The notes: generated by a model from the letters alone, not told the origin. A stretch of DNA of 64,000 nucleotides from Longimicrobiales bacterium (GCA_963422615.1 OY730414.1:1658302-1722301); one strand, 5' to 3'. Positions 1-64,000 are shown, numbered from the stretch's first letter. Numbers and translations are program-made.

Positions 1-341
1 AGACGATGTTTCGCAGAGCCGGTTTCCGAAAGTTTCGCGCCCTGATTGGGGTAAGCAGAGTCATTTTTCGTTGCCGGACGGGGTGGTTGCGAAGTTTGGA
101 ACGCGCAATTGGTGCTTTGCCCTTTCAGGTCGGAAAGTGGATTGCGCGTCCGCGCTACTTCCTGATCGGACCACTGCTTTTGAATATCCGACTGGTTGCC
201 GAAAAAGGATCCTCCCCCTAATGGGGCGGCGCTGGAGCGCCGCCAATCGCTCTCGGACCTCCGGGTAGATCGAATATCGGGAAGAGCCGAGCTTCGATGC
301 TCTCGATAACTTCCAAAACGGTTAAGCCATTCAGTGTTTCG

Positions 342-437
342 GCCGGCGATGATGTTGTCGGCCGCCTCGTCGTCGCCCTTGAGCAGCACGTCGGCCGTGC
401 AGATGGTGTAGGGGCCCACTTCTGTCAACTCCTGTCG
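342..437 (-). pseudogene. hsdM: Short remnant resembling a type I restriction-modification methyltransferase (HsdM)
   Basis: Manual minus-strand translation gives RQELTEVGPYTICTADVLLKGDDEAADNIIAG, resembling the HsdM segment GQE..ETYAICKAD(M/L)LLKG....ADNI.GG that precedes the NPPY/F motif. Similarity stops there and no NPPY follows, although the frame stays open to the window edge. Confidence 0.5.
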
Positions 438-540
438 GGAAGTTGCACCAAGACAATCTAGTTGATATTGTTGCATTTGAATCGATCGGAGCTACTTCAA
501 CAGCCAGCGGAGCACCTCCGGAACGGCGAGGACAAGAAGA

Positions 541-2403
541 GTGGACGGAGAAATGATCACGACAGCCAGCACAGGGAAGCCTTCCAGGACATCGCGATTC
601 GGTTGGCCGTTCTTTCGCCGCAACCGGCTACCGAAGGGACAAGAATCGGATGAAGGCACCTCGGAGGAGGGGAATGAAAGGGCCGCCACTGCCTCCTCGG
701 ATCGGCCCCCGCAATCCTCGGCCAACGGTCAATTGTCGGTTGCGTTTGGGAGCCCCGAAGGCCGAAGCGCAGATCCCGTAGACCGGCCAGATTGGGACGG
801 GCGACCGCCCACCGAACATCAGCGCCGTAACATCCGGGTGCTGGGTGGCAACCCGGCGGACGTACGGACGAAACAGGAAGCCAGCGATCTCATTGACCGT
901 CTGCGTCGTCTGCAGGGTCCTTCACCCCTTGATCCGTACAAACTGGAGAAGCGGGGGAAAGAAGCCGGCGGCGAAGCGGGGTCGGATTGGAAGTCGGCTC
1001 ACGATAGTCTTCTGGCTGGCCTGCGCCTTGACCTGCAGCAGTACATCAACGCCACATTGGACAGCCTCAGGTCAATGCTCAGTGAGTCGTGTGGGTCCAA
1101 AGGGGGCAGACTCTTCCAGCCTCAGAGGTTGGTTCGAGAGGCAGAGGTACAGCTTGAGCGCCTCCGGGTGTGGCGGCGCAGCGGGCTGCAAGCGGGGGTT
1201 CCGATGCCGGAGATCCGCCCGCCGCCACCGGAAGGCGTAACCCAGGGTGTGAGTGGGGGCGGGGGAAGTGTCTCCGAGCGCGGGGATCCTGAGGAGTCTG
1301 CCGTCCCCACGGCACGGGAGGGGCCCTCGGGGTGGTGGTTGATAGCTACCTGTTCGGTAATTGTAATCTTGGAGTCGCTTCTCAACGTCTCACTTCTCAT
1401 GAACGCGTTGGAGACTGGGATACTGGGGGCAATTTTGCTGGCTTTTCTGGTATCTGGGATCAACGTCGGCGGGCTAGGGATCGGCGGCGGTTTGCTGTTT
1501 TCTCTGCTTCGAAGGCAGCCTTGGGCCAAGGGTCTTGTGCAGGGAGCGTTTTTTTCTGGGTGGCTGGTCGTCGCGATGGGGTTCAGCCTCATCGCCGGCC
1601 GTCACAGGGAGGCGTATTCGCGCATTGTTGAAGCCGTAAGACTCGATCCGACCGGGGCGCGTCCGTCCCCGCAGGAACTGATGCCCGGGATCGCTTTCAA
1701 TCCCCTGACGTGGGACTTCCAGGCCCTGCTGTTCGCCTTGTTGGGCCTGATTCTGTGTGCCGTGGGCTTCGCCAAGGGCTTTACGTTCATCAAGGCGGGA
1801 AAACCCGGTGCGGCGGATGCGAATAGGACGGATGCGAATACCTTGGGGGATGGGGACACGCTCGGGCAAAATGGCCGCGCCGGCGCCGGATCAAACCGTC
1901 ACGCCGGAACGGACCGTCACATCGTCACGGCCTACGAAGAAGTGCTCAATCAATTCCAAGTCGGCGTCAGTGCCCTGCGCTCCGAAGCGGCGGAATGGTA
2001 CGGAACCCTCAACCAGAAGAGCCGCGACATTCATCACACGGTCAGCATGATCGCGGATGAGAAGAACCGTCAGGCATGCATGGATTGTGTCACCCACGCC
2101 TTCATCCGGGAATACAACAATGAGAACGTCGAAAAAATAGAATTGACAACGGTAGAGGAGTATCGGCAGCAGAAATACTCGGAACCCTTGTTGGTCACCC
2201 CATCGGACGCGGGGACGCTCGAAGAAGCCGACGCACTCGCCGCCGAGTGGAGAGAATCCGGACAGGAGGACCTGGAACGGCGGATTACGGAAGCACAGGA
2301 GGAAATGATGGCCCTTTGGATTCGCTACTGGCCCCTTATACTCGGCTCGGGTCAGGTCCAGGAAATCGATAAAGGTGGGGTGAAGGGAGTGTATGCAAGG
2401 TAG
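541..2403 (+). CDS. Uncharacterised multi-pass membrane protein with long soluble N- and C-terminal helical regions
   Basis: 620-aa ORF with about 4 hydrophobic segments (GWWLIATCSVIVILESLLN, GILGAILLAFLVSGINVGG, AFFSGWLVVAMGFSLIAG, ALLFALLGLILCAVGF). The N-terminal PTEHQ...TKQEASDLIDRL motif resembles DUF3072. Overlaps the next gene by 11 nt. Confidence 0.75.
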   Translation: MDGEMITTASTGKPSRTSRFGWPFFRRNRLPKGQESDEGTSEEGNERAATASSDRPPQSSANGQLSVAFGSPEGRSADPVDRPDWDGRPPTEHQRRNIRVLGGNPADVRTKQEASDLIDRLRRLQGPSPLDPYKLEKRGKEAGGEAGSDWKSAHDSLLAGLRLDLQQYINATLDSLRSMLSESCGSKGGRLFQPQRLVREAEVQLERLRVWRRSGLQAGVPMPEIRPPPPEGVTQGVSGGGGSVSERGDPEESAVPTAREGPSGWWLIATCSVIVILESLLNVSLLMNALETGILGAILLAFLVSGINVGGLGIGGGLLFSLLRRQPWAKGLVQGAFFSGWLVVAMGFSLIAGRHREAYSRIVEAVRLDPTGARPSPQELMPGIAFNPLTWDFQALLFALLGLILCAVGFAKGFTFIKAGKPGAADANRTDANTLGDGDTLGQNGRAGAGSNRHAGTDRHIVTAYEEVLNQFQVGVSALRSEAAEWYGTLNQKSRDIHHTVSMIADEKNRQACMDCVTHAFIREYNNENVEKIELTTVEEYRQQKYSEPLLVTPSDAGTLEEADALAAEWRESGQEDLERRITEAQEEMMALWIRYWPLILGSGQVQEIDKGGVKGVYAR

Positions 2404-3184
2404 AGCTAATCGAGGCAGAAGAGTATGGGTATGGCCTCTCGTGATAATACTCGCTTCCTTTTTTCTAGCGGGTGTATGCGTGTTTTTTGCGTGGGACACG
2501 AATCAACGCAGGGTTGGCCCACCGGACTACTGTCCGACCGGAACCTGGTCGCAGGAGCGGAAAGGCATCCGGATTCCTGGGCACACGGCGATCCTGATCG
2601 ACACGTCCAACAGGATCGGGACCGAGGACCGGACGCTGGCCTTCGAGGCCGCCACAACCTGGGCCAGGGACCTCGCGCCCTTTCTGCAGCGCCTGTCCAT
2701 CTACGGGTTGCCCGAGTCCGGTCGGGAAATGAAGCCCAGCAGCGACTCCTTTTGCGTGCCGAAGGAGGGGGACGATGCCAACCTGATTTATGAGCATCCC
2801 GTTTTCGTTGAGGCTCAATTTCGCCGCTTTCTGGCGCGTTTGGAATCGATTCTTGCCGAGCTGGTTGATCGTGAAGAGGCGGATCGGTCTCCTATCGCCG
2901 AGACCATGGCGGCGTTGGTTGATCAACATGATGATCTGGATTCCTTTCTGATCGTTTCGGACATGCTCCAGAACACGGACGCATGGAGCCATTACTTGAG
3001 TCAAGGGAGTGCGACCGAAGCGGCTGTCACCTGCGGTCAAATCACAGCACCGGGGAAAGTGAAGGCGGTCTACGTGTACCACATTGACCGCCAGTTGGAG
3101 GTTCAGACTTCGAAGTGGCCGGACGATTGGTGGCGGGAGTGCTTGGCCGACATTGAAACCCGAATGCTCAACGACTCAAGGTAG
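2393..3184 (+). CDS. Membrane-anchored vWA-like (alpha/beta) protein
   Basis: N-terminal TM anchor, AILIDTS (degenerate MIDAS DxSxS), SPIAE and FLIVSDMLQN motifs typical of vWA-like folds. AAGGGAG ribosome-binding-like sequence just upstream. Confidence 0.7.
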   Translation: MQGRANRGRRVWVWPLVIILASFFLAGVCVFFAWDTNQRRVGPPDYCPTGTWSQERKGIRIPGHTAILIDTSNRIGTEDRTLAFEAATTWARDLAPFLQRLSIYGLPESGREMKPSSDSFCVPKEGDDANLIYEHPVFVEAQFRRFLARLESILAELVDREEADRSPIAETMAALVDQHDDLDSFLIVSDMLQNTDAWSHYLSQGSATEAAVTCGQITAPGKVKAVYVYHIDRQLEVQTSKWPDDWWRECLADIETRMLNDSR

Positions 3185-3245
3185 ACGTCAGATCCCGCCC
3201 TGGCGCGCGCGGGACGGCCGTCTTCGCGCGTACCATAAGGTCACG

Positions 3246-3285
3246 ATTGCCGCCCGAGAGCGGGCTTCCTGGATCGGGCGGCAAT
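3246..3285. terminator. Inverted repeat between convergent genes (possible bidirectional terminator)
   Basis: Perfect 12-bp stem ATTGCCGCCCGA (3246-3257) / TCGGGCGGCAAT (3274-3285). No clear U-tract. Confidence 0.45.
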
Positions 3286-3326
3286 TCTGGTGGACCGCTC
3301 CGGGCTTGGGGGGCCCAACTCCGGGC

Positions 3327-4199
3327 TCACACCCTCAAAGGCAAAGCCCCCTGGCGTCGACGCAAGTTCTCGATAAGGGTGGCCTCTTCTCTTCCTACTC
3401 GCATGTGCTCGTGGCGCGGCTGATTTCCGTGACAAACCGCGCACAACGCCTTCAGGTTTGACCGAGCGTTGTTGGTTTTCACGCCGTCGATGTGGTGCAC
3501 GTGCAGCAGCCGCCGGTGTTCCTTCTCCTTCAGGTCGACGCGACATTCCTCGCATTTGAAGGCATGCTCTTCCTTGTATTCCTTGGAAATGCGATTCCAG
3601 TCCGGTCCATACGCTCCATCGGGAGTACCCGCCCGTCGCTTCGGCATCTTCTCGAAGTGCGTGCGGTAGGCGTCAAAGAACTCGCTCCACTTGAATTCCC
3701 GAAAAACCCGGGATCGATTCCTCGTGGAGCCTTTGTAGTTCAGATGCCACAGACAGTTCTTGCAGACTCTCAATCTGGCCTTGCCCTCGACAGGATTTCT
3801 GTCGTCATCCTGTCCCGTGACATGGAATTCGCCGCCGACATCGTTCGTTGCTACATAGCGCTGGAATCGCCCTTCCTCCTTCATTTCCTGCAAGGTCTTG
3901 CAGTCGGCGACATGCACCTTCTTGCCCTTCTTCGCGTCCTGGAGTACGTCCTCAATTCTCCACCCGTGATCCTGAATGTACAGCAATACCTGTCGGCCCT
4001 GATAGCTGAGCAATCCCAACTTAGAATCGATCTGGATCTCGGATAAATCAACCGTGATGCCTTCTCCCAGCTGGATGTCGATCGGATCTGGCGGATCGAT
4101 TCCACGGCGAACATCGATGACCAGATTCGTGAGTACGGACTCCGCTCCCATGCGGTGTACTGCTTCTTCCAGAAGTGAAAAATCGACGTTCAGACGCAT
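3327..4199 (-). CDS. zorE: Zorya type II effector ZorE, HNH endonuclease
   Basis: ATG at 4199 after GGAGAGG. Motifs DPIDIQL, GLLSYQGRQVLLYIQDH, HVADCKTLQEM, LRVCKNCL..LNYKG and HNH region CEEC...HVHHIDGVKTNN..NL..LCAVCH. Lies directly downstream of zorAB. Confidence 0.9.
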   Translation of the reverse strand: MRLNVDFSLLEEAVHRMGAESVLTNLVIDVRRGIDPPDPIDIQLGEGITVDLSEIQIDSKLGLLSYQGRQVLLYIQDHGWRIEDVLQDAKKGKKVHVADCKTLQEMKEEGRFQRYVATNDVGGEFHVTGQDDDRNPVEGKARLRVCKNCLWHLNYKGSTRNRSRVFREFKWSEFFDAYRTHFEKMPKRRAGTPDGAYGPDWNRISKEYKEEHAFKCEECRVDLKEKEHRRLLHVHHIDGVKTNNARSNLKALCAVCHGNQPRHEHMRVGREEATLIENLRRRQGALPLRV

Positions 4200-4204
4200 G
4201 GCAA

Positions 4205-4918
4205 TCACCTCTCCAGAATTCTGCGAATCTGCACTTCGGCGTTGGTCAACACCCGGAACAACACCCGCCTGGACGCATCCGGATCTTCGCGGCCGATCGG
4301 GTTCAAAACGACACGGGACGACGAAAAGCCGACTGCGGCGACCTTGCGTTTGACCCAACTCCGATCACTGACGGTCGTGGGAAGCCGATAGACGTGCTCC
4401 AGTACCGAGCGGGTGCGTCCTTGCGACAAACGCATGTTGCGGAAGTACGCCTGATCTTCACTGACCCCCTCCCAGTCGGTAGAGGTGTGCCCTTCGATAC
4501 GCACTCCGTCAATGTTCTCGTCGAACTCCCGGAGCACTCGCAGGTATCGGGGGAAAAAATCGCCTAGAATGGACGCGAAACGGGGCCGTAGGGCAATGGA
4601 ACCGACCTCGAACAGCACTTCGGGAGACATGAACTCGAATGTCATGGCCTCTAGGTCTATTGCCGCGTCCCACTGCTCCAGATCGTTCTCGAATTCTTGG
4701 TGCAGGGCTTGGCTGATGGCGACCTGCCCTTCCCGATACGCCACTGCCACGCCGCGCATGCGGTCCCGATCTTGGGACGCGCTGCGCATGAGCCCGACGG
4801 ATATGAGCAGGAAGACCATCATCAACCCTGCCATCAGGTCGGAGATCGTCAACCAATGCTCCCCTTCGCCCCCACCGGACCGGTTCGATCCGAACAGACG
4901 ATCCGCCCACGGGCTCAT
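4205..4918 (-). CDS. zorB: Zorya ZorB, MotB/OmpA-like peptidoglycan-binding membrane subunit
   Basis: HWLTISDLMAGLMMVF TM with conserved Asp. OmpA domain RIEGHTS...NMRLSQGR..SV...SRRV.FRV. ATGA overlap with the zorA stop codon. Confidence 0.92.
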   Translation of the reverse strand: MSPWADRLFGSNRSGGGEGEHWLTISDLMAGLMMVFLLISVGLMRSASQDRDRMRGVAVAYREGQVAISQALHQEFENDLEQWDAAIDLEAMTFEFMSPEVLFEVGSIALRPRFASILGDFFPRYLRVLREFDENIDGVRIEGHTSTDWEGVSEDQAYFRNMRLSQGRTRSVLEHVYRLPTTVSDRSWVKRKVAAVGFSSSRVVLNPIGREDPDASRRVLFRVLTNAEVQIRRILER

Positions 4919-6363
4919 TGCCAATTTCCTCTCCGGACAATTTCCTTCATCTGCCGCGTGAGCTTCGTATAGTCGGCTACGAACTTACCCGTGATCTGGC
5001 TCAACGCGTTGCCCATCTGTTGCATTACCCGGGTCACCTCCTGGGACAGAGCCTCGTCCAGCGCTTCGATCTGTTTGCTTACGCCTTCGCCGGTTCGCGT
5101 AACGGCCTCCTGTGTCCCATCCAGCATCGTCTTGACCATGGTATTCGTAGCTTGATCTTGGGCGCTCAACGTCTCCTTCAGTGCAGACTCCAACCGCGAC
5201 TGCATTCGCAGAATGGCTTCGGCCACATGATCGTGCAGCACTTCTACTTCGTTTTGGATCTTTTGGGACGCCTGTCCCAGGTGCTCCAGCAACTGTCGAG
5301 ACTTCTCCTGCTGTTCGCCGACGTCGTTCTGCAGCTCGATGAAGTTCTCGCCGGCCAAGCGGACGGCCGCAGCGATGTCCTGCGTCATCGCCTCCACGTG
5401 CGCTTGTGTCTGCGGCACCGCTTCCACAGCGCGGTCGCGCAGCTCCGCGAAGGCAGCCAGATGACGTTCGAGCTCTTCGATCTCCCGACCGGCCATTCTT
5501 ACGATTTCAGTGAGCGCTTCCAGCGTGTCCGGAATTACCTGGGTGCGCTGAGCGATTATCCTCACCGACCCTTCGATCGCCGTGATCTGCCGCACAGAAT
5601 CGTCGTATAGCTTGTGAAGCTGTTCGAGCTGTCGCCGGTACCCTTCCTGCCATTCCACAAGCCTTCGCACCGAGTCGTCAAGCTTCTTGAAGTTGTCGCC
5701 GAACTGCTCCGTCAAGTTCTGGTTGAAGTCGACGATGACCTCCTTCAGCGCCTGAATTACCTGCTCCGTGGCCGACTTGGAGAGCATCTCCGAGAAGGTA
5801 TGCAGTTGTTCCCACAACTCGGTCTGGAATCGCTTACGGACTTGAGTGTCTTCCCGCCGCCGGTCCGCCATGTCCGTCCGCAGCAGTTTCAGTTGTCCAG
5901 CCAGACTGGACTCCTCCTGCCCGGCGATGGCGTCCCGGGTCGTCTCCAGCAGCTCCTTCTGCTGCGTTAGTACGGTAAAGATGTCTTTTGGCCCAACTTC
6001 TGTGTCCGCTTCTTCGATGGTTTTGCTCGGCAGAAACACCTCAAAGCCTCGAAAGACTACGCTCGCAAATATGCCGGCGATACTGCTGATGAAGGCGGTC
6101 TTCAAGCCTTCCAACAACCCCTCGATGCTCTCGTCTAACTGTCCTGGATCGAAGTCCAGCAGCCCCACCACGATCCCGACGAAGGTGCCGAGGATGCCGA
6201 GCGAAGCGAGCAGCGCCGGCGCACGAGACGTCAGGGGCGGAGGCTTTCCTTTCCAAGCAATTGCGAGGCAGAACAAGAAGAGGACAACGATCAGCCACAA
6301 GAAGAATTCCGTGACCGCGCTCGGCTCCAGCCCGCGCAGAAGCGACTCAACCCAATTACTCAT
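4915..6363 (-). CDS. zorA: Zorya ZorA, MotA/TolQ/ExbB-like proton channel with long helical tail
   Basis: TM motifs SLGILGTFVGIVVGL and GLKTAFISSIAG. Tail contains ATEQVIQALKEVIVDFNQNLTEQFGDNFKKL..SV..LVEWQE.Y, characteristic of type II ZorA. Confidence 0.92.
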   Translation of the reverse strand: MSNWVESLLRGLEPSAVTEFFLWLIVVLFLFCLAIAWKGKPPPLTSRAPALLASLGILGTFVGIVVGLLDFDPGQLDESIEGLLEGLKTAFISSIAGIFASVVFRGFEVFLPSKTIEEADTEVGPKDIFTVLTQQKELLETTRDAIAGQEESSLAGQLKLLRTDMADRRREDTQVRKRFQTELWEQLHTFSEMLSKSATEQVIQALKEVIVDFNQNLTEQFGDNFKKLDDSVRRLVEWQEGYRRQLEQLHKLYDDSVRQITAIEGSVRIIAQRTQVIPDTLEALTEIVRMAGREIEELERHLAAFAELRDRAVEAVPQTQAHVEAMTQDIAAAVRLAGENFIELQNDVGEQQEKSRQLLEHLGQASQKIQNEVEVLHDHVAEAILRMQSRLESALKETLSAQDQATNTMVKTMLDGTQEAVTRTGEGVSKQIEALDEALSQEVTRVMQQMGNALSQITGKFVADYTKLTRQMKEIVRRGNWQ

Positions 6364-6718
6364 ATCAAAAGTCTACTCATCGTCTTGTAGCCCTCCGTCA
6401 CCTTCGGGTCGGGTGTTTCGAAATTGGGAGTGCTTGCCGGCGAATCTGCCTGGTGTCCGGCAATGATGCCCTCCCTTGTACCGGAGATCAAATTCCCGGC
6501 CCCGAATTTCGGTACGATGGAGCTTCCCTTCAGCGTCGCCATTTCGGATCCGCACTTGAAGGGACGGAAGATAGGAACGACCCCCGGGCCGGCCCGAATT
6601 CGATATACTACTTGTTGGCTCCGGGCCCCACGTTTATTTGGCTCCGGGCCGACGTCGCTCCGCACGGGCGGGTTTAATCGAGTCGGGTGGCGAACGGGAC
6701 CCCGAACCCCGGGGAGAC

Positions 6719-7636
6719 ATGGGAAGACTCTTCGTTGTGGCCACCCCCATCGGGAACCTGTCGGACCTGACGGGGCGGACCGGGAAAGTGCTGAAGGCCG
6801 CGGACCACCTTCTGGCCGAAGACACCCGGAGGGCCCGGATCCTGCTTCAGCACACGGGTTCGTCGGTCCGTCCCGTGTCCCTACACGCGCACAACGAAGC
6901 CAGCCGAGTCGCCCGGGTGCTTCGCTGGCTGGCCCGGGGAGACGACGTGGCCTTGGTGTCGGACGCGGGCACCCCCCTCCTGTCCGACCCCGGGGCGCGG
7001 GTCGTTCGAGCGTCCATTGACGGGGGACACGATGTGGTGCCGGTTCCGGGTCCCTCCGCGGTGCTCGCCGGATTGGTGGCCTCCGGGCTACCTTGCGTGC
7101 CGTTCACCTTCGTGGGGTTCCTGCCTCGCTCGGCAGTAAAAAGGGAACATGCCCTGAAACAGATCGTCGGTGCCAAGGAGACGACCGTGCTCTTCGAGTC
7201 GCCGGTGCGCCTGGTCAGCCTGTTGGAGGCGTTGGCGGCCCTCACCTCTCCGGGGCGTCGCCTTGCCGTCTGCCGGGAAATGACCAAGCGGCACGAGGAG
7301 ATTTTTCGCGGAACGCCGACAGAGGCGGCTCGCCACTTTCGGGAAACGCCTCCCCGGGGGGAAGTGACCCTGGTGGTTGAAGGTTGCCCGGTGGGGGAAG
7401 GGATTTCGACCGACGAGGAGGTTGAAGAACTCGCCACCCGGTTTCTTGCCCAAGGAATGGCGCCGACCGGGGCGGCCAGGAACCTGGCGGCGCGAACGGG
7501 CCTATCCAGGCAGGCTGCCTACGACGCCGTACTGGAGGCAAAGCGTCGGCGCCGGAGTACGGGAAAACCGGTTGGGAGAGAAAAATCGGAGGGTGACGAA
7601 GGGCCGAACCCCATCCGGGAGAACGATCGGCCATGA
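6719..7636 (+). CDS. rsmI: 16S rRNA (cytidine1402-2'-O)-methyltransferase
   Basis: Motifs LFVVATPIGNL.D, AEDTR, VSDAGTPLLSDPG, PVPGPSA, FESP.R, CREMTK.HEE. Confidence 0.95.
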   Translation: MGRLFVVATPIGNLSDLTGRTGKVLKAADHLLAEDTRRARILLQHTGSSVRPVSLHAHNEASRVARVLRWLARGDDVALVSDAGTPLLSDPGARVVRASIDGGHDVVPVPGPSAVLAGLVASGLPCVPFTFVGFLPRSAVKREHALKQIVGAKETTVLFESPVRLVSLLEALAALTSPGRRLAVCREMTKRHEEIFRGTPTEAARHFRETPPRGEVTLVVEGCPVGEGISTDEEVEELATRFLAQGMAPTGAARNLAARTGLSRQAAYDAVLEAKRRRRSTGKPVGREKSEGDEGPNPIRENDRP

Positions 7637-8397
7637 GGGATGGGAAGGGCAGGCCGGCGGCGGCCTTCTTCCGGCACCCGGTGAACGGGCGTCCCCCCGG
7701 GAAGCCCCTGCGCCGTCGCTTCCTTGCATCCGTTCTTGTCTCGGTGGTCGCTCTATCGGGGAATGGGGTGGCCGTCGGCCAGAGTGCGGGCCCCCTTGCC
7801 GTGGCCCGACTCCAGTACGACGGCGGCGGAGACTGGTACGCGAATCCATCCTCCCTTCCGAATCTCCTTGCCGCGGTGCGGGAGCGGACCGGAATCCCCA
7901 CAGCTGTCCGGGAGACCTCGCTTCGGGCGACGGACCCCTCCCTTCGGGACTTTCCTTTCCTGTATATGACCGGGCACGGAGGTGTGCGGTTCTCTCGGGA
8001 AGAGCGGCTCGCGCTGCGTCGGTATCTCCTGGGAGGGGGCTTTCTCCACGCCGACGACAACTACGGGATGGACCCGTCCTTCCGGACGGAGATGGGGCGG
8101 ATGTTCCCCGACAAGGCACTCGTCGAGCTTCCAGCCACCCACCCGCTCTTCCGCGCCCCGTACGACTTTCCCGAGGGATTGCCCAAGATTCACGAACACG
8201 ATGGAGGCCCGCCACAAGCGTTCGGTATCTTCCACCAGGAACGGCTCGTGGTCGTCTACACCTACGAATCGGATCTGGGGGACGGTTGGGAGGACGCAGA
8301 TGTGCACGGAGATCCGGAAGAAGCGAGAGAGGAAGCGCTGCGCATGGGGGTGAACATTTTCGTATACGCGATGGCCCAGGCGGCCCGGGGTTCGTGA
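7633..8397 (+). CDS. DUF4159 domain protein (exported)
   Basis: YDGGGDWYANPSSLPNL, PFLYMTGHG, YLLGGGFLHADDNYG, LPKIHEHDG, SDLGDGWED. Signal-peptide-like N-terminus. Confidence 0.85.
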   Translation: MRDGKGRPAAAFFRHPVNGRPPGKPLRRRFLASVLVSVVALSGNGVAVGQSAGPLAVARLQYDGGGDWYANPSSLPNLLAAVRERTGIPTAVRETSLRATDPSLRDFPFLYMTGHGGVRFSREERLALRRYLLGGGFLHADDNYGMDPSFRTEMGRMFPDKALVELPATHPLFRAPYDFPEGLPKIHEHDGGPPQAFGIFHQERLVVVYTYESDLGDGWEDADVHGDPEEAREEALRMGVNIFVYAMAQAARGS

Positions 8398-8455
8398 TGC
8401 CGGGGTGGATGGTTGCCCGGGCGCCGGGGCCAGCGATCCGGGCGGGAGAGGTCGG

Positions 8456-11400
8456 GTGACTCCGGCGGGCGTCAGGATTCAGCGGACGGTCGAAGGGGTT
8501 CGGAGACACGTATCCCGGGGGCTGGCTTCCCTTGTGGCAGTGTGGTGCGGGACCGTCGTGTTGACGCTCCTGGTTTTCGCTCCGTTCATTGCCGGGAGCG
8601 GCGGTTGGCAGGCGGGAAGCGCCGGTCCCCTGGTCATGGTCATCCTGATCCTCGCCCTGGCCGGGGTCGGCGTTTGGATTTGGGTTCGCCTGGGTAGGCG
8701 CTGGTGCGGGGAGCGCCGAATCACGCGTTCCATGGAAGCCGTCTCGGCGCTGGGCGAAGGGGCGGTCCTGGGCACGCTTGAACTCTCCCGATCGGCGCCG
8801 ACGGGAACCTCCCCCGGGCTCGTCCGGGTCGCCCTGCAGCGGGTCAGCGACCGACTCCCCGAGGACCCGAAGACCCTCGCAGGCGAACTGGGCGAGAAGA
8901 CCGACCAACTCCTTCGCCGCGGCGGCATCGCCCTGATAGGGGCCGTTGCGACCGGCCTTCTGGTTGCCGTAGTGGCGCCGTCGCGCGCACTGAACGCCTG
9001 GAACGGCCTCCTGCACCCCCTGGCCGTGCTGGCGGAGCCCGTGTTGCCGCCGGTTACCGCCGAACCCGGCACGATGGAGGTTCCCCGTGGCACGGTGGTT
9101 GAGGTTGGGATCCACGCCCCTTTTCGGGACAACGTGACCCTTCGCTGGGACGTTACGGGTCAAGTCGCAGGCTCCCGCACCGTCCCTCTGTCCGGCGGAA
9201 CAGGAACGTCCGCCCTGCCGTCCGTTGATGCCGAGATCCGGTACTGGATCCAAGCCCCGGACGGTGCGACGAGCGCCGTCTATTCCCTTGTGCCGGTGGA
9301 TCCCCTGTTGGTCACCACCTTCACATTGGAGGTGACCTACCCGCCTCACACGGGCCTCCCTTCGGAAACGTACGAGCGGGAGGTGCCCAGGCTGGTGGTT
9401 CCCGCGGGCACCCATCTTCGGATCCGGGGCCAGGGGAGCCGGAACATCGGCAAGGGCGGGCTGGTCGACGGCGAAGGCACGACGGTGCTGGAGCTTGAGA
9501 TTCGGGACACCGACTTCAGCGGAAGCTGGACTCCCGTCCGATCCGGTATCTACACCTGGGGGTTCACCGACGAGATGGATACCCCCGCGTCCGTGTCCCC
9601 CGGACCCCTGGATCTGGAGCTGCTTCCCGACCGACCCCCCGAGGTGGAGATCGTGTACCCGGGGCCCGACACCCTGTTGCCCCTGGACCTTCGCCAGCCT
9701 CTGGTGATTCAGATCCGGGACGACTACGGAATCGAACGCTTGGAGATCGTCGCCTGGCGGGTCAGTGCCTTCGGCGAGGCCGGGGAGCCTGTGGTTCACA
9801 GCATGAGCCTGAGGGGATCGGCCGGTGCCGTCGCGCGTCCGGTGCTGGACGTCTCGGACTGGCGGCTCTTGCCGGGAGACGCGGTTCGTTACCTGGCCCG
9901 GTCTACCGATAACCATCCTTCGCGCCAAGTCGGGGAGACCGAGGAGCACGTCCTTCGGATGCCGGCTGCCAGGGAGTTGGAGCGTGTCGTGCAGGAAGAA
10001 CTGGATCAGGCGGCCGACAGGGTGGAGGCTCTGGCCGACGAGGCCCGCCGTGCCGAAGGGGACGCCCGGGACCTTGAGCGGCGGAGTTCCCAGGATCAAG
10101 GGGCCCAGCGGAACGGGGAGGAAGGGGGATTCCAGATACGGGAAGAGCTGACGCAGGTCATTGAACGCCAGGACGAGATCACCGAGGCCGTGGATTCCCT
10201 TCAGCGAATGCTGGCCGAGCTGCGGGAAGCCCTGGCGGAAGCGGGCGTGGCTGACCCCGAGTTGAGGGACCGGCTCCAGGGCCTGGAGGACCTGGCGGAG
10301 GCGGCCGCCACGGAAGAGAACCGGGACCTTGGGGCCAATCGCCGAGATCCGTTCGAGGGGATGGATCCCCGGGACATTCGTGAGAGGCTGCGCCAAGCCG
10401 TGCGGGAACAGGAGCGGCTTCGCCAACGTCTGGAAGACTCGGTGGAGCAGTTCAAGCAGGCGGCGATCGACCAGAACTTTCGGGCGTCCAGCCGGGAAGC
10501 GGAGGATCTGTCCCACGAGCAGGAAATCCTCGCCCAGGCCCTGTCGGAAAACGGGGACGAGACCCTTCGGGCCGAGCAACAGGCCGCCCTCGAGGAACGG
10601 GCCCGGGAGCTCCAGGCCCAGTTGCAGAGTCTCCAGCAACAGCTTCAGGAAGCCGGCGAACGGCAAGCAAGCGCAGCGGTCGGACAGGCGAAGCACGAGC
10701 TGGGTCAGGCCCGCCAGCAGATGCAGGCGGTGCAGGGCGGACAGGAGAGCGCCGCCCGAGCCCAGCAGGCTGCGGGGGATCTGTCCAGCGTATCCGATCA
10801 GCTGAACCAAGCCCGGATGCAGATGCAGGAACAGATGTTTCAGGTACTTCAAGACGCGCTGGACCGGACCGCTGCGGGGGCCCTGGCGCTGGCTCGCCGC
10901 CAGTCGGAGCTACGGCAGGAAATGCAGGGTGCGGACGCCACGGCACTGGGGGAACTTCGGGCGGACGAGGCGGCCGTCGCCCGGGGGATTCGCAACTTGG
11001 TTGAGAACTACGCCGTCGAAACCGAGATGGCCGCCCCGGGGGGAAGAGACCTCCTCGCCGCCGCGGGACAGGCGATGGAACAGCTGGAAAACATGATTGA
11101 GGCCATGGGAACCCGCCGCGGGCGAGGTCGCTCCCCCATGGCCGGGGCCGAGACCGTCGTGAGGGCGTTGAACGAGGTGGCGCGCCTCGCCATTACGTCT
11201 GGACAACAGGGGGAGGCCCAGGGGGCTACGTCGGCCTCCCAACAGATGATGCAGCAGATCCAGGAGCTGAGTCAGCAGCAGGGTGAAATCATGCAGGATG
11301 CGTCTTCCCTGTCCACCATGCAGCTGGGCGAAGAGACGCTGGCCCAGCAGACCGAGAAGGTGGCGGAACGACAGGAGGACGTTGCCCAGACACTGGACCA

Positions 11401-11797
11401 GCTGTCCGAGGAGCGGGGCCCGGAAGACGACCCGCTGGGAGACCTTTCGGCTTTCGCAGAGGAAGCGCGCCAGCTCGCCGGGGCGCTGGCGGGAGGACGG
11501 CTGGATCCAGAGGTGCTCCGACGCCAGGAGCGGCTCTTCCATCGGCTATTGGACGCAGGACGCACCCTGGAGCGGGACGAGGAGTCGGAGGAACGGGAGT
11601 CGGAGAGGCCCGGTTCCTTCACGAAGGAGGGTGCTGTCCCCTTGGGTGCCAACGAGCTGGACGCCCTTCGCTTCCGGCTGCCGGGCGCCGCGGCCCTCCG
11701 CTCCCTGTCCCCGGCTCAGCGCGCCCTGGTGATCCACTACTTCGAGCGCCTGAACCGAAGGAGCTCAACCGGTTCCGACGGCGGAACGTCTCGGTGA
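8456..11797 (+). CDS. DUF4175-like large membrane protein with beta-sandwich region and long Gln/Glu-rich coiled coil
   Basis: N-terminal TMs, YPPHTGL, D.PP.V.I..P, DDYGI motifs, long Q/E-rich helical tail ending RQERL..RLLDA...YFERL. Start uncertain (8405 or 8456). Confidence 0.75.
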   Translation: MTPAGVRIQRTVEGVRRHVSRGLASLVAVWCGTVVLTLLVFAPFIAGSGGWQAGSAGPLVMVILILALAGVGVWIWVRLGRRWCGERRITRSMEAVSALGEGAVLGTLELSRSAPTGTSPGLVRVALQRVSDRLPEDPKTLAGELGEKTDQLLRRGGIALIGAVATGLLVAVVAPSRALNAWNGLLHPLAVLAEPVLPPVTAEPGTMEVPRGTVVEVGIHAPFRDNVTLRWDVTGQVAGSRTVPLSGGTGTSALPSVDAEIRYWIQAPDGATSAVYSLVPVDPLLVTTFTLEVTYPPHTGLPSETYEREVPRLVVPAGTHLRIRGQGSRNIGKGGLVDGEGTTVLELEIRDTDFSGSWTPVRSGIYTWGFTDEMDTPASVSPGPLDLELLPDRPPEVEIVYPGPDTLLPLDLRQPLVIQIRDDYGIERLEIVAWRVSAFGEAGEPVVHSMSLRGSAGAVARPVLDVSDWRLLPGDAVRYLARSTDNHPSRQVGETEEHVLRMPAARELERVVQEELDQAADRVEALADEARRAEGDARDLERRSSQDQGAQRNGEEGGFQIREELTQVIERQDEITEAVDSLQRMLAELREALAEAGVADPELRDRLQGLEDLAEAAATEENRDLGANRRDPFEGMDPRDIRERLRQAVREQERLRQRLEDSVEQFKQAAIDQNFRASSREAEDLSHEQEILAQALSENGDETLRAEQQAALEERARELQAQLQSLQQQLQEAGERQASAAVGQAKHELGQARQQMQAVQGGQESAARAQQAAGDLSSVSDQLNQARMQMQEQMFQVLQDALDRTAAGALALARRQSELRQEMQGADATALGELRADEAAVARGIRNLVENYAVETEMAAPGGRDLLAAAGQAMEQLENMIEAMGTRRGRGRSPMAGAETVVRALNEVARLAITSGQQGEAQGATSASQQMMQQIQELSQQQGEIMQDASSLSTMQLGEETLAQQTEKVAERQEDVAQTLDQLSEERGPEDDPLGDLSAFAEEARQLAGALAGGRLDPEVLRRQERLFHRLLDAGRTLERDEESEERESERPGSFTKEGAVPLGANELDALRFRLPGAAALRSLSPAQRALVIHYFERLNRRSSTGSDGGTSR

Positions 11798-13689
11798 CCC
11801 GCCGGCTGGGGTCCCACCTGTGGGCCGCTGTTCTCCTGGTCCCTGGTTGCTTGGGGCTATTTTGCGCTACGGCTCACGGGGTGCAGGCGGCGCCCTCCGG
11901 GGCTCGGATCGAGGCCCGGATGTTGCGGGAGGCTTCCACCCAAGAGGTTCGGGGCGACCTTGAAGGCGCAGAGGCGACGCTGCGGGCGCTGCTGGAACGC
12001 CGGCCCGGTTCGTCGGCCGCCATTTTCGCTTTGGAGCGATTGTTCAGGCATGGCGAACGTATTTCCGCTCTCTTGCCGGTTCTCGATGCCTCCTTGGCAA
12101 GGGAGCCGTCGTTCCCCGCCGCTTGGTCCCTGAAGTTGCGCGTGCTTGCGGAGATTGACTCAACCTCTGCTTTGGAGGGCACGGTTCGAGGCTGGATCGG
12201 CGCGTCCCCCAGATCCGTGGACCCGTACCGGGAGGGTGCGCGGATCTACTCCTCTGCCTTTGGATTCGACAGGGCGGGCGCCCTGATCAGGGAGGGTTTG
12301 GCCCTCCTGGGGGAGCCGCCGGAGCTGCTGGTCGATCTGGGAGAGGTTCACGTGGCCGCCGGACGCACCAAGGAGGGCGCCGAAGTTTGGGCTCGGGTGT
12401 TGGGCAGCGATCGGGCTCGGGCTGAGGACGTGTTCCGACGCATCGGGGAGCTGGAGACCGATCGCAGCGCCGTGGTGACCCGGATCTTGGCGGTCTTGGG
12501 GGAGGAGCCGACCTTCGTGTCCCGTCTGGAGGTCGGTTCCGAGCTGGCGCTTCGGGAGGGTAGGGTGGAAGACGCAAAGACGCTGGTGCGGCTGGCCATG
12601 GCGGACCTCCGGGGTGGGGAAGCCCAAGGATTCCTGAAAGGTTTTGCCCGCAGAGCGGAGGACTTGCAGGTATTCGAGGCGGCCGTTTGGGCCCACGGCC
12701 GAAGTCGGGACCTGGCGAACAGCCCCGAAGAAGCCCGGTTGGCCGACGAAAGACTGGCTGCGGCCGCGCTATCCGGTGCCGATACCGTGGCCACGCTCGC
12801 CGCCCTGCGGCGGATCAGCGAGCATCATCCCTTGGGCTCCCGGGAACGGGAGGCATCCAGGGTCCGAGCGCTTCGGCTCCTGATTGCGACGGTGGAACCG
12901 GAGAACGCGATGCAGGACTTGGCGAGCTTCCGGGATGAGTTCCCGGGCTCTTCCCAGGGGGACGACCTCTCCTCCGCCCTGGCATCCCGATTGCTCGGGC
13001 AAGGGATGCGGGAGGCGGCGCTGGAGGTACTGGACGGGATCGAGGGCCCGGCCGCCACCTTGGAGAGAGCATTTCTTCTGTTGGAGAGCGGGGCGTTGGG
13101 GGAGGGCATCCAGGCGCTTCAGGAATCGGTTCCGGAGCTGGAGCCGTCGGACGCAACCGAGATCCTGGATCTGGCCCTCGCCCTGGGTCGCCTGACCGCC
13201 CAGGGGGCCCGGGTGGCCGTCCGGGCCGCGGTTGCGAATCACAGAGGGGACCGGGAAGGGGGTGTTCGGGCGGTGCTGGAGGGGGTCGATGCGATTCCAG
13301 AGGCAGACCGAGCCCCGGTGCTGGCCCTGGGAGCCCGCATCGCGGAGGGAGTGGAACTCCAGAATCTCCAGGACGTGGCCACGAATCTGCGGCGCCGGAT
13401 CGTTGCGGACCACCCGGATTCGCGGGAGTTCCCCGAGGCGGCGCTGAGGCTTGCTCGCGTCGTCGCCGCCCATCCGGGCGGGGTGGAAGAAGCCGTCCGG
13501 ATCCTCGAGGGCCTGATCGTGGCTCATCCGGCCAGCCCCGTCGTTCCGGATGCCCGTCGGGAGCTTGCGCGCATCCGGGAAGGACGGTCAGACAAAGGAG
13601 CCGCTCTTGCGCGTGGCGGCCCGCGCCTTCATTTCCGAGATGTCGCTCCTGCTGTCCGGGGTCCAGTTGCTGGCCCATGTGATCGGTAG
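11794..13689 (+). CDS. Tetratricopeptide-repeat protein, probably exported
   Basis: Signal-like N-terminus, repeated Ala/Leu helical pairs and C-terminal HPDS...A / HPAS..V..AR motifs typical of BamD/CpoB-like TPR proteins. Confidence 0.75.
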   Translation: MTRRLGSHLWAAVLLVPGCLGLFCATAHGVQAAPSGARIEARMLREASTQEVRGDLEGAEATLRALLERRPGSSAAIFALERLFRHGERISALLPVLDASLAREPSFPAAWSLKLRVLAEIDSTSALEGTVRGWIGASPRSVDPYREGARIYSSAFGFDRAGALIREGLALLGEPPELLVDLGEVHVAAGRTKEGAEVWARVLGSDRARAEDVFRRIGELETDRSAVVTRILAVLGEEPTFVSRLEVGSELALREGRVEDAKTLVRLAMADLRGGEAQGFLKGFARRAEDLQVFEAAVWAHGRSRDLANSPEEARLADERLAAAALSGADTVATLAALRRISEHHPLGSREREASRVRALRLLIATVEPENAMQDLASFRDEFPGSSQGDDLSSALASRLLGQGMREAALEVLDGIEGPAATLERAFLLLESGALGEGIQALQESVPELEPSDATEILDLALALGRLTAQGARVAVRAAVANHRGDREGGVRAVLEGVDAIPEADRAPVLALGARIAEGVELQNLQDVATNLRRRIVADHPDSREFPEAALRLARVVAAHPGGVEEAVRILEGLIVAHPASPVVPDARRELARIREGRSDKGAALARGGPRLHFRDVAPAVRGPVAGPCDR

Positions 13690-13729
13690 GGAGGGTTTGT
13701 CGGACCGTGCACAGGATTGATCCCGGACG

Positions 13730-15007
13730 ATGTCGTTTTCATTCTCCCGTGTTCTTCTGAAGAACGCGATTCCGTTTCTGTGGTTTACCCTCCCCGGTTC
13801 GTCGGACGCGGAGGCCCAGCTCCTTCTCGTCCCCATGGACCGCACGCAGGCCAACCACCTCAAGGCATACGGTCTGGCCTACTCGGTTCTGGAGCACGGC
13901 GGACGGGCCGAATGGCTTCTCAACTTTCGCGGCGGTTCGTTCCTGCTTCCCGATACGGAGGAGACTCGCCGCCGCGGGGCGTTGGCGGGCGTTACGCTTC
14001 AGGCGACCGAAGCCCCCGAAGAAGCCCGGATTCGGGGTACGGTCGCCACGTCCAACATGGAGGTCGTCGTCCTCGAGAAAGCCCCCCGGATCGCCATCTA
14101 CACCCCTCCCAACAGCGCTCCGTGGGACGACGCCGTCACCATGGCGCTGGAGTACGCCGAGATCCCCTACGACGAAATATGGGACCCCGACGTGCTGCGG
14201 GGGGACCTGGGCGAATACGAGTGGCTTCACCTGCACCACGAAGACTTCACGGGTCAGTATTCCAAGTTCTACATCACCTATGCGGGTGCGCCTTGGCTTG
14301 AGGAGGAAGTGGCCCGCAATGAGGAAGCGGCCCAAACCCTGGGGTACCCCGACGTGCCCGCGCTCAAGAAGGCCGTGAGCCGCAGAATCCGAGAGTACGT
14401 GGAAGCCGGTGGCTTTCTCTTTGCCATGTGTTCCGCTCCCGAAACGCTGGAGTTGGCGTTGGCGGCGGGTCCCGTCGATATCGCGGCCGCCTACTCCGAC
14501 GGGACGCCCCCCGACCCCGACGCCACGAGCAAGGCCGACTGGGACCGGGCCATGGCCTTCCAGGGAGCCGAGATTCAGATTTCTCCCTCGGTCAACGCGT
14601 TCTCGAACATCGACGGCCACCAAGTCAACACGCCGTGGCGCAGGGAGTTGGGCGCGTTCACGTTGTTCGGGTTTTCGGCCAAGTTCGATCCGGTTCCTGC
14701 CATGCTGACCCAGAGCCACGAAGCCGTCTTGCCGGACTTTTTCGGCCTGACCACGTCTTTTTCTGCAGACCGCCTCAAGCCCGGAGTGGTGCAGCTCGCC
14801 AGTGACGGGTCCAGGGCCAAGTACATCCACGGTCGGGCAGGCGAAGGGACGTGGACCTACTACGGCGGACATGATCCAGAGGACCCGGAGCATCAGATCG
14901 GAGACGCTCCGACGGATCTGGCACTCTACCCCAACTCTCCCGGGTACCGCCTGATCCTGAACAACGTGCTCTTTCCCGCCGCGAAGAAGAAGAAGCTAAA
15001 GACGTGA
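13730..15007 (+). CDS. Conserved exported FCB-group protein (family often labelled asparagine synthetase B; GATase-like fold)
   Basis: LVPMD..Q.NHLKAYG, WLLNFRGGSF, PWDDAVT.ALEYAEIPY, WLHLHHEDFTGQY.KFY, GGFLFAMCSA, YGGHDPED, SPGYRLILNNVLFPAAKKKKLKT. Confidence 0.75.
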   Translation: MSFSFSRVLLKNAIPFLWFTLPGSSDAEAQLLLVPMDRTQANHLKAYGLAYSVLEHGGRAEWLLNFRGGSFLLPDTEETRRRGALAGVTLQATEAPEEARIRGTVATSNMEVVVLEKAPRIAIYTPPNSAPWDDAVTMALEYAEIPYDEIWDPDVLRGDLGEYEWLHLHHEDFTGQYSKFYITYAGAPWLEEEVARNEEAAQTLGYPDVPALKKAVSRRIREYVEAGGFLFAMCSAPETLELALAAGPVDIAAAYSDGTPPDPDATSKADWDRAMAFQGAEIQISPSVNAFSNIDGHQVNTPWRRELGAFTLFGFSAKFDPVPAMLTQSHEAVLPDFFGLTTSFSADRLKPGVVQLASDGSRAKYIHGRAGEGTWTYYGGHDPEDPEHQIGDAPTDLALYPNSPGYRLILNNVLFPAAKKKKLKT

Positions 15008-17607
15008 TGGCGCTCCCCCTCCGGCTCGCGCCGGAGGCCGCCCGGGTGATCCGCGAAGAAGTGGCCCGGGCCGGGGGCAGAGAGGTTTCCTTTCTCGCCG
15101 AAGTCACCCGGGATCGGGTGATCGCTGCGCCCAGGGCGGTCGCGCGGGGTAACCGGGCCGCCGTTCTCGCCGTGGCCCGGGACGCGCCGGAAGGCGGGTT
15201 GATGCTCCACAACCACCCGTCGGGACTTCTGGAGCCCTCGGACGCCGACTTGACCGTTGCCGCCCGCCTTCACGACGAGGGAATCGGAACGGCCATCGTC
15301 AACAACGCCGTCAATCGAATATACGTCGTGGTGGAGCCGCCCGAATCCCGCCAAATTGAGGCGTTGAATGCCGATGAATTGTCCGATCTCCTGGGACCGG
15401 CGGGGCCCCTTTCGACCCTTCCCGGCTACGAAGACCGGATCGGCCAGAGAAGGATGCTGCGCTTCGTGACGGGGCGCTTCAACGAGGGGGGCGTGGGCCT
15501 GGTAGAGGCGGGTACGGGCACGGGTAAGTCCCTTGCCTACTTGGTGCCGGCGGTTCGATGGGCGGTCCGAAACGGGGAACGGGTCGTGGTGTCCACGAAC
15601 ACGATCAACCTTCAGGAGCAGCTCGCGGGCAAGGACCTGGGCTTGACCGAGAAGGTTCTGGGCGAGCGCCTGAAGTGGGCCCTGGTGAAGGGAAGGGGAA
15701 ACTATGTTTCGATTCGCCGGGCCCAATTGGCGGCTGAATCGGCCCGGGATCTTTTCGCTGACGACAGATCCGGTGAACTGGCCGCGATCCTCGATTGGCT
15801 GGAGCGCACCCAGGACGGCTCCCGAAGCGACCTTTCCTTCACGCCGGCTGGGGAAGTGTGGGACGAGGTAAAGAGTGAGACGGATGCCTGCCTTCGGACT
15901 CGGTGTCCTCTCTTCCAGGAGTGCCATTACCAGCGCTCCCGCAGGGACGCCGCAGGCGCAGATCTCCTGGTCGTCAACCACGCCCTGTTTTTTTCCGATT
16001 TGGCCGTTCGCATCGCCACCGAGAACTTCCGAGACGGGGCCGTCCTGCCTCCCTACCGGCGGGTCATCTTCGACGAAGCCCACCACCTGGAGGACGCAGC
16101 CACGGCCCGCCTGGGCACCGAGATCACGAGAGCCGGGTTGTTCCGGGCGCTGTCCCGGCTGGATCGGAGGGGCAAGGGCATCCTGAGTTCCCTTGAGGCA
16201 ACGCTGAAGACCACAGGTGGCTCCCTGGCCTCCCCGCTGCTCCTGAAGCGGATTCGCGACCGCACCCGCCGAAGGGTAGAGAAACTCCGGAACGACTTGC
16301 GTTCCTTCTTCGACCTCATCGAACCCTGGACGGAGGCCCACGCCGCATCCGGCAGTGTTCGGTTGGGCGGTCCTCCGGGGGGACTAGAGCCGACCTCGGT
16401 GTCCGGAATCCGTGAATCTCTCGACCGTACGCTCATCGCGCTGGGTGACCTCGGGCGGGAGCTTACGTCGCTCTACGCACGAATCAACGCTCAGGGCGAA
16501 TCGGGGGTGGCCCTGGAGGGCCGCCTCCTGGACCTCCGGGCTTCGAAAACCCGACTGGAGAGCGGGGAGCGCGCGCTGCGCCTCTGTCTTCTTCCCGGCA
16601 AGGAGGATTCGGAGCGGGTGCGGTGGCTTGAAGTGCGTCGCTCCGGCAGGCCAGGTTTCGGAAACCTCGTCATGGCGACGGCCACCGTGGACCTGGGACC
16701 CCTCTTGGCCGAGTCTCTTTTCGGAAACACCAAGACCGTGGTGCTGACCTCGGCGACCCTGGCCACGAAGGGCGACTTCAGCTACTTGAAGGGGCGGCTG
16801 GGCCTGGACGGCGCTTCTCCTCCCGCGGTGGATGGGGACGGAGGAAGGGGTCGTCCGACCCCCGTTTCCGGGACACCCGAGGAGGTTCCAGGCGACCTTC
16901 CGAACGAGCCACCCGATGTAGCCCAAGTGGTCGTCCAGTCCCCCTTCGACTTTGAATCCCGGAGCCGCCTGGTGGTTCCTACGGACCTGCCCGGTCCCGG
17001 CGGGGAGCGGAAGATCATGGAAGCCTACCACCGGGCGACTGCAAACGTGATCTACGAGGTCGCGGCCGCTTCGGGCGGCGGTCTCTTCGCCTTGTTCACC
17101 TCCTTTGCTGCCCTCCGAGCGGCAGCTTCGGCGTTGCGGGCAAGGGGAGCCGAGGGGCGGTGGCCCCTCTTCGTGCAAGGGGAGGGCGGCCGCTCCCGCT
17201 TTCTCCGGGAGTTCATTGCGTCGGGGGCGGGCGTGCTCTTGGGCACCGCGTCCTTTTGGGAGGGCGTGGACGTACCCGGGGAGCCGTTGCGAGCCCTGGT
17301 CATCCAGAAACTTCCCTTCCGGGTTCCGACGGAGCCCATTACGGAAGCTCGGGTGGAGGCGATGGAAAGACGGGGACAGAACCCGTTCTTGGAGTTCATG
17401 GTCCCGGAAGCGGCCATTCGCCTGAAGCAGGGAATCGGGCGGCTCATTCGGTCGAGAACCGATCGAGGCGTGGTCGTACTCCTGGACGACCGGATCTTGA
17501 AGAAGCGATACGGTCGAATCCTTCGGAAAGCGCTTCCACCCATGCCCCTCATCAGAGGACCGTGGGCAGAAGCCAAACGACATGTGACCCGCTTCTACGA
17601 AGCGTAG
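15007..17607 (+). CDS. dinG: DinG/YoaA-family ATP-dependent helicase with N-terminal JAB (RadC-like) domain
   Basis: Walker A EAGTGTGKS, VVSTNTINLQEQL, DEAHH, LTSATL, FWEGVDVPG, KLPF..P, QGIGRLIRS..DRG. N-terminal HNHPSG.LEPSDAD. Confidence 0.9.
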   Translation: MALPLRLAPEAARVIREEVARAGGREVSFLAEVTRDRVIAAPRAVARGNRAAVLAVARDAPEGGLMLHNHPSGLLEPSDADLTVAARLHDEGIGTAIVNNAVNRIYVVVEPPESRQIEALNADELSDLLGPAGPLSTLPGYEDRIGQRRMLRFVTGRFNEGGVGLVEAGTGTGKSLAYLVPAVRWAVRNGERVVVSTNTINLQEQLAGKDLGLTEKVLGERLKWALVKGRGNYVSIRRAQLAAESARDLFADDRSGELAAILDWLERTQDGSRSDLSFTPAGEVWDEVKSETDACLRTRCPLFQECHYQRSRRDAAGADLLVVNHALFFSDLAVRIATENFRDGAVLPPYRRVIFDEAHHLEDAATARLGTEITRAGLFRALSRLDRRGKGILSSLEATLKTTGGSLASPLLLKRIRDRTRRRVEKLRNDLRSFFDLIEPWTEAHAASGSVRLGGPPGGLEPTSVSGIRESLDRTLIALGDLGRELTSLYARINAQGESGVALEGRLLDLRASKTRLESGERALRLCLLPGKEDSERVRWLEVRRSGRPGFGNLVMATATVDLGPLLAESLFGNTKTVVLTSATLATKGDFSYLKGRLGLDGASPPAVDGDGGRGRPTPVSGTPEEVPGDLPNEPPDVAQVVVQSPFDFESRSRLVVPTDLPGPGGERKIMEAYHRATANVIYEVAAASGGGLFALFTSFAALRAAASALRARGAEGRWPLFVQGEGGRSRFLREFIASGAGVLLGTASFWEGVDVPGEPLRALVIQKLPFRVPTEPITEARVEAMERRGQNPFLEFMVPEAAIRLKQGIGRLIRSRTDRGVVVLLDDRILKKRYGRILRKALPPMPLIRGPWAEAKRHVTRFYEA

Positions 17608-17842
17608 GGCCCCGGAACGCACCTCCCAAACGGGGCCCACGCCCTCCCGCGCCGGTTTTCTATTTCTTGTAACGGAGGGCTTCGAGCCAATAGATTCCCC
17701 AAGCGTCCGGCCCAGGTTCCAAGGATCGGCGAAATCGAAGCGAGAAGGATCCGCCCCTGCGACGCTTCGGCCAACGCCGCGCGCGCTTGGCTCCGACGCG
17801 GTGCGCCACTCCCCGTACTTTCCCCGAAACCAAGCAGACACC

Positions 17843-18040
17843 ATGAAGAAGGCTCTCGGTCTCCTTTCCGGATTCGCGCTCCTCGTCCTGGCTGCGGTTG
17901 CATTTCGAACCGCTTCCCAGGGGTGGGCAGGGGATCACACCGATGTCGGCTTTTGGTGGACTGTCATTGCGAGCCTTCTCGCCATTGCCGGGATCGGGGC
18001 GCTGGCTGGAACGTTCATCCACTCCCGGCGGCCCGGCTGA
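17843..18040 (+). CDS. Small two-TM membrane protein
   Basis: 65 aa, MKKALGLLSGFALLVLAAVAF...GFWWTVIASLLAIAGIGALAGTFIH. Fills the gap and abuts the next gene. Confidence 0.65.
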   Translation: MKKALGLLSGFALLVLAAVAFRTASQGWAGDHTDVGFWWTVIASLLAIAGIGALAGTFIHSRRPG

Positions 18041-18041
18041 A

Positions 18042-18683
18042 GTGGGGACCCGGCGGCCCGGCAAGATCGTCTGCGTGGGAAGGAATTATGCCGGTCACGC
18101 GGCCGAAATGGGCAACGCGGTCCCCCGGGAGCCGCTCCTCTTCTTCAAGCCTCCTTCTTCCGTCATTTTCTCCGGGGAGCCCATCCGGATTCCTCCTGAT
18201 GTGGGGCGGGTGGAGTTCGAGGGTGAGATCGGGGTGATTCTGGGTCGGCGCTGTCGCCGGGTTTCCCAGGCAGAAGCGTGGTCGTGCGTTGAAGGGTTTG
18301 TCGCAGTTAACGACGTGACGGCCCGCGACCTGCAAAGAAGGGACAGCCAGTGGACCCGGGCGAAGGGACTGGACCGCTTCTGTCCTGTCGGAAATGTCGT
18401 TGACGCTTCGTCTGTGGATCCCGGCAGCCTTTCCGTGACGGTGTCGGTGAACGGGCAAGATCGGCAGCGGGGGACGGCCCGGGAAATGGTGTTCTCGATT
18501 CCCCACTTGGTAAGCTACATTTCCCATCTCATGACCCTGGACGCGGGGGACCTCATCGCGACGGGCACGCCCGAAGGGGTGGGCCCTCTGTCGCCCGGCG
18601 ATGTCGTGAGCGTGGTCCTCTCGTGCGGCTCCCGGGTTTCGAACCCCGTCGAAGATGGGGAGCCCGTGACGTGGGGTGGGTGA
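18042..18683 (+). CDS. Fumarylacetoacetate hydrolase family protein
   Basis: KIVCVGRNYAGHAAEMG, FFKPPSS, EFEGEIG, NDVTARDLQ, WTRAKG.D.FCP.G, GDLIATGTPEGVG. Confidence 0.93.
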   Translation: MGTRRPGKIVCVGRNYAGHAAEMGNAVPREPLLFFKPPSSVIFSGEPIRIPPDVGRVEFEGEIGVILGRRCRRVSQAEAWSCVEGFVAVNDVTARDLQRRDSQWTRAKGLDRFCPVGNVVDASSVDPGSLSVTVSVNGQDRQRGTAREMVFSIPHLVSYISHLMTLDAGDLIATGTPEGVGPLSPGDVVSVVLSCGSRVSNPVEDGEPVTWGG

Positions 18684-18726
18684 TCCCCGATGGGAACCTG
18701 TCCGATCGGGTCGGGGTAGCATTCCG

Positions 18727-19590
18727 ATGATGCCAGACGCCGAGGACCGCCCGCGCCGACTTCGCGGCAATCGCTCTTTGGGGAGCCGGGACCGGACGCC
18801 CGATGTCGCCGGCCTCGCAATCTCGGTCCTCGCCCACCTCGCCGTGATCGCCCTTTACCCCTTCTTTACCGGGTCCGATTCCCCCTCCTCGCTTTCATCA
18901 CCCTCCTTGCCGGTCACCCCCGAACCGGGGGGCACCCAGGTCGTACGGATTGTTGAAGTCGCGACGCCGGCACCGGGAGACCCCGTCAATCCCCTGGAGA
19001 TCGACGATCCGGCCGACCCCGATATCGTGCCGGATGTTCCCGAAATCGAAGGCGAGGGCTTCCGCCTGCCGGAGAGGTACCGTTCGGCGGGGGAGCGATT
19101 GCGCGTGGGGCGAGGCGATCCCCGCCTCTGGCAGCCGCTTCCCCCCGAACTGGTCGAACCGACCCGGGAACAGATCCTGAGGGTTCAGCTTCTCGCCGAG
19201 ATTGCGTCCATGCACGACTCCGCCGTTGCCGAAGCCGAACGGGAGAGACGGGCGTTGGACTGGACCCGCACCGATGAAGACGGGAACAGGTGGGGGGTGT
19301 CGCCGGGGCGAATCCATCTGGGGAAGTTTTCGGTGCCGCTGCCCTTCGGCTTCGGTCCGCCGCCCGATTACAGCGGCGACCAGGCCGAGATGGCCTTTCG
19401 CCTGAACGACATTGACCGGGCCGCAGGGACCCGTGCCCTCCGGCAAAGCTGGAAGGAGCGGTCGGAAGTCATGAGACAGCGGCGGGAGGAAGAGAGGAAG
19501 GCCGCGGAGGAGAGGGAACAGGGGACGGAAGGCAAACCCCCTCCGCCGGTGAAGCCCGACACCACTTCGGCCCGCCGGAATCGGGGATGA
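18727..19590 (+). CDS. Hypothetical single-TM Pro-rich protein (TonB-like anchor)
   Basis: Anchor GLAISVLAHLAVIAL with SxxxH, Pro-rich linker, DWT..DEDG.RWGVSPG.IHLG motif. Start uncertain (18676 or 18727). Confidence 0.65.
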   Translation: MMPDAEDRPRRLRGNRSLGSRDRTPDVAGLAISVLAHLAVIALYPFFTGSDSPSSLSSPSLPVTPEPGGTQVVRIVEVATPAPGDPVNPLEIDDPADPDIVPDVPEIEGEGFRLPERYRSAGERLRVGRGDPRLWQPLPPELVEPTREQILRVQLLAEIASMHDSAVAEAERERRALDWTRTDEDGNRWGVSPGRIHLGKFSVPLPFGFGPPPDYSGDQAEMAFRLNDIDRAAGTRALRQSWKERSEVMRQRREEERKAAEEREQGTEGKPPPPVKPDTTSARRNRG

Positions 19591-22376
19591 CGTCCCGTCG
19601 ACCGGCGGGATCGGAGCCCGGCTCCCCGCCCGATCATCACCTGGAGCTTCCCGCGACCTTCAACCATCGTGGGGCAGAGGAGCGGATCCGTCGGCTCTGG
19701 GAAGCGGGGGACTCCTTTGCGGCTTCCGCTCAAGACGCCAAGAAGCGGGAGCCCTATGTGATCGTGATCCCTCCACCCAACGTGACCGCCGTCCTTCACA
19801 TGGGTCACGGCTTGAACAACACGATTCAGGATGTCCTCATTCGATGGCGGCGGATGCAGGGCCGAACCGCCCTTTGGGTGCCCGGCACCGATCACGCCGG
19901 CATCGCAACCCAAAACGTGGTTGAAAGACGGCTGGCCGCCGAGGGGAAGACCCGATACGACCTGGGACGGGAAGCCTTCGCTCGGCGGGTGTGGGACCAC
20001 GTGGAGCCGACAGGGGAGCGGATCCTCGCGCAGCTCAAGGCGATCGGTTGCAGCTGTGACTGGAATCGGGCTCGGTTCACGCTTGACGAAGGTTTAACAA
20101 GATCCGTAAGGGAAATATTCGTAAGACTTTACGAAGACGATCTAATCTATCGCGGTAGGTATGTCATCAACTGGTGTCCCCGCTGCCTGACGGCCCTTTC
20201 CAACGAGGAAGCGGAGGGCTCGGAGCGAAAGGGTCACCTGTGGCACCTCCGCTATCCGCTTGCGCCCGGCCACGAAACGGCCGCTGCCCGGACCCAGGCG
20301 GCCGGCGCCCAGTCGGTCGGTCGGCTCCCCGATGGTCGCTGGTACCTCGTGGTTTCCACCACCCGGCCCGAGACCATGCTGGGGGACACGGGCGTTGCCG
20401 TCGGTCCCGGCGACGACCGCTACCGGGGCTTGGTGGGAGCGGTCGTGGAGCTGCCCCTGACGGGCCGGAAGGTTCCCATCGTCGCCGACGAATCCGTTCG
20501 GGCCGATTTCGGCACCGGCATTGTAAAGGTGACCCCCGCCCACGACCTCAGCGACTTCGAGATCGCGGCGCGTACGGGGCTGGAGGTCCTGGACATCATG
20601 ACGGAGCGGGCCACCACAAACGACAACGTGCCCCAGCCGTTCCGGGGCCTCCGTCGGTCCGACGCGCGAAGTGCCGTGCTTTCCGCTCTGGAGGCGGAGG
20701 GCCTCGTCGCCGGGCGGGACGCCCACCTCCACACGGTGCCCCGGTGCTACCGGTGCGATGCCCTCGTGGAGCCCCGCCTGAGCGAGCAGTGGTTCGTGCG
20801 GATGAAAGCGCTGGCCCAACCTGCGCTGGAGGCCTCCCGAACGGGCGCCGTCACCTTCGCTCCGCTTCGATGGACCCGGGTCTACGAACGTTGGATGGAA
20901 GACATCCGGGATTGGTGCATTTCCCGGCAGCTGTGGTGGGGTCACCGGATCCCGGTCTGGTACTGCCAAGATTGCGGTCACGTGTCGGTTCCCAGGGAAG
21001 ATCCGGAGTCCTGCGCTTCTTGCGGCAGCACCCTCTTGGAGCAGGATCCGGATGTCCTGGACACGTGGTTCTCGTCTTGGCTCTGGCCCTTTTCCGTCTT
21101 CGGTTGGCCTGGGGAGAGCGAAGACCTGGAGACATTCTACCCCGGACACGCCCTCTCCACGGCGCCAGAAATCCTCTTTTTCTGGGTTGCCCGCATGATC
21201 ATGTCGGGCTGCCACGTCATGGGGGAGGTCCCCTTTCAAAGGGTATACCTCCACGGGACCGTGCGGGACACCCAGGGGCGCAAGATGTCCAAGTCCTTGG
21301 GAAACGGAATCGACCCCATGGAAGTCGTGGAGCGATACGGGGCGGACGCCCTGCGTTTCACCCTCGTTGCGGGCGCTGGGGTCGGCGCCGACATCCGCCT
21401 GGACCCCAAGAACCTCGAGGCCGCTTTCGCACCCGGAAGGAATTTCGTCAACAAGCTGTGGAACGCAGGGCGCTTCGTCGTCATGAGCCTTGGCAAGGAC
21501 CCGGTTCTCCCCCTGGAGGAAGCGGCGGGCGAATTCCAACTGGAGGACAGGTGGATCCTGTCCCGCCTGCAGTTCGCGGCTCGAAGGGCGGATGAAGAGC
21601 TGGAAGCCTTTAGGATGCACGGGGCCGCAGAGGTCCTGCGCGAACTCTTCTGGAGCGAGTTCGCCGACTGGTACCTGGAGTCCGTCAAGGACCGCCTCCA
21701 GGAAAACGGCCCTGGCCGGAAGGTGGCGTGCTCCGTCCTTCGTCACGTCCTGGAAGAAGTCATCCGCCTCCTCCACCCCATCGTGCCGTTTGTGACGGAG
21801 GAGCTGTGGAGCCTCCTTCCCGGGTCGGAAGACGGAGACAACCGCCGCCTCCTTATCGTAGCCCCGTGGCCCGAGCCCTCCCGGGAGCTTGTGGATGAAG
21901 AAGCCGAGCGCCGCTTCAAGTGGTTGCAGGAGCTGGTCGTCAGGGTCCGGAGCCTGCGAAAGGAGTACCGCGTGGGGGAGGGGCAAGAGGTTTCGCTCCT
22001 GGTCACCGGCGGGAGCCGTGCCCACGTCTTGAAGGGGCGGGAGGCGTTCCTGCGGAGGCTGGCGCGGGTTGGCAGCGTGGAGGCGTCGGCACCGGCCCCG
22101 GGCGCGGTGGGTGCCAGCGCCGTGCTTCAGGACGGAACGGAGCTCTTCCTTCCCCTGGAAGGTGTCATTGATGTCAACAGGGAGCGGAACCGCCTGACCC
22201 GGGAGATTGAGCGCCTCATGGTCGGGCTGAAGCGATCCCGGGCCAGGCTGGCCAATGACAAATTTGTGGGGAGGGCACCGTCCGACGTGGTCGAACGGGA
22301 ACGGGAGAAGGCAGATTCCTGGGCCCGCCGCGTTCGGAAGCTTCAGGAGAAACGAGCGTCGTTGGAAGGCGCGTAG
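19587..22376 (+). CDS. valS: Valine--tRNA ligase
   Basis: PPPNVT..LHMGH, GTDHAGIATQ, TTRPETMLGD, DWCISRQLWWGHRIP, DVLDTWFSS, KMSKS, C-terminal coiled coil. Confidence 0.97.
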   Translation: MTSRRPAGSEPGSPPDHHLELPATFNHRGAEERIRRLWEAGDSFAASAQDAKKREPYVIVIPPPNVTAVLHMGHGLNNTIQDVLIRWRRMQGRTALWVPGTDHAGIATQNVVERRLAAEGKTRYDLGREAFARRVWDHVEPTGERILAQLKAIGCSCDWNRARFTLDEGLTRSVREIFVRLYEDDLIYRGRYVINWCPRCLTALSNEEAEGSERKGHLWHLRYPLAPGHETAAARTQAAGAQSVGRLPDGRWYLVVSTTRPETMLGDTGVAVGPGDDRYRGLVGAVVELPLTGRKVPIVADESVRADFGTGIVKVTPAHDLSDFEIAARTGLEVLDIMTERATTNDNVPQPFRGLRRSDARSAVLSALEAEGLVAGRDAHLHTVPRCYRCDALVEPRLSEQWFVRMKALAQPALEASRTGAVTFAPLRWTRVYERWMEDIRDWCISRQLWWGHRIPVWYCQDCGHVSVPREDPESCASCGSTLLEQDPDVLDTWFSSWLWPFSVFGWPGESEDLETFYPGHALSTAPEILFFWVARMIMSGCHVMGEVPFQRVYLHGTVRDTQGRKMSKSLGNGIDPMEVVERYGADALRFTLVAGAGVGADIRLDPKNLEAAFAPGRNFVNKLWNAGRFVVMSLGKDPVLPLEEAAGEFQLEDRWILSRLQFAARRADEELEAFRMHGAAEVLRELFWSEFADWYLESVKDRLQENGPGRKVACSVLRHVLEEVIRLLHPIVPFVTEELWSLLPGSEDGDNRRLLIVAPWPEPSRELVDEEAERRFKWLQELVVRVRSLRKEYRVGEGQEVSLLVTGGSRAHVLKGREAFLRRLARVGSVEASAPAPGAVGASAVLQDGTELFLPLEGVIDVNRERNRLTREIERLMVGLKRSRARLANDKFVGRAPSDVVEREREKADSWARRVRKLQEKRASLEGA

Positions 22377-22379
22377 CTC

Positions 22380-23786
22380 GTGCTCTGCCGGCGTTTTTCC
22401 GTCCTGTTCCTGCTGCTTTCCGGGGGGGCCTGCGCCCGTCCGGAGTCTCCACCGGGGGGACCGGAAGACCGGCTTCCGCCTATTGTCGTGGAAACCTCGC
22501 CCGATACCTTTGCCCTCGTCGAAGCGGGCCTGCGGGAGTTTCGCTTCCGGTTCAGCGAACGGATCAGCGAACGGCCAACTTCGGGCACGCTGAACGATGC
22601 GGTGGTGGTCTCCCCGTCTGCCGGGAACGTGCGGGTTCGCCACAGCCGAGACGGGATCTCGGTCGAGGTTCAGGAGGGGCTGCTCCCAGGGCGAGTCTAC
22701 AGGATCACGGTCCTCCCGGTCATTGGCGACATGTTTGGAAACCGCCTCCGGGATCCCTTCGACCTCGTAATTTCAACCGGTGAGGAATTCGTGTCCAATG
22801 TTGTCGCCGGCATCGTGGAGGACCGGGTAACCGGATCCGCTCGGGAAGGCATCCGGGTGGAAGCCCTCTTCTCCGGGGAAAGCGACACGGTCACGCACTG
22901 GAACCTCAGCGACCCGAGAGGAATTTTCTCCCTGCGATACGTTCCGACCGGTCCATTCCAAGTCAGGGCCTGGCAAGACAGGAACCGGGACGGAGAGATG
23001 ACCCCCGGGGAGCCCCGGGCCCCATACGAACCGGGGGAGCTGCCGAATCCTCCCGATACCAGCTTCACCGTACTCTCCCTGATCGAACCCGACACCACCC
23101 AGGCCCAGCTGGCCAGGGTCGTGGTGGAAGATTCGGTCACGCTTCAGTTCGAGTTCGACGACTATCTGGATCCGGCGCTGCCCGGCGTCGTCATTCAGGC
23201 TTCGCTGAGCTGGGAGAGCGAAGAGGGCGACACGGTGACGGTGTCTCTACGCGTTTTCCACGAACACGAGTATCGAATATGGGAGTCCGAGCGGGCGGAT
23301 TCCACGGCTGCGGCGGAAGCGGCTGCCCAGGAACAGATCGAAGCCCTCCCCGAGGATGCCGCCGACGATCTTGAGGTCGTTGACAACCGGGGTCCCGTCG
23401 GGCTGTCCGGGCTTCTTCTTCCCGCTCAGACGCTGAAGGGCGTCCTGGAAGACGGCCTGGAAGTCGGTGTGCCCTACCAGGCCGCCGTTCAGGGGGTCGT
23501 AAACATCGCCGGCGTATCCGGCGGTGGGGGCACGGCGCTGGTCGTCTGGGAACTTCCCCCGGTGGATACGACGGCTGCCGATAGCACCGCGGTCGCGGAC
23601 ACAAGCGGGGCGGTTCCCGACACGAGTCAGGTTGGGGACACAAGCGGGGCGGTTCCCGATACGAGCCAGGTCGCGGACACAAGCGGGGCGGTTCTGCCCC
23701 GACCCCGGCGGGATGCGGTGCCACGACCTGCCTTCGTCCTGCTGCCCTACCTTCGCTCCCTTCTCGGTTCCGCCCGCCGTCCCTAA
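22380..23786 (+). CDS. Ig-like (Big_5-type) domain lipoprotein
   Basis: Lipobox-like SGGAC followed by PPGGPED..PP.VV..SP and F.FSE.I, typical of FCB-group Ig-like lipoproteins. Acidic repeat tail. Confidence 0.75.
   Translation: MLCRRFSVLFLLLSGGACARPESPPGGPEDRLPPIVVETSPDTFALVEAGLREFRFRFSERISERPTSGTLNDAVVVSPSAGNVRVRHSRDGISVEVQEGLLPGRVYRITVLPVIGDMFGNRLRDPFDLVISTGEEFVSNVVAGIVEDRVTGSAREGIRVEALFSGESDTVTHWNLSDPRGIFSLRYVPTGPFQVRAWQDRNRDGEMTPGEPRAPYEPGELPNPPDTSFTVLSLIEPDTTQAQLARVVVEDSVTLQFEFDDYLDPALPGVVIQASLSWESEEGDTVTVSLRVFHEHEYRIWESERADSTAAAEAAAQEQIEALPEDAADDLEVVDNRGPVGLSGLLLPAQTLKGVLEDGLEVGVPYQAAVQGVVNIAGVSGGGGTALVVWELPPVDTTAADSTAVADTSGAVPDTSQVGDTSGAVPDTSQVADTSGAVLPRPRRDAVPRPAFVLLPYLRSLLGSARRP
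23592..23694 (+). repeat. 39-bp coding tandem repeat, about 2.6 copies (V[AG]DTSGAVPDTSQ)
   Basis: Units start at 23592, 23631 and 23670 with core GGACACAAGCGGGGCGGTTC and few substitutions. Confidence 0.9.
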
Positions 23787-23790
23787 CCCG

Positions 23791-25206
23791 GTGGCCGATC
23801 GCCCCGACCCCCGCCGGTTGATCCCGGGCGTTGACCGCCTCCTCGCCCGCCCCTGGTGCCGCGAACTCGTGGAAATCCACGGTCGCCCCTGGGTCACCCG
23901 GCGCCTCCGGGCCGTCCTGGAGCGGCTGAGGGAAGGCCGGTCCCCGGTCCCCGGGTCGGATGCGGATTTCGCCCGCCTGGTGGGGTCCGAAGTGGCCCAG
24001 GCGACCGCGCCCTCTCTGCGGCCCGTCATCAATGCCACTGGGGTGGTTCTTCACACGAACCTGGGCCGGGCTCCCCTCTCCGCCGAGGCCCGCGAAGCGA
24101 TGGCGGCGGCCACAGGCTACGGAAACGTGGAGCTTGACCTACAGACAGGTGAAAGGGGTTCGCGATACGATCACTGCGTGGGGCTCATTCGGGAGCTCAC
24201 GGGCGCGGATGACGCCGTCGTCGTCAACAACGGGGCGGCGGCGGTGGCCCTGGCCCTGGCCGCCCTTGCGGGGGGGAAACGAGTCGTGATCTCCCACGGC
24301 GAACTGGTGGAGATCGGCGGCGGTTTTCGGATTCCCGAGGTGGTGGAAGCGGCTGGGGCTCGGTTGGTCTCCGTCGGGACGACCAACCGGACTCGCCTCG
24401 CCGACTACGCCCGGGCGCTCGAAGGCGGGGGTGCGGGCGCGATCCTGAAGGTTCACCGGTCCAACTTCCGAATCTCGGGGTTCACCGAGGAGGTGGAACT
24501 CCCCGAACTGGTGCCGCTGGGGGCGAAGACAGGGACCCCCGTGATCCACGATTTGGGATCCGGTCTCTTGGTCGATAGCGTCGGGCTGGGCCTTCCCCAC
24601 GAGCCCCTCCCGGCCGATAGCGTTGCTGCCGGGGCGGACTTGGTAGCCTTTTCCGGAGACAAGCTCCTCGGGGGTCCGCAAGCGGGCGTCCTCGCGGGGA
24701 TCCGGGCGGGCGTAGCCCGAACCAAAACCCATCCTCTTTGCAGGGCGTTCAGGTGCGACAAGGTCACCTTGGCGGGTCTGGAAGCGACGCTTTCGCTGTA
24801 TCGGGACCCGGAGCGGGCCAAAGAGCGAATCCCGGTCCTCCGCATGATCACGGCGCTCCCGGCAGAGCTGGAAGAGAGAGCCCTCGCGGTGTTGGATCAA
24901 GCAGGGAAACGGAACGCCGACGTAGCGGCCTTGGACGCCGACGTGGCGGCCGGGGAGTCCCTGGTGGGCGGGGGGACCGTTCCCGGAGAGGGACTTCCCA
25001 CCGTCGTTCTCCGCCTCCCGGCCGGTTCCGCTTCCCGTGCCTGGATGGCGGCCCTACGTGCTCACGAGCCCCCGGTCATCGCCCGAAACCATAGGGGCGA
25101 AATCCTCATCGACCTTAGGACCGTCCCACCCGAGCAGGACGGGGTGGTGGCGTCGGCGCTGGCCGCGCTGGCTACAGGGGTATCCCGATGGGAGCCCGTG
25201 CAATGA
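23791..25206 (+). CDS. selA: L-seryl-tRNA(Sec) selenium transferase
   Basis: VINATGVVLHTNLGRAPL, VVNNGAAA, ELVEIGGGFRIP, VGTTNRT, LKVHRSNF, DLGSG, FSGDKLLGGPQAG (PLP lysine). Confidence 0.95.
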   Translation: MADRPDPRRLIPGVDRLLARPWCRELVEIHGRPWVTRRLRAVLERLREGRSPVPGSDADFARLVGSEVAQATAPSLRPVINATGVVLHTNLGRAPLSAEAREAMAAATGYGNVELDLQTGERGSRYDHCVGLIRELTGADDAVVVNNGAAAVALALAALAGGKRVVISHGELVEIGGGFRIPEVVEAAGARLVSVGTTNRTRLADYARALEGGGAGAILKVHRSNFRISGFTEEVELPELVPLGAKTGTPVIHDLGSGLLVDSVGLGLPHEPLPADSVAAGADLVAFSGDKLLGGPQAGVLAGIRAGVARTKTHPLCRAFRCDKVTLAGLEATLSLYRDPERAKERIPVLRMITALPAELEERALAVLDQAGKRNADVAALDADVAAGESLVGGGTVPGEGLPTVVLRLPAGSASRAWMAALRAHEPPVIARNHRGEILIDLRTVPPEQDGVVASALAALATGVSRWEPVQ

Positions 25207-25823
25207 AGGGCCGGAGGGCCGTCTTCGTGGACAGAGATGGAACCATCGTTGGGGAAAGGCACTACTTGGCCGACCCCGCCGATGTCGCCCTGGTGCCCGG
25301 TGCTCCCGAAGCCCTCCTCCGCATGCGGGCGGCGGGACTGGCCCTGGTCTTGGTGACCAACCAGTCGGGAATCGGTCGCGGTCTCTACGGGCTGGAGGAC
25401 TACTTGCGGGTCAAGGCGGAGGTGGATCGGCAACTCGCACATGCCGGCGTCGTCATGGACGGGACCTACTATTGTCCCGATGCGCCCGGGATGGCGGATC
25501 TGGAAGCGACCTGCCGCAAACCGAGCCCGGTCATGTACCGGAAGGCAGCCGTCGACCTGGGGCTGGAGACCCGAGATTCCTATTACGTGGGCGACAAAAT
25601 GAGCGACGTACTGCCAGCGGGGGTCTTTGGCGGCACGGGAATCCTGGTTCGCACCGGGTACGGGAAGGAGGAGGAGGGTAGGCTGGCCGAACGGGAAGGC
25701 GCGCTTGCCGGGATGTACCGGGTCGTGGACGATCTGACGGCAGCCGCCGACCTAATCGACTTCCTGGAAGGAGGGCGTTTTTCGGGGGCGGCGTCCGTTG
25801 ACCCCGTTTTGCCCAGTCGGTAA
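25203..25823 (+). CDS. gmhB: D-glycero-D-manno-heptose-1,7-bisphosphate phosphatase (HAD IIIA)
   Basis: FVDRDGT, VTNQSGIGRG, YYCP, CRKP, VGDK.SD, LVRTGYG. Confidence 0.88.
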   Translation: MKGRRAVFVDRDGTIVGERHYLADPADVALVPGAPEALLRMRAAGLALVLVTNQSGIGRGLYGLEDYLRVKAEVDRQLAHAGVVMDGTYYCPDAPGMADLEATCRKPSPVMYRKAAVDLGLETRDSYYVGDKMSDVLPAGVFGGTGILVRTGYGKEEEGRLAEREGALAGMYRVVDDLTAAADLIDFLEGGRFSGAASVDPVLPSR

Positions 25824-25915
25824 CTTCGAATTTGTTGTTCCTGGAGATACGCATGCCCGGGGCGCCCAGGTTTGGCCGTCGCTACGGGAAGCACCATAAG
25901 GATCGGAAGACCGCC

Positions 25916-26245
25916 ATGGATCTGACCCTCACACCGAATGCCGCAAAAAAGGTACAGGGGTTTCTTCAGGAACACGGCGGCACCCCGGACGCGGGGCTTC
26001 GAGTCGCGGTGTTGCCGGGTGGTTGCTCCGGTTTCCAGTACGGCGTGGACATTGATGGGGGTCCGGAGGGGGATGACGAGATCCTGGAACGGCACGGCAT
26101 CAGGATTTTCGTAGACCCGTTCAGTGCGCAGTATTTGGAAGGCATAGAGATTGACTACGTTACATCCATGATGGGGTCCAATTTTTCCTTCAGGAATCCC
26201 CAGGCCACGGGGGGATGCGGCTGCGGAAGCTCCTTTACCGTATAG
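25916..26245 (+). CDS. HesB/IscA/ErpA family iron-sulfur cluster carrier
   Basis: GLRVAVLPGGCSGFQY, YLEG..IDY, NPQA.GGCGCGSSF. Confidence 0.93.
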   Translation: MDLTLTPNAAKKVQGFLQEHGGTPDAGLRVAVLPGGCSGFQYGVDIDGGPEGDDEILERHGIRIFVDPFSAQYLEGIEIDYVTSMMGSNFSFRNPQATGGCGCGSSFTV

Positions 26246-26254
26246 GGTAGGCGA

Positions 26255-26905
26255 TTGGATGTCCTCACCTTTACCGAGGGAGCCTTTGCGGAAAACACGT
26301 TCCTCGTAGTCTGTGCGGACGGTCGCTCCGCGATCCTGGTCGATCCGGGAGCCGCCACAGCTGCCGCCTTGAGCCGAGCACGAGCGCGGAAGCTGGAGAT
26401 AACGGCGATTCTTCTCACCCACGCGCACCTGGACCACATTGAGGGCGTGGCCCTGGCCCGAAGGACGACGGGAGCGCCCGTCCACCTTCATCCCGGGGAC
26501 CGGGTCTTGTACGACGGGGCCGCGGCCCAGGCAGCTTCCTTCGGTCTGTCCTTCCAACCGCCGCCTCCCCCGGATGCGGACCTTACTCCCGATTCCGTGC
26601 TCGCATTCGGAGGTTCGGAGTTCAAGGTGGTGTTCGTTCCCGGTCATGCTCCGGGCCACGTCATGTTCGTTTCCAGGTCGGAGCCGATTGCCCTGGTCGG
26701 AGATGTGATCTTCCTCGGTTCCATCGGGAGAACCGACCTGCCTGGGGGGGATTACCGCACCTTGATGGAATCGATCCGCTCCCGGGTGCTTGCACTGCCT
26801 CCGGAAACCCGCCTCTACCCCGGACACGGACCCGATACCACGGTGGGCCACGAGATCCGCACCAACCCCTTCGTCATCTCCCTTCACGGGGGGGAGTTTG
26901 TGTGA
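26255..26905 (+). CDS. MBL-fold metallo-hydrolase (glyoxalase II-like)
   Basis: LTHAHLDH, PGHAPGH, GDVIF.GSIGRTDLPGGD, YPGHGPDTT. Confidence 0.92.
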   Translation: MDVLTFTEGAFAENTFLVVCADGRSAILVDPGAATAAALSRARARKLEITAILLTHAHLDHIEGVALARRTTGAPVHLHPGDRVLYDGAAAQAASFGLSFQPPPPPDADLTPDSVLAFGGSEFKVVFVPGHAPGHVMFVSRSEPIALVGDVIFLGSIGRTDLPGGDYRTLMESIRSRVLALPPETRLYPGHGPDTTVGHEIRTNPFVISLHGGEFV

Positions 26906-27669
26906 GGGTTTCCTTCGCCGCCTTTGCGTCCGGCTCCGGGAGCAATTTGGAGGCCCTGTTCCGCCGCGAAGAAGGGGGAGCGGCATATCGAATCGACCTA
27001 CTTGTCACGGACCGATCCTGCGAAGCGGAGGAACGGGCCCGGGCCAGAGGATGCGCCATGCGCCGGGTTCCCTTCCGGGGCCGGAGCTCCGAAGAGACAG
27101 GCGCCGAAATCGAGGACGTGCTCCAGTGCCAGGGGATCGGGGGCGTCCTCCTTGCTGGTTTCTTGAAACCTCTTCCCGCATCGGTATGCCGGGCGTATCG
27201 GGGAAGAATCCTGAACATCCACCCGGCCCTCCTTCCGTCCTTCGGGGGGAAGGGTATGTGGGGAAGACGGGTTCACGAAGCCGTTCTCCGATCCGGGGCC
27301 AAGCTTTCCGGGCCCACCGTCCACTACGTGAACGAGCGCTATGACGAAGGAAGAATCCTGGCCCAGTGGCCCGTTCCCGTACTTTCCGGGGACACTCCCC
27401 GGGCCCTGGCCGCCCGGGTTCTGGACGTGGAACACATCCTCTACCCCGAGGCGGCCGACGCCCTGGCCAAGGGGCTGATTTCCGGAGAGGAGGCTCCGCC
27501 GTTTCAGTGGCCGGGTCGCGTGGAAATGGAAGGCTCGGCGGACTCGGCGAGGAGGGTCGCACCCGGAAGATCAGGAAGCTCGGAGGGCGCAGCCGCAGCC
27601 GGCGGGGCGGCGAATCTTCAGCGGCAGATCCGGGCGGCCTTCGGAGGCTTCGGAGGCACCGGTGATTAG
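26902..27669 (+). CDS. purN: Phosphoribosylglycinamide formyltransferase
   Basis: ASGSGSNL, LAGF, ILNIHPALLP.FGG.G, SGPTVHYV...YDEG.ILAQ, EH.LYP. Carries a low-complexity C-terminal extension. Confidence 0.93.
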   Translation: MRVSFAAFASGSGSNLEALFRREEGGAAYRIDLLVTDRSCEAEERARARGCAMRRVPFRGRSSEETGAEIEDVLQCQGIGGVLLAGFLKPLPASVCRAYRGRILNIHPALLPSFGGKGMWGRRVHEAVLRSGAKLSGPTVHYVNERYDEGRILAQWPVPVLSGDTPRALAARVLDVEHILYPEAADALAKGLISGEEAPPFQWPGRVEMEGSADSARRVAPGRSGSSEGAAAAGGAANLQRQIRAAFGGFGGTGD

Positions 27670-29464
27670 GGGCAGAGCCTTGCTCAGCGTGTCCGATAAG
27701 ACGGGGATCGCGGCCTTTGGGGGAGCCCTGGCAAAGCGGGGCTGGGAGGTCCTTTCCACCGGAGGCACGGCGAGGGCTCTGGAGGAGGCGGGCGTCCGGG
27801 TCACGGAAGTCGCCCGGACGACGGGTCACTCGGAGATGATGGACGGCCGGGTCAAGACCCTCCATCCCGCCATTCACGCCGGGATTCTCGCGCGCCGGGA
27901 CCACCCAGGAGACATGGAGGAGCTGGCCCGCCGGGGCTACGGTCCCATCGACCTGGTGGCCGTCAACCTGTATCCCTTTCCCCATGGGGAACCTTGGCTC
28001 GGCAAGGCCGGTGGCGGACGCGTGGACACTGTGGCGACATCCGGCGCTACGCCGGAGCTGGCCATGGCGGATGTGGACATCGGGGGCCCGACGCTCCTTC
28101 GAGCCGCTGCCAAGAACCATTTCTGGGTGTGGGTGGTGGTGGATCCGGGAGACTACGACGACGTTCTGCACGTGCTCTCCACGGGTATCAACGAAGAAAC
28201 AAGGGCGCTCTTCCGGCGGCGACTTGCTGCCAAGGCGTTCCGGAAGGTCTCTTGCTACGACCGGGCCGTGGCGACCTATCTCGCCGGAACGAATCAATCC
28301 GGGGAAGCAGCAGCCGAGCCCGGGAGAGCCCCAGCGGGGGGGGAGTCCTTGCTGGCGGTGGGGGAGCGGACGGCGGCTTGGATAGTAGACGGGAATACAA
28401 CGGCCGAAGCTGTCTTGCGGTTTCCGCGTCGTCGTCGCCTTCGGTATGGAGAGAACCCGGGTCAGTCCGCGGTCTTCTGCACGCCGGCGGGCAAACGCCA
28501 AGGAGTGGCGGCCCTTGTGCAGCACCACGGCAGGGAACTCTCCTACAACAACATTCTGGACCTTGACGGTGCCCTCCTGACCCTGGCGCCCTTTGCATTC
28601 GTTCCGGAGGCCGCCGCATGCCTTGTCAAGCATACGACGCCTTGCGGCCTGGCCGTGCGACCCTCGCTCCCCGCGGCTTTCGAGCGAGCTCGGGATACCG
28701 ACCCGGCCTCGGCGTTCGGTTCGGTCGTTGCCGTGAACCGTCCTGTCTGCCGGGGCACCGCTGCGAAGATCGGGTCCATGTTCGTGGAGTGCGTTGCAGC
28801 CCCCGGCTTCTCCGCCGGGGCACGAGAGATCCTCACTCGAAAGAAACACCTCCGCCTCCTGACCTTCCCCGCAGACGAAGAGACCCACCCCCGGGAGCAC
28901 AAGGGCACAGATTGGTGGCACGGGGCGGGGGACGTTGCCCGAGCAGGCGCCCGTTTTCTGGCGGCCTATACGGCCTTGCCCGAGGGTGTGGCCCTGCGTT
29001 CTGTCTATGGGGGGGTGTTGGCCCAGGCGCTCCCGGCTCCAGGTTTCTTCGGCCTGGATGATCCGACCTGGGAGGTGGTTACGGAAAGACGGCCGACCGT
29101 CCAGGAGTGGAACGACCTTTCCTTTGCGTGGGCCGCCGTTGCCGGGGTGAAGTCCAACGCCATCGTCTTGGCCAAGGAGAGCGCCACGGTAGGGATTGGC
29201 ACCGGCCAGACGAGCAGGGTGGATTCGGCCAAAATCGCGATCCGAAAAGCTCGGGAAGCCGGCCTGGCAGGGACTCTGAAAGGGGCGTCTCTCGCGTCGG
29301 ACGCTTTCTTTCCCTTCCGCGACGGTGTGGAGGTTGTCGCGCGGGCCGGCGTGCGTGCGATCGTCCAGCCGGGCGGCTCGGTGCGGGACAGGGAGGTGGT
29401 TGCCGCCGCCGAGGGACACGGGATCGCCATGGTGTTTACCGGCACGAGGTGCTTCCGCCACTGA
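27662..29464 (+). CDS. purH: Bifunctional AICAR transformylase / IMP cyclohydrolase
   Basis: ALLSVSDKTG, STGGT, GRVKTLHP, DIGGPTLLRAAAKN, LRYGENPGQ, LSYNN, VKSNAI, ASDAFFPF.D, QPGGS.RD. Confidence 0.96.
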   Translation: MIRGRALLSVSDKTGIAAFGGALAKRGWEVLSTGGTARALEEAGVRVTEVARTTGHSEMMDGRVKTLHPAIHAGILARRDHPGDMEELARRGYGPIDLVAVNLYPFPHGEPWLGKAGGGRVDTVATSGATPELAMADVDIGGPTLLRAAAKNHFWVWVVVDPGDYDDVLHVLSTGINEETRALFRRRLAAKAFRKVSCYDRAVATYLAGTNQSGEAAAEPGRAPAGGESLLAVGERTAAWIVDGNTTAEAVLRFPRRRRLRYGENPGQSAVFCTPAGKRQGVAALVQHHGRELSYNNILDLDGALLTLAPFAFVPEAAACLVKHTTPCGLAVRPSLPAAFERARDTDPASAFGSVVAVNRPVCRGTAAKIGSMFVECVAAPGFSAGAREILTRKKHLRLLTFPADEETHPREHKGTDWWHGAGDVARAGARFLAAYTALPEGVALRSVYGGVLAQALPAPGFFGLDDPTWEVVTERRPTVQEWNDLSFAWAAVAGVKSNAIVLAKESATVGIGTGQTSRVDSAKIAIRKAREAGLAGTLKGASLASDAFFPFRDGVEVVARAGVRAIVQPGGSVRDREVVAAAEGHGIAMVFTGTRCFRH

Positions 29465-29629
29465 AGACCTTACCCATCGGTTCCCGGGGGAGCGCGGACG
29501 TCCGCCATGGGGAGGTCCTTCCCTTCCGTGCCCTCGGTTTCGCATGTGCTGGGGTGGGTTCCCGAGGTCCGCTTCAAGCCACGGTCCCCTTGAAGCGACC
29601 TGGCCGAGACCCCACCTTATCGCAGCTCG

Positions 29630-29714
29630 GGAGGGGTGGCAGAGCGGCTCAATGCACCGGTCTTGAAAACCGGCGTCCGACAAGGACACGCGGGTTCGAA
29701 TCCCGCCCCCTCCG
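29630..29714 (+). tRNA. tRNA-Ser (anticodon TGA)
   Basis: Acceptor stem GGAGGGG/CCCCTCC, anticodon arm CCGGT-CTTGAAA-ACCGG, long variable arm, T-loop GGTTCGAATCC, discriminator G. CCA not encoded. Confidence 0.95.
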
Positions 29715-29826
29715 CTTGGGCGGAGGCCCTCCGGGGTCGCACACGGGGTTTCTCGGTCCGTCCATCCGTATCCGGGTAACTTCCCGGAATCGCACGATCC
29801 GAACCGCAGCGCGAAGGCGGAGATCC

Positions 29827-31107
29827 TTGGCCAGGAAGACGCTCGAGGTTGACATAGGTGGCGTGAAGGTGGGCGGCGAGAACCCCGTCGTCGTCCAGTC
29901 CATGACCAACACCGACACCGCCGACCCGGCGGCGACGGCCGCCCAGGTGAAAGCCCTGGCGGATGCGGGCAGCGAGCTGGTCCGGGTTACCGTGAACAAC
30001 AAGCAGGCCACCCAGGCGGTGCCGGAGCTGTTCCAGCGCCTCGCCGACTTGGGCTGTTCCGTGCCCGTCGTCGGGGACTTCCACTACAACGGCCACATCC
30101 TTCTCCGGGACTATCCCCGAGCGGCGGCGCTGCTGGGGAAATACCGAATCAACCCTGGGAACGTGGGAACGAGCCGTCGTGACAAGAATTTCCAGACGAT
30201 CGTCCGCATCGCCATGGACCACGGAAAGGCCATCCGCATCGGCGTGAACTGGGGCTCCCTGGACCAGAGGCTCTTGACCGAGCTGATGGACAGGAACGCC
30301 AAGCGGGCCGACCCGAAGGATGCCGGCCAAGTGCTGCGGGACACCATCGTGGAGAGCGCGGTCCGATCGGCCGACCTGGCCGTGGAAACCGGTCTCGCCC
30401 CCGACAGGATCGTTCTAAGCGCCAAGGTGTCGGGGGTTCGAGATCTGATCGCCGTCTACCGACAGCTCGCTCCCCGGCGGGAGCACGCCCTCCATCTGGG
30501 CCTCACGGAGGCGGGGATGGGTTCCAGGGGGGTCATCGCGACGGCGACGGCCCTGGCCCCCCTTCTGATCGAGGGCATCGGAGACACGATTCGGGTCTCC
30601 CTCACGCCCCGTCCCGGCGGGGACAGGACCGAGGAGGTTCGAGTCGCCCAGCAGATCCTCCAGGCCCTCGAGATCCGGAGCTTCGAACCCCGGGTGACGG
30701 CCTGTCCAGGGTGTGGTCGCACTTCGAGCACATTCTTTCAGGAAATGACGGAAGACATTCAGAGCTACATTCGAATGCGGATGCCCGAATGGAAGCAACG
30801 GTTCCCCGGCGTAGAGGAACTCAACATTGCGGTGATGGGATGCGTGGTGAACGGACCTGGTGAGTCCAAGCATGCCCACCTGGGGATTTCCCTCCCCGGC
30901 AACTTTGAGGAACCCAAGGCCCCCGTATACGCCGACGGAGCCCACCTCCGGACGCTGAAGGGCAAAGGAATCGTGGAGCAGTTCAAGAGGATCCTGGACG
31001 ACTATGTGGTTCGCAAATTCGGTCCCGGAGCGGTGGTGTCAGAACGCGTAGAGAGGGACGCATCCCTCTCCGACGTATCCGCCGGGTCCGGGATTTCGCG
31101 TCCGTGA
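29827..31107 (+). CDS. ispG: (E)-4-hydroxy-3-methylbut-2-enyl-diphosphate synthase
   Basis: VVVQSMTNTDT, DFHYNGH, RINPGN, RIGVNWGSL, LHLGLTEAG, GDTIRVSLT, ACPGCGRT, VMGCVVNGPGE. TTG start inferred. Confidence 0.95.
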   Translation: MARKTLEVDIGGVKVGGENPVVVQSMTNTDTADPAATAAQVKALADAGSELVRVTVNNKQATQAVPELFQRLADLGCSVPVVGDFHYNGHILLRDYPRAAALLGKYRINPGNVGTSRRDKNFQTIVRIAMDHGKAIRIGVNWGSLDQRLLTELMDRNAKRADPKDAGQVLRDTIVESAVRSADLAVETGLAPDRIVLSAKVSGVRDLIAVYRQLAPRREHALHLGLTEAGMGSRGVIATATALAPLLIEGIGDTIRVSLTPRPGGDRTEEVRVAQQILQALEIRSFEPRVTACPGCGRTSSTFFQEMTEDIQSYIRMRMPEWKQRFPGVEELNIAVMGCVVNGPGESKHAHLGISLPGNFEEPKAPVYADGAHLRTLKGKGIVEQFKRILDDYVVRKFGPGAVVSERVERDASLSDVSAGSGISRP

Positions 31108-31329
31108 AGCGGAGCCGCTCGCATGGAAGCGCCGGTTTCCGGTCGGAGGGAAGGATTCGGGACAACCCGGTGACGGGCGCAAAGTTTCATGGAACCTCGA
31201 GACGACTTTGAGGTACTGGTGAGGAGACGGGTCAGGCGGTACCTACAAGGTGGGTTGCGACAGGGGTCGCAAGGGGGCTAGGGGGAGGCGAGAAGCATGG
31301 TTTTGGATTAGAACTTTCTTCAGGAGAGC

Positions 31330-32505
31330 ATGTGGCCTATGGCGTATTCCCGGTCTACGCTTCGAATACTTACCGTTGTCATTCTTATTGCGGGGTTCGC
31401 CGCAGCCATTTACTGGCGCATTCGTCCGGACACCGAAGATGGCCAGGAGGAGGCCCCTTCGGCCGAAGAGGCTCAGGTGGTCCAATCGGTTCAGGAGCAG
31501 TTCAACACCGAAGTTCCCCAGCCTGTGACCGGCGCAGTCGTCGTGCGGGATACGCTTAGAATTTCCGTGACCGCCGAAGGCAGGGCAGAGCCGTTCCGGA
31601 CGGTCCAGCTTACGGCCCGGGCGTCGGGGATCGTGGCATCGGTTTTCGTTCGGGAAAACCAAGCCGTGGGTGGAGGCAACCTCCTCGTCCAAATCGACTC
31701 CACGGAGTACGCCTTGTTGGTGGCGGCCAAAGCCGCGGCACTTCTGAAGGCAGAAGCCGACTATCAAGCCCTGGTTCTGTTCGACGAAGAGATGGAGGAC
31801 GAGACGGCGCGGACCCGGCGCGATCGCTTTGCCCGCTCGGCGACGGGGTTGGACCAAGCGGAAGTGGAACACCGGCAAGCCCTGCTGAACCTGGCAAAGA
31901 CCTCGGTAAAGGCGCCATTCGGCGGCCGGATCGCCAACCTGCAAGTTGTGCCGGGCCAGTTTGTCCGGGAGGGCGACGAACTTCTGACCCTTGTGGATCT
32001 GGACCCCATCAAGGTTGAGGTTCAGGTGTTGGGAACCGAGGTCGTGTACTTGGATGAAGGGCGAGCCGCCAAGCTGAACTTCACGGCCTTTCCGGATCGC
32101 ACCTTTGTCGGCCGCATCGAGACCATGAACCCCGTGGTTGACGAGAACACCCGTACCGCCCGGGTGACGGTTCACATCCCCAACCCGCAGGGCCGGGTCA
32201 AGCCGGGCATGTACGCCGAAGCCGATCTCGAAGCGCAGCACTTCCCGGGTCGGATTCTTGTTCCCAGATCCGCGATTCTGGAGCGAGGGGACCGGCGCCC
32301 CATGCTCTTCGTCTTCGAGGACGGCAGGGCCCAATGGCGGTATGTCACCCCGGGCTTGGAGAACGATACCCACGTCGAGCTTCTGGAGGGGGACGAGGAT
32401 TGGGTGGAGCCGGGGGAAATCGTTCTGGTGGACGGGCACCACTACCTGACCCACGACGCGGCGGTGGAATTGATCGACGACTCGGTGGGCGGGGGTGGCC
32501 GATGA
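31330..32505 (+). CDS. RND efflux periplasmic adaptor (membrane fusion protein)
   Basis: N-terminal TM, G.LLVQID, APFGG.I......GQFV..G, PVVDE.TRT.RV, KPGMYA, VPRSAI. Confidence 0.92.
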   Translation: MWPMAYSRSTLRILTVVILIAGFAAAIYWRIRPDTEDGQEEAPSAEEAQVVQSVQEQFNTEVPQPVTGAVVVRDTLRISVTAEGRAEPFRTVQLTARASGIVASVFVRENQAVGGGNLLVQIDSTEYALLVAAKAAALLKAEADYQALVLFDEEMEDETARTRRDRFARSATGLDQAEVEHRQALLNLAKTSVKAPFGGRIANLQVVPGQFVREGDELLTLVDLDPIKVEVQVLGTEVVYLDEGRAAKLNFTAFPDRTFVGRIETMNPVVDENTRTARVTVHIPNPQGRVKPGMYAEADLEAQHFPGRILVPRSAILERGDRRPMLFVFEDGRAQWRYVTPGLENDTHVELLEGDEDWVEPGEIVLVDGHHYLTHDAAVELIDDSVGGGGR

Positions 32506-33953
32506 CGACCCGAAACGGCCTTGGCCGCCAAGTCGTCGGAGCCCAAGTCCCCCTTCTGGGACTTGCGCTCCCACTGCTGGCGTCGGCCATCCTGATTGAA
32601 ACGGGATCCGTTGCGGCGATCCAGCAGGACCAGGAAGTCACCATTCTAACCCTAGGCGATGCCCTTGAGCGGGCGGCCCTGCACAACCCCCAGTACAGGC
32701 AAGTCGTCAATCAGCTGGAGCTGGCAGGTCCCGCGGAACGAGAAGCCTGGGGAGCGTTCCTTCCCGATCTCCGTTTCAGCTACGGGACCACCCAGAGCTT
32801 CAGCAGACAGGAGACGGCCGTCGACTTCTTCGGCGAATCCATCGCGAACCCCTCGGTGGAAACCCGGGTGTCGTCCTACGCGAACCAGGCGGTTTCGGCA
32901 AGCCTGGACCTTTTCAGAGGAGGAAGCAGATTCCACGCCTTGGGTGAAGCCAGGGCGCAAGCCCGGGTCAACCGCCGAATTGGGGAAAGGGAGCTGAACC
33001 GAGTATCGGCGGAGGTTCTTCGCCAGTTCCTGGCGGTCCAGCGCCAGAAAGCCCGCTTGGCGGTAGAGCTGGAGCTTGTCGCAGCCCGGGAACGGGACGT
33101 TGAGGTGATCCAGAGGCGTTTCGAGCTTGCTTCCGTGGGTCGTTCCGACCTCCTTGCCACCGAGCTGGAGCTGGACGCCCAGCGAATGGCGGTGACTCGG
33201 GCTCAAGGGGATTTTGCCAAAGGCCTGCTGGCTCTGAAGAAGGTCATCGGAGACCCGGGTCTGGGCCCCATCAATGTGGAAGAGCAGGAGCCTGAACCCT
33301 TCGACCCGGAGACGCTGGATGTGAACGCTTTGGTTCTCAGGGCGATCCGGGAGAACCCCCGGGTGGGGGAAGCGGAGGCATCCCTGGCTTTGCGGCAGGC
33401 GGGGCTCAGGGCTCAACAGTCCCGTCGCTGGCCGTCTCTGTCGATTAGCACCGGCGTGACTCGGGGTTCATACGGGAGGGACCAGAAAGCCCTCTTCGAC
33501 CTGAACCCGGGTGACCTCAGCGGCAGTGTGTCGATGAGCATCTCGATTCCCGTCTTCACGCGCTTCGAGACGACGCGAGCCATTGGCGAGGCCCGCATAC
33601 AGGTGCGGAACGCGGCAGAAGTCATTCGCCAGACCGAGTTGGAACTGCGAGAGGAAATCGGGGCCCGGTACGTCGACCTACAGACCGCGTGGGCCGGCGT
33701 TCGGGAGCGGTCGAGGCGTCGGGAGTTCGCCGACGAACGGCTGCGCATCGTTCGGGAAGAGTACCGCTTGGCGACCAAGAGCATCGAGGACCTCCAGGCC
33801 GCGATCCGGGAGCAGGCGTCGGCACTCCGCGACGCGGAGGACCAGCGGTACGAGTTCGCCACTGCGCTCGTGGGGCTGTACGAAGCGGCGGGCTTCGTCT
33901 CCATCGGGGGTCCAACCCTGGGAAACATCTCCACCGACCCGGAACGAGACTGA
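32502..33953 (+). CDS. TolC-family outer membrane efflux protein
   Basis: LTL..AL..A..HNP, AFLP, LF.GG, SIPVF..F and a helical OEP repeat pattern. Located in the RND operon. Confidence 0.88.
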   Translation: MTTRNGLGRQVVGAQVPLLGLALPLLASAILIETGSVAAIQQDQEVTILTLGDALERAALHNPQYRQVVNQLELAGPAEREAWGAFLPDLRFSYGTTQSFSRQETAVDFFGESIANPSVETRVSSYANQAVSASLDLFRGGSRFHALGEARAQARVNRRIGERELNRVSAEVLRQFLAVQRQKARLAVELELVAARERDVEVIQRRFELASVGRSDLLATELELDAQRMAVTRAQGDFAKGLLALKKVIGDPGLGPINVEEQEPEPFDPETLDVNALVLRAIRENPRVGEAEASLALRQAGLRAQQSRRWPSLSISTGVTRGSYGRDQKALFDLNPGDLSGSVSMSISIPVFTRFETTRAIGEARIQVRNAAEVIRQTELELREEIGARYVDLQTAWAGVRERSRRREFADERLRIVREEYRLATKSIEDLQAAIREQASALRDAEDQRYEFATALVGLYEAAGFVSIGGPTLGNISTDPERD

Positions 33954-33956
33954 CCC

Positions 33957-36900
33957 ATGTCAGTACCCCGAACCTCCATTCGTCGTCCCGTTGCCGTCGC
34001 CATGCTCGTGTTGGCCGTCGTGCTCCTGGGCGCAATCTCGTACGTGCGCCTTCCGATCGACCTCCTTCCCGACGTGAGCTTCCCCCGGCTGGTGATTCAC
34101 ACGGGATATCCGGATGTAGCGCCGGCCGAAGTCGAACGGCTGATCACGGAGCGGGTGGAGCCCCAGGCGGCTGCGGTGCCGGGAGTGGAAAAGGTGACTT
34201 CCGTTTCCCAGGAGGGGGTGAGTCTCGTCACCCTGCGCTTCGCCTGGGGTACGGACATGGACTTCGCAAGCCTGAATGTTCGGGAGCGCTTGGACAACAT
34301 TCGGGAGCAGCTTCCCGAGACCTCCCAGCGCCCCACCATCCTCAGGGTCGATCCCCAGGCCGAGCCGATTCTCACGGTTTCCCTCACAGGTGGGCGAGAC
34401 CTGTGGCAGAACAAGGAAATCGCAGAGACCGTCTTTCGCCGTCGCCTGGAGCAGCTGGACGGGGTCGCTCAAGCGTCGGTGACCGGGGGGCTTGACCGCG
34501 AAATCCACGTGGACGTGGACCCGGCGAAGTTGGAAGCGTACGACATCACCCTAGAGGAGGTGTCCACGGCCCTGGGGCAGGCCAACTACTCCGCGCCCGG
34601 CGGGACGATTCTTCGGGGACGCTACCGCTATCCCCTCCGCACCCTGGGGGAGTTCCAGACCGTCGCCGAAATCGGCGATGTCGTTGTGAGCGGGCAAGAT
34701 CCGGCAGTCCCAGGGCCGTCCGCTGGGGCCGGACAGGGGGAAGAAACCGAATCCCAGTACCGATTGGTCCGCCTCTCGGACATCGCCGCGGTGGTGGATG
34801 GCTTCGCCGAACGGGAAGCCATTGCCCGCTACGACGGATCCGAGGCCGTGGGGCTTCTGGTCTTCAAGGAAGCGGGTGCCAACACGGTTGCGGTGTCCGA
34901 GTCCGTCGAAGAGACCCTGGGGCTCCTCCGGGAGCAGTACCCCGAATTCACGGTTGAGATCGCGTCCAACCAGGCGACCTTCATCGCCGATTCCATCAGC
35001 AACGTGATCCAGGCCCTGATCCTGGGCGGGGTCTTGGCCTTCGTGGTCCTCTTCTTCTTTCTTCGCGACCCCCGCTACCCCGTCGCCGTGGCCCTTGCGA
35101 TTCCCATTTCGGTGATCGCCACCTTCGCGCTGATGGACGCGTTCGGCGTGTCGCTGAACATCATGAGCCTGGGAGGGCTCGCGCTGGGGGTCGGGATGCT
35201 GGTGGATAATTCGATCATCGTCCTCGAAAATGTCTTCCGGCACCGGGAATCGGGTGTCGAGGCCCATGAAGCCGCCGCGAAGGGCGCGGAAGAGGTCCAG
35301 GGCGCCATCACGGCCTCTACCCTCACGACCATCTCCGTGTTCGGCCCCATCATCTATGTGGAGGGCGTGGCGGGTGAGCTATTCGGCTCTCTTTCCCTTG
35401 CGGTGGCTTTCTCGCTCCTGGCGAGCCTGGCGGTGGCCATCACCCTTCTTCCCACCATGGCAGGCCACTTCACCGGAAGGGGTGCCAGATCCGAGGACAG
35501 ACCGGACGACCGACTGCTCTGGCCCTCGTCTTTCCGGATCCGGGCGGTTCGGATCTTGGCCTGGATCCCCTACTTTCCGTTCTGGCTTCTGGGCACCATC
35601 GTCTCCGCAGGGCGCCAGCTGCTGGTCTTCTGGGCAGGGTTGGCGGGCCGGGTCCTGATCGCGACGCTTTCCCCGTTTTTTCGAGTGTTCGACCGGGGCT
35701 TCCGCGTCTTTGCCGCTTGGTACCACGACAAGCTAGCCCTGGCGCTGGACCGGCGGGGTGCGGTCATTATTGCCGCCGCCAGCGCCCTCGGGGGTTCTGT
35801 CCTCCTGGCCCTCGCCTTGGATCGGGATCTCCTTCCCGATGTGGACCAAGGGGCTTTTGATGTCCGCATCGAACTCCCCGAGGGGATCTCCCTCGAGGCG
35901 ACCGCCGAAGCCGCGACGGCTGTCGAGCGCCTTCTCCTTGACGACCCCGAGGTGGCCGCCGTCTTCAGTCGTGTCGGCAGAGACGTGCAGGCCCGGGGTA
36001 GCGAAAGGGAGGCGTCCGGGGTCAATACGGCGTTGCTCCAGGTCCGTCTGGAGGATGGGGCCGTCACGGACCGGGTGATCGGCCGGGCCCGGGAGATGAC
36101 GCGCAATTTTCCTTCCGGAGCGCTTTCCTTCGAGACCGGTCAGGCCACGGCCCTGGGTCAGATTCTGGGGGGTTCCGAATCGGATATCTCCGTCCGCGTG
36201 CGGAGCGAAGACTTGGACGGGGCCTACCGCTATGCGGAAGAGGTTCAGAGCCGGCTCTCCCGGTTGTCGGGGATCCAGAATGTTCGCATTGGTTCCGAGA
36301 GGGGTCAGCCCCAGTACCAGGTCACCATCGACCGGGAGGCCGTGGCTCGGTACAACCTGGATCCGCGGCGGGTGGCGGAGACCATCTCGACCGCCATGCG
36401 GGGGGACTTGGCCACGGAATTCGTGGATTTTGACCGCAAGATCGCCGTCATGGTGCGTCTCCCGGACCTGTTGCGCTACGACGCCGGGACCCTGGATGTC
36501 CTACAGATCTCGGGAATCCCCCTTCGGGAACTGGTTTCCGTTCGGGAAACGGTGGGTCCGGCGGAGATCCGACGGGAGGACCAGGGCCGGGTTGTCACCG
36601 TCTATGCCGACGTCGCATCGGGGGGTTTGGCGGAGGCCGTCGTCGCAATCGAGGCGGCCATGGCCGAGTTGCCGCCCCCCCCGGGAGTGCGAATGGAAGT
36701 GGGAGGCGAGAACGAGGAAATGCGGCGCTCCTTCCGGGATCTCGCCTTCGCATTTGCCCTTGCGCTGCTCCTGGTCTACATGATTCTGGCGGCCCAGTTC
36801 GAGTCCTTCATCCACCCCTTCACGATCTTGATGGCGGTACCCCTGGCGGTAACGGGGGCGGTACTGGCCCTGGTCATCGCGGGGCAGGGACTGAACACGA

Positions 36901-37289
36901 TGAGCCTGATCGGAGTGGTGATCCTGGTGGGAATTGTCGTCAACGACGCCATTGTCAAGGTGGACTTCATCAACCAGGCCCGGGCCCGGGGAAGGAGCCT
37001 CCGCGACGCGATCCTGAGGGCGGGCGAAGTTCGGCTCCGGCCCATCGTCATGACTACGGTCACCACGGTGCTGGGACTTCTTCCCATGGCCCTGGGAATC
37101 GGGCGCGGCGCCGACCTGCGGGCGCCGATGGCCGTGGCGGTGATCGGGGGACTCATCGTCGCCACCGCCCTCACCCTGGTCGTCGTTCCCGTCGTCTACT
37201 CTTTGGCCGAGGACTTCCGTGTGTTCCTGCGCCGTCGTTTCGGGGCAGCCGGGGTGCCTGCCGATTCCCGTTCGGGAATCGCCTCATGA
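33957..37289 (+). CDS. RND efflux permease subunit 1 (AcrB/SwrC-like)
   Basis: RRPVAV.M, LPIDLLPD...P, GMLVDNSIIVLEN, AQFESF..P, GIVVNDAI, RLRPIVMT. Confidence 0.95.
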   Translation: MSVPRTSIRRPVAVAMLVLAVVLLGAISYVRLPIDLLPDVSFPRLVIHTGYPDVAPAEVERLITERVEPQAAAVPGVEKVTSVSQEGVSLVTLRFAWGTDMDFASLNVRERLDNIREQLPETSQRPTILRVDPQAEPILTVSLTGGRDLWQNKEIAETVFRRRLEQLDGVAQASVTGGLDREIHVDVDPAKLEAYDITLEEVSTALGQANYSAPGGTILRGRYRYPLRTLGEFQTVAEIGDVVVSGQDPAVPGPSAGAGQGEETESQYRLVRLSDIAAVVDGFAEREAIARYDGSEAVGLLVFKEAGANTVAVSESVEETLGLLREQYPEFTVEIASNQATFIADSISNVIQALILGGVLAFVVLFFFLRDPRYPVAVALAIPISVIATFALMDAFGVSLNIMSLGGLALGVGMLVDNSIIVLENVFRHRESGVEAHEAAAKGAEEVQGAITASTLTTISVFGPIIYVEGVAGELFGSLSLAVAFSLLASLAVAITLLPTMAGHFTGRGARSEDRPDDRLLWPSSFRIRAVRILAWIPYFPFWLLGTIVSAGRQLLVFWAGLAGRVLIATLSPFFRVFDRGFRVFAAWYHDKLALALDRRGAVIIAAASALGGSVLLALALDRDLLPDVDQGAFDVRIELPEGISLEATAEAATAVERLLLDDPEVAAVFSRVGRDVQARGSEREASGVNTALLQVRLEDGAVTDRVIGRAREMTRNFPSGALSFETGQATALGQILGGSESDISVRVRSEDLDGAYRYAEEVQSRLSRLSGIQNVRIGSERGQPQYQVTIDREAVARYNLDPRRVAETISTAMRGDLATEFVDFDRKIAVMVRLPDLLRYDAGTLDVLQISGIPLRELVSVRETVGPAEIRREDQGRVVTVYADVASGGLAEAVVAIEAAMAELPPPPGVRMEVGGENEEMRRSFRDLAFAFALALLLVYMILAAQFESFIHPFTILMAVPLAVTGAVLALVIAGQGLNTMSLIGVVILVGIVVNDAIVKVDFINQARARGRSLRDAILRAGEVRLRPIVMTTVTTVLGLLPMALGIGRGADLRAPMAVAVIGGLIVATALTLVVVPVVYSLAEDFRVFLRRRFGAAGVPADSRSGIAS

Positions 37290-40200
37290 TCGGCCTGAGC
37301 GTTCGCCGCCCCGTCGCCGTGGCCATGGGCTACCTTGCCGTCGGATTCCTGGGCTTGGCGGCTTGGCGGAACATTCCCATCGAACTTCTTCCCGACACCG
37401 ACCTGCCCCGCTTGACCGTGAGTGGCTACTGGCCCGGAGCCTCTCCGGAAACGGTAGAGGCGTTCCTCACATCCCCCTTGGAAGCGACCATCCAGTTGGT
37501 TCAGGGCGTGGACAAAGTGGTTTCCCGTTCTCAGGAGCAATCTGCCTGGATCGAGGTGGAGTTCGCCCGCGATACGGACATGGACTTTGCCCGGCTGGAT
37601 CTGTCGGAACGACTGGCGGCCTTGGAGGAATCGGAGCTCCCTCCTGGCGTGAGAAGAGTCACGGTGGAGCCCTACGTGCCCCAAGAGTTCGAAGCCCAGA
37701 GCCGCGGGTTCATGATCTACACCTTCACGGGGGCCCGAACCCTGGAGTCTCTCCGCCAGCACCTGAACGACTACGTGGTTCCGGAGCTGAATCAAGTGGA
37801 AGGCGTCGCCGTCGCCACCGCCTACGGTGGACGAGAACGGGTCTTGGAAGTCGAGTTGGACCGGGAGCGCATGGCCGACCTGGGGGTGAGTCCGGCGATG
37901 GTGCGACAGAAGCTGGGCGGCTTGGACTTGGTCCAGGAAGCCGGAACCGTGCGTTCCGGGGACCGGCAGTGGACGGTGACGATCCAGAACCGGCCCGCGT
38001 CTGCGGAGGATATTCGCAATGCGGTCGTCAGCAGCGACCGGAACCGCATCGTTCGAATCTCCGACGTTGCCACCGTCCGGGACACGTATGAAGACATCGA
38101 GAATCACTATCGGGTCAACGGACGACCGGCGGTCCAAGTCAGCATTATGAAGGAAATCGGCACCAATACGGTTCGGGTGGCCGACCGCGTCAAGGAACGG
38201 ATGGCGGCCGTTGAGCTGCGCAATCCCCCCAACACCCAATTTGTTCTGGACAGGGACGAAAGCAAGGAGATTCGCCGCCAGCTCTCCGACCTTCGGAACC
38301 GAGCCATGATTTCCGTGGTGGTGATCTTTTTCGTTCTTCTCCTGTTCCTCCGTTCCTTCCGATCCGCCGTTGTGGTTTTCGCCACCATCGCCTTTTCGAT
38401 TCTCATCGCGCTCAACCTCATCTACTTCTGGGGCCTCTCCCTGAACCTCCTGACCTTGATGGGGCTGGCCATGGGGTTCGGGCTGATTGTGGACAACTCC
38501 ATCGTGGTTCTGGAGAACGTCTACCGGCGATGGCAGGCCGGAAGAACGGCCGAGGACGCTATCCGGGAGGGCGCCTCTCGGGTGGTGCTTCCGATACTGG
38601 CCGCTACTGCGACCACCCTCATCGTGTTTGTGCCATTCGTGTACATGCAGGACGAACTCAGGGTCTACTACGTCCCCCTGGCGATCGTCGTCGCCCTGAC
38701 CCTGCTGGCGTCGTTGGCGGTGGCCTTCAGTTTCATTCCCGCTCTTCTCAACCGGCTGTTGCCCTCCCGAAGCGCCCCTCCGGCTGGAGACCGGTCAGGC
38801 CGTCCCCCCTTCTATGAGCGGTTCTATCGAGGTCTGGTGGTCCGCACCCTCCGGTGGCCGTGGATGACCGTGTTGATCGGCCTGAGTGCGCTGGGGGGAT
38901 CGTACTTCCTTTTCCAACAATATGTGACCCGGGGGGTGGTCTGGGGTGGAGCCTGGGGCCAGGATACCTACATTTCCATACAGATTGAGCTGCCGCGGGG
39001 CTCGGACATTGAGCGCACGGATGAACTGACCCGGTACTTCGAAGAGCGTCTCCGCCAGATGCCCGAAGTTGAGCAGTTCGTTTCGCGAATCCGGGGGGAG
39101 GGGAGCTACACCCGGGTGACCTTCCCCGATTCCTTGGAACACACCGGGGTCCCTGTGAGCATCAAGGACCAGCTATACGCCTTTTCCCTGGGTTTCTCCG
39201 GCGCGGAAGTGAGGGTCTACGGCTTTGGTCCCTCTTTTTACGGGGGGGGTGGGTCGGTTCCCAGCTACAACATTCAAATCCTGGGGTACAACTACGAAAT
39301 GGTGCGGGACATCGCCCAGGACATCGGAACTCGGTTGGGTCGGCTCCCCCGGGTCAACGAAGTGAACACAAATTCCACCGGGAACTGGTTCGACCGGGAA
39401 CGGGCTTCCGAATTCGCGGTGAACGTCCGTCGCGACGTCGTCTCACGTCACGATCTTACCGTGGCGCAGCTCGTGAGCCAGATCGGGGCGGGCGTCAGGG
39501 GCCAGGTTAGCCAGAGTCAGATCAAGATCGGGGGGGAGGAAATTCGCTACGACGTCAAACTGGAGGGCAACCGGAATGTGGATCTGGTCGAGCTCCGGCA
39601 GACCCTCATCGTCACCCCGGAAGGGCGGCCTGTTCGCCTCGGGGAACTGGTGGACATCCGGTCCAGGGATGTCCTGGCCACCATCAACCGGGAAGACCAG
39701 CAGTACCAGCGTACCGTGAGCTATGATTTTCGGGGACCCTACAAGCTGGGCGACCTGGTTCACACCACCGTGATTGAGTCCACCGAGGTGCCGCCCGGGT
39801 ATTCGGTTGAGAAGCGCGACACATGGGGGTGGTCCCAGGAGGAACGGAACCAGATCTACTTGGTGCTCGCCATCTCCATCTTTCTGGTGTACATGGTCAC
39901 CGCGGCCCTTTTCGAGTCCCTTCTGCTTCCCTTGTGTGTCCTCTTGGCCGTGCCCATGGCCCTCATCGGCGTTTTTCTCATTTTCTTCTTTCTGGACGCC
40001 CAGTTCACCCGGGAGGCGTACATCGGGGTGATCATGATGGGCGGAATTGTCGTCAACAATGCGATCCTTCTGGTGGACCACGTGAGTCGCCTGAGAAGCG
40101 ACCACGGCATGGCCCTGGAACCCGCCATCGTCCGGGGCACGGTGGAGCGGGTGCGCCCCATCCTCATGACCTCGGTCACGACGATCTTGGGCATGCTGCC

Positions 40201-40387
40201 CTTGGTCCTCTTGAGTGACACCGCCAACTCCAACATCTGGAATGCCCTGGCCTACTCCTTGGTCGGGGGGCTCCTGTCTTCCACTTTTCTGGTGCTCACG
40301 GCGACGCCCGCCCTGTACTTTCTCTTTGAGCGTCGCAGGGGTGCCCGGGGGAAGGCACCCCTGCAGGCGGGCTCACCCGTTGCCTGA
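37286..40387 (+). CDS. RND efflux permease subunit 2
   Basis: RRPVAVAM, IPIELLPD..LP, GLIVDNSIVVLEN, ALFES, GIVVNNAILLVD, RVRPILMT. ATGA overlap with subunit 1. Confidence 0.95.
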   Translation: MIGLSVRRPVAVAMGYLAVGFLGLAAWRNIPIELLPDTDLPRLTVSGYWPGASPETVEAFLTSPLEATIQLVQGVDKVVSRSQEQSAWIEVEFARDTDMDFARLDLSERLAALEESELPPGVRRVTVEPYVPQEFEAQSRGFMIYTFTGARTLESLRQHLNDYVVPELNQVEGVAVATAYGGRERVLEVELDRERMADLGVSPAMVRQKLGGLDLVQEAGTVRSGDRQWTVTIQNRPASAEDIRNAVVSSDRNRIVRISDVATVRDTYEDIENHYRVNGRPAVQVSIMKEIGTNTVRVADRVKERMAAVELRNPPNTQFVLDRDESKEIRRQLSDLRNRAMISVVVIFFVLLLFLRSFRSAVVVFATIAFSILIALNLIYFWGLSLNLLTLMGLAMGFGLIVDNSIVVLENVYRRWQAGRTAEDAIREGASRVVLPILAATATTLIVFVPFVYMQDELRVYYVPLAIVVALTLLASLAVAFSFIPALLNRLLPSRSAPPAGDRSGRPPFYERFYRGLVVRTLRWPWMTVLIGLSALGGSYFLFQQYVTRGVVWGGAWGQDTYISIQIELPRGSDIERTDELTRYFEERLRQMPEVEQFVSRIRGEGSYTRVTFPDSLEHTGVPVSIKDQLYAFSLGFSGAEVRVYGFGPSFYGGGGSVPSYNIQILGYNYEMVRDIAQDIGTRLGRLPRVNEVNTNSTGNWFDRERASEFAVNVRRDVVSRHDLTVAQLVSQIGAGVRGQVSQSQIKIGGEEIRYDVKLEGNRNVDLVELRQTLIVTPEGRPVRLGELVDIRSRDVLATINREDQQYQRTVSYDFRGPYKLGDLVHTTVIESTEVPPGYSVEKRDTWGWSQEERNQIYLVLAISIFLVYMVTAALFESLLLPLCVLLAVPMALIGVFLIFFFLDAQFTREAYIGVIMMGGIVVNNAILLVDHVSRLRSDHGMALEPAIVRGTVERVRPILMTSVTTILGMLPLVLLSDTANSNIWNALAYSLVGGLLSSTFLVLTATPALYFLFERRRGARGKAPLQAGSPVA

Positions 40388-40456
40388 CCCGATGCCCCAA
40401 CGGTGTCCCCCTGATTCCTTCGACCTTTTCGGCCCGCGCTCTGCACTCCCTGTCTC

Positions 40457-41959
40457 ATGAGACTTCGTTTCGCGCCTTCTCCCACCGGGGACCTCCACGT
40501 AGGCGGAGCCCGCACGGCTCTCTTCAACTGGCTCTTGGCCCGCCAGGGAGGCGGCAGTTTCGTCCTCCGAATCGAAGATACGGACCGGGAGCGAAGTCGG
40601 AGCGAACACGTTCGGGCCATCGTGAAGGGCTTGATGTGGCTTGGCCTGGATTGGGACGAGGGGCCTGTGTTTCAAGCAGAGGGAATGGAGCGTCACCGCC
40701 AAATGGGGTTGGAACTCTTGGAGCGGGGGCTTGCGTATCGGGACTTCACACCCCCTGCCGAATTCGCGAGGGCAAGGGAAAAAGCGGTCTCCCAGGGAGC
40801 TGGAACGACGTCGCGCCTCCCCAGGGCCCTGGCGGAGCGGGTCTCCCGGGAAGAAGGAGACCGAAGAGCGGCGGTGGGAGAGGACTTTGCCGTGAGGTTC
40901 CGGATACCGGGCGGGTCTACGACCTGGAACGACCTGGTTCGGGGTCGAACCGACTTCAAGAACGGAGAAATCGACGACTTCGTGATTCTCCGCAGCGATG
41001 GCACCCCTACTTACAACCTGGCGGTGGTGTCGGACGACCGCGACATGGGGATCACCCACGTCATTCGGGGAGACGACCACATTTCCAATACGCCGAAGCA
41101 AATTCTGCTCTACCGGGCGCTGGGCAAGCCCGTCCCCGCTTTCGGACATCTGCCCATGATTCTGGGATCCGATGGGAGACGCCTTTCCAAGCGCCACGGC
41201 GCCCGGTCGGTGGCGTCCTACGCCGCGGAGGGCTTCTTCCCGGAAGCGATGGTCAACTTCCTGGCGCTGCTGGGCTGGTCTCCGGGGACGGACCAAGAGG
41301 CGCTGTCCCGAAAGGAGCTGATCACCCGGTTTTCGCTGGAGCGAGTCCTGAAAAAGAGCGCCGTCTTCGACGAGGCGAAGCTCCGCTGGCTGAACGGCCG
41401 CTACATGGCGCAAATGGGATTGAAGGCGCTGGCCCGGGAGCTGCGGCGAACGTTGGCCCAGGACAGGGCTGAACCGGTCCCGCCTGGTGACGGCAACCCT
41501 GGGGTAGAGGCGTCCGATGCCTCTCCCCTCTTGACCCGGGAAGCGTTCCAACGGATGACGGCCGCCCTTGTCCCCAGGAGCCGCACGCTGGCCGAGATGG
41601 CTAAGCTGGCCCGTCCCTATGTCGGCCCGGTCCGGGGATACGAAGAGAAGGTGGCGCGAAGGACTTGGCACCGGGACCCGGAGAGGGCGGTGGAGATTCT
41701 TTCGGCCACCCGGGAGGTCCTGGCCCGGGTTTCATGGACGGGAGAGGCGCTGGAGGGGGAAATGCGTGGCTTGGCGGAGGAACTGGGGGTAGCTGCGGGC
41801 AAAGTCTTCCAGCCGCTCCGTCTGGCCCTGACGGGATCGGGGGCCAGCCCGGGCATCTTCGATGTGTTGCTGATCCTGGGGCGGAAGCGTTCCGTTCGAC
41901 GGGTGGAGGAGGCCGTCTCCGCCATTCGGATGTCCGCTGTCGCACCCGGGGCTCCATAG
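40457..41959 (+). CDS. gltX: Glutamate--tRNA ligase
   Basis: RFAPSPTGDLHVGGARTALFN, LRIEDTD, PTYNLA...DD..M.ITHVIRGDDHISNTPKQ, RLSKRHG, LRLALTG...SPG. Confidence 0.96.
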   Translation: MRLRFAPSPTGDLHVGGARTALFNWLLARQGGGSFVLRIEDTDRERSRSEHVRAIVKGLMWLGLDWDEGPVFQAEGMERHRQMGLELLERGLAYRDFTPPAEFARAREKAVSQGAGTTSRLPRALAERVSREEGDRRAAVGEDFAVRFRIPGGSTTWNDLVRGRTDFKNGEIDDFVILRSDGTPTYNLAVVSDDRDMGITHVIRGDDHISNTPKQILLYRALGKPVPAFGHLPMILGSDGRRLSKRHGARSVASYAAEGFFPEAMVNFLALLGWSPGTDQEALSRKELITRFSLERVLKKSAVFDEAKLRWLNGRYMAQMGLKALARELRRTLAQDRAEPVPPGDGNPGVEASDASPLLTREAFQRMTAALVPRSRTLAEMAKLARPYVGPVRGYEEKVARRTWHRDPERAVEILSATREVLARVSWTGEALEGEMRGLAEELGVAAGKVFQPLRLALTGSGASPGIFDVLLILGRKRSVRRVEEAVSAIRMSAVAPGAP

Positions 41960-42095
41960 AGAACTGCAAACGGCAGCCCACGAGAGAACGAGGACGAACG
42001 GATAACGGGAAGGCGCGCGGGGGATCCGGTTGCTCCCGGGTACCGTGGCGTATATGTTTTCCCTCCGAACCGCTGCAGCCCCCTCGCGGCAGAGA

Positions 42096-42800
42096 ATGCG
42101 AAACGCTTCGAAATCCGGCTTGTCCTCTGCCGACTCAAACGGTTTACGCGTCACATCGGGTCTGACCGGTACTGAGCGCAAGATCCTGGACTTCATGGTG
42201 TTGTACCTGCGTCGGAATACGTACCAGCCGTCGATCCGGGAGATTGGAGAGCGGTTCGGGATCAAGAGTACCAAGACGGTTTCGGAACACCTTCAGGCCC
42301 TGGAGGACAAGGGGTTTCTGGAGCGTGACCCATCCCGATCCCGGGGTGTCAAGATCATCGGCATTGACCTCAGCCCCCAGATCGTCTCCGTGCCGTACTA
42401 CCGCGATCTCGGGGAGGCGGCGACCGGTTTCAGGTCGAATCAGGCGGTCCTCCACATCTCCATGGACCGGCGGCTGGTCAGTGGGCAGGGTTGCTTCATG
42501 GTTCGGAGTCCACGGAATCGGCTCGCGTCGGTGGGGATCTATGAGGGGGATGCCCTGGTCATTGAACCGGTTCTGGCAGAAGAACTGAAGGATGGCGAAA
42601 TCATCGTGGCCGGCGTGGGAGCGGCCCCGGACTACTACCGGTTGCGGAAGGCGAGTTCTCGCGTCTTCCTTCACCCGGTTGACGGGGGAGAAGCCCCCGT
42701 GCGGGAAAGAGAGCCGACCTCGCTCGTACTGATGGGACGGGTGGCGGCCATCTACCGTCGGTTCGAAAACGGCCCCCTGTCGTCTGCCACGGCCCACTAG
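42096..42800 (+). CDS. lexA: LexA-family repressor with degenerate peptidase domain
   Basis: LexA winged HTH LT..ERKILDF...PSIREIG..FG.KS...V..HL.ALE.KG.L.R....SRG. C-terminal S24-like domain is recognisable but lacks the catalytic Ser and Lys. Start uncertain. Confidence 0.85.
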   Translation: MRNASKSGLSSADSNGLRVTSGLTGTERKILDFMVLYLRRNTYQPSIREIGERFGIKSTKTVSEHLQALEDKGFLERDPSRSRGVKIIGIDLSPQIVSVPYYRDLGEAATGFRSNQAVLHISMDRRLVSGQGCFMVRSPRNRLASVGIYEGDALVIEPVLAEELKDGEIIVAGVGAAPDYYRLRKASSRVFLHPVDGGEAPVREREPTSLVLMGRVAAIYRRFENGPLSSATAH

Positions 42801-42903
42801 CGGCCGTTTGCCGACGTCGGCCGTTTCCCGCTCCCAGGGGCGCTTGGCTTCGGCCGTTTCCGTTTCGCCTTTCCAGGACGGCGGCCGCCAGGATCGGGCA
42901 TGG

Positions 42904-43353
42904 ATGGCCCGCGCGCTGGAATTGGCCCGAATCGGTGGGGTGCGGGGAGAGGTACCCGTCGGCGCCGTGATCGTTCGGGATCGGAAGGTCCTGGCCGAAT
43001 CTCACAATCGAACGGTGGCTTGGTCCGACCCCACGGCCCACGCGGAGGTGGTGGCCATCCGAAAAGCGGCTGGGCGCATAGGAGACTGGCGCCTGAGTGA
43101 CTGCACCCTTTACGTAACCCTGGAGCCCTGTGCCCAGTGCGCCGGGGCCATTGTCCTGGCCCGAATCGCCCGGCTGGTCTTTGGCGCCCCGGATCCGAAG
43201 GCGGGGATGGCGGGAAGCCACGAGAACCTGGTCCGGGACCCGAGGCTGAACCACCAGGCCGAAGTGCTGGGCGATGTGCTTGGTTCCGAGTCCGCCCGGC
43301 TGCTCCGGAGATTCTTTCGGTCCCGACGGGGAAGGGGCCGTAAGGAAATCTAG
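42904..43353 (+). CDS. tadA: tRNA adenosine(34) deaminase
   Basis: GEVPVGAVIV, DPTAHAE, LYVTLEPCAQCAGA, FGA.DPKAG, LNH. Start could be upstream (42808). Confidence 0.93.
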   Translation: MARALELARIGGVRGEVPVGAVIVRDRKVLAESHNRTVAWSDPTAHAEVVAIRKAAGRIGDWRLSDCTLYVTLEPCAQCAGAIVLARIARLVFGAPDPKAGMAGSHENLVRDPRLNHQAEVLGDVLGSESARLLRRFFRSRRGRGRKEI

Positions 43354-45284
43354 ACGGTCTCTTCTTCTTTGACCGGCGTGCCAAACACTCGGAGGATTCC
43401 TGCCAGTAGCGCGACCCCGACCAGAAGCGCGATCCAGTTGGGCAGACCCAGGGCGGTCCCCACGCTTCCCAGGGTCAGCCCGACCCCGCCGACCAGCAAG
43501 GCGTAGGGCAGCTGCGTTCGCACATGGTCCACATGGTCGCAGGCGGATGCGGTGGAAGACAGCACCGTCGTGTCCGAGATGGGGGAGCAGTGGTCGCCCC
43601 ATATGGCGCCGGCCAGCACGGAGCTCGTTGTGCCTAGCAAGATGCCGAAATGCGTGCCGTCGGCGAAGCCGGACCCTCCGGCCAGGGAAACGGTCAGCGG
43701 CACCACCAGCGGGATCAGGATGGCCATGGTCGTCCACGAGGTTCCCGTCGCGAAGGCCATGGCTCCCGATGTGACGAATACAAGGGCCGGGAGAAGGAAC
43801 AGGGGCAGGTTGCCGCTGAGTAGCTGGGACAGGTAGTCTGCCGTCCCTACGTCCTTCGTAACGGCTCCCAGAGACCAGGCCAAGGTGAGAATCACCATGG
43901 CGATCATCATGGCCTTTACGCCGCTGAGCCAAGCGTCAATGCATTCCCGCACGGTGAGCAGTCGTTGGCCGACAGAGAGAAAAGCGGCTGCCAAGCATCC
44001 TGCAAGAGATCCCCAGAGCAGGGTCTTGAAAGGGTCGGCCGCTCCGAAGATGTCTCTCATCGACGCGGCGGAACCCGCTTCGGCCCGCCCAGAAGCATAC
44101 AGCCCCCCCAGGACGACCAGGACCACGGTGAGCACGGGGATCCCGGCGTTCCACCCCCTCAGGGGCGTCCCCTCCCGCACGTCCAGGAAGCTACTGGAAG
44201 TGTCGGTGGCGAGCATGGCCCCCGGACGGTGGAGCCCTTTCCCCGCCGCCGCCCTTGCCTCGGCCCCGGCCATGGCCCCGAAATCCCGGTTCATCCAGGA
44301 GGTAAGGAAAACGAAGGCGAGGGCCAATAGGGGGTAGAAGAGGTACGGAATGGTCTGAATGAAGACCCAGTACGGGCTCAGGTCTCCCAAGAAGACCGCG
44401 TCTCTACCTGTCGCTTCAGTGGCTGCCGCCTGGAGGCCACTCCCGATGAGGGAGACTTCGTAGCCGACCCACGTGGAGACGGGCACCAGCGCCGCCACCG
44501 GCGCAGCCGTCGAGTCGACCAGGTATGCCAGCTTTTCCCGGGACACCTTGAGCTTGTCCGTGATTGCGCGCATCGTGTTGCCCACAACCAGCGTATTTGC
44601 ATAGTCGTCGAAAAAGATGGCAAGGCCGGCCAGGGCCGTGGCGATCTTTCCCCGGCGGCGGTTTCTTGCGAGGGGCGCGACGGCGCGGACCACCCCCAGG
44701 GTGCCGCCGTTCCGGCCGATCATCCCGACCATGCCCCCCAACAACAAACTGAAGATCACGATCTGAGTGTGGCCACTGTCCGTGTCCGACAGCGCCCCGA
44801 CGACGTACTGGTCAACCAAGCGCCATGTCGCCTGAACCGGATTGTAGCCTGCCACGGCAAGGGCGCCCAGCCAGATGCCGGCCAGCAGGGCGGTGATGAC
44901 CTCCCTGAAGACGAGGGCGAGAAGAATCGCAACCAGGGGAGGCAGGAGGGAAAACCACCCGGGAACCAAGGGCGGGGAGAACTCAAGTACCGTGTCTCCC
45001 GCCCGGATGGAGAGGGGCAGATCGGCTCGGGAGGCGACCGACAGGTTCCGAAACTCCCGGGTCTCTTCCCCCGCCACCGGTCCGGACGCCAAAAGGTCTC
45101 CTCGGGCGTTCCGGACCTCCACCTCCAGGATGGCAGCCCCGGTTCCCCCCCGTACGGAGAGGGTGAAGGGGATCGACCCCAATATGACCTTGGGACCCTC
45201 CGTCACTTCCTGGGCGCGAACATCCGAGGCCAAGGAGGCCGCGAGAAGGAGCGCCGGTATCAACCAACCTGCCATACGGACCAT
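43350..45284 (-). CDS. NhaC-family Na+/H+ antiporter / amino-acid transporter with extra N-terminal exported domain
   Basis: SLLPPLVAI.LA, IFFDDYANTL.VG, SREKLAYLVDSTAAP, AFATGTSW.TM, GDHCSPISDTTVLSS...CDH.DHV.TQLPYA. Confidence 0.9.
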   Translation of the reverse strand: MVRMAGWLIPALLLAASLASDVRAQEVTEGPKVILGSIPFTLSVRGGTGAAILEVEVRNARGDLLASGPVAGEETREFRNLSVASRADLPLSIRAGDTVLEFSPPLVPGWFSLLPPLVAILLALVFREVITALLAGIWLGALAVAGYNPVQATWRLVDQYVVGALSDTDSGHTQIVIFSLLLGGMVGMIGRNGGTLGVVRAVAPLARNRRRGKIATALAGLAIFFDDYANTLVVGNTMRAITDKLKVSREKLAYLVDSTAAPVAALVPVSTWVGYEVSLIGSGLQAAATEATGRDAVFLGDLSPYWVFIQTIPYLFYPLLALAFVFLTSWMNRDFGAMAGAEARAAAGKGLHRPGAMLATDTSSSFLDVREGTPLRGWNAGIPVLTVVLVVLGGLYASGRAEAGSAASMRDIFGAADPFKTLLWGSLAGCLAAAFLSVGQRLLTVRECIDAWLSGVKAMMIAMVILTLAWSLGAVTKDVGTADYLSQLLSGNLPLFLLPALVFVTSGAMAFATGTSWTTMAILIPLVVPLTVSLAGGSGFADGTHFGILLGTTSSVLAGAIWGDHCSPISDTTVLSSTASACDHVDHVRTQLPYALLVGGVGLTLGSVGTALGLPNWIALLVGVALLAGILRVFGTPVKEEETV

Positions 45285-45455
45285 GGGATTCCCCGTTTGC
45301 TTGGGCTTCCGTGGGGTGCGGGTGTTCCCGGACTTATGCCAGGATACTGCCCCAATCATGTTGGCCGGGCGGCTCGGGGGCAATTACCTTGTCGGCCGTC
45401 CTCGGCCTGCGGATGGCTGGAGATTCGGTTCCGGACTGGAGCGGGAGATTACCCC

Positions 45456-46013
45456 GTGGCGGCTGCAAAATCCACAGTGCTCATGGACGGCGTCGCCGTA
45501 CGCCGGGCCGTGGACAGGATGGCCCGCGAGGTTTTGGAAACGCGAGTGGGCACCGAGCGTATGGTTCTCATCGGGATCCAGAGAAGGGGCGTCTACCTGG
45601 GGGAGATGCTCGGGCAGGCCATCGCTCGGGCGGAGGGCGAGGAGGTGCCGGCAGGGACCCTGGACATCACCTTGTACCGCGACGACCTGATGACGCTGGG
45701 GCCGCGGCCTCTGGTGGGAGAGACCCGGCTGCCTCCCAAGGGCATCGACAACCTGGCCGTCATCCTTGTCGATGATGTCCTGTACACCGGGCGCACGGCG
45801 CGAGCGGCCCTCAACGAACTCATGGACTGGGGTCGGCCCGCACGGATCGTGCTGTGTGTCCTCGTGGATCGGGGCGAGCGGGAGCTTCCGATCCAGCCCG
45901 ACATCGTTGGCCGGGAGTTCCAGGTACCGTCGGCCCAGCGCGTCGACGTACTCGTCCCTGAACTGGACGGAGACTTGGCCGTCGTTCTCACGCACCCGGA
46001 GGAGTTCCGGTGA
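45456..46013 (+). CDS. pyrR: Bifunctional pyr operon regulator / uracil phosphoribosyltransferase
   Basis: [49 protein letters not shown]. Confidence 0.95.
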
Positions 46014-46981
46014 GCCGTTCCGATTCGGTGCTAGGCAAGGACCTGATCGGGCTGGAGCCCCTGTCGGCGGACCAGATTCGCGTCATCCTGGACACAGCCG
46101 AGCCCTTCAAGGAGATCTCGGAGCGGCGGATCAAGAAGGTCCCGGTGCTGCGGGGAAAGACCATCGTCAACCTCTTCTTCGAGCCCTCTACCCGGACGCG
46201 GATTTCCTTTGAGTTCGCCGAAAAGCGGCTGTCTGCCGACACCGTCAACATCGGAGCAAACCGCTCTTCCGTCTCCAAGGGGGAGACCTTGGTCGACACG
46301 GCGCGCAACCTGGAGGCCATGCGCATCGACATGGTGGTCATGCGCCACTGGTCCGCGGGAGCCGCGTCCTTCTTGGCCGCCCGGATTCCATCCCACGTGA
46401 TTAACGCCGGGGACGGGGCCCACGAGCACCCGACCCAGGGTCTGTTGGACATCCTGACTCTCCGGGACCATTTCGGCAGCTTGGAGGGGCTCCGGGTGTG
46501 CATCGTCGGCGACATTCTCCACTCCCGAGTGGCTCGGTCCAGCGTGTACGGCCTGGTCAAGCTCGGAGCCGAAGTCGCGGTCTGCGGGCCCCGGACCTTG
46601 TTGCCAACGGGGATCGGGGCGTTGGGCGTCGAGGTTTTCGACCGTCTGGACGAGGCTCTGGCGTGGGCCGACGCCGTGAGTGTCCTGCGCCTTCAGTTGG
46701 AGCGCATGCAGGACGGATTCGTGCCGTCGCTGCGAGAGTACAGCCGGGTCTTCGGAGTGACCCGAAGCCGACTGGAACGGGCGGGTCGGGAGATTCTGAT
46801 TCTGCATCCCGGACCGATCAACCGGGGGGTTGAAATCGACTCGGACGTAGCCGACGGGCCCCACTCCGTGATTCTTCGGCAAGTGACGAACGGCGTAGCC
46901 GTCCGGATGGCGGTCCTATACCTCCTGGCCGGTGGAAAGTCCCACCTCGCCGAGTCGGCCAAGGCCGGAGCTCGAAAGTAG
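46010..46981 (+). CDS. pyrB: Aspartate carbamoyltransferase catalytic subunit
   Basis: [74 protein letters not shown]. Confidence 0.96.
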
Positions 46982-46986
46982 CCGCT

Positions 46987-48303
46987 GTGGGGCGCCTGTT
47001 GATCCGGGGCGGACGGGTGATCGATCCGGGCCGGGGGATGGATCTGCGGGGCGACGTGCTCCTGGAGGGGGACCAGGTGGCGGCCGTGGGTCCGGAACTC
47101 GAGGCGAAAGGGGCCAAAGTGCTGGACGCCCGAGGAATGGTGGTCGCTCCTGGGTTCGTAGACCCTCATGCGCACCTGTGCGAGCCAGGCCGGGAACACC
47201 GAGAAACCATTTCCAGTGGGGCTCGCGCGGCGGCGGCGGGGGGCTACACGGCGGTCTGTGCCATGCCCGACACCGACCCGGTCACCGACGACCCGGCGAC
47301 AGTGGGGTTCGTGGTGGCCGAAGGGTTGCGGGCGAACGGAGCCCGGGTGTTTCCGGCGGTTGCCCTCTCGGTGGGCCGCAAAGGCGAACGTCTCACCGAG
47401 TTCGGTGAGGTCATGGAGGCGGGCGCGGTGGCGGTAACCGAGGGAGGACGTCCGGTTCGATCTTCGGTGCTCATGCGCCTCGCCCTGGAATACGCCCGGT
47501 CCTTCGGGGTTCCGATTCTTTCTCACTCGGAAGACGCGTATCTGTCCGAGGGTGGGGTCATTCACGAAGGGGTCATGTCCACGCGTCTGGGACTGCGGGG
47601 AAAACCCGCCGTTGCGGAGGAGATCGGGGTTGCCCGAGACTTGGCGCTGGCGGGTGCGGTCCAAGGGCGCATTCACATTCAGCGGGTCTCCACAGGAGCT
47701 GCCACGGACCTCATCCGACGGGCCAAGGAGAGGGGTGTCCGGGTCACCGCCGAAGCCACCCCTCACCACCTTCTCCTTTCCCACGTGGCCCTCGCCGGGT
47801 ACGGCACCGAGTACAAGGTGGACCCGCCCCTTCGGCCCCGTCGCGACGTGGACGCAATGCGGAAGGCGCTGGTCCAAGGGGTGATTGACTGCGTTGCCAC
47901 CGACCATTCCCCCCGGCACTACGACGAAAAGGAGCAGGCCTTTGACGATGCGCCCTTTGGCGCCGTGGGCTTCGAGACGACGTTTGCGGTCCTGCACACC
48001 TGCCTTGTCCTAGGAGGTGTGCTTGACCTACCGACGCTTCTGGAACGCATGTCCGCGGGTCCGGCTCGGGCTTTGGGCTTGCCGGAAACGGGCTTCCGAC
48101 CGGGGTGCACGGCGGATTTGGTGCTCATCAACCCGGCCCTGGAATGGTCAATTGACGCCGGGGCGTTTCTTTCCAGAAGCCGGAACACCGTCTTTGACGG
48201 CATGAAGGTCGTGGGCCGGGTGGTCCGCACCCTGGTAGGGGGGGAGACCGTCTGGACGTTGCCTACTCCCGGGAGCGCACCATCCGGTCCAACTGTGACT
48301 TGA
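46987..48303 (+). CDS. pyrC: Dihydroorotase-family protein, probably the inactive PyrC-prime structural subunit of ATCase
   Basis: PGFVDPHAHL.EPG, AAAAGG.T, EATPHHL, PPLR, ATDH. Follows pyrB. Several metal and substrate ligands are substituted. Confidence 0.85.
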   Translation: MGRLLIRGGRVIDPGRGMDLRGDVLLEGDQVAAVGPELEAKGAKVLDARGMVVAPGFVDPHAHLCEPGREHRETISSGARAAAAGGYTAVCAMPDTDPVTDDPATVGFVVAEGLRANGARVFPAVALSVGRKGERLTEFGEVMEAGAVAVTEGGRPVRSSVLMRLALEYARSFGVPILSHSEDAYLSEGGVIHEGVMSTRLGLRGKPAVAEEIGVARDLALAGAVQGRIHIQRVSTGAATDLIRRAKERGVRVTAEATPHHLLLSHVALAGYGTEYKVDPPLRPRRDVDAMRKALVQGVIDCVATDHSPRHYDEKEQAFDDAPFGAVGFETTFAVLHTCLVLGGVLDLPTLLERMSAGPARALGLPETGFRPGCTADLVLINPALEWSIDAGAFLSRSRNTVFDGMKVVGRVVRTLVGGETVWTLPTPGSAPSGPTVT

Positions 48304-48517
48304 TCCTGCCCGCTTTGTTGGGGTGCAGAATACGGCGACTGGCCGCCCGGTCCACGAGGGCGACGGCATTCCGTCGCCATTTTTCGGCCTGTTGCCGAGA
48401 GCCGGCTTCCCGAACCCGGCGGATCGCCGTGCGGATACGGGACTTGGCACTCCGGTTGCGGGAACGAGCCACCCTGCTGAGTTCCATCCGCTTCTTCGCG
48501 CTCTTGATGTTCGGCAT
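48263..48517 (-). CDS. rpsT: 30S ribosomal protein S20
   Basis: MPNIKSAKKR...RNR..KS..RTAI...VDRAA...ILHPNKA.R.KS.L. Confidence 0.95.
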   Translation of the reverse strand: MPNIKSAKKRMELSRVARSRNRSAKSRIRTAIRRVREAGSRQQAEKWRRNAVALVDRAASRRILHPNKAGRIKSQLDRMVRSRE

Positions 48518-48815
48518 GCTTGAACGTTCCGCTCCCGATTCGTTTTCGTTTCTGCTGGGCTGCATCCGGCCGCCCGATCCAGCCACCCCTGGCCCCGACG
48601 GGCTGACCACCCCGTCGGACGGGTGAATCTCCTCAGTCATCCCCGCCTTCGGTGTTCCCCACCTTCCGTGATAACGATAGAATCATCCGAAGCGCCGATC
48701 AACCGCCTTAGGAGCGACGAATATCTCCGCATCCCCCGGTTTCCACCGGCGAACAGGTCCCTCATCGGGGGGCGGGGGACTGGAACCGCTCAAGTGGGTT
48801 CTCTAACTTCGCGCC

Positions 48816-49463
48816 ATGGATTTTCTACTGATCACGTCTGTCCTGCTCTTTTCCGTCGTCGTCCATGAGGTCGCTCACGCATGGCAGGCTTTGAGGGAAG
48901 GGGACCCCACAGCTCGCGACATGGGCCGGATCACGCTGAATCCGTTTCCCCATCTTGATCTCGTGGGATCCTTCATCGTCCCCCTCGCACTGTACCTTCT
49001 ACCCGGCGATTTTCTCTTCGGATGGGCGAAACCCGTTCCCGTGAATCCCCGGAACTACCGAAACTACCGTATCGGAGACATTCGCGTGTCGTTGGCGGGT
49101 ATCGTCGCCAACTTGGCCCTGGTTGTCCTGTGCGTTTTGGCCCTGGGCATGCTTTCCCGGGTCGCAGGAGATCCAGTGATCTCGGGCCAAATCGGTTCAA
49201 GTATTTCGAAGATATTGACCTATGGCCTCTTGATAAATCTGATTCTAGCATACTTCAACCTACTCCCGATTCCGCCCCTTGATGGTTCCCACGTTGTCTA
49301 TCACCTGCTTCCGCCCGCTTTAGGGACCCGATACCGGTCGGTGAGGTGGCACGGCTTGATCTTCCTTTTCCTCCTGTTCGGTTTCTTCACCGACGTGTTC
49401 TCTGTGGTATTCGCCCCCGTGGGCTTGGCCTTCAACTGGCTTTTAGGGGTGGCCCTGGGGTGA
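48816..49463 (+). CDS. Site-2 protease family (M50) membrane metalloprotease
   Basis: HEVAH, GDPTA...GRITLNP..H.D..G, FGWAKPVPVN, FNLLPIPPLDGS. Confidence 0.93.
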   Translation: MDFLLITSVLLFSVVVHEVAHAWQALREGDPTARDMGRITLNPFPHLDLVGSFIVPLALYLLPGDFLFGWAKPVPVNPRNYRNYRIGDIRVSLAGIVANLALVVLCVLALGMLSRVAGDPVISGQIGSSISKILTYGLLINLILAYFNLLPIPPLDGSHVVYHLLPPALGTRYRSVRWHGLIFLFLLFGFFTDVFSVVFAPVGLAFNWLLGVALG

Positions 49464-50299
49464 CGACGTCCGCTGTCCTTTCGAAGCTGGGCGTCTCCGA
49501 CCCGTCCGTCGCCACCGACCTCCTCTTCATCGAGACCGATCGCTTCAACGGGCCCCTGGACCTGCTTCTCCATCTGGTCCGCATCCAGGACATCGACATC
49601 TTCGACATTCCCATCGCCCGGATCACTGGTCAGTTTCTGGCGGCCATCGAGCAGCTGGAGGAAAAGGGCCTCGACGAAGCCGGAGAATTTCTGGAGATGG
49701 CGGCTTCCTTGGTGCACATCAAGGCCGGAATGCTCCTTCCCAAGCCCGCCGACGATGAAGACTTTGATCCCCGGGCCGAACTGGTGAGTCGGCTCATGGA
49801 GTACGAGCTGGTTCGGGAGATTGCGAGCCGCCTCCGGATCGCCGAAAACGACCGCTGCCACCGTTTCGGGAAGGGCTATTTCCCCCCCCGTCCCAAGCCC
49901 CGGGTAGCCGATGCTCCCCTGGACGTCACCTGGGAGGCGGTGTTCAAAGCCGCCCTCCGCACTGACCCGCCCAAGGAGCCCCGGAGGCACCGAATGACCC
50001 CGCGCTCCGTCGCTCTGAAGGACAAGGTGAAGCTGATCGTCGGAACCATGAGAAAGGTGCGCCGGATCGAATTCTCGAAGCTGGTGGCGCCCTGGAAGCA
50101 GCGCACCCACGGGGTCATGACGCTTTTGGCCGGCCTGGAGCTGGGGCGGAGGCGGATTGTCTCCTTGAAGCAGAGAAAACCCTTCTCCCCGTTGTGGATC
50201 TACAGGGGCGAGAACTTGAACGGCAATGGGCTGGAGAGGGAATCCCGATCTCGGAAGCAGGGGTCCCCGGGCCTCCAGGCGCCGAGGGGGATCGAGTGA
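49460..50299 (+). CDS. scpA: Segregation and condensation protein A
   Basis: F.GPLDLLLHL....IDIFDIPIA.IT.QFL, EFL.MAA.L..IK..MLLP, DPR.ELV.RL.EY. Confidence 0.92.
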   Translation: MTTSAVLSKLGVSDPSVATDLLFIETDRFNGPLDLLLHLVRIQDIDIFDIPIARITGQFLAAIEQLEEKGLDEAGEFLEMAASLVHIKAGMLLPKPADDEDFDPRAELVSRLMEYELVREIASRLRIAENDRCHRFGKGYFPPRPKPRVADAPLDVTWEAVFKAALRTDPPKEPRRHRMTPRSVALKDKVKLIVGTMRKVRRIEFSKLVAPWKQRTHGVMTLLAGLELGRRRIVSLKQRKPFSPLWIYRGENLNGNGLERESRSRKQGSPGLQAPRGIE

Positions 50300-50871
50300 G
50301 GAACGCCGCGGTGGTGGAAGCGATTCTCTTCGCCAGCGACGCGCCGCTGACCGCGGACGAGATCGCTTGTGCCGAAGAAGCCCTGGACGAAGACGCCGTC
50401 GAAGCGGCCCTGGCCGTACTCAAGGCGGAGTATGACGAATCCGGTCGGGCCTTCGAACTTCGGAAGGTGGCGGACGGAGTGCAGCTCATGACCCGGCCGG
50501 AGTTTGCCCCCTGCCTGGAGCGCTTCGACGCCGTCGCACCGCCATCCCGCCTTTCTGGACCCGCTTTGGAAGCCCTGGCGATCGTGGCCTATCGCCAGCC
50601 CGTGAGTCGCGTTGAGATCGATTACGTTCGGGGCGTCAACTCCACGGGCGTGGTCCGAACCCTGTTGGACCGAGAGCTGATTCGGGTGGTGGGACGCGGG
50701 GAGGGGGTGGGGCGTCCGGTCCTCTACGGCACGTCTTCCAAATTCATGGAGCACTTCGGTTTCGCGTCCATGGACGACCTTCCCAGACCCGAGGAACTGC
50801 CGTTCGTTCTCCGGGAACGCCCCCCTCTGCGGGAATCGACGACCCCCTCCGACCCGGAAGCGGGCGAGTGA
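50296..50871 (+). CDS. scpB: Segregation and condensation protein B
   Basis: VEAILFAS..PL, LS..ALE.LAIVAY.QP..R..I..VRGV.S, GRP.LYGT...F...FG. Confidence 0.93.
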   Translation: MRNAAVVEAILFASDAPLTADEIACAEEALDEDAVEAALAVLKAEYDESGRAFELRKVADGVQLMTRPEFAPCLERFDAVAPPSRLSGPALEALAIVAYRQPVSRVEIDYVRGVNSTGVVRTLLDRELIRVVGRGEGVGRPVLYGTSSKFMEHFGFASMDDLPRPEELPFVLRERPPLRESTTPSDPEAGE

Positions 50872-51647
50872 AACGGAATCTGGGCCCCGGTCCGGTACGT
50901 CTCCAGAAGTACCTTTCCCGGACGGGTGCCGTCTCCCGGAGACAAGGGGAGGCGATGATCGAGGAAGGCCGTGTCCGGATCAACGGGGCCCGGGTGACCG
51001 TACCGGGAGTTCGGGTTACGCCGGGAGTGGACACCGTTGTACTGGACGGGAGAATCGTCGAGCCTGCGCCCCTCCGCTGGATCGTTTTTCACAAGCCGAA
51101 CGGGGTTCTGTGCACCCGAAGCGATCTTCACGGAGGCGAGACCATCTACGATGTGCTTCCCGGTTGGGTCTCGGTCTCGGGCCTTCGATACGTGGGACGT
51201 CTTGACCGAGACACCTGCGGTCTGCTGCTCCTCACCAACGATGGGGACTTGGCCGCGGCCCTTGCTCACCCTCGGGGGCGGGTTGAAAGGGAATACCTGG
51301 CGTCGATCAAGGGCTCCATCACGGCTCGGGGACTCCGGGCGTTGAAGCGGGGTGTTGGACTCGAAGACGGCTTTGCTCGGCCCAGGCGAGTCCGGAGGGT
51401 TCGGTTGGCGTCGGGGGCATGGGGCGTGCGGCTCGTCCTCGCCGAGGGAAGAAAGCGGGAGGTGCGGCGGCTCTTGAAGGCGGTGGGACACCCCGCACTG
51501 GCCCTGTCCCGCATCCGTTTCGGGCCCTTCCGCCTGGAGGGACTGAAGCCCGGGGATTGGCGGCCTGCTCGGGTTTCGGAGCTCAGGCAGGCGAGGGCGA
51601 TGGTTCGTTTCTCGGGAAAGAACCGGGGAGGCACCTCCCGTGTCTGA
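50868..51647 (+). CDS. rluB: rRNA pseudouridine synthase (RluB/RsuA family)
   Basis: S4 domain RLQKYL...G..SRR..E..I..GRV, HKP.G, VGRLD.DT.GLLLLTNDG, EGRKREVRR. Confidence 0.85.
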   Translation: MKRNLGPGPVRLQKYLSRTGAVSRRQGEAMIEEGRVRINGARVTVPGVRVTPGVDTVVLDGRIVEPAPLRWIVFHKPNGVLCTRSDLHGGETIYDVLPGWVSVSGLRYVGRLDRDTCGLLLLTNDGDLAAALAHPRGRVEREYLASIKGSITARGLRALKRGVGLEDGFARPRRVRRVRLASGAWGVRLVLAEGRKREVRRLLKAVGHPALALSRIRFGPFRLEGLKPGDWRPARVSELRQARAMVRFSGKNRGGTSRV

Positions 51648-52275
51648 ACCGAAGCCCAGAGTCGTAGAACACCCCCTGATTCGCCATAAGGTGGCCTGTC
51701 TCCGGGACAAGCACACGCCCCGGCAGCGGTTCCGGGAGTTGTTGGGAGAGATTGCCGCTTTCTTGACCTACGAGGCCACGATCGGACTCAGGGAGGATGA
51801 GGTGATCGTTGAGACCCCTCTTGAGATCACGACCGGTCGATCCGTTCGGGAGGACGCGTTGGTCCTTGTTCCCATCCTGCGGGCCGGCCTGGGGATGGTG
51901 GAAGGGATCCTCCGCCTCCTCCCCGCGGCCCGAGTGGGCCATGTGGGGCTTCAGCGCGACGAAGAGACGCTGGAGCCCATCCGCTACTACGGGAAAATCC
52001 CTCCCGGACCCGAGCGCCTGACGTTTCTTGTCGTCGATCCCATGCTGGCCACCGGTGGTTCTGCTTCGGCTGCCTTGGCTTGGCTGAAGGAGAACGGGGC
52101 TCGCGACATCCGGTTCATGTGTGTGGTGGCCGCACCCGAGGGCGCCGCTCGTCTGGCCCGAGACCACTCGGATGTCCCTGTGTACGCGGCCGTACTTGAC
52201 CGGCAGCTCAACGACAAGGGCTACATTCTGCCGGGACTGGGGGATGCGGGAGACCGCTTGTACGGGACGGTGTAG
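51640..52275 (+). CDS. upp: Uracil phosphoribosyltransferase
   Basis: HPLI.HK...LRD, VPILRAGLGM, G.QRDEETL.P, DPMLATGGS, YILPGLGDAGDRL.GT. Confidence 0.96.
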   Translation: MSEPKPRVVEHPLIRHKVACLRDKHTPRQRFRELLGEIAAFLTYEATIGLREDEVIVETPLEITTGRSVREDALVLVPILRAGLGMVEGILRLLPAARVGHVGLQRDEETLEPIRYYGKIPPGPERLTFLVVDPMLATGGSASAALAWLKENGARDIRFMCVVAAPEGAARLARDHSDVPVYAAVLDRQLNDKGYILPGLGDAGDRLYGTV

Positions 52276-52347
52276 ACGTGACCCGGGGGGTCGGTCGGCT
52301 GCTTCTTCACCTTGATTGTCACTCCACAGCGGTTGAACTTGGTGGGC

Positions 52348-52421
52348 GGGCCCATAGCTCAGGCGGTTAGAGCAGCGGACTCATAATCCGATGGTCGGGG
52401 GTTCAAGTCCCTCTGGGCCCA
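52348..52421 (+). tRNA. tRNA with CAT anticodon, Ile2 (lysidine) type
   Basis: Acceptor GGGCCCA/TGGGCCC, D-arm TAGCTCAG..GGTTAGAGCA, anticodon loop CTCATAA, T-loop GGTTCAAGTCC. Resembles ileX-type tRNAs. No C1 mismatch or triple G-C anticodon stem of initiator tRNA. Confidence 0.9.
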
Positions 52422-52443
52422 CTGGTACGAAGCCGGTTCTCCA

Positions 52444-52477
52444 GTCCTGTGCCCGGTTGATCTACCGGGCACAGGAC
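52444..52477 (+). terminator. Strong hairpin downstream of the tRNA
   Basis: Perfect 14-bp stem GTCCTGTGCCCGGT / ACCGGGCACAGGAC with 6-nt loop. Weak U-tract. Confidence 0.55.
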
Positions 52478-52530
52478 GTTAACCTGGGGGCCGGTTCCGC
52501 AACTCTTCTACGGCTTCAAGGCGGCCGCAG

Positions 52531-52893
52531 TTGCTCTTTCGACACGCCACCCATTGGGATGCCCGCCGCGCGGGAACGGCCCTTCTGGTCCTGCTCCAGA
52601 TCGCCGCTTCCGTGGCGCTGAGTCCTGCTGACGCCCTTATGGACCGAGCGGGCACCGGCTCGTCCGCGCATGTTGAAGTGCCTGGAAGCGAGGACTGTCC
52701 GGCCAGCCATACCCACCTCTTCTGCCAAGTGATGCGGTCCCTGGGGGAAGCGGGTGCGGCCCGTCGCATTGACGTGGCAGAAATGCCGGCGCCCCTGGCG
52801 CCGTATCCCGTTGCCCGCTCCGGGGATGTCGGGGTTGGGGACCGGGCTTTTCTGATCAGTTCCGTGATTCCCAGGGGTCCTCCTTCCGTCTGA
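52531..52893 (+). CDS. DUF2946-like leader protein with C-terminal RGPP ribosome-arrest motif
   Basis: Hydrophobic signal-like segment, metal-ligand cluster H..C.3.H.H..C..M, Pro-rich linker, ending PRGPPSV-stop. Directly upstream of a TonB-dependent receptor. Confidence 0.72.
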   Translation: MLFRHATHWDARRAGTALLVLLQIAASVALSPADALMDRAGTGSSAHVEVPGSEDCPASHTHLFCQVMRSLGEAGAARRIDVAEMPAPLAPYPVARSGDVGVGDRAFLISSVIPRGPPSV

Positions 52894-53052
52894 CCCCGCT
52901 TCGGAGCGCCGGCTCCGGATTCCTTTGCTTCATCCGTTTCGTCGGCCCTGGAAACCCGGTTTTCCGGGGCCCGTCCGGTTCTGTTTGTTGCGGACTCAAC
53001 CTTGCGGTTCGCACCCCCGGATGCTTCCAACGGGCAATCCCTCAAGGAAGCC

Positions 53053-55317
53053 ATGAAAATCACCCCATCCCAGTTTTGCCGCTCTGCCCGCCGGTTTTGG
53101 AGCCCGATCCCCTTCGCGCTCACGGTCGGCTGTGCCGCTTCGTTTGCGGGAAACCCTGCTTCGGCACAGGTACCGGAGCACGCCAGAGAGATCGAAGGGA
53201 TCATTCGGGACGCCAGGACCCAAGATCCCCTCGCCGGTTCCACGGTCTTCTTGATGGGTACGAGAACGATTGCGGTTACTCATCAAGACGGGTCTTTCCA
53301 CCTCGTGGGGGTAGAAGCCGGGACCCACTTCATTCGCGTTGAGCGCCTGGGATATCGCAGTGAGGTGGTGGAGGTTTCCTTGGGACCCGAATCGGGGCTC
53401 GTGATCGTGGAACTCCACCCGTCGCCCATCAGCATCCACGGGATGGTCGTGACCGCTGCTTTGACGGAACGGGGGGCGAACGAGGTGCTGCGGCCGGCCA
53501 ACGTCATGGCCGGCGACGAAATGCAGTATCGGCTCCGGGGGACGGTAGCCGAGACCCTGGCCCTGGAACCAGGGCTTGCCGCGACGAGCACGGGCCCGGC
53601 TACGGCGCGACCCGTGATCCGCGGTCTCAGCGGTGACCGGGTTCTCATGCTGGAAGACGGCGCCCGGGTGGGGGACGTTTCGAACAGCGGGGCGGACCAT
53701 GCGACCGCGATCACTCCGTTTGCCGCCCGGCGGATTGAGGTCGTGCGGGGTCCTTCGGCCCTTCTGTACGGCAGCAATGCTCTTGGGGGGGTCATCAACG
53801 TGATTCGGGATGAAATCCCCTCCTCGGTGCCCCATCACCCCACGGGATCGGCGCTTCTCCGAACCCGCACGGTCAGCGGTTCCGTGGTGGGCAGCGCCGC
53901 GGCGACGTTCGGCGTGACGAACCGGATCCCGCTGCGGCTCGAAGCAACCGCGCGGACCGCCGACGACTTGGACACGCCGGTCGGCCGCCTTCAAAACACC
54001 GATTCCGAAGTCCTCAGCGGAGGAGCGGGCACGGCCTACGTATCGGACTGGGGTCATGCGGGCGCCTCGTTCCGGGCGTATCGAAACAAATATGGAATCC
54101 CGGGCGGGTTTGTCGGAGGTCACGTGGCAGGCGTGCGCGTCGAGATGGAGCGCATGTCCACCAAGTTTCGAGCGGTCGTCGACCGGCCGATTGGACCCTT
54201 CGCCTCCGTGGAAGCCGACGGGACGTACACCTGGTACCGGCATAAGGAGCTGGAGCCGCCCGATATCCTGGGCACCCTCTTCAAGCTTCAGACCCTGAGC
54301 GGAGACATTCTGGCCCGCCACGGAGCCCAGGGACCGTTCTCGGCGGGGGCAGTCGGCGCCCGAATCTCCTGGGAGGACTTCGGTTTCGGTGGGAGTCTCT
54401 CCACCCCGAACGCTCGGCGGAACACGGCGGCCGCCTACATCTTCGAAGAGATTGACCTGGACCCGGTTCGGATCGAAGCGGGGCTGCGGTACGACTGGGT
54501 GCAGGCGAGGCCCCTTCAGAAGGATCCGGAATCGGACATCGGAGCGATCCGGGATCGGGTCTTTCAGGCCGCCTCTGCCTCTTTTGGGCTCCTCTACCGA
54601 GCCGGGTCTTTCGTGACGGCGGGCGTAAGCGTCGCTCGGGCGTTTCGAACGCCGGACATCCACGAGCTCTACTCCCAGGGACCCCACCTGGCGGCCTATT
54701 CTTTCGAGGTCGGCAACCCGTCTCTGAACACGGAGGTGGGGACCGGGCTCGACCTCTTCGTCCGGCTCGGGAGCGACCGCATGAACGCCGAGCTCAACGG
54801 CTTCTACAACAGGATTTCCGGCTACATCTACGGAGAGCAGACGGGCCAAGTCAGCCGAGTTCTGCTTCCGGTCTACCAGTTCCGGGGCAACAACGCGCAC
54901 CTTGCCGGTCTTGAAGGGAGCGTCAACGTAGATGCCGGGGGAGGACTGCTGGTGCAGGGGGTTGCGTCGTTCGTTCAGGGGAGCTTGACGGAAACCGGCG
55001 ACCCGCTTCCCCTGATTCCGCCCCTTCAGGGCCTTGCTGCCGTGGAGTACGACCGTCCGACGTTTTTTCTCCGAACCGAAGCGGAGCTGGCGGCCCGACA
55101 GAACCGCATCGGGGCTTTCGAGTCCCAAACGGAAGGCTACGCGGTCTTCCATATCGCTGGAGGGGCGCGACTGACCGTAGCGGGTCGGCTGAATGTCCTC
55201 ACCCTGAGCTTGGAAAACCTTACCAACAAGGAGTATCGAAACCACCTCTCGCGGATCAAGGAGCTTATGCCCGAAGCCGGAAGAGGACTGAGCGCAACCT
55301 ACCGCATCGTCTTCTGA
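53053..55317 (+). CDS. TonB-dependent receptor, ZnuD-like metal uptake type
   Basis: Carboxypeptidase-regulatory-like N domain, plug RPVIRGL.G.RV...DHA...RIEVVRGP.ALLYGSNA.GGVIN, YGIPG, ELY..GPH.A...FEVGN..L, C-terminal Phe. Confidence 0.92.
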   Translation: MKITPSQFCRSARRFWSPIPFALTVGCAASFAGNPASAQVPEHAREIEGIIRDARTQDPLAGSTVFLMGTRTIAVTHQDGSFHLVGVEAGTHFIRVERLGYRSEVVEVSLGPESGLVIVELHPSPISIHGMVVTAALTERGANEVLRPANVMAGDEMQYRLRGTVAETLALEPGLAATSTGPATARPVIRGLSGDRVLMLEDGARVGDVSNSGADHATAITPFAARRIEVVRGPSALLYGSNALGGVINVIRDEIPSSVPHHPTGSALLRTRTVSGSVVGSAAATFGVTNRIPLRLEATARTADDLDTPVGRLQNTDSEVLSGGAGTAYVSDWGHAGASFRAYRNKYGIPGGFVGGHVAGVRVEMERMSTKFRAVVDRPIGPFASVEADGTYTWYRHKELEPPDILGTLFKLQTLSGDILARHGAQGPFSAGAVGARISWEDFGFGGSLSTPNARRNTAAAYIFEEIDLDPVRIEAGLRYDWVQARPLQKDPESDIGAIRDRVFQAASASFGLLYRAGSFVTAGVSVARAFRTPDIHELYSQGPHLAAYSFEVGNPSLNTEVGTGLDLFVRLGSDRMNAELNGFYNRISGYIYGEQTGQVSRVLLPVYQFRGNNAHLAGLEGSVNVDAGGGLLVQGVASFVQGSLTETGDPLPLIPPLQGLAAVEYDRPTFFLRTEAELAARQNRIGAFESQTEGYAVFHIAGGARLTVAGRLNVLTLSLENLTNKEYRNHLSRIKELMPEAGRGLSATYRIVF

Positions 55318-55405
55318 CAGCCCACTTCGAGGGTGCGAAGGAGCGAGGCTGGGCGCGCTTTCTGTACAACCACACTCTATTTACAACAACCATAGGAGAA
55401 GCACA

Positions 55406-55882
55406 GTGAAGAAAATCAGCAAGAAAAACCTGCTCGTCGTCATGGTGACCGGGATGCTGGCCTTGGCCGGGTGCGACGAAGATCTCACCGAGCCCGAAGA
55501 AGACCACGCCGAGCCCGACGGCGTGCAGCTCGTCATGAACGGTCAGACTCTCGCATCCTATGACGGGCACGATCAGACCTGGACCAGCGGACTGGAAGTT
55601 GCCGTCGGCGAAGAAACGGCACACATCGGGGTCATTTTTGTGGACCACGACGGCGACGCCATTCCGATTGACGACGATCTTTACCTGGATGCCCAGGTCC
55701 AGGATGAGTCCATTGCCGACTTCCACCAAGATGAGCCCGGGGAGTTCGGAGGCCACCTGGACGGAATCGCAGCGGGTCGAACCGGGATTGCATTTCGGCT
55801 CATGCACGGAACCGTCGGATCGGGTCACCCGGACTTTGAGACCACTCCGGTCGGAGTTCAAGTTGTGTTGGAGCAAAATTAG
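55406..55882 (+). CDS. Acidic His-containing lipoprotein, putative metal-binding partner of the receptor
   Basis: AGGAG RBS, lipobox LAGC, EEDHAE, RLMHG...GHPDF. Confidence 0.8.
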   Translation: MKKISKKNLLVVMVTGMLALAGCDEDLTEPEEDHAEPDGVQLVMNGQTLASYDGHDQTWTSGLEVAVGEETAHIGVIFVDHDGDAIPIDDDLYLDAQVQDESIADFHQDEPGEFGGHLDGIAAGRTGIAFRLMHGTVGSGHPDFETTPVGVQVVLEQN

Positions 55883-55935
55883 AGAAAGAAAAAGGAGGCG
55901 GATTCTCCCCCTTTGACGGCGCCTCAACCAGACAT

Positions 55936-56089
55936 GTCCGACCCGCCCGTCTGCCCACCGAAAAACCTGCGCCGCAACCTGCCTGCCCGGAAGTGGCGGC
56001 GCAGGTCGGGGCGAGACGGCTGGGCCTTGTCGGACGGCTGAACCCTGGGGTACCTGTGCACGGGAGACACTTGCACGGGTACCCCAGGG
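55936..56089. repeat. Two long tandem inverted repeats in an intergenic region
   Basis: Hairpin 1: GTCCGAC/GTCGGAC, CCGTCT/AGACGG, ACCTGCGCCGC (55965-55975)/GCGGCGCAGGT (55996-56006). Hairpin 2: 18-bp stem 56043-56060/56072-56089. Confidence 0.75.
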
Positions 56090-56273
56090 GGAGCGGCGGC
56101 CCCGCGCGTAGTGCGCGGGATGTCCCGCCCCCCCCTTGCGGGCGACTCGTGCGGAGCGGGCACCTCAGGGCTACGATTCCTTTATCCACGCCAATGGCCT
56201 TCCTCCCAAGGGCCACGGTTTGCGTCTTGTTGACACCACCCAACGCCCCATGGTCAAGGAGGCCCCGAACAAA

Positions 56274-59200
56274 ATGCGATTCCGTTTCGTCTGTGCTGCG
56301 GTGCCAACGTTGGTCGGCCTCTTTGCCGTCCTTCCCGCAACTGCCCAAAATGTGCCTTCTTCGGCGTTCCAAGCCATGGATTTCCGACACATCGGCCCGG
56401 TTGGGAACCGCGTCACTTCGGTGGCGGGGGTGCCGGGCGACCCGCTGACCTATTACGCGGGCGCCGCTTCGGGCGGACTCTGGAAGACGGAGGACGGGGG
56501 TGTCAATTGGAGGCCCGTCTTTGACGACCAGCCGGTTCACGCTATCGGGGAAGTGGAGGTCTCGGCCTCCGATCCCAACCTCGTGTGGGTGGGAACCGGG
56601 GAGCCCTTCATTCGCTCCAACGTGTCCATCGGGAACGGCGTCTGGAAGTCCGTGGATGCGGGGGAGACATGGACCCACATGGGGCTTGAGGGGACGGGTC
56701 GGATCAGCCGCATCATCGTTCATCCGACGAACCCGGACGTCGTGTACGCCGCGGCCATCGGACACGGCTATGCGCCTCAGCGAGCGCGGGGGATCTTCCG
56801 CACCATGGACGGCGGCGAGACCTGGGAGCACGTGCTCTTCGTGGACGACGAGACCGGTGCCAGCGACTTGGTCATGGACCCTGCCAATCCTCGCACGCTC
56901 TTCACGGGCACTTGGCAGATCGCCATCCGGACGTGGACCCGGAAGTCCGGCGGGCCGGGCAGCGCCGTCCACGTCTCCCGGGACGGTGGAACCACGTGGA
57001 TGCGGATGGAAGGAAACGGCTTGCCCGAGCGCGAAATCGGCAAGATCGCCCTGTGCATGAGCGCCGACGACCCGGGGCGGGTCTACGCGCTCATTGAGAC
57101 GGGCGACGGCGTGCCTTGGGAGGGCGGCGACACCGACGGAGGCGAACTCTGGCGCTCCGACGACGGGGGGCGCAGCTGGTCCCTCACGAGCTACAACCGG
57201 GACTTGGCCGGGCGCACGGCCTACTACACGCGCTGCGAGGTGAATCCGGACGACGCCGACGAAGCCTACTTCCTGGCTGCGGCCTACAGCACCACCTTGG
57301 ACGGTGGGGTGACGTCGACGGCGGCGCCGTTCCTTCAAGGCCCCGTATGGGACCACCACGACATGTGGATCGACCCCGGCGACGGGGACCGCCAGATCGT
57401 GGCCGGCGACGGCGGGCTCGCCATTTCCCGGAACCGGGGGGAGACTTGGTACCGGGTACAGTTGCCCATCGCGCAGATGTACCACGTCACGGTGGACAAC
57501 GCGATCCCCTACAACGTCATGGGCAACCGCCAGGATGGTCCCTCCACCCGGGGGCCCAGCAACAGCCGCACCGGGGGCCTCTTCCTGTCCGGGATTCCCC
57601 GGGGGATGTGGCACACGGTGGGGGGCGGGGAATCCGGCTTCGCCACCCCTGACCCCACGAATCACAACATCGTGTGGTCCAGCGCTTCAGGGGCGGGGGG
57701 TGGCGGGGGCATCGTCTCCCGCTGGGACGCGCGTACCCGCCAGTACCGGGAGGTCGAAGTCTGGCCGGAGTCCACCATCGGCCATCCCGCGGACAGCCTT
57801 CGCTATCGATTCCAGTGGACCTTCCCGCTTCTGATCTCCCCTCACGATCCGAACACCGTGTATGTGACCAGCCAGCATGTTCATCGCACCACGAACCGGG
57901 GGCAGAGTTGGGAGGTGATCAGCCCGGATCTCAGCACCAATAACCGGGAGCGCATGGGCATCAGCGGGGGACTCACCCCCGACAACATCGGGGTGGAGTA
58001 CTGTTGCGTGATCTACGCCTTCGACGAATCCCCCCTGGAGCCCGGCGTCCTGTGGGCGGGCACCAACGACGGGCTCGTGCACGTCAGCCGGGACGGGGGA
58101 GAAAGCTGGATCAACGTGACCGCAAACATCCCGGACCTGCTCCCGGATGGGGTGGTAAGAGGAATCGACGCCTCCCGTCACGCCACGGGGAAGGCGTACA
58201 TGGTCATTGAACACCACCAGGTCGGGAACTTCGAAGCCCGGGCGTACCGGACGGAGGACTATGGGGAGAGCTGGACCCGGATTACGAACGGCATCGACGA
58301 CGGTGTTCTGAGCTACACCCGGAGCATCCACGAAGACCCGGTGCGGCCCGGCCTCCTGTACCTGGGGACCGAAGCGTCCCTGTACGTCTCCTTCGATGAC
58401 GGTGAACAGTGGCAATCGCTCCATACCCACAACCTGCCCCATACGCCGATGTACGGCTTGGTCGTGCAGGAGCACTTCAACGACTTGGTGGTGGGGACCT
58501 ACGGGCGGGGATTTTGGATCCTGGACGACGTGACGCCGCTCCAACAGCTCACCCCAGAAGTCGCCGCTCGGCCGGTCCACCTCTTTGAGCCTCGGGCTGC
58601 CTACCGCTTCCGGCCTGTGTCCGAGCCCTTCACCATGTTCGACGACCAGTCCGATGGGGAAAACCCGCCGTACGGAGCTTCGATTAACTATTGGCTCGGC
58701 GGGGAGACGGAAGACAGCGTGAAGGTCGAAGTCTCGAACGCTAGCGGCGAAGTTGTGCGGACGCTGGAAGGAACCGGAGAAGCGGGGGTGAATCGGGTCT
58801 GGTGGAACTTGGCGGGTGAATCGGCAACCGAGGTCCGCTTGCGTACCAAGCCCCTGTTCGCCGAAGACATCGATCTGGGGGATGAGCGATGGCGGCCGCT
58901 CCCGAGTGTTCTTGGCGGTCCCGGCGGTACAGCAACCGTTCTGCAGCCCCCCGGGGTGTACACCCTTACCCTGAAGGTTGGGGATGAGACCTTCCGACAG
59001 ACCCTTGAGGTACGGAAGGATCCCCACTCGGAGGGCACCCTCGGGGACATTCGCGCCCAGCTGGCCATGCTGGCGGACATCCGCGCCGACTACGAGACCG
59101 CGGCCGCCTTGGTCAACCGAGTGGAGTGGGTCCGTCGGCAGCTTCTGGACGTGAAGGCCGTGCTGGAGGACCGGGACGACGCCAGCGCCGCCGCCCTGGT

Positions 59201-59504
59201 TGCCGCCGCCGACTCCCTGAACGAACGCTTCGTCGCGGCGGAGCAGGGGCTTTTCCAGATGCGCGCAACCGGCACGGGCCAGGACGGTATCCGCTATCCT
59301 ACCCGCCTCTTGGAGCGCTTGACCTATCTCTTCAATACCGTGGCGGTGGGGGACTTTCGTCCCACGGACTCCCAAGGGGAGGTCCACGCCGTCCTGAAGG
59401 AACGGCTGGAGCGGATCCGGGTTGCACTGGAGGCGCTGTTGGAAAATGATCTGGCGGAGTTCAACCGGCGAATTCAGACGCTGGGAATGGGTGTGGTCTC
59501 GTGA
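56274..59504 (+). CDS. Secreted VPS10/BNR-repeat beta-propeller protein (glycosyl hydrolase/sialidase-like)
   Basis: AAGGAGG RBS, signal peptide, FRHIGP.GNR, many Asp-box repeats (KTEDGG.NW, KS.DAG.TW, RS.DGG.SW, VS.DGG.SW), GTYGRG.WILDD, C-terminal helical bundle. Confidence 0.9.
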   Translation: MRFRFVCAAVPTLVGLFAVLPATAQNVPSSAFQAMDFRHIGPVGNRVTSVAGVPGDPLTYYAGAASGGLWKTEDGGVNWRPVFDDQPVHAIGEVEVSASDPNLVWVGTGEPFIRSNVSIGNGVWKSVDAGETWTHMGLEGTGRISRIIVHPTNPDVVYAAAIGHGYAPQRARGIFRTMDGGETWEHVLFVDDETGASDLVMDPANPRTLFTGTWQIAIRTWTRKSGGPGSAVHVSRDGGTTWMRMEGNGLPEREIGKIALCMSADDPGRVYALIETGDGVPWEGGDTDGGELWRSDDGGRSWSLTSYNRDLAGRTAYYTRCEVNPDDADEAYFLAAAYSTTLDGGVTSTAAPFLQGPVWDHHDMWIDPGDGDRQIVAGDGGLAISRNRGETWYRVQLPIAQMYHVTVDNAIPYNVMGNRQDGPSTRGPSNSRTGGLFLSGIPRGMWHTVGGGESGFATPDPTNHNIVWSSASGAGGGGGIVSRWDARTRQYREVEVWPESTIGHPADSLRYRFQWTFPLLISPHDPNTVYVTSQHVHRTTNRGQSWEVISPDLSTNNRERMGISGGLTPDNIGVEYCCVIYAFDESPLEPGVLWAGTNDGLVHVSRDGGESWINVTANIPDLLPDGVVRGIDASRHATGKAYMVIEHHQVGNFEARAYRTEDYGESWTRITNGIDDGVLSYTRSIHEDPVRPGLLYLGTEASLYVSFDDGEQWQSLHTHNLPHTPMYGLVVQEHFNDLVVGTYGRGFWILDDVTPLQQLTPEVAARPVHLFEPRAAYRFRPVSEPFTMFDDQSDGENPPYGASINYWLGGETEDSVKVEVSNASGEVVRTLEGTGEAGVNRVWWNLAGESATEVRLRTKPLFAEDIDLGDERWRPLPSVLGGPGGTATVLQPPGVYTLTLKVGDETFRQTLEVRKDPHSEGTLGDIRAQLAMLADIRADYETAAALVNRVEWVRRQLLDVKAVLEDRDDASAAALVAAADSLNERFVAAEQGLFQMRATGTGQDGIRYPTRLLERLTYLFNTVAVGDFRPTDSQGEVHAVLKERLERIRVALEALLENDLAEFNRRIQTLGMGVVS

Positions 59505-59776
59505 GGGTAAGTGCGGATTCGGTTCCTCGGGGGAGACGATGGGGGGCACTGGAGCGGTCGCACCGCGTTGGGTTCCGTGTTGGCATTGTGTAATAAGTAC
59601 AGTTATAGCATATACTTACGGCCATTTTTGGATGGTCCGCCATTCGCCACTGGCAAAATTTATCTTGCGTTTCTCCGTTTCTCTATGTATTCTTTTACGT
59701 AAGCTTCAGAAACGGAGCTGCAAGAAGAAGGCCGGGATAGAGTCCGGCGACTAGGTGGCATCACTGACAAGAAGGA

Positions 59777-59923
59777 GTGAAGTACGATGCTGAAAAAGGC
59801 TTCCAGGAAAGCGATGTGTGCCGGTGGGGTTCCTTCTGTAGCGATTCCCCGGGCTCGGACACTGGGTGCGACCGGATAGGCCCAGGCTGTAAGTCCTACA
59901 TCTGCTCCGTTGAGATACGGTAA
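59777..59923 (+). CDS. Candidate 48-aa Cys-rich peptide
   Basis: Manual translation from GTG: VKYDAEKGFQESDVCRWGSFCSDSPGSDTGCDRIGPGCKSYICSVEIR. Five Cys. Below the ORF-track cutoff and start signal is weak. Confidence 0.4.
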   Translation: MKYDAEKGFQESDVCRWGSFCSDSPGSDTGCDRIGPGCKSYICSVEIR

Positions 59924-60126
59924 TCGGAGGGTGCTTACTTATCCCTTTGGCATGGAAAAAAATAGGATGGCGAAATCGAAATGGCGGGGTTTCGTTCGTG
60001 GCATTTTCGGGGGCTGAGGGGGAGGGGAAATCGTCTCCGGGAGTGGTGAGCTTCGGCTACCTTGCCCACGATGGAAGTCATGGTTCATGTGAGGAACCAC
60101 CTCTGAACAGGCAGGATGCAAGTGTC

Positions 60127-61323
60127 ATGACCAACTTTCCAAGAGCAACAAGCTGGGCTCGTGTGTTGTTCCCGATCTTTCTCTTGTCAATTGGGCAAGG
60201 ATGTGATCGAGCTCCGCAGGTGGTGGTACACCCAACCAATCAGAACTTTCCTCCACCTAATGCCGTTCCGATTGTCCCAGACACAATTCCAGTGGGGTTG
60301 TCACCGGATCGTCTTGCCACTTGGACAGCTGCGCGCTACAGCTTAGAGAATGCCAAAACATTGTATTGACTTGGAATTCCAACAGGAGAAGGGCCAGAGC
60401 TTTTTGGTCAAATAGATGATGTTGTTCTAAGCCGCGATAATCATCTCTTTGTTTTAGACGGGCATGCCCAGAAAGTTCGTATTTTTGATTTGACTGGGCA
60501 GTTTGTGGCGGATTTCGGCGGTCTGGGTGACGGACCTGAAGAGTTACGCGGTGCATATGAGATTGTAAAAGAAGAGTCTGGAAATATATTGCTACTTGGT
60601 ACTGGTCGCCAAATAAAGGTGTTTCATCCTATTGCTTCAGACTACCGCTACCGGGAGACCCGCCCCATTCCGCTTTCTGGCGGCAGATTTTGCATAACAG
60701 GGTCGGGACGCACAATTGTTGCCGGTGCGGACACTAGATCCGATCGCAACGTGATCCTACATGAGATTCCTTCTCGGACTGGGGAGACGGTCAGGAGTTT
60801 TGGCGTAGGATATCTGGATTCATCGCTGTTGGTCCGTCATATGATGGCTAACCGCGGGCCGGTAGCATGTGTCGACTATCAGGGAACAGAATCGGTGGTT
60901 CATGCATTTGCCCCCTTGAGTTTTCTGCGACTGATGAGCCTTGTTGACGGCTCTGTATTTTGGACCGCTCAGTTGATGGATCACCGTCAGCTAATGATGG
61001 AGTCAGATCGAACTGGATTTACCCAGAACGCCCTGACGGATTGGGATATAGTTGTATCGTTGTTGCCGTACTTGGGATCCCATCTCTTGTTGCAAGTTCA
61101 ACGTTTTAGGGAAATGACACCGGAAGAAATCAGAAAAGGCGGTAGGCCCGAATCGACCTTTTCTACTTACTTGCTTGACTTACCAACCGGGAGAGGAGCG
61201 AGAGTGGCTACCGGTCCTTCGCGGATCGTGGGAATTAATGAGAGCCGGTATGCCGTGGTAAGCAGTGACCCTTATCCGCAAATTGAGGTTCGTGCCTTGG
61301 AGATTGGGGGAATACAACATTGA
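60127..61323 (+). pseudogene. 6-bladed beta-propeller (NHL-like) lipoprotein interrupted by one in-frame TGA at 60367-60369
   Basis: ORFs 60127-60369 and 60490-61323 are in the same frame. Reading through gives ...KTLY*LGIPTGEGPELFGQIDDVVLSRDNHLFVLDGHAQKVRIFDLTGQFVADFGGLGDGPEE. Lipobox-like GQGC. Confidence 0.8.
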
Positions 61324-61895
61324 CCGATAAGCGTCTGTATTTTGGAACAGTGGCTGTGGGGTTGACACTGGGTTTGTTACTCGGAGTTCGCGGGATGCTT
61401 CCAACCCCGGCGATTGAGATCACATGGCGTGTGCCATGGAGCGACGACAGCTCCTTTATTCCGTCGGCATCTCTTGCCGGGGGTGAGGAGGTTCTTTTTG
61501 TATATTTGGGGGCTTCGTCTTGTGTGTGGTCCAACGTAGGTGATTTGCCGGAGGCCGTACGTAGCATTAGGAACCAGTGGTACGAATTTGCAAGAGCGAA
61601 CGGAAAAGGGTTTGCTACAGTGGGCGTTGCACGAGACGTTATTGTTGATGAAGGTATGAAACACTTGACGAAGTATGGATTGTTTGACGAAGTAGTGGCA
61701 GGTCGTGGATGGTTGAACATCGGTTTTTTCAAGTATGTGTATGGAGAGATGGCGGGGCCTGCGGCAACACCTCAAGTACTCATCATTGAACGTACTGTGA
61801 ACCGCATAGCTGGTCAGACGTGGATCAGCAACGAACAAGTTGTACACCGCTTTGTTGGAGCTAACGAAATACTGAATGAATTGGGGTCAGAGTGA
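61320..61895 (+). CDS. Membrane-anchored thioredoxin-like protein (CxxS)
   Basis: N-terminal TM, EVLFVYLGASSCVWS, GVA.D strand, cis-Pro-like ATPQVLII. Overlaps the upstream stop (TTGA). Confidence 0.65.
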   Translation: MTDKRLYFGTVAVGLTLGLLLGVRGMLPTPAIEITWRVPWSDDSSFIPSASLAGGEEVLFVYLGASSCVWSNVGDLPEAVRSIRNQWYEFARANGKGFATVGVARDVIVDEGMKHLTKYGLFDEVVAGRGWLNIGFFKYVYGEMAGPAATPQVLIIERTVNRIAGQTWISNEQVVHRFVGANEILNELGSE

Positions 61896-62384
61896 CTTGG
61901 ATCCGTGTACCCGAGGAGTGGCGGCGAAGGCAAGGGGCCTTCTAGCTAGAAGCTTGTGACCTCGCGTTGGACTGTGGCCGGATTGTTTGGAGCTGATCAA
62001 GGACGTTGTCGATTGTCACGGCCCTGAATTCGACGAAGCGAACCTGGAGGCAACCCCGGGGTTCCTCCCTTCGCGCCAAATGCCCGCGCCTTCAGCGCGT
62101 ATGGATTCGAACCGGATTACGTGCTCCAGCTGGATCGGATCGTTTGCGAGATGACGATATGACCGCGTACGCTGAGCTCGGCCCGGAGTCCGGTTCGGGT
62201 TGAGCCACAGACGGGTACGCATCCTTCCCAAAGCCTTTCCCTTCTGGCCATCCGCGGTCTGGCTGCCCTAAGTTTGGAATCGTTGGCACAGAGGGCTCAA
62301 CGAGATATCGTAGTTAGCTGTCCTTGTAGGCTGAAAGCGTGAAGCTTCCCACTACGATCCCTGAAAAACGAATGTGACTCGCCC

Positions 62385-64000
62385 ATGACCCGGGAGCACT
62401 CTTCCCTTACCCTTAGCGTTATTAGGGGCCTTCTTCTCGCAATGGCCCTCCTGGCCTCCGTGCTATTGCCGCCTTCTCCCGAGGCCCGGGCCCAGAACGC
62501 CCCCCCGGAAGCCAGCTCCAACGGCGAAGCCGCGTCTACAGAAGCCAGTACCGCCATCGCGGCGCGAACCGGCAATCCCCCTGTGATCGACGGCGTGCTC
62601 GACGAGCCGGCTTGGCTGGCCGCCCAGCCGCTGACGGACTTCGTGCAGCGGGAGCCTGCCGACGGCCAACCCGCATCGGAGCGCACCGAACTACGGATCC
62701 TCTTCGACGCAGACGCGGTGTACGTGGCCGCCTGGGCCTACGATTCCCAGGCCAAGGAAATCGTGCCTGGCGAGTCCATCCGGGACTACGAGGTCACCGA
62801 CGCCGACGCCATCCTGATGGTCTTCGACACCTACAACGACCAACAGAACGGCTTCGTCTTCGGCACCACTCCGGCAGGGATCGAGTATGACGGACAGGTG
62901 GCTGCGCAGGGAAGCGGGGGTGGCTTCTTCCTGGGCGGGGGCGGGAACAACCAGAGGCGGTTCCAGGCCGGCGCCGGCGGAGGCTTCAACAAGAACTGGG
63001 ATGGCAGTTGGACCGTCGCCACGTCCCGGGACGGCGAAGGCTGGTACGCCGAGTTCCGCATCCCCTTCAGCACCCTTCGGTACGGCTCGGAAACAGACAC
63101 CTGGGGCTTCAACGTCTCCCGTCGTATCCGTCGCCTGAACGAAGAAGACTTCTGGTCCGCCGTGCCCCGGGAATTCGGTCTCTATCGCCTAGACTTTGCT
63201 GGGCAGCTGGCCGGTGTGGTGCCCCCCTTCCGGCGGGCTGCAACGGTCACCCCCTACATCCTGGGCTCCTCCGTTCGAGATTATGAGGATCCTGGTCAGA
63301 CGTCTTTCGGACGAGACGCGGAGTTTGGCGGCGAAGCCAAGGTGCAGGTCACGCAGGGACTGACCTTGGACGTGACCGCGAACACGGACTTCGCCCAGGT
63401 GGAGGTGGACGACCAGCAGGTCAACCTGACCCGGTTCTCGCTTCTTTTTCCGGAAAAGCGTCCCTTCTTCTTGGAGAACGCGGGGTTCTTCACCGTCGGG
63501 TCCGGGGGCGCCGATCTCTTCTTCAGCCGCCGCATCGGTATCTCGGGGGGGCACCCGGTTCCCATCAAGGGTGGAGGCCGTCTATCTGGCCGATTGGTGG
63601 GGCTGAACGTGGGGTTGCTGCACATCCGGACCGACGGCGCCGACTTGGGGAGCCCCGAGAACGATTACTCCGTCGCCCGAATAGCCAAGGAGCTGCCGAA
63701 CCGCTCCCGCCTGGGGGCCCTTTTCGTGAACCGGGGGAGCAACTTTGCCGGGGACTACAACCGCACCTATGCGGTGGACGGGCGCCTGGGGATCGGTGAT
63801 CAGATCACGGTGACTTCTTTTGTGGCCCAAACCGAAACTCCCGATCTGGAAGGGGCCGACCACGCTTGGGACCTGACGGCGGGGTGGAGCAGCCGGAGCT
63901 GGCGGGCCAATGCTCAAGTCCGGGAGATCGGAGAGCACTTCAACCCGGAAGTGGGCTTTCTGCCCCGGGACGGTCACCGTTACTACCAAGTGTTTGGAAT
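62385..64000 (+). CDS. DUF5916 / CBM9-like domain outer-membrane protein (partial, runs off the window)
   Basis: Manual translation: signal peptide, PVIDGVLDEPAW, FVQREP..G.PASERTE, WYAEFRIPFSTLRY, DFAQVEVDDQQVNLTRF.L.FPEKRPFFLEN, LFFSRRIG. No stop before 64000. Confidence 0.88.
   Translation, partial: MTREHSSLTLSVIRGLLLAMALLASVLLPPSPEARAQNAPPEASSNGEAASTEASTAIAARTGNPPVIDGVLDEPAWLAAQPLTDFVQREPADGQPASERTELRILFDADAVYVAAWAYDSQAKEIVPGESIRDYEVTDADAILMVFDTYNDQQNGFVFGTTPAGIEYDGQVAAQGSGGGFFLGGGGNNQRRFQAGAGGGFNKNWDGSWTVATSRDGEGWYAEFRIPFSTLRYGSETDTWGFNVSRRIRRLNEEDFWSAVPREFGLYRLDFAGQLAGVVPPFRRAATVTPYILGSSVRDYEDPGQTSFGRDAEFGGEAKVQVTQGLTLDVTANTDFAQVEVDDQQVNLTRFSLLFPEKRPFFLENAGFFTVGSGGADLFFSRRIGISGGHPVPIKGGGRLSGRLVGLNVGLLHIRTDGADLGSPENDYSVARIAKELPNRSRLGALFVNRGSNFAGDYNRTYAVDGRLGIGDQITVTSFVAQTETPDLEGADHAWDLTAGWSSRSWRANAQVREIGEHFNPEVGFLPRDGHRYYQVFG

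Follow-up and report, generated by a model that had tools for sequence, protein, structure and literature searches.

A membrane and vWA gene pair beside Zorya II with relatives in an unnamed four-gene cassette that carries Zorya-like motor genes

Zorya types I–III are built around a ZorA5B2 motor joined by ZorC/D, ZorE or ZorF/G, according to the accessible parts of PMC11946911 and PMC11890865. The accessible text of PMC11890865 lists types I–III only, none of which has the genes of the G1–G2 cassette described here, and the role of ZorB Asp26 referred to below is taken from the accessible part of PMC11946911. A further point of comparison is provided by the TolQ-associated vWA force transducers, SHLS-vWA and TPH-vWA, which are predicted in the accessible portion of PMC12204202. 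Here, we compare these systems with two genes, G1 and G2, at positions 541–3184 of a 64,000-nucleotide stretch of DNA from a Longimicrobiales bacterium (GCA_963422615.1, OY730414.1:1658302–1722301; hereafter the window). In its proposed working the pair resembles one part of an envelope system of the Zorya type, but it belongs to none of Zorya I–III.

G1 (541..2403, + strand) encodes a predicted 4-TM inner-membrane protein of 620 aa when read from GTG, or of 616 aa from the probable start at ATG 553, which is preceded by GGAG. G2 (2393..3184, + strand; 263 aa) encodes a predicted N-terminal membrane anchor followed by a periplasmic vWA-fold domain, and the two open reading frames overlap by 11 nt. 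On one side, outside the module, lies a remnant of hsdM, a type I restriction-modification methyltransferase gene (~354..479, – strand). The remnant resembles the segment just before the NPPY of type I methyltransferases (matched in 2 of 60 other genomes, both relatives; E 0.002–0.005). The next gene after G2 is zorE on the opposite strand (zorE2, the Zorya II HNH nuclease; 3327..4196, –; PADLOC E 6e-105), a neighbour convergent with the pair. It is adjoined by zorB2 (4205..4924, –; E 2e-88) and zorA2 (4915..6363, –; E 4e-157), so that zorABE occupies 3327–6363; the same genome also carries Zorya I. The GC content of the pair, 0.597, falls at the 3.9th percentile of same-sized segments of the genome (median 0.646). 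This low-GC stretch spans ~7 kb, from about window –800 to 6400, and also holds a frameshifted SAM methyltransferase, the hsdM remnant and the complete Zorya II locus. No bounding repeat or tRNA was found around the island, a search for a sigma-70 promoter at the locus returned none, and terminators were at chance level. Window –246 to 10000 is spanned, without a single differing letter, by a contig from a public DNA run that may be the source sample. An earlier note on this DNA had described two overlapping, apparently coupled genes of lower GC content than the core genes, placed between an hsdM-like scar and a complete Zorya II locus, and this description stands.

The membrane domain of G1, TM1–TM4, maps to 1339..1773 (+ strand; residues ~267–411), with four hydropathy peaks at residues ~267, 294, 335 and 393. 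The predicted model (pLDDT 85.7, pTM 0.58) is all-helical, with four TMs and helical arms on both sides of them, at the N- and C-terminus; ~130 aa of the N-terminus are of low complexity. The near-invariant residues of the family (E278, N282, G293, A301, N308, R356 and G402 in 620-aa numbering) sit intramembrane or juxtamembrane, with E278, N282, N308 and R356 among the intramembrane ones, and the G1 of the window has Ser at the near-invariant TM3 Asn. Basic residues in the TM2–3 loop and after TM4 suggest that both arms are cytoplasmic, and the ~40-aa TM3–4 loop, with its conserved AHYR-like motif, would face the periplasm. Fold searches with G1 returned only generic helical bundles, with no Foldseek match at E ≤ 0.001 and a best Z of ~10 against short bundles. 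We do not read this generic-bundle result as a new fold. Prediction of a G1–G2 complex scored 0.26 against a mark of 0.32, a value that we count neither for nor against binding.

The single TM helix of G2 (2438..2494, + strand; hydropathy peak at residues 16–34) has no conserved Asp and no SHLS motif, and across the alignment of 141 G2 sequences its TM columns hold no conserved polar or acidic residue. The rest of the protein is largely taken up by the vWA domain (2570..3181, + strand; residues 60–263). The AF2 model of G2 has a pLDDT of 93.8, and vWA domains make up the top rows of both fold searches, Foldseek and VIA. The best VIA match is the vWA domain of CLCA1, with a Z of 11.1 and an rmsd of 3.4 over 153 aligned residues. 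By its predicted model, G2 adopts a vWA Rossmann-like fold. Superimposing residues 60–263 on vWA and integrin I-domains (CLCA1 6pyo, CD11b 6rhv and a Catenulispora vWA protein, 4fx5) yields Z values of 10–11 and rmsd values of 3.4–3.7, whereas sequence identity is only 7–15% and G2 falls below all Pfam VWA models. G2 differs from these domains further in its predicted extra disulfides and in the motif at its putative metal site. The canonical MIDAS reads DxSxS...T...D; G2 has a MIDAS-like, non-canonical set composed of D70-x-S/T72-D/N73, S166 and D190, in which the second Ser is absent and D/N stands at position 73.

Relatives of G2 number 290 at the 50% cluster level. Among 141 G2 sequences, C47, D70, C121, S189 and W247 are invariant, and S/T72 (100%), S166 (98%), E170 and D190 (99%) are near-invariant. 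C214 and C250, a second Cys pair specific to the clade of the window's copy, are both present in 21 sequences, both missing from 117 and discordant in three. Their co-occurrence suggests a second disulfide and, with it, a periplasmic location of G2, for which the invariant C47/C121 were counted as further support. Taken together, the cysteines point to a periplasmic, disulfide-stabilised vWA domain. No Pfam family is common to any of the 141 relatives, no meaningful PDB sequence match was found for either protein of the pair, and matches in the ESM Atlas are unnamed clusters only, including one vWA cluster at 0.86. The features read earlier from the sequence are thus recovered for both proteins, namely about four TMs and long soluble helical arms in G1, and one TM and a Cys-containing vWA-like domain in G2, whose quoted motifs (IDTS, SPI.E, SDMLQN) are conserved columns of the family.

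The two genes form an obligate pair. G1 lies directly upstream of a strong G2 in 151 of 155 fetched loci, with many kin and a few duplicates among them, in line with the consistent pairing of homologues that the earlier note had looked for. In evenly drawn genome samples, each count including the centre genome, matches came from 40 of 400 members of the host's class (Gemmatimonadota-like; one of them unpublished), 28 of 401 Alphaproteobacteria, 19 of 401 Pseudomonadota (where the cut-off was looser) and 2 of 201 genomes in the phylum to which a Desulfobulbus genome belongs. The distribution is patchy, at 7–10% of genomes in two classes. With the queries used, neither the phage collection nor viral contigs yielded a relative of the pair. 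The pair was also right to be called unnamed, as G1 and G2 match nothing in PADLOC (version 2023), NCBIfam (June 2026) or Pfam.

Comparing the loci reveals that the pair is often followed by G3 and G4, a further two membrane genes on the same strand. They extend the locus in 28 of 42 cases in the host's class and in 13 of 27 in Alphaproteobacteria, where loci could be fetched for 42 of 43 and 27 of 30 matches, respectively. Lone pairs account for 14 host-class and 8 Alphaproteobacteria loci; a further four lack a G1 match and two are unscored. The same four genes occur in all seven plasmid regions opened, among 24 plasmid matches. A G2 profile matches the cassette copies at E values of 1e-40 to 1e-87, G1 profiles match the genes upstream, and the cassette shares the G1–G2 order and overlap with the pair of the window. 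In evenly drawn samples, gene order and profile matches thus show that G1–G2 in most cases opens an unnamed cassette of four genes, the second half of which is ZorA-like and ZorB/MotB-like. No published description of the pair or the cassette was found in the literature searched; their proteins may nonetheless be listed among the candidates of large defence screens (DefensePredictor, domain-centric screens).

In G3, a hairpin of the MotA/ExbB type, in which Thr and Gly are conserved, is followed by a long tail of helices. Across both parts it aligns to the window's ZorA2 with an hhalign probability of 96.2% (E 2.4e-9), and more weakly, at 77%, to the ZorA1 of this genome. The single TM of G4 holds an invariant Glu, which aligns to the ZorB Asp with low probability; a Paracoccus G4 matches ZorB2 at E 2.5e-25. 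An OmpA-type motif was found in 11 of 50 G4s and a Cys-containing PPCW C-terminal domain in 33 of 50. A thermonuclease (SNase) is encoded in 8 of 50 cassette loci and is fused to the C-terminus of G4 in two; one other G4 ends in GmrSD_C. In G1, a DPYPGY-like motif follows TM4 in 40 of 44 cassette copies, in 25 of 64 copies from Hyphomonadaceae/Maricaulaceae, in 10 of 17 other lone pairs and in none of the 19 of the window's clade. We note DPYPGY as a candidate motor contact.

Set beside Zorya as described in the accessible parts of the papers cited above, the cassette has two components in common with it: a TM hairpin resembling that of ZorA, extended by a long tail of helices, and a helix of the ZorB/MotB kind that bears an acidic residue. 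Its distribution is likewise patchy, it often lies near defence genes and it is sometimes linked to nucleases. It differs from that description in that G1 and G2 are none of ZorA–G, that a Glu takes the place of ZorB Asp26, that most G4s (the 33 noted above) carry a Cys-containing C-terminal domain in place of OmpA, and that the cassette nucleases are predicted to be periplasmic. The clade of the window's copy differs further, having no motor genes at all. Reading G1 as ZorA, with its MotA-like TM hairpin and cytoplasmic tail, fails on the profile comparison, in which G1 reaches 1% against ZorA2 while G3 reaches 96%, as well as on the database searches. Nor does G2 qualify as ZorB, with its TM Asp and OmpA-like peptidoglycan-binding domain, given its predicted vWA fold and the lack of a conserved acidic TM residue. 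Neither protein matches any PADLOC Zor model at E 0.1, including those of ZorC, ZorD, ZorE, ZorF and ZorG. The parallel between the pair and ZorA/ZorB that had been drawn earlier is therefore abandoned. What survives of the Zorya link is that ZorA-like and ZorB-like genes follow the pair in most relatives; G1 and G2 themselves are not their counterparts.

It is for the same reasons highly improbable that G1–G2 is itself an ion motor of 5:2 stoichiometry akin to ZorA/ZorB, in which a vWA head replaces the peptidoglycan-binding domain. Such a motor is suggested by topological likeness only, and by the vWA-headed motor axles predicted for another family in the accessible portion of PMC12204202. 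However, G1 shows no MotA/ExbB signature, the TM of G2 lacks conserved Asp/Glu and SHLS, and the true motor-like genes sit beside the pair in the cassette. Like the TolQ-associated vWA proteins, as presented in the accessible part of PMC12204202, G2 has a predicted periplasmic vWA domain anchored in the inner membrane, and its gene family occurs close to MotA/TolQ-like genes. Unlike them, it has no SHLS motif, trans-pore Asp or long stalk, is single and not one of a heterologous pair, and has as its fixed partner a 4-TM protein unrelated to TolQ. An assignment of G2 to TPH-vWA or SHLS-vWA was rejected on its unconserved TM columns, and no tolQ-like gene was found beside the window's pair. MoxR-vWA ternary conflict systems consist of an adjacent MoxR AAA+ ATPase and a cytoplasmic vWA protein. 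The pair was not assigned to these either: no ATPase recurs beside strong homologues, and G2 is a predicted membrane-anchored protein with disulfide-like Cys pairs.

The window's own copy departs from the cassette in lacking genes three and four, in having lost DPYPGY and in having gained the second Cys pair. Neither G3 nor G4 is present at the locus, and a model of the membrane part of G3 is unmatched in this genome (98% complete), in which its best-scoring protein is the neighbouring ZorA2, at E 2.5e-4. In the G2 tree, the window's copy falls into a clade of 19 loci (FastTree support 1.0), all without G3/G4. The clade is monophyletic in IQ-TREE too (no bootstraps), where locus L172 is not beside L155; several independent motor losses are therefore not claimed. 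By record titles, the clade spans Gemmatimonadota, Acidobacteriota, Rhodothermales and Gammaproteobacteria, at unrelated insertion sites and with 43–63% G2 identity among members. One loss would explain the absence of DPYPGY from all 19. Deep tree branches are poorly supported, so motor loss and later gain are both compatible with the trees. Of 43 genomes selected because they hold a lone pair, seven contain a match to the G3 model, and three of these seven are known to carry the cassette too; one match was adjacent to a lone pair, and that locus (L222) was rescored as a cassette. No nuclease or other effector travels with the clade (0 of 19). Eight within-clade comparisons, made on relatives and not on the window's copy, gave dN/dS values of 0.05–0.30 for both genes. 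These sequence comparisons show that the pair is maintained independently, without motor genes, in this clade.

That last result bears on whether the window's pair might be a decaying relic of the four-gene cassette. The missing motor genes and DPYPGY motif, the TM3 Asn-to-Ser change, and the hsdM remnant and frameshifted methyltransferase that adjoin the pair would all fit decay. However, both frames are intact and coupled, and the clade is deep, is represented twice in this genome and is under purifying selection (as measured on the relatives), so that we consider a relic scarcely credible.

The earlier note had proposed a candidate new defence system, in view of the neighbouring Zorya, and had called for a test of neighbourhood enrichment. 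We scanned three genes on each side of the pair or cassette with PADLOC at E ≤ 1e-20, in 25 of 30 independent cassette contexts and 25 of 29 lone-pair contexts, and, as controls, at 20 sites that lie ~0.7 Mb off in 20 of these genomes. Matches dropped as generic or partial were mad3 (L217, L172), SspA/DndA (L025), PDC-S68 (L152), MzaA (L228), DpdF (L239) and mad2 (L251). With these dropped and L222 moved, the cassette lies beside defence genes in 12 of 26 contexts, against 4 of 20 controls (one-sided p 0.06), and the lone pair in 4 of 24 (one-sided p 0.75 against the same controls). With all matches kept, the cassette figure is 13 of 26 against 6 of 20 (p 0.14). Samples of ~25 loci cannot resolve a twofold enrichment. 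In these samples, defence enrichment is borderline for the cassette and not seen for lone pairs. The proposal therefore stands in part: the genes are coupled, unnamed, mobile and tied to Zorya-like biology, but lone pairs show no enrichment over the controls. The cassette's neighbours include Gabija, BREX, Bunzi, ShosTA and RM I, and in one case the cassette interrupts a type III CRISPR locus. For the window's clade, with two short contigs left out, the figure is 6 of 17 with the window (p 0.25) and 5 of 16 without it; the five defence neighbours are BREX, RM II, a GmrSD-like gene and two PADLOC candidate families, none of them Zorya.

Could the pair instead be an accessory of the neighbouring Zorya II, using ZorA2B2 in trans after losing its own motor genes? 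The two are directly adjacent in one low-GC island, and, in a genome that also has Zorya I, it is ZorA2 that best matches the G3 TM model. Against this, the pair is convergent with Zorya II, on the opposite strand, none of the 18 clade relatives (two on short contigs) has a Zorya gene in its scanned flanks or gene list, and the clade's G1s lack DPYPGY, which 40 of 44 cassette copies have and which is the candidate motor contact. Strand and the relatives' flanks also exclude the pair from the Zorya II operon. We regard an accessory role as very unlikely, and the pair most plausibly lies next to Zorya II because the two share an island.

The pair and its relatives also occur in other contexts. 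A second copy lies 150 kb away in the same genome (G1 31%, G2 45% identical), among genes that we named by sequence reading as a TPR protein, an Ig-like protein, a serine hydrolase and proline dehydrogenase; PADLOC finds no match within three genes of it. Many species of Hyphomonadaceae/Maricaulaceae have the lone pair in a constant housekeeping setting (ThiF, O-methyltransferase, PTS EIIA, GST, amidase and flavodoxin-fold genes). Distant G1/G2 relatives follow Tad-pilus genes (TadB/C), with DUF192 and an AAA ATPase, and G1 aligns to its Tad-locus cousin with an hhalign probability of 94%. Weak G2 matches follow an OmpA lipoprotein and a 5–6-TM protein. Housekeeping and secretion contexts, which had been set against a defence role from the start, are thus partly borne out, by the second copy and the Tad-locus cousins. 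These contexts are consistent with a general envelope module that serves stress sensing, surface or cell-wall attachment or help in appendage assembly, and for which defence islands are one landing place of many. The stable synteny, the lack of enrichment around lone pairs and the distant cousins agree with such a module, as does the adhesion and force transfer done by vWA domains in other envelope machines (accessible part of PMC12204202). However, the spread of the pair is very patchy, its clade has been transferred between phyla into many unrelated sites, and its commonest partners are ZorA/ZorB-like genes and nucleases. We see in this module a possible reading that falls short of a likely one.

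The reading that we put first, tentatively, is that G1–G2 is an inner-membrane sensor-transducer able to work without a motor, whose task would most probably be to protect the envelope from phage or incoming DNA. G1 and G2 would form a two-subunit inner-membrane complex, in which the periplasmic vWA head of G2 may use its putative metal site to bind a ligand from the envelope or from an invader. The polar TM residues and cytoplasmic helical bundle of G1 would then relay the signal, either by opening a small ion path or by movement of the arms. In the full cassette, the pair may gate or aim the motor and nuclease; in the window's clade, it would act alone, guarding the envelope against phage or other incoming DNA. 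It would be cargo of defence islands and other mobile sites, with no need of the neighbouring Zorya II. For this sensor-transducer we count the pairing, the cassette with its nucleases and its defence neighbours, the separate motor-less clade with its purifying selection, the patchy, mobile spread including plasmids and the periplasmic location suggested by the Cys pairs. Against it we count the fixed housekeeping neighbours in Hyphomonadaceae/Maricaulaceae, which are unlike those of most defence systems, the unenriched lone pairs, the borderline enrichment of the cassette, the clade's want of an effector, the non-canonical MIDAS, the TM3 Asn-to-Ser change, the Tad-locus cousins and the second genomic copy with no defence gene within three genes.

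A bolder version would make the pair a self-sufficient, undescribed envelope immune sensor-channel, whose vWA head detects the entry of phage or conjugative DNA and opens a 4-TM pore, alone or plugged into a Glu-type ZorAB-like motor and a periplasmic nuclease. We think this rather unlikely. The probability left over by the five readings weighed before it is assigned to explanations that we have not thought of. If the bolder version is true, sensor-channel, motor and periplasmic nuclease would constitute an additional type of Zorya-like system, one whose sensor can be detached and in which DNA is destroyed while still outside the cytoplasm. Phage sensing by Zorya-type motors is itself still inferred, and the pair and the cassette let sensor and motor be probed separately. 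If the pair is not defensive, it would still be an envelope module, as yet without a name, that recurs next to motors, Tad pili and OmpA lipoproteins. Culturable carriers of the cassette or the lone pair include Rhizobium and Paracoccus, on plasmids, as well as Maricaulis, Oceanicaulis and Henriciella.

The host genome carries a second copy of the G1–G2 pair (the genes of the four-TM inner-membrane protein and the single-TM vWA-fold protein) on the minus strand of contig G000:C1, at ~1809735–1812044 (fetched locus L002:9736–12045). This copy belongs to the same motor-less clade as the window's pair, and its neighbours are housekeeping genes. A DEDDh exonuclease gene adjoining a tRNA-Arg, at L002:1087–2375 and ~7 kb from the copy, matches the PADLOC candidate PDC-S48 (E 1e-95).

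Since a complete Zorya I locus (zorA1, B1, C and D) is present elsewhere in the genome (L127:7999–15550; G000:C1 ~236000–243550), the host carries both Zorya types I and II. Four further co-oriented genes, encoding proteins of 434, 496 (2 TMs), 571 and 257 aa, lie at L128:4842–10453 (G000:C1 ~1216800–1222450). The last product is ZorB/MotB-like, matching ZorB3 with an E value of 4e-14, and no PADLOC model matched the first three genes. This could possibly be a further non-canonical Zorya-like locus.

The window's low-GC island has at its left end a plus-strand SAM-dependent methyltransferase gene (L001:17362–18221; window about -640 to 221) whose reading frame shifts within a G-rich run, which splits the gene. 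Sequencing reads break off at this repeat, and the shift may be either phase variation or an assembly error. A second low-GC stretch (0.51–0.59) lies towards the window's right end, at 59000–62000.

Among the four-gene cassettes, which add ZorA-like G3 and ZorB/MotB-like G4 to the pair, three carry G4 with nuclease-type C-terminal fusions (L160:11596–13302, L211:11550–13007 and L154:6691–8448). The fused domain, at the predicted periplasmic end, is a thermonuclease in two and GmrSD_C in one. Another cassette (L210:7299–15884) is inserted into a type III CRISPR locus, with cas6 on one side and csx1/cas10 on the other. At L114:8240–11594, G1–G2 is followed by a second G1 paralogue.

In four loci from relatives of the host (L117, L119, L121 and L123), genes for distant relatives of G1/G2 lie directly 3' of tadB/tadC, DUF192 and AAA ATPase genes; these constitute a Tad-associated subfamily. 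In Pseudomonadota (L166–L170), a recurrent trio comprises genes for an OmpA lipoprotein, a 5–6-TM protein and a weakly G2-like vWA protein. Divergent G2 relatives at L223:10586 and L231:4943–6865 have type IV coupling-protein genes directly downstream.
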